DNA from: Candidatus Krumholzibacteriota bacterium
Lineage (GTDB): Bacteria > Krumholzibacteriota > Krumholzibacteriia > LZORAL124-64-63
DNA length: 11,859 nucleotides
NCBI GenBank assembly: GCA_039714075.1
Contig: JBDLKA010000104.1
Location: 1-11,859 of the forward strand
Direction: 5' to 3'
Shown: positions 1-11,859 of the stretch, piece by piece
How positions within the stretch are numbered: the first letter of the stretch is position 1
Layout: every line of letters starts with the position of its first letter
Notes under the pieces: generated by a model
Told to the model about the DNA's origin: nothing
The model's input: the letters and a program-made list of their open reading frames with translations, nothing else
Database searches by the model: none
Position numbers and translations under genes: made by a program

Positions 1-51
1 CCCGCGAAGATCTGGTGGGATAACGAGCGCCCTCAAGGGGACCGGCCGTGA
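1..51 (+). CDS. Probable 3' end of an upstream gene (partial, ...PAKIWWDNERPQGDRP*)
   Basis: Frame +1 is open from base 1 to TGA at 49-51. That stop overlaps the GTG start at 48 (GTGA), the usual coupled-gene arrangement. Too short to assign a function. Confidence 0.5.
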   Translation, partial: PAKIWWDNERPQGDRP

Positions 52-440
52 ACAAGAGAAATTCCTGGGAGCGTTTCGAAGCGGTGGGGGTGGCGCTGGT
101 CGTCCTGCACAGTCTCGTGCTGGGGGTCATGCTGATCTTCCTGCCGGGCTGGACCTTGGAGTTCGCGGGCTTCGACGGTCCGGACGACTATTTCTTTCCC
201 CGCCAATCGGGCGCCTTCCACATCGTCGTCGCCCTCGGGTACGCCCTGGAGTACCGTCGGTCCCGCGGCATCACCCTCATTCTCCTGGCGAAATTCACCG
301 CCGTGGTCTTCCTGCTGCTGCTCAGTCCATGGGACAAGGCCTGGTCGGTGCCCTTTTCGGGAATCGCCGATGGTCTCATGCTGGTGGGGATGACGCTTCT
401 CCACGGCCAGGCCAGCCGCAGAAGGATGGAGAAGCTGTAG
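48..440 (+). CDS. Small integral membrane protein of unknown function, about 4 TM helices
   Basis: 130 aa with four hydrophobic segments (VGVALVVLHSLVLGVMLIFL; GAFHIVVALGYAL; ITLILLAKFTAVVFLLLL; FSGIADGLMLVGMTLL). AAGGGG RBS upstream of the GTG; GC-rich third positions. Confidence 0.8.
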   Translation: MNKRNSWERFEAVGVALVVLHSLVLGVMLIFLPGWTLEFAGFDGPDDYFFPRQSGAFHIVVALGYALEYRRSRGITLILLAKFTAVVFLLLLSPWDKAWSVPFSGIADGLMLVGMTLLHGQASRRRMEKL

Positions 441-446
441 CGGGCA

Positions 447-1976
447 TCAATCCCGCTTGCGGTCGCAGGGGCTTCGCCCTCCGTGGCCGCTCTGCTCGTG
501 TAGCCGGTCGCAGGTCTCCATCACCTGGTCGATGCCGAACCTGATGGTCATCGTGATGCAACTGTACAGATAGGGCTGCACTTCGGTGGACTCGGGGTCG
601 TCGATCAGGGCCTTGATGCAGATGCTGTCCAGGGTCTCCAGGGCCCCGACGATCTCCTCCGGGGCGAACCCCTGCTCGATTCTCCTGCTGGCCACTTCGC
701 GGCAATAGGACATGAACTCGGTCTTCATGCGCGTCCGCACGGCGTTGAACAGGTTGCGCAGGACCATGCGGAGGATCCAGTCCAGGTCCTTGGGGGACAT
801 GTTCCCGTAACTCGGGAAATCCTGCCGCAGGGTCCGGGCGGACTCCTCGATGATGTCCTCCTTGTTCTTCACCATCAACGAATGGATCTTCAGGTTGGGG
901 CGGAACCGCACCATCTTCATGGCGTCCCGGTTGCGCCGGGTCCACTCGATCCGGTCGTACTTGAAGTTCTCGATCAGGAACGGCAGCCGGTACAGGATCT
1001 CCAGTCTCCGGCGGGGGAACCAGTTCAGGCGCTCCCGGGTCCGGGAGGCGTCGACGCCCAGTTCCATGTCGACGTACCGGGCCATCCAGGGGCGCTCGAA
1101 GGGTTTCTCGTCGAGAAACCTGCCCACGATGCCCTGGACGACGATGCCGGGCTTGATCAGGGGCCGGGGCATGTGGAACGGAGGCTTGGCGTGGTCGAAG
1201 AAGTACTGGGTGGCTTCGATGAAGAGCTGTTCGTGGGAAACCGCCCCGTCGGGGCTGGCGAGCAGGATCTCCCCGTCCTCCAGGTCCACGTTGCGGACGA
1301 TGATTCGGACCAGGCAGCTCACCAGGTCGTTGACGTGCAGGTAGGGGATCGCGGAATTGCCCCGTCCGCCGAGGATGCGCCGGTTCCAGGCCCGCGACAG
1401 CCAGGTGCGCAGGAACATGTACAGGGGAGGGTATTCGCACCAGTCCGAGAACAGGGCCGCGAACCTCACGATGACCGAAGGAAAGTCGTCGCGATACCCG
1501 GCCAGCATGGCCTCGCCCATGGCCTTGGTCTTGGCGTAGATGTGGTCCCCGTCCGGAGGACTCGATTCGGTCAGGGCCTCGCCGGACGGTGGAAAGGCGC
1601 AGGCCGCCACGGAGCTCGAGAAGATGAACCGGCGGGGCTTCAGCACCCGGCAGTGCTCCAGGACATTGCGCAGGCCCTCGACGTTTGTGCGGTAGTATTC
1701 GGGATGGTCCTCCCCGGTGAAATCGTAGTGGGCCGCCAGATGGATCACGAATTCCACCGGGCCGCCGGCCTGGATCTCCGCGAAGACCTGGTCCAGGGTC
1801 ACCGAGTCCCCGATGTCCACCTGGTGCCACGTGATGTTCGGATGGAAGGGCGCACCGCAGCGGGCCTGCGACCGCCGACCCAGGCCGACGATCTCGTACT
1901 CCTCCTTGAGGCTGTCCAGCAGGTGCCGCCCCACGAAACCCGAGGCCCCGGTCACGATGATGCGCGGTAGAATCAT
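447..1976 (-). CDS. Extended SDR (NAD-dependent epimerase/dehydratase family) oxidoreductase with a C-terminal all-helical RsbRD_N/globin-like domain
   Basis: Rossmann motif IIVTGASGFVG, plus VIHLAA, FSSS and the catalytic YxxxK (YAKTK). About 140 extra C-terminal residues include VASRRIEQGFAPEEIVGAL. GGAGAGG RBS upstream. Confidence 0.9.
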   Translation of the reverse strand: MILPRIIVTGASGFVGRHLLDSLKEEYEIVGLGRRSQARCGAPFHPNITWHQVDIGDSVTLDQVFAEIQAGGPVEFVIHLAAHYDFTGEDHPEYYRTNVEGLRNVLEHCRVLKPRRFIFSSSVAACAFPPSGEALTESSPPDGDHIYAKTKAMGEAMLAGYRDDFPSVIVRFAALFSDWCEYPPLYMFLRTWLSRAWNRRILGGRGNSAIPYLHVNDLVSCLVRIIVRNVDLEDGEILLASPDGAVSHEQLFIEATQYFFDHAKPPFHMPRPLIKPGIVVQGIVGRFLDEKPFERPWMARYVDMELGVDASRTRERLNWFPRRRLEILYRLPFLIENFKYDRIEWTRRNRDAMKMVRFRPNLKIHSLMVKNKEDIIEESARTLRQDFPSYGNMSPKDLDWILRMVLRNLFNAVRTRMKTEFMSYCREVASRRIEQGFAPEEIVGALETLDSICIKALIDDPESTEVQPYLYSCITMTIRFGIDQVMETCDRLHEQSGHGGRSPCDRKRD

Positions 1977-1994
1977 GGCCTCTCCAGGTCCGGC

Positions 1995-2438
1995 TCAGCC
2001 GCCGATGATCACTTCGGTCTCCGTCAGTTTCACTTCGATTTCCCGTAGCGCGTCGCGGGGCGGCCCGTAGGTAGGCCGCCCCGCCGCGTCGAATTTTCCC
2101 TCGTGGCAGGGGCAGAGGTAGATCTGTTCGGCCTCGACCCACCGCACGTTGCATCCCTGGTGGGTGCAAAGGAGCGAGCGGGCCGTCACGGCGTCCACGG
2201 TGCGGACAACCTCCACCGCCCGGTCGTCCCTTTCCAGGCGAACGCGGCGGTTCAGGGGCAGCTCGCCCAGCGGGATGGAAAGGGGTCCCGGCTCCTCGGC
2301 TCCGGGCCGGCAACCCGACAGGAGGTTCCACAGGGGCGCGGCCAGGCACGCGGCGAAGACGCCGCAGCCGCGGGTCATGAATTTCCTCCGGTCGATGACC
2401 CTGAACACAGGTTCGGCATGCCGTCGGGAATCAGTCAC
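1995..2438 (-). CDS. Rieske [2Fe-2S] protein (QcrA/PetC-like) with twin-arginine signal and possible lipobox
   Basis: Box I CTHQGC, box II CPCHEG and a downstream GPP loop. N-terminal DRRKFM, a hydrophobic stretch, then LLSG|C. The GTG start overlaps the hypC 3' end by 8 nt. Confidence 0.93.
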   Translation of the reverse strand: MTDSRRHAEPVFRVIDRRKFMTRGCGVFAACLAAPLWNLLSGCRPGAEEPGPLSIPLGELPLNRRVRLERDDRAVEVVRTVDAVTARSLLCTHQGCNVRWVEAEQIYLCPCHEGKFDAAGRPTYGPPRDALREIEVKLTETEVIIGG

Positions 2439-2682
2439 GGGAAGGAGGCTCGGGCATGGGAGCGTTGCCGAGTTCGCGCAGGGTTTCGATTGTCCTGGCG
2501 GCCTGGCCCTCGTCCAGGAGGGTCAGGGCGAAACCCGCGTGGACGAGGACGAAGTCACCGGGTTCGGCCTCGGGCACGTAGGCCAGGCAGACCTCGAGGG
2601 CCGAGCCGTCGAAATCGACGGTTCCCATGCGAACAAATCCATCCATGATTGCAGTGATTCGACCGGGAACGCCAAGGCACAT
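2431..2682 (-). CDS. hypC: [NiFe]-hydrogenase maturation chaperone, HypC/HybG/HupF family
   Basis: Diagnostic N-terminus MCLGVPG and GDFVLVHAGFAL motif; 83 aa; AGGGGAG RBS upstream. Confidence 0.96.
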   Translation of the reverse strand: MCLGVPGRITAIMDGFVRMGTVDFDGSALEVCLAYVPEAEPGDFVLVHAGFALTLLDEGQAARTIETLRELGNAPMPEPPSRD

Positions 2683-2777
2683 GTGGACAATCTCCCCTGT
2701 TGATCAGGTCGGATTCCACAGTACCGCGCGGCGCGGTTTTTTTCCAGCAGTCCCTTGCCTAAATAGGGTTTGATATG

Positions 2778-2816
2778 AAAAAAGGCCGGAGCAAAACGCT
2801 CCGACCTTTCTTTTTG
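2778..2816 (-). terminator. Intrinsic terminator of the multiheme cytochrome gene, potentially bidirectional
   Basis: Minus strand reads AAAGGTCGGAGC-GTTTT-GCTCCGGCC-TTTTTT just after the TAG stop. The other strand also has a T-rich run. Confidence 0.85.
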
Positions 2817-2820
2817 ATTG

Positions 2821-3822
2821 CTACTGGATCGCCGTTAACGCCTCGATGGAGTTCATCAACAAAGCTTCCGCATAGCGGGGGTTGTGCACGCCGAGGCTGC
2901 GGTCCTCCGCCAGGCCGATCCAGTTGAAGAACGCCTGGGCCTGGACCATGGAGTAGGTGCCGACGACAGGTTCGTAGGCCTCGTCCTCGACGACCCATTC
3001 AATGACGCCCTGGGCCAGCAGAAGATCCTGGAGTTCATCCAGGAGGGCCTGGGTATCGGTCTGGACGCCGCCATAGTCGAAATCGGCGGTGGCGTGGCAA
3101 CCCTGGCAGCTGGCCAGGCTGGTGTGCCAGGTGTGCCCGCCTTCGCCATCGGTGTATTCACCCATATGGCAGGTGACACAGACAGCCCCGGCCGACACGT
3201 GAATGCTGCTGGTCGGATAGGCGGTGGACCCGGCGATCTCGGCGAACAGGACACCTTCCAGGACGTTGGCCTGGGGCCCGTGATGCGGTCCGTAGTGCGT
3301 GCTCGTGATCTCGAAGGTCTCGCCCGGGTCGGTAATGTTGGGCTCGTTGCGCCGGGACTGGTGGCAGTTGGCGCACAGGTTGCTGGTGCCGCCGAAGTCG
3401 ACCACGTAATCACCGAAGCCCTCATCCGCGATGAAGGCCACCGGCGCGGTGGTCCGCAGGGCGTAATCCTCACCCTGGAAGGTTTCGTGGACCTTGTGGC
3501 AGTGCGCGCAGTTGATGGCGACCGGAGTATTGATGTTGCCGTCCACACCGCCGGTTTCCTGGAACTCGACGAAGCCGTTTCCGCTATGGCAATAGGTGCA
3601 GTAGGAGCGGGTGCCCGCGTAACCCACGTACTCGCCCAGGGCGTGGCCCGAACGCGCGTACTGGATGTTGATGGCGTTCTGGACCTCGGTGTTGTGGCAG
3701 TCGAGACAGGCCGTGCTTCCATCGGCGCCGGCGGGACCGGCTGGTCCCTGGTCGCCTTCACAACCCCAGAATGCAAGGACGGGAATCAGAAAGAGCAGCC
3801 AGACTAATCGATGGAACTTCAT
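2821..3822 (-). CDS. Hexaheme c-type cytochrome lipoprotein with collagen-like linker and helical C-terminus
   Basis: Six CxxCH motifs: CLDCH, CTYCH, CAHCH, CANCH, CVTCH, CQGCH. Signal peptide MKFHRLVWLLFLIPVLAFWG|C, then GDQGPAGPAGADG. Start placed at ATG 3822 rather than 3849 because GGGGGAGG lies just upstream of it. Confidence 0.93.
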   Translation of the reverse strand: MKFHRLVWLLFLIPVLAFWGCEGDQGPAGPAGADGSTACLDCHNTEVQNAINIQYARSGHALGEYVGYAGTRSYCTYCHSGNGFVEFQETGGVDGNINTPVAINCAHCHKVHETFQGEDYALRTTAPVAFIADEGFGDYVVDFGGTSNLCANCHQSRRNEPNITDPGETFEITSTHYGPHHGPQANVLEGVLFAEIAGSTAYPTSSIHVSAGAVCVTCHMGEYTDGEGGHTWHTSLASCQGCHATADFDYGGVQTDTQALLDELQDLLLAQGVIEWVVEDEAYEPVVGTYSMVQAQAFFNWIGLAEDRSLGVHNPRYAEALLMNSIEALTAIQ

Positions 3823-3873
3823 GAAAGACCTCCCCCAGGTAGAATTCATGTAAACCAGTGGGCTGACGGGAAT

Positions 3874-3930
3874 ATCATAGACAAACGATAACGGGCTGTC
3901 AACTAAGTGTTAATAAATAAACAACTAAAA
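3874..3930 (-). promoter_or_regulatory. Near-consensus sigma70 promoter for the cytochrome gene with AT-rich UP-element-like region
   Basis: Minus strand: TTGACA (3902-3897), 17 nt, TATGAT (3879-3874). An A/T-rich tract at 3903-3932 lies immediately upstream. Confidence 0.8.
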
Positions 3931-3964
3931 TATTGACAGCACAATAGTGGGAGTTTTCCTGTGG

Positions 3965-4897
3965 TTACCGGGCGGTTTTGGCTTTGGCCGCACCGTCGCG
4001 CAGCAGAAGAGCGGTGAAGACCAGGACCGTGGCCACCAGGAACCGCGGGGTGAGGTTTTCGCCGCGGAAAGCGATGCCCAATACCGCGGCGATCACCGGC
4101 TGCAGGAAGATATACAGGGCCACCCGGGTGGCCTGCACCCTTTTGACCGCCCACAGGTTCAAAAAGTAGGTCACCACCGTGGCGCCGAGGATGACGTAGA
4201 CCATCACCCCGCCCAACTGTGGCGTGACCACGGAAAAATCCGTGGCCAGAAGGCTGGATCCGCCGTAGATCATCATGCCCAGGGCGCCGAAGAAGAAGAT
4301 CACCGTGGTGGCGGCCAGCGGATCGTTGCGGGCCATGACCCGGCGGCTTAGAACCACGAACATGGCGTAGCTGGCCGCGTTGGTCAGGGTCAGCAGGTCG
4401 CCCGTGAGATAGCGCTGGTCCAGGGTGAACCGGTCGGCGCCCAGCAGCACCAGCACCCCGGCGATGCCCGCGGCGAAACCCAGGGCCTTGCGCCAGGTCA
4501 GGATTTCCTGCCGGGCCAGCACGGAGAACAGCAGGACGAAGGTGGGAATCTGACTGCAGATCAGGGCCGAGTGGCCGACGGTGGTGCGCGACAGGCCTTC
4601 CAGGAAAAAGCCCTGGTTGAAGACCACCCCGAACAGGGCGCAGACCGCCAGCAGCCACAGGTCCCGGCGCGGAGGCAGGCGCCGGCGCCCCACCGCAGCC
4701 ACGAGCGCCAGCACCAGGAACGCCCCGCTGGTGCGCAGGACGGCCCAGGCCGCCGGCGACATGGCGGTGACGATGACCTTCGAGGCCAGGTAGTTGATGC
4801 CGAAAAGGACCTGGATGGTGAGCAGTCCCGCCCGCACCTTCGCCTGCGAAGTGGGGGCGGTTGTTTCTGCGGCGTCCGACGGGACCGTTTGGTTCAT
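3965..4897 (-). CDS. EamA/DMT family transporter (about 10 TM)
   Basis: Two EamA-like repeats (LFGINYLASK...LRTSGA...FFLEGLSRTTVGHSALI...; GDLLTLTNAASYA...YIFLQPVIAAVLG). Start is probably ATG 4897 (MNQTV); the upstream extension of the 466-aa ORF is antisense to the barrel gene. Confidence 0.92.
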   Translation of the reverse strand: MNQTVPSDAAETTAPTSQAKVRAGLLTIQVLFGINYLASKVIVTAMSPAAWAVLRTSGAFLVLALVAAVGRRRLPPRRDLWLLAVCALFGVVFNQGFFLEGLSRTTVGHSALICSQIPTFVLLFSVLARQEILTWRKALGFAAGIAGVLVLLGADRFTLDQRYLTGDLLTLTNAASYAMFVVLSRRVMARNDPLAATTVIFFFGALGMMIYGGSSLLATDFSVVTPQLGGVMVYVILGATVVTYFLNLWAVKRVQATRVALYIFLQPVIAAVLGIAFRGENLTPRFLVATVLVFTALLLRDGAAKAKTAR

Positions 4898-4942
4898 GAA
4901 AGCAGGGAACCTGGAATCGAGGGTGGTGTTTTCATCCTCCCA

Positions 4943-4970
4943 ACCATAACTCCACATTTCCGCCACGCAA
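4943..4970 (-). promoter_or_regulatory. Possible sigma70 promoter for the EamA gene
   Basis: Minus strand: TTGCGT (4970-4965), 16 nt, TATGGT (4948-4943), about 45 nt upstream of ATG 4897. Confidence 0.45.
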
Positions 4971-4998
4971 TCCCAATCCCGGGGGGGAAGCGATTGCG

Positions 4999-5027
4999 TT
5001 GCCACCGGGCGGTTCGGGATATATGAT
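4999..5027 (+). promoter_or_regulatory. sigma70 promoter for the outer-membrane barrel gene
   Basis: TTGCCA (4999-5004), 17 nt, TATGAT (5022-5027). Confidence 0.65.
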
Positions 5028-5101
5028 CCCCGGGTCATTGTCGCGGGGCCCGTCCGCTTGCAGGCGGGTAAAGACCAGGAATGAACCGGAGAACGCCAGA
5101 C

Positions 5102-5788
5102 ATGATCCCAGACCGATTCCCTTCCCGAATATTCGCCGCCATGCTGCTGGCCGCCTGCCTGACGGCCGCCGCCGGTCCCGCCCATGCCGGCGGCCATCCT
5201 TCCAGCCAGGTGGTTTTCGAGGTGGGGTACGTCACCCCCTCCGGCGACCTCGCCGACGATTTCTTCACCACCGGTCTGGGTCTCGGCATCAAGGAAGGCC
5301 TCGAACTGGGCTTCCGCTGGCGGTACCGTTTTTCCGAATCGCTGTCCGTGTCCCCCTCGTTCCATTTCGTGGACTACAAGAATTTCAAGGGGGAAAACGA
5401 AGCGGCCGGGGCCTACCGGATCAAACCTTCAACCCTGCGTTACAGCCTGGAACTGATGTACGTCCTGCTGGATTCGGACGCCGCGGTGCGGCCCTTCCTG
5501 GCCGCGAGCGGGGGTATCGTCCGGAACCGGGTCGAGGGTTACTGGAAGACCTTCGAAAAGGCGTTCGATTCATCTGTCAGCGCGGCGGGCTTCGCCGGCA
5601 GGGCCGGCTTCCTGGTGGGGGACTTCGAATTCAGTGCGGTCTACAACGTCAACCGCTTCGACACCTGGCGTTTTTTCAACACCGGCTACGAGGAAAGCTA
5701 CGTCTGGGACAACCTGGTCCTGCGGGCGGGATGGATCATTCCCTTCTATAAGGAACCCAGATCCGAAAGAGAAGACGACGAGGAATAG
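5102..5788 (+). CDS. Small outer-membrane beta-barrel protein (OmpA-TM/OMP_b-brl-like, about 8 strands)
   Basis: Sec signal ending PAHA|. Alternating amphipathic strands include VVFEVGY, LELGFRWRYRF, LRYSLELMYV, VRPFLAASGG, FAGRAGF, FEFSAVYN and LVLRAGWII. GGAG RBS before ATG 5102; 5081 is an alternative start. Confidence 0.85.
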   Translation: MIPDRFPSRIFAAMLLAACLTAAAGPAHAGGHPSSQVVFEVGYVTPSGDLADDFFTTGLGLGIKEGLELGFRWRYRFSESLSVSPSFHFVDYKNFKGENEAAGAYRIKPSTLRYSLELMYVLLDSDAAVRPFLAASGGIVRNRVEGYWKTFEKAFDSSVSAAGFAGRAGFLVGDFEFSAVYNVNRFDTWRFFNTGYEESYVWDNLVLRAGWIIPFYKEPRSEREDDEE

Positions 5789-5792
5789 ATGG

Positions 5793-5829
5793 AAAAGGCC
5801 GCCGGTTGTCGTAACCGGCGGCCTTTTTT
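5793..5829. terminator. Bidirectional intrinsic terminator between the convergent barrel and Fn3 genes
   Basis: AAAAGGCCGCCGGTT-GTCGT-AACCGGCGGCCTTTTTT: a perfect long stem with A and T tracts on both sides. Confidence 0.92.
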
Positions 5830-5881
5830 GCCGTTGCGGCAGTCCGAGAGTCCGGATCCCACCATCAACAGTCAGGATCGA

Positions 5882-6244
5882 TCAGAACAGGATGGGTTTG
5901 CCCGGCTGCCCCGGTGCTCCGGCGTCGGGCAGGTACGGGTCGCTGGGCAATGAATAGGGGCCCTGCCGGTTCGAGGCGTCCACTCCTGCGACGCGGATCT
6001 GGTGGGACTGGCCCACCGTGGCGGTCAGGGTGTAGGTGTTGTCGGTCGAGGTGGCGATCTGGGTCCACTGGCCACCGTCCACCGAATGCTCGATGACGTA
6101 GAAATCGACAGGGGTTCCGGTGGTGGGGGCGGTCCAGGTATAGCTGACCGGCATCTCGGTCTGTGCAAGTGAAGATGCGGCGGGCAGGATTACCGCGAGC
6201 AGCACGGCGATCAGGGTGACTTTCACAAGATTGGTGGGTCGCAT
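5882..6244 (-). CDS. Small secreted single fibronectin type III-like domain protein (120 aa)
   Basis: Signal peptide MRPTNLVKVTLIAVLLAVILPAASSLA|. Fn3 hallmarks VSYTWTAP, VDFYVIEHS, QWTQI, YTLT, HQIRVAGVD and GPYS. AAGGA RBS upstream. Start moved from 6418 to ATG 6244 so that it lies downstream of the sigma54 site. Confidence 0.88.
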   Translation of the reverse strand: MRPTNLVKVTLIAVLLAVILPAASSLAQTEMPVSYTWTAPTTGTPVDFYVIEHSVDGGQWTQIATSTDNTYTLTATVGQSHQIRVAGVDASNRQGPYSLPSDPYLPDAGAPGQPGKPILF

Positions 6245-6312
6245 TTCTTCTGCATTCCTTTTCGTACCCTTTGGGCGGGTGGAAACTCGGGTTGTCGCTT
6301 CTGGCCGAAAAT

Positions 6313-6328
6313 TGCAAGGCCGGTGCCA
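6313..6328 (-). promoter_or_regulatory. sigma54 (RpoN) -24/-12 promoter for the Fn3 gene
   Basis: Minus strand TGGCAC-CGGCC-TTGCA with exact GG-N10-GC spacing. Predicted TSS is near 6302, about 58 nt upstream of ATG 6244. Confidence 0.8.
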
Positions 6329-6527
6329 CGGCGCATGTCGGCCGCCGTCCTGATTTGAACCTGAAGGGATGAACGAAGTTCGACTCGCACTTGTTGAGGG
6401 TGGCTGGAAATTGGCCATGGAATTTCAGTCGCACAGGTATCGGCAATCTGCGAAAATGCCTCCATGGCCTTGCAAGTTGCATCCGTGAAAACGAAGTTCA
6501 GGATCAAAGACCAGGTTGTAACCATCT

Positions 6528-7874
6528 GTGAATAAAGAAATAACAAGACGTCTGGGACCCGCTTATCCTCTCACCAAAGCCTGGTTCGGGCTTTCCGTTG
6601 TTTACTCGGGATTCCTCGCGGTGGGCTTTGTTTTCCATTTCGTCCCTCCTGTCCTTCCGGTGGTGATCGAGGATCTGGGCATCACCCACGGGCAGGCCGG
6701 ACTGCTGATGTCCCTGTTCGCCCTGCCGGGGATCCTGCTGTCCATTCCCGGCGGCTGGCTGGCCGATCGTTTCGGGGAACGCGTGGTCGGAAGCGTGGGG
6801 CTGGCCGTCATGGGGGCCGGAACCCTGGTATTGGCCCGGTCGGGTGAGTTCTTTCTGATCCTGGCCGGGCGGACCCTTTCCGGCGTGGGCGTCGTCATCG
6901 CCGTGATCGCGATGCAGAGAATGGTGACCCGCCTGTTCGGGGGCCGCCCCCTGGGGGTTCCCATGGGTGTCAGCGGCAGCGCCATTCCCCTGGGCATCAT
7001 CCTGGTATTGAACCTGGCGGGGCCCGTGGCGGCGGAACACGGCTGGCGCGAGGTTGCTTTCCGGACAGGTCTGTTTTCCATCGTGGTCGCGGGAGTATTC
7101 CTGGGTGCTAGCTGGTTTCTGACCCGGGGCCGATCCCTGGGTGTGGCGGCGAGTGAACTTCCGGCCCGGTCTCATGAAGACGCCGCCGCCCGGGTCCGGG
7201 GAATGAGGGCCATCTGGATCGTCGGTGGGGTCTGGTTCTGCGCCAACGGCGCCATGACGGCTTTCATGACCTTCGCTCCCGACCATTACCTGGATCTGGG
7301 CATGGGGGTCAAGGCACGCGGCCTGATGACCAGTGTTCCCATGTGGGCTTCCGCCCTTCTGGGACCGGTGACGGGCTGGTTGGCGGACCGCCACGGCGGC
7401 AAGGCGGCCTTCATCGGCTGGGGGATGGGCCTGATGGCGGTTTGTCTGGCGCTTGTTCCGGCCACGGTCCTTTCTCCGGCGGTGTTGGGGCTGGGACTGG
7501 GCGTGGCCCTGGCCTCGATGGTGACCCCGACCATGTCCCTGCCGGGGACGGTGCTGCCGCCGTCGCACATCGGACGGGGATTCGGCATCCTCAGCACCTG
7601 CGCCAACTTGGGCATATTCGCGATCCCGCCCCTGGCGGGGTACGTCCGGGATGTCAGCGGCGGCTACGGCCGGCCCTTCTGGCTGATGGCCGCCGTGGCG
7701 GCGGCCGGAGTGGCGGCGGCCGAAATGCTGCGCCGTGGCCGCTTCACGCCCGGATTCACTATCGGTGTCCAGAATCACCTTGTGGCCGGGGCGGGTGTTG
7801 ATGAAATTGTGCCAAATCGCCTTACTGAGCCGCCAATCGTGAAAGGGAAACGTGATGAACCAGGAAGTGCTTGA
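6528..7874 (+). CDS. Major facilitator superfamily transporter (12 TM)
   Basis: MFS motif A appears twice (GWLADRFGER; GWLADRHGGK), with about 12 hydrophobic segments. The start codon (GTG, no clear RBS) and the last ~40 aa are less certain. Confidence 0.92.
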   Translation: MNKEITRRLGPAYPLTKAWFGLSVVYSGFLAVGFVFHFVPPVLPVVIEDLGITHGQAGLLMSLFALPGILLSIPGGWLADRFGERVVGSVGLAVMGAGTLVLARSGEFFLILAGRTLSGVGVVIAVIAMQRMVTRLFGGRPLGVPMGVSGSAIPLGIILVLNLAGPVAAEHGWREVAFRTGLFSIVVAGVFLGASWFLTRGRSLGVAASELPARSHEDAAARVRGMRAIWIVGGVWFCANGAMTAFMTFAPDHYLDLGMGVKARGLMTSVPMWASALLGPVTGWLADRHGGKAAFIGWGMGLMAVCLALVPATVLSPAVLGLGLGVALASMVTPTMSLPGTVLPPSHIGRGFGILSTCANLGIFAIPPLAGYVRDVSGGYGRPFWLMAAVAAAGVAAAEMLRRGRFTPGFTIGVQNHLVAGAGVDEIVPNRLTEPPIVKGKRDEPGSA

Positions 7875-8397
7875 ACTCTGGCCGGAACTGATGTGGATCG
7901 AGGACGAAAAACTGCGCGGGACCACGGCCAAAACATGGGAACTGGCCCTGGAGCGCAGCCCCCTGACCGTCGAGGATCTCAACACCATTCCCTTTACCCT
8001 GCTCGTTCCGGACCTGAAAGTCAGCTTCATGGCCCACAAGCGCTGCGTGGTGCATGTGGCGCGCGACGCCGCCGTCAAGATGAACGAGTTCTTCACCGAC
8101 GACCTGCCGGTGGACATGGACGTGACCATCGCCGGGGCGATCCTGGCGGACGTGGGCAAGCTGTTGGAGTACGACATCAAGGACGGCGAGTCCTGCAAAA
8201 GTGAAATGGGCAAGTACCTGCGCCACCCGTTCACGGGCGTCGCCCTGGCCCTGGAGGCGGGCGTGCCGGAGTCGGTCTGCCACATCATCGCCGCCCATGC
8301 GGGTGAAGGTGACATGATCACGCGTTCGACCGAGGCCTACGTGGTCCATCACGCTGATTTCATGACCTTCCTGCCCTTCAAGAAGCGGCTGAAGTAG
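7855..8397 (+). CDS. HD/HDIG-fold metal-dependent phosphohydrolase-like protein with variant AD motif
   Basis: Motif order AHK...GAILADVGKLLEY...RHPFTG...HIIAAH...EAYVVHHADF matches the HD superfamily. AAGGGA RBS; start is ATG 7855 or GTG 7852. Confidence 0.88.
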   Translation: MNQEVLELWPELMWIEDEKLRGTTAKTWELALERSPLTVEDLNTIPFTLLVPDLKVSFMAHKRCVVHVARDAAVKMNEFFTDDLPVDMDVTIAGAILADVGKLLEYDIKDGESCKSEMGKYLRHPFTGVALALEAGVPESVCHIIAAHAGEGDMITRSTEAYVVHHADFMTFLPFKKRLK

Positions 8398-8509
8398 CCT
8401 TGGCAGGAAAATACTTGGCGAAGGGCCCATTCTGGTATATCTAGAGTCAAATCGGATGCCTTTTGCCGGGCACGGTCCGTGTCCCTAATTCAGAGCCGGG
8501 AGGAATACC

Positions 8510-8740
8510 ATGGCTGACAATACCGATAAAGTGGAAGACAACGTCGATGGCCCCTGGTTCGTGGATACCAACTGCATCGACTGCGACCTTTGCCGCCAGA
8601 CGGCCCCTGACAATTTCGAGCGCAACGAGGACGACGGTTATTCCTACGTCCACAAGCAGCCCGAAAACGACGACGAGGCCCAGGCCTGCCAGGACGCCAT
8701 GGAAGAGTGCCCGGTCGAAGCCATCGGTGACGACGGGTAG
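8510..8740 (+). CDS. Monocluster [4Fe-4S] ferredoxin, very acidic
   Basis: CIDCDLC...AP.NF...CPVEAIG; 76 aa; strong GGGAGGA RBS. Confidence 0.95.
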   Translation: MADNTDKVEDNVDGPWFVDTNCIDCDLCRQTAPDNFERNEDDGYSYVHKQPENDDEAQACQDAMEECPVEAIGDDG

Positions 8741-8796
8741 TTCGTTATCCTGCGCCCGCTTCAATGTTGTCTGGAATTGTCCGGAATGCCTGAAAA

Positions 8797-8828
8797 CGGC
8801 CCGCCCCTGTGGCGGGCCGGTGTTTTTT
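8797..8828 (+). terminator. Intrinsic terminator after the ferredoxin gene
   Basis: CGGCCCGCC-CCTGT-GGCGGGCCG followed by GTGTTTTTT. Confidence 0.82.
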
Positions 8829-8830
8829 GT

Positions 8831-8859
8831 GGAAACTTATGATTGATTGGATGGTTGTA
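8831..8859 (+). promoter_or_regulatory. Possible ECF sigma factor promoter for the HtrA protease gene
   Basis: GGAAAC (8831-8836), 17 nt, GTTGTA (8854-8859), resembling the AAC...GTT pattern of ECF promoters. It lies right after the terminator and about 60 nt before the ATG. Confidence 0.4.
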
Positions 8860-8920
8860 GCTTGCCGAGCAAGCGATCATTTCGAATGCCCGGGCAAGCG
8901 CCCGGATAGGGAGGAACCCC

Positions 8921-10369
8921 ATGCGCAAGTTCGTCAACGGTAAAGGCACCCTGACCTGGATGACCGCGGTATTGCTGATAACCGCGGCCGCATCCACGGC
9001 GGCATCTTCGGCCCTGGCCCAGGCTCCGGTGGACCACCAGCTGCGTTCCTATGCGGACGTCGCGGAAACCACCATGCCGGCGGTGGTCAACATCTCGACG
9101 GATAAACTGGTGGACAACAGCATGGGCCAGCACCCGTTCATGAACGATCCCATGTTCAAGCGCTTTTTCAACATGCCGGACGACGACGTGCACAACCAGC
9201 CCGAGCGCCTGGAGCATTCCCTGGGTTCGGGCATCGTGATTTCGGCCGACGGCTACATCCTGACCAACAACCATGTGGTCGAGAACGCCAGCAAGGTCCG
9301 GGTGACCTTCGTGGGCGAAAGGGAATACGAGGCCGAGGTCATCGGCACCGATCCCCCGACCGATGTGGCGCTGATCAAGATCGACGCGGAGAACCTGCCC
9401 ACCGTGCGGGTCGGCGACAGCGACCAGCTGCGGGTCGGCGACCAGGTCATGGCCATCGGCAATCCCTTCGGGGTGGGCCAGACCGTGACCCTGGGCATCG
9501 TCAGTGCTCTGGGGCGCAATATCGGCCTGATGGACTACGCGGACCTGATCCAGACCGACGCCTCGATCAACCCCGGCAACAGCGGCGGCGCCCTGGTTAA
9601 CATGCGGGGCGAGCTGGTGGGCATGAACGCGGCCATCCTGAGCCGCAGCGGGGGCAGCCAGGGCATCGGCTTCGCCATTCCCACGAGCATGGCCATGCGT
9701 ATCGTCGATTCCCTCAAGGAGTCCGGCACCGTGCAGCGGGCCTATCTGGGTGTCCTGCCCCAGCCGGTGGACCAGTCCATGGCCGACTACTACGGCATGG
9801 ACCGGCCCCGCGGCGTCCTGATCACGCAGGTCAACGAGGACACGCCGGCCGAAAAGGCGGGCCTGATGGACGGGGACATCATTCTCAGTGTCGACGGCCG
9901 CGAGATCAGGAATCCCAGCATGCTGCGCAATGTGATCAGCCTGTCGGAGGTGGGCCAGGACGTTGAGCTGGCCATCGTGCGGGAAGGCAAGGAGCAGAAC
10001 ATCACCGTCAGGCTGGACAAGTTCCCCGATCCCGAACAGATGGCCGCCGCGGACGTCCCGGCGGATCCCGACGAGGATGAAACTCTCGACGGCGTTGTCG
10101 TTCGCGAAATGACCCCCCGGATGCGGACCATGATGGAGACCCTGCCCGAGGATATCGAGGGCCTGATCGTGACCGGCGTGGAGCAGACCAGCAACGCCGC
10201 CCGCGAGGGTCTGGCCGAGGGTGATATCATCCAGAAGGTCGGCGGTGAAACGGTGACGACATTGAAGGCGTTCCAAGGCGCCCTGGGGAAGAACACCGAC
10301 CGGCCCGTGTTTCTGCGGGTCTACAAACCGCGGCAGCAGCAGAGTATTTTTATCGCCGTGCCGCGGTAG
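8921..10369 (+). CDS. degP: Periplasmic HtrA-family serine endoprotease Do/DegP/DegQ with two PDZ domains
   Basis: Signal peptide; LGSGIVIS, TNNHVV (His), DVALIK (Asp), QTDASINPGNSGGAL (Ser); two PDZ domains (PAEKAGLMDGDII; AAREGLAEGDII). GGGAGG RBS. degP versus degQ cannot be resolved from sequence alone. Confidence 0.96.
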   Translation: MRKFVNGKGTLTWMTAVLLITAAASTAASSALAQAPVDHQLRSYADVAETTMPAVVNISTDKLVDNSMGQHPFMNDPMFKRFFNMPDDDVHNQPERLEHSLGSGIVISADGYILTNNHVVENASKVRVTFVGEREYEAEVIGTDPPTDVALIKIDAENLPTVRVGDSDQLRVGDQVMAIGNPFGVGQTVTLGIVSALGRNIGLMDYADLIQTDASINPGNSGGALVNMRGELVGMNAAILSRSGGSQGIGFAIPTSMAMRIVDSLKESGTVQRAYLGVLPQPVDQSMADYYGMDRPRGVLITQVNEDTPAEKAGLMDGDIILSVDGREIRNPSMLRNVISLSEVGQDVELAIVREGKEQNITVRLDKFPDPEQMAAADVPADPDEDETLDGVVVREMTPRMRTMMETLPEDIEGLIVTGVEQTSNAAREGLAEGDIIQKVGGETVTTLKAFQGALGKNTDRPVFLRVYKPRQQQSIFIAVPR

Positions 10370-10391
10370 TCGTTCCGCGGGCCTGAATGAA

Positions 10392-10416
10392 GGAACCCCC
10401 GGAATCAGGGGGTTCT
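10392..10416 (+). terminator. Stem-loop after the degP-like gene, possible terminator
   Basis: GAACCCCC-GGAATCA-GGGGGTTC, but no good U-tract follows. Confidence 0.45.
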
Positions 10417-10419
10417 CCA

Positions 10420-10449
10420 TTGATCCCGCTATCTCATTCATGGTATGAT
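10420..10449 (+). promoter_or_regulatory. Extended -10 sigma70 promoter for the S8 protease gene
   Basis: TTGATC (10420-10425), 18 nt, TATGAT (10444-10449), with TG at 10441-10442 (TGnTATGAT). Confidence 0.6.
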
Positions 10450-10546
10450 GAGTAGCGGTATGGTTTCCGGAAAGGGGGAGATCCAACCCGGGAATTCATA
10501 TTCCGCTGTCCGCCAGACGCTCGCCACCCCATCGTTTGGAGAAACC

Positions 10547-11859
10547 ATGTCCCGACCCCGCCAATGGCTATCCTATGTCCTGTTGTTATGTATCATGGTG
10601 TTCGCGACGGCCGCGATGGCTGCCGACAGCACCGCGCCCCGCGCCTTCGCTCCGGTGCAGGAGGGCTTCACCACCCAGGCTGAAATGAGCCTGCCCTACG
10701 CGGCGGACCGCATTCTGGTCCAGTTCCGCGACCTGAATATGGATAAATCGGCTCTGGCCGTGGGCCTGGACAGGGGAACGCAGGTTCCCGGCGCCAGGAC
10801 CGGCCTGCCTTCGGTCGACAATCTGGCCTTCGCCTACGGAGTGACCGGTGTCGAGCGCCCCTATTACCGGATCAAGAACCAGGACAAGGCCGCCGGTTTC
10901 GGTCAGGACCGCTGGTTCATGTACCACTTCACCACCGATGCGGACATGGCCGAAGTGGCCAAGGCCTTCCGGGCCGATCCCAATATCGAAGCGGTGTCCC
11001 TGGACTGGCGCGCCTATCCCGCCGCCGTTCCCAACGATCCCCTTTATCCCGACCAGTGGGGCCACGACAACACCGGCCAGATGCTTTCCTACGACTGGAA
11101 CACCCACACCCATACGGGCCCGGCCGTCGGTACCACCGGCTTCGATTCGCATGCCCAGGAGGCCTGGGACAAGAGCCAGGGTTACGGCAGTGCTTCTGTG
11201 GTCGTCGCCATTCTGGACAGCGGTGTGGACATCGACCATCCCGACCTGAACCTGGTCGCGGGCTACGATTACGGTGACAACGATTCCAATCCCGACGACA
11301 ACAGCGGCAATGCGGGCCACGGCACCGCTTGCGCGGGTGTGGCGGCGGCTGTTTCGAACAACAACCTGGGCGTGTCCGGTATCGCCGGCGGCAGCAGCAT
11401 CATGCCCCTGAAGGTCGCCAACAGCGCGGGCTCGATGTACTTCTCCAACATCCAGAACGCCCTCTATCACGCCGCGGACAACGGCGCCGACATCGCCAGC
11501 ATGAGCTTCAGCGCCGACATCAGCAGCGACGCCGCCACCGACGCGGCTCTGCAGTACGCGTACAACGCGGGTGTTTTGCTCCTGGCGGCCACCAGCAACT
11601 CGAACGAAAGCCACACGCGCTACCCCGCCAACAACCAGTACGTGATGGGCATCGGTGCGGCTTCGCCCTGCGGCGACCGGAAGCGGTCGGCCAGTAACAC
11701 GGCGTACCTCAACCCCGGTGTGGATCCCGATCCCAACGACTACACCTGCGACGGCGAGCGCTGGTGGGGCTCCAACTACGGTTCGACCACCCAGGACGCC
11801 GGCAACGCCGTGGACGTGATCGCCCCGACGATCATGCCGACGACCGACATCGGCGGCAG
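10547..11859 (+). CDS. Secreted S8 (subtilisin-like) serine peptidase, 3'-truncated by the window edge
   Basis: Manual translation from ATG 10547 (GGAG RBS) is open to the window end. It shows signal peptide MSRPRQWLSYVLLLCIMVFATAAMA, a propeptide, PNDPLYPDQWG, VVVAILDSGVDIDHPDL (Asp), GHGTACAGVAAA (His) and AATSN (oxyanion Asn). The catalytic Ser lies beyond the window. Confidence 0.96.
   Translation, partial: MSRPRQWLSYVLLLCIMVFATAAMAADSTAPRAFAPVQEGFTTQAEMSLPYAADRILVQFRDLNMDKSALAVGLDRGTQVPGARTGLPSVDNLAFAYGVTGVERPYYRIKNQDKAAGFGQDRWFMYHFTTDADMAEVAKAFRADPNIEAVSLDWRAYPAAVPNDPLYPDQWGHDNTGQMLSYDWNTHTHTGPAVGTTGFDSHAQEAWDKSQGYGSASVVVAILDSGVDIDHPDLNLVAGYDYGDNDSNPDDNSGNAGHGTACAGVAAAVSNNNLGVSGIAGGSSIMPLKVANSAGSMYFSNIQNALYHAADNGADIASMSFSADISSDAATDAALQYAYNAGVLLLAATSNSNESHTRYPANNQYVMGIGAASPCGDRKRSASNTAYLNPGVDPDPNDYTCDGERWWGSNYGSTTQDAGNAVDVIAPTIMPTTDIGG

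Follow-up and report, generated by a model that had tools for sequence, protein, structure and literature searches.

The window, which is the whole stretch of 11,859 nucleotides analysed here, comes from a contig of a Candidatus Krumholzibacteriota bacterium. When the minus strand was translated between positions 5882 and 6244, the frame gave the 120-aa protein that the preliminary description had quoted, with QTEMP followed by VSYTWTAP and the same C-terminal end (...GPYSLPSDPYLPDAGAPGQPGKPILF). The following features were recognized at the locus.

5882..6244, minus strand: coding sequence of a 120-aa Fn3-like protein; stop codon at 5882-5884, start at 6244 conserved in orthologues
6164..6244, minus strand: predicted signal peptide, residues 1-27, read from the sequence (basic N-terminus, hydrophobic core, SLA/Q)
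5933..6163, minus strand: six-stranded Fn3 core, mature residues 1-77, strands B, C, C', E, F and G (AlphaFold2, Foldseek and VIA)
5885..5932, minus strand: C-terminal tail LPDAGAPGQPGKPILF, mature residues 78-93, delimited by the invariant P84, P87, G88 and P90, by tandem relatives and by the model
5885-5914, minus strand: last ten residues of the tail, PxxPGxP plus an I-x-F motif, equivalent to strand A of a following Fn3 repeat
6313..6328, minus strand: sigma-54 promoter TGGCAC-N5-TTGCA, TGGCACCGGCCTTGCA, an exact consensus 68 nt upstream of the ATG
6472-6480 and 6443-6451, minus strand: putative upstream activator site consisting of two GCA-N3-TGC palindromes, proposed from their recurrence in orthologues
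5793..5827, both strands: bidirectional intrinsic terminator hairpin (15-bp, GC-rich) common to the Fn3 gene and the convergent OMP gene
5081..5788, plus strand: convergent OMP gene for a small 8-stranded outer-membrane beta-barrel (Pfam and AlphaFold2), listed with no partnership implied

The signal peptide is of the predicted Sec type and its sequence points to a Sec-exported product; the AxA/Q cleavage motif is kept in 61 orthologues. The mature protein has 93 aa (9.9 kDa, pI 4.4) and no cysteine, and only the five residues QTEMP lie between the cleavage motif and VSYTWTAP. An alternative 178-aa frame starting at 6418 overlaps the promoter. All homologues are named 'hypothetical protein' in the databases.

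When a word-indexed search was performed, 263 proteins were found at E <= 0.001 among 288 candidates of 66-210 aa. Nearly all of the 120 homologues listed have 110-122 aa, and the few longer ones are apparently upstream start calls. A scan with one genome per species gave 67 loci, nearly all from Candidatus Krumholzibacteriia/Krumholzibacteriota or from unnamed or otherwise-labelled MAGs. Sixty-one of these loci are clean orthologue gene models, and four (L064-L067) are paralogues. The mature alignment consists of 62 rows (the window protein and the 61 orthologues from the loci), and pooling both sources, the homologue search and the loci, gave 181 unique mature sequences. At E <= 1e-10 the gene was present in 76 of 86 genomes sampled from its own GTDB family and in none of 114 genomes from the eight other families of the phylum. 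It was also missing from all seven genomes (85-98% complete) of genus g4 of its own family; given this loss, the gene appears to be dispensable.

Fifteen positions are invariant in the 62 rows (W10, P13, G16, V19, Y22, R57, V58, D62, G68, S71, S74, P84, P87, G88 and P90), and the mean column identity is 66%, compared with values down to about 30% for the OMP neighbour of the same orthologues. Of the 181 unique sequences, 129 have 93 residues in the mature form. When the alignment was checked for co-conservation of the missing N-terminal strand and the terminal motif, both were found to be kept, with start and tail architecture alike in 62/62 aligned and in the 181 unique sequences; the register-shifted architecture is therefore not due to chance. 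A truncated multi-Fn3 gene, which the preliminary description had named as a contrary finding, was looked for among the homologues, and a constant stand-alone gene of about 120 aa was found instead. Since length, start and stop are constant across the family, the gene is not a truncated one. Even without polymerisation, these sequences define a protein family that had no name before and that serves as a marker of one uncultured bacterial family.

The gene had been described as monocistronic, with its own sigma-54 promoter and a strong terminator, and on all three counts the larger data set agrees: the gene stands alone, the promoter recurs and the hairpin is strong. With up to 2 mismatches allowed, the promoter was found 37-116 nt upstream of the chosen start in 61/61 orthologue loci (33 with 0, 19 with 1 and 9 with 2 mismatches), a count to be read on the scale of a shuffled 3.3-kb locus, which gives 1.34 such matches on both strands together. 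A search for sigma-70-like sites from 5500 to 6700 gave none. With <= 2 mismatches allowed, 27 of the 62 rows have the proximal palindrome 111-136 nt upstream of the -24 box (at -120 to -124 in 21 of the 27), and in its own genome the combination of palindrome pair and promoter is unique to the Fn3 gene.

That genome (4.06 Mb, 92% complete) contains 6 exact and 74 one-mismatch sigma-54 sites, an rpoN gene (214 bits) and 17 strong activator genes (205 bits or more), so that the promoter, sigma factor and activators of a sigma-54-dependent gene are all represented in the sequence. Downstream of the other five exact sites lie genes for a type IV pilin-like protein, an MglA-like GTPase, two lipoproteins, one of them Fn3-like, and an Fn3 paralogue that carries a T9SS-type C-terminal domain. 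A sigma-54 activator gene was found within the flanks in just one of 63 gene models. The terminator hairpin (-28.4 kcal/mol, z -5.8) has an A-run before and a U-run after it, a plus-strand terminator was also detected, and from its sequence the hairpin can end both convergent genes. A stand-alone, conditionally transcribed gene is well supported by these sequence features and would constitute, even without polymerisation, an unusually clear single-gene sigma-54 regulon. A search for sequencing runs gave 2 DNA runs from one study and none of RNA.

The convergent gene product scores 28.4 bits against Pfam OMP_b-brl (cut-off 28.7 bits), was modelled by AlphaFold2 with about eight strands (pLDDT 89.7) and is structurally nearest to the OmpA transmembrane domain, Ail, OmpX, OmpW and NspA. 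It adjoins the Fn3 gene in 58 loci, the two stop codons being mostly 50-120 bp apart. On the other flank, genes for an HD protein (49 loci), a ferredoxin (48) and an HtrA-type protease with two PDZ domains (44) are transcribed away from the Fn3 gene, and an MFS transporter gene lies in between in 16 loci. The OMP family was found in 84 of 86 genomes of the same GTDB family versus none of 114 in other families. In genus g4 the OMP gene was present in 7/7 genomes and the Fn3 gene in 0/7, and one g4 locus reads OMP, MFS, HD with nothing between. The barrel is thus independent of the Fn3 protein and was ruled out as its obligate partner; the whole gene block may simply be syntenic. A conserved acidic C-tail of the OMP was also considered and was discarded, as this tail is not conserved. 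Neither a chaperone, an usher, a secretin nor any other assembly or export gene was found linked among the 11 window neighbours (by Pfam) or in the synteny of 67 loci. The one secretin gene of the genome is located away from the Fn3 gene.

The mature protein (5885-6163, minus strand) was modelled using AlphaFold2 with the alignment of 62 mature sequences (mean pLDDT 94.1, pTM 0.78). Six strands were predicted (mature residues 3-9, 21-28, 34-39, 43-49, 54-61 and 67-70, with a bridge at 77), of which the first (3-9) corresponds to strand B, with nothing strand-like before it. When the core was compared with known structures, the best match was titin A168-A170 (VIA Z 11.1, 79 residues, rmsd 1.8 A), and the top Foldseek matches were titin and twitchin Fn3 domains (TM 0.70). 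In a PDB sequence search, titin (8q6t_I) was matched at E 4e-10 summed over domains, with the best stretch at residues 21-117, followed by the sidekick-2 Fn3 (E 7.4e-4) and FN3con (E 1.3e-3).

The Pfam fn3 match is weak (E 0.014; 16.1 bits, cut-off 25) and aligns residues 30-101 with model positions 13-81 of 84; as positions 1-12 have no counterpart, the strand-A part of the family is unmatched. The suggested absence of strand A is thereby borne out by both the six-strand model and the profile. By gathering score the protein falls outside PF00041 and by its beta-sandwich fold it is an Fn3, one with six strands and not the seven strands A-G in one chain with A at the N-terminus. A precomputed PF00041 match exists for 2 of the 120 homologues listed. 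For the Fn3 protein itself, a Pfam scan at E <= 0.01 returned no family match, and NCBIfam gave just a sub-threshold 'choice_anch_V' (19.8 versus 42 bits). In the ESM Atlas, the protein's own cluster and two unnamed 'viral' clusters at 0.93 were seen, which serve as leads only.

A complete sandwich or a tail folded in cis in a confident monomer model was the outcome that the preliminary description had considered damaging, and neither occurred. Mature residues 78-93 contain zero strands by DSSP at pLDDT 81-85, and all five AlphaFold2 models are confident. When residues 2-93 of the model were superposed on the titin tandem A77-A78 (chain residues 18-113), 91 residues were aligned at an rmsd of 2.8 A. 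From this superposition the modelled tail runs away from the domain and points outward like a linker plus the first strand of a next repeat, not back onto its own strand B, a reading derived from the aligned ranges and the DSSP string. AlphaFold2 may place the tail outwards merely from learnt tandem Fn3 geometry.

From the last Pro to the chain end there are 3-4 (rarely 5) mostly hydrophobic residues. The three residues after the last Pro in most of the 181 sequences are ILF (63), IVF (20), IIF (17) and others. The chain ends with F in 153 sequences, and I (10), M (6), L (5), P (4), G (2) and S (1) make up the rest. At the last three positions, column entropies of 0.78 (I91), 2.25 (L92) and 1.29 bits (F93) give an in-out-in pattern, as would be expected of a beta-strand packing on a hydrophobic core.

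When the family profile was run against 1.84 billion representative proteins, 3523 matched at E <= 0.001, the top ones being giant tandem Fn3 proteins, in which as many as 35 stretches were matched. The best stretch in many of these tandem proteins extends from about profile position 30 to 114-119 and so includes the tail. A word-based search for longer relatives had returned none at E <= 0.001 among 1019 candidates; the profile search does find tandem ones. The protein P0153 (337 aa, three domains, 36-42% identity to the window protein) illustrates the relationship: '...GMPRRPGIIF' is followed by 'TDVTNRQATAFWYEP' at its first junction, and '...GVPGKPHLAF' by 'DDTLRQARASWTAP' at its second, leading into the A-B turn and strand B of the next domain. 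The window protein, by comparison, ends in '...PGKPILF' and begins, once mature, with 'QTEMPVSYTWTAP'. The proposal that the tail is strand A of a would-be next repeat gains by this continuation of the motif into the next domain as well as by the overlay on tandem titin.

A junction survey was also carried out, in which the distance from the last Pro of P-[GSA]-x-P to the strand-B Trp was recorded for 945 junctions in 128 tandem representatives. The spacing was 15 residues in 360, 16 in 277 and 12 in 40 junctions. If the tail is joined to the protein's own N-terminus, the distance is 15 residues from P87, the modal spacing, and 12 from P90, a value seen in 40/945. The sequence and the model together indicate that the protein is a single Fn3 period, with the cut in strand A or directly behind it.

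Two further matches were found in the same genome, on contigs C13 and C49. The C13 paralogue represents a second family of about 120-125 aa, in which the N-terminal hydrophobic segment has no AxA site, strand B is preceded by about 15 residues, and the conserved end is shorter (...PYTPELAPPGF or ...PPEF). No sigma-54 site was found near this paralogue. In the C49 paralogue, strand B directly follows the signal peptide, and the core is followed by an NYPNPFNPET-type C-terminal domain, which we take to be T9SS-type, with no such tail. A third paralogue type (L094, L095 and L097), present in some genomes, has the architecture of the window protein with a longer linker. The window protein itself ends 16 residues after strand G, and the C-terminal sorting domain of about 80 residues that marks T9SS cargo is absent from it.

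The best-supported reading of the sequences and the model, to which we give slightly less than an even chance, is self-association in which the tail strand of one copy completes another copy in trans. A Sec-exported 93-residue Fn3 module would have its repeat register shifted by one strand, with strand B first and the strand A of a next repeat last, and its open strand-B edge and exposed core would be filled by the PxxPGxP-I-x-F tail of another copy (donor-strand complementation). Residues I118 and F120 of the donor (mature 91 and 93) would be placed in the acceptor core, and a seven-stranded domain would be rebuilt across the interface. Head-to-tail repetition would give a non-covalent chain like a tandem Fn3 array nicked once per repeat, and the alternative product would be a closed, reciprocally swapped dimer, which fits the data as well as an open fibre does. 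An open-ended filament, rather unlikely overall, takes the larger share of the chance given to trans complementation, the remainder going to the closed swapped dimer or a small oligomer. Transcription would depend on sigma-54 and a dedicated activator bound at the palindromes about 120 and 150 nt upstream of the -24 box, and under such control the protein would be made on a signal. Insertion in trans and its stoichiometry are what we infer here, as are the cellular compartment and the signal for induction.

The trans reading is favoured by the open six-strand model, the constrained tail, the tandem homology, the P87 spacing, the conservation and the promoter, as well as by the type IV pilin-like gene behind another of the six exact sigma-54 sites. 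Against it count the lack of a linked assembly or export gene, the rarity of the P90 spacing of 12 and the loss of the gene in genus g4. With the Sec signal alone, the protein may also stay periplasmic, where uncontrolled polymerisation would be unusual.

A minimal donor-strand filament, a 'nicked titin' built from 10-kDa subunits cut within strand A and free of chaperone and usher, is a doubtful outcome as matters stand. Here a four-residue strand and a polyproline lead-in would hold the polymer together, and the dedicated sigma-54 activator would switch it on. At the inner membrane, the membrane-anchored paralogue with its shorter ...PELAPPGF tail might act as the seed or anchor of the chain, and the product would be an elastic tether or fibre in the envelope of this Krumholzibacteriota family. 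If true, this would be the smallest donor-strand subunit, an Fn3 module register-shifted by design; it would show a covalent tandem array evolving into a non-covalent self-assembling one, or the reverse, and protein materials could draw on it as a simple building block that is genetically encodable and free of cysteine.

The alternative that survives best, possible and still on the unlikely side, is a stable six-stranded monomeric Fn3 of the periplasm or surface whose proline-rich tail, with its hydrophobic C-terminus, serves to dock onto another protein. Hydrophobic C-termini are ligands of PDZ domains, and candidate partners include the PDZ domains of the syntenic HtrA/DegP-type protease (two PDZ domains, conserved block in 44 loci), the OMP adjacent in 58 loci and the membrane-anchored Fn3 paralogue, whose family has the similar end ...PELAPPGF. 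The C49 paralogue also favours docking: its strand-A-less core has no tail, and the six-stranded core may therefore be stable alone. However, PDZ binding leaves the invariant PxxPGxP unexplained, and those tails among the 181 that have a terminal P (4), G (2) or S (1) would be poor PDZ ligands. Furthermore, the OMP persists where the Fn3 gene has been lost, the candidate partner genes are convergent or divergent with none co-transcribed with the Fn3 gene, and the strand-A equivalence of the tail points to an Fn3 groove as the receptor.

It was also considered that the protein is a circular permutant, in which the last 4-5 residues fill its own strand-A position and a closed seven-stranded monomer has an ordinary envelope binding role; this we regard as improbable. 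The preliminary description had argued, from the merely interdomain length of the linker, that the tail would complete the next subunit more readily than its own, an argument that is only partly sound, since the eleven residues from the end of strand G to KPILF would, on Fn3 topology, be enough for a short return loop, and partial closure by the last 4-5 residues appears sterically possible. Other points count against cis closure: in five confident AlphaFold2 models, residues 78-93 form no DSSP strand and the tail overlays an outward tandem linker, and only part of the conserved ten-residue motif could line strand B. Covariation could be cited in favour of the permutant, as L92 and F93 co-vary with Q1, E3, M4 and S53 at the pole of the strand-A end (top MI-APC pairs include Q1-L92, S53-F93 and M4-L92), but this fits insertion in trans equally. 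It was not counted as evidence, because in the core tree the N-terminal length changes independently only 3 times and the signal is inseparable from phylogeny.

A functionless, decaying remnant of a multi-Fn3 gene or a mis-called ORF, to which the sub-threshold Pfam fn3 score and the uniform 'hypothetical protein' names might point, deserves almost no credence against 263 homologues of constant length, a gene in 76/86 family genomes with 66% column identity, conserved start, stop, promoter and terminator, and a confident model.

Self-association through the tail was then set against known systems. Chaperone-usher pilins are Ig-like, lack one strand and carry a terminal extension that fills the groove of a neighbour. 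The missing strand and terminal extension of these pilins (Pap/Fim, Caf1) resemble those of the window protein; in the pilins, strand G at the C-terminus is the one missing and the donated extension is N-terminal, whereas the window protein lacks strand A and its candidate donor is C-terminal. The pilins also need a co-encoded periplasmic chaperone and usher, and no PapD-like chaperone or usher gene was found at the Fn3 locus (11 neighbours, 67 loci). Type V pilins of Bacteroidota (FimA, Mfa1) are two-domain lipoproteins of several hundred residues from which a protease removes the N-terminal strand. The window protein, in contrast, has neither the lipobox Cys nor the second domain of a type V pilin; it is a single 93-residue domain in which the strand is absent from the start. 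The Krumholzibacteriota host belongs to the FCB superphylum, like the Bacteroidota.

In type V pilins, the absent N-terminal strand of the next subunit is replaced by a C-terminal strand (PMC13655056), and donor-strand complementation in pilins, including CPR Pam pili, is covered in PMC13278184. Polymers formed by donor strands free of chaperones are described for the archaeal cannulae CanA (PMC12518558) and for Bacillus TasA (PMC9674648); an Fn3 subunit of such small size is not described in the sections of those papers that were consulted. If the polymer reading is right, CanA and TasA, as portrayed there, are the nearest functional analogy, being beta-sandwich proteins that self-assemble with no usher. 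They differ in having other folds, an N-terminal donor strand, an extracellular location and a monoderm or archaeal host. Donor-strand complementation occurs both in Ig-like pilins, which rely on chaperones, ushers or proteases, and in a small number of archaeal and Gram-positive polymers that do without a chaperone. The window protein lies outside the known donor-strand families because it has no chaperone or usher, no lipobox, another fold and a C-terminal donor equivalent to strand A. A limited search of the open-access literature found no comparable Fn3 subunit described, which is not proof of absence.

Among Fn3 proteins, the strand-swapped dimer of an engineered consensus Fn3 (PDB 4m6a) indicates that strand A can be exchanged between molecules; this example is engineered, uses an N-terminal strand and forms a closed dimer, unlike a natural permuted subunit. 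Tandem Fn3 arrays (the titin A-band, giant bacterial multi-Fn3 proteins and P0153) share with the window protein the fold and the PxxPxxP linker followed by a hydrophobic strand A, whereas the window protein has one repeat per chain, cut within or after strand A, and any link between its repeats would be non-covalent.

When the 4.06-Mb genome of the organism was scanned with the sigma-54 consensus, only six exact TGGCAC-N5-TTGCW sites were found, one of which belongs to the Fn3 gene of the window. The five remaining sites lie on contigs C3, C10, C49, C92 and C168, and the genes behind them encode a type IV pilin-like protein, an Fn3 paralogue whose C-terminal domain is of the T9SS type, an Fn3-like lipoprotein (138 aa), a lipoprotein of 416 aa and an MglA-like GTPase. 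Judged from these genes, surface and envelope proteins seem to be the sigma-54 targets in this organism.

A further conserved family of single-Fn3 proteins (approximately 120-125 aa), distinct from the window protein, was also observed. One member is encoded on contig C13 of the same genome (locus L069, 1495-1941, minus strand) and others are found in loci L082-L084, L087-L090 and L093. The members have a hydrophobic anchor at the N-terminus, no AxA site and a conserved C-terminus (...PYTPELAPPGF or ...PPEF). Such proteins might serve the window protein as a partner or seed anchored in the membrane.

The Fn3 gene is accompanied in the window by the following genes:

5081-5788, plus strand, small 8-stranded outer-membrane barrel (OMP)
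6528-7874, plus strand, MFS gene
7852-8397, plus strand, HD-domain gene
8921-10369, plus strand, HtrA/DegP-type protease carrying two PDZ domains
from 10445 up to the window end, after the HtrA/DegP-type protease, subtilase with an S8 N-terminal domain

The OMP barrel, which scores marginally under the Pfam OMP_b-brl threshold, is confined to the GTDB family of the window (84/86 genomes versus 0/114 in the eight other families of the phylum), and many genomes carry a second copy at another site. The HD-domain gene begins inside the MFS gene and shares its last 23 nt (7852-7874). Only 16 of the loci have the MFS gene between Fn3 and HD, and it therefore appears to have been inserted into a divergent Fn3/HD pair that is older. 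In genus g4 of the same family, locus L079 (900-3500) has the gene order OMP, MFS, HD without the Fn3 gene; among the seven genomes sampled, the Fn3 gene is present in none and the OMP gene in all, which looks like a clean lineage-specific loss of the former.

In 44 loci the HtrA/DegP-type protease lies in synteny with the Fn3 gene. In the window, this protease and the subtilase together cover 8921-11857.

The left part of the window contains a cytochrome gene and three further genes, which follow it on the same strand in this order:

2821-3849, minus strand, secreted multihaem c-type cytochrome (342 aa; several CxxCH motifs, NrfA/MtrC-like Pfam matches)
2431-2682, minus strand, HypC
1995-2438, minus strand, Rieske protein
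447-1976, minus strand, NAD-epimerase fused to an RsbRD_N-like domain
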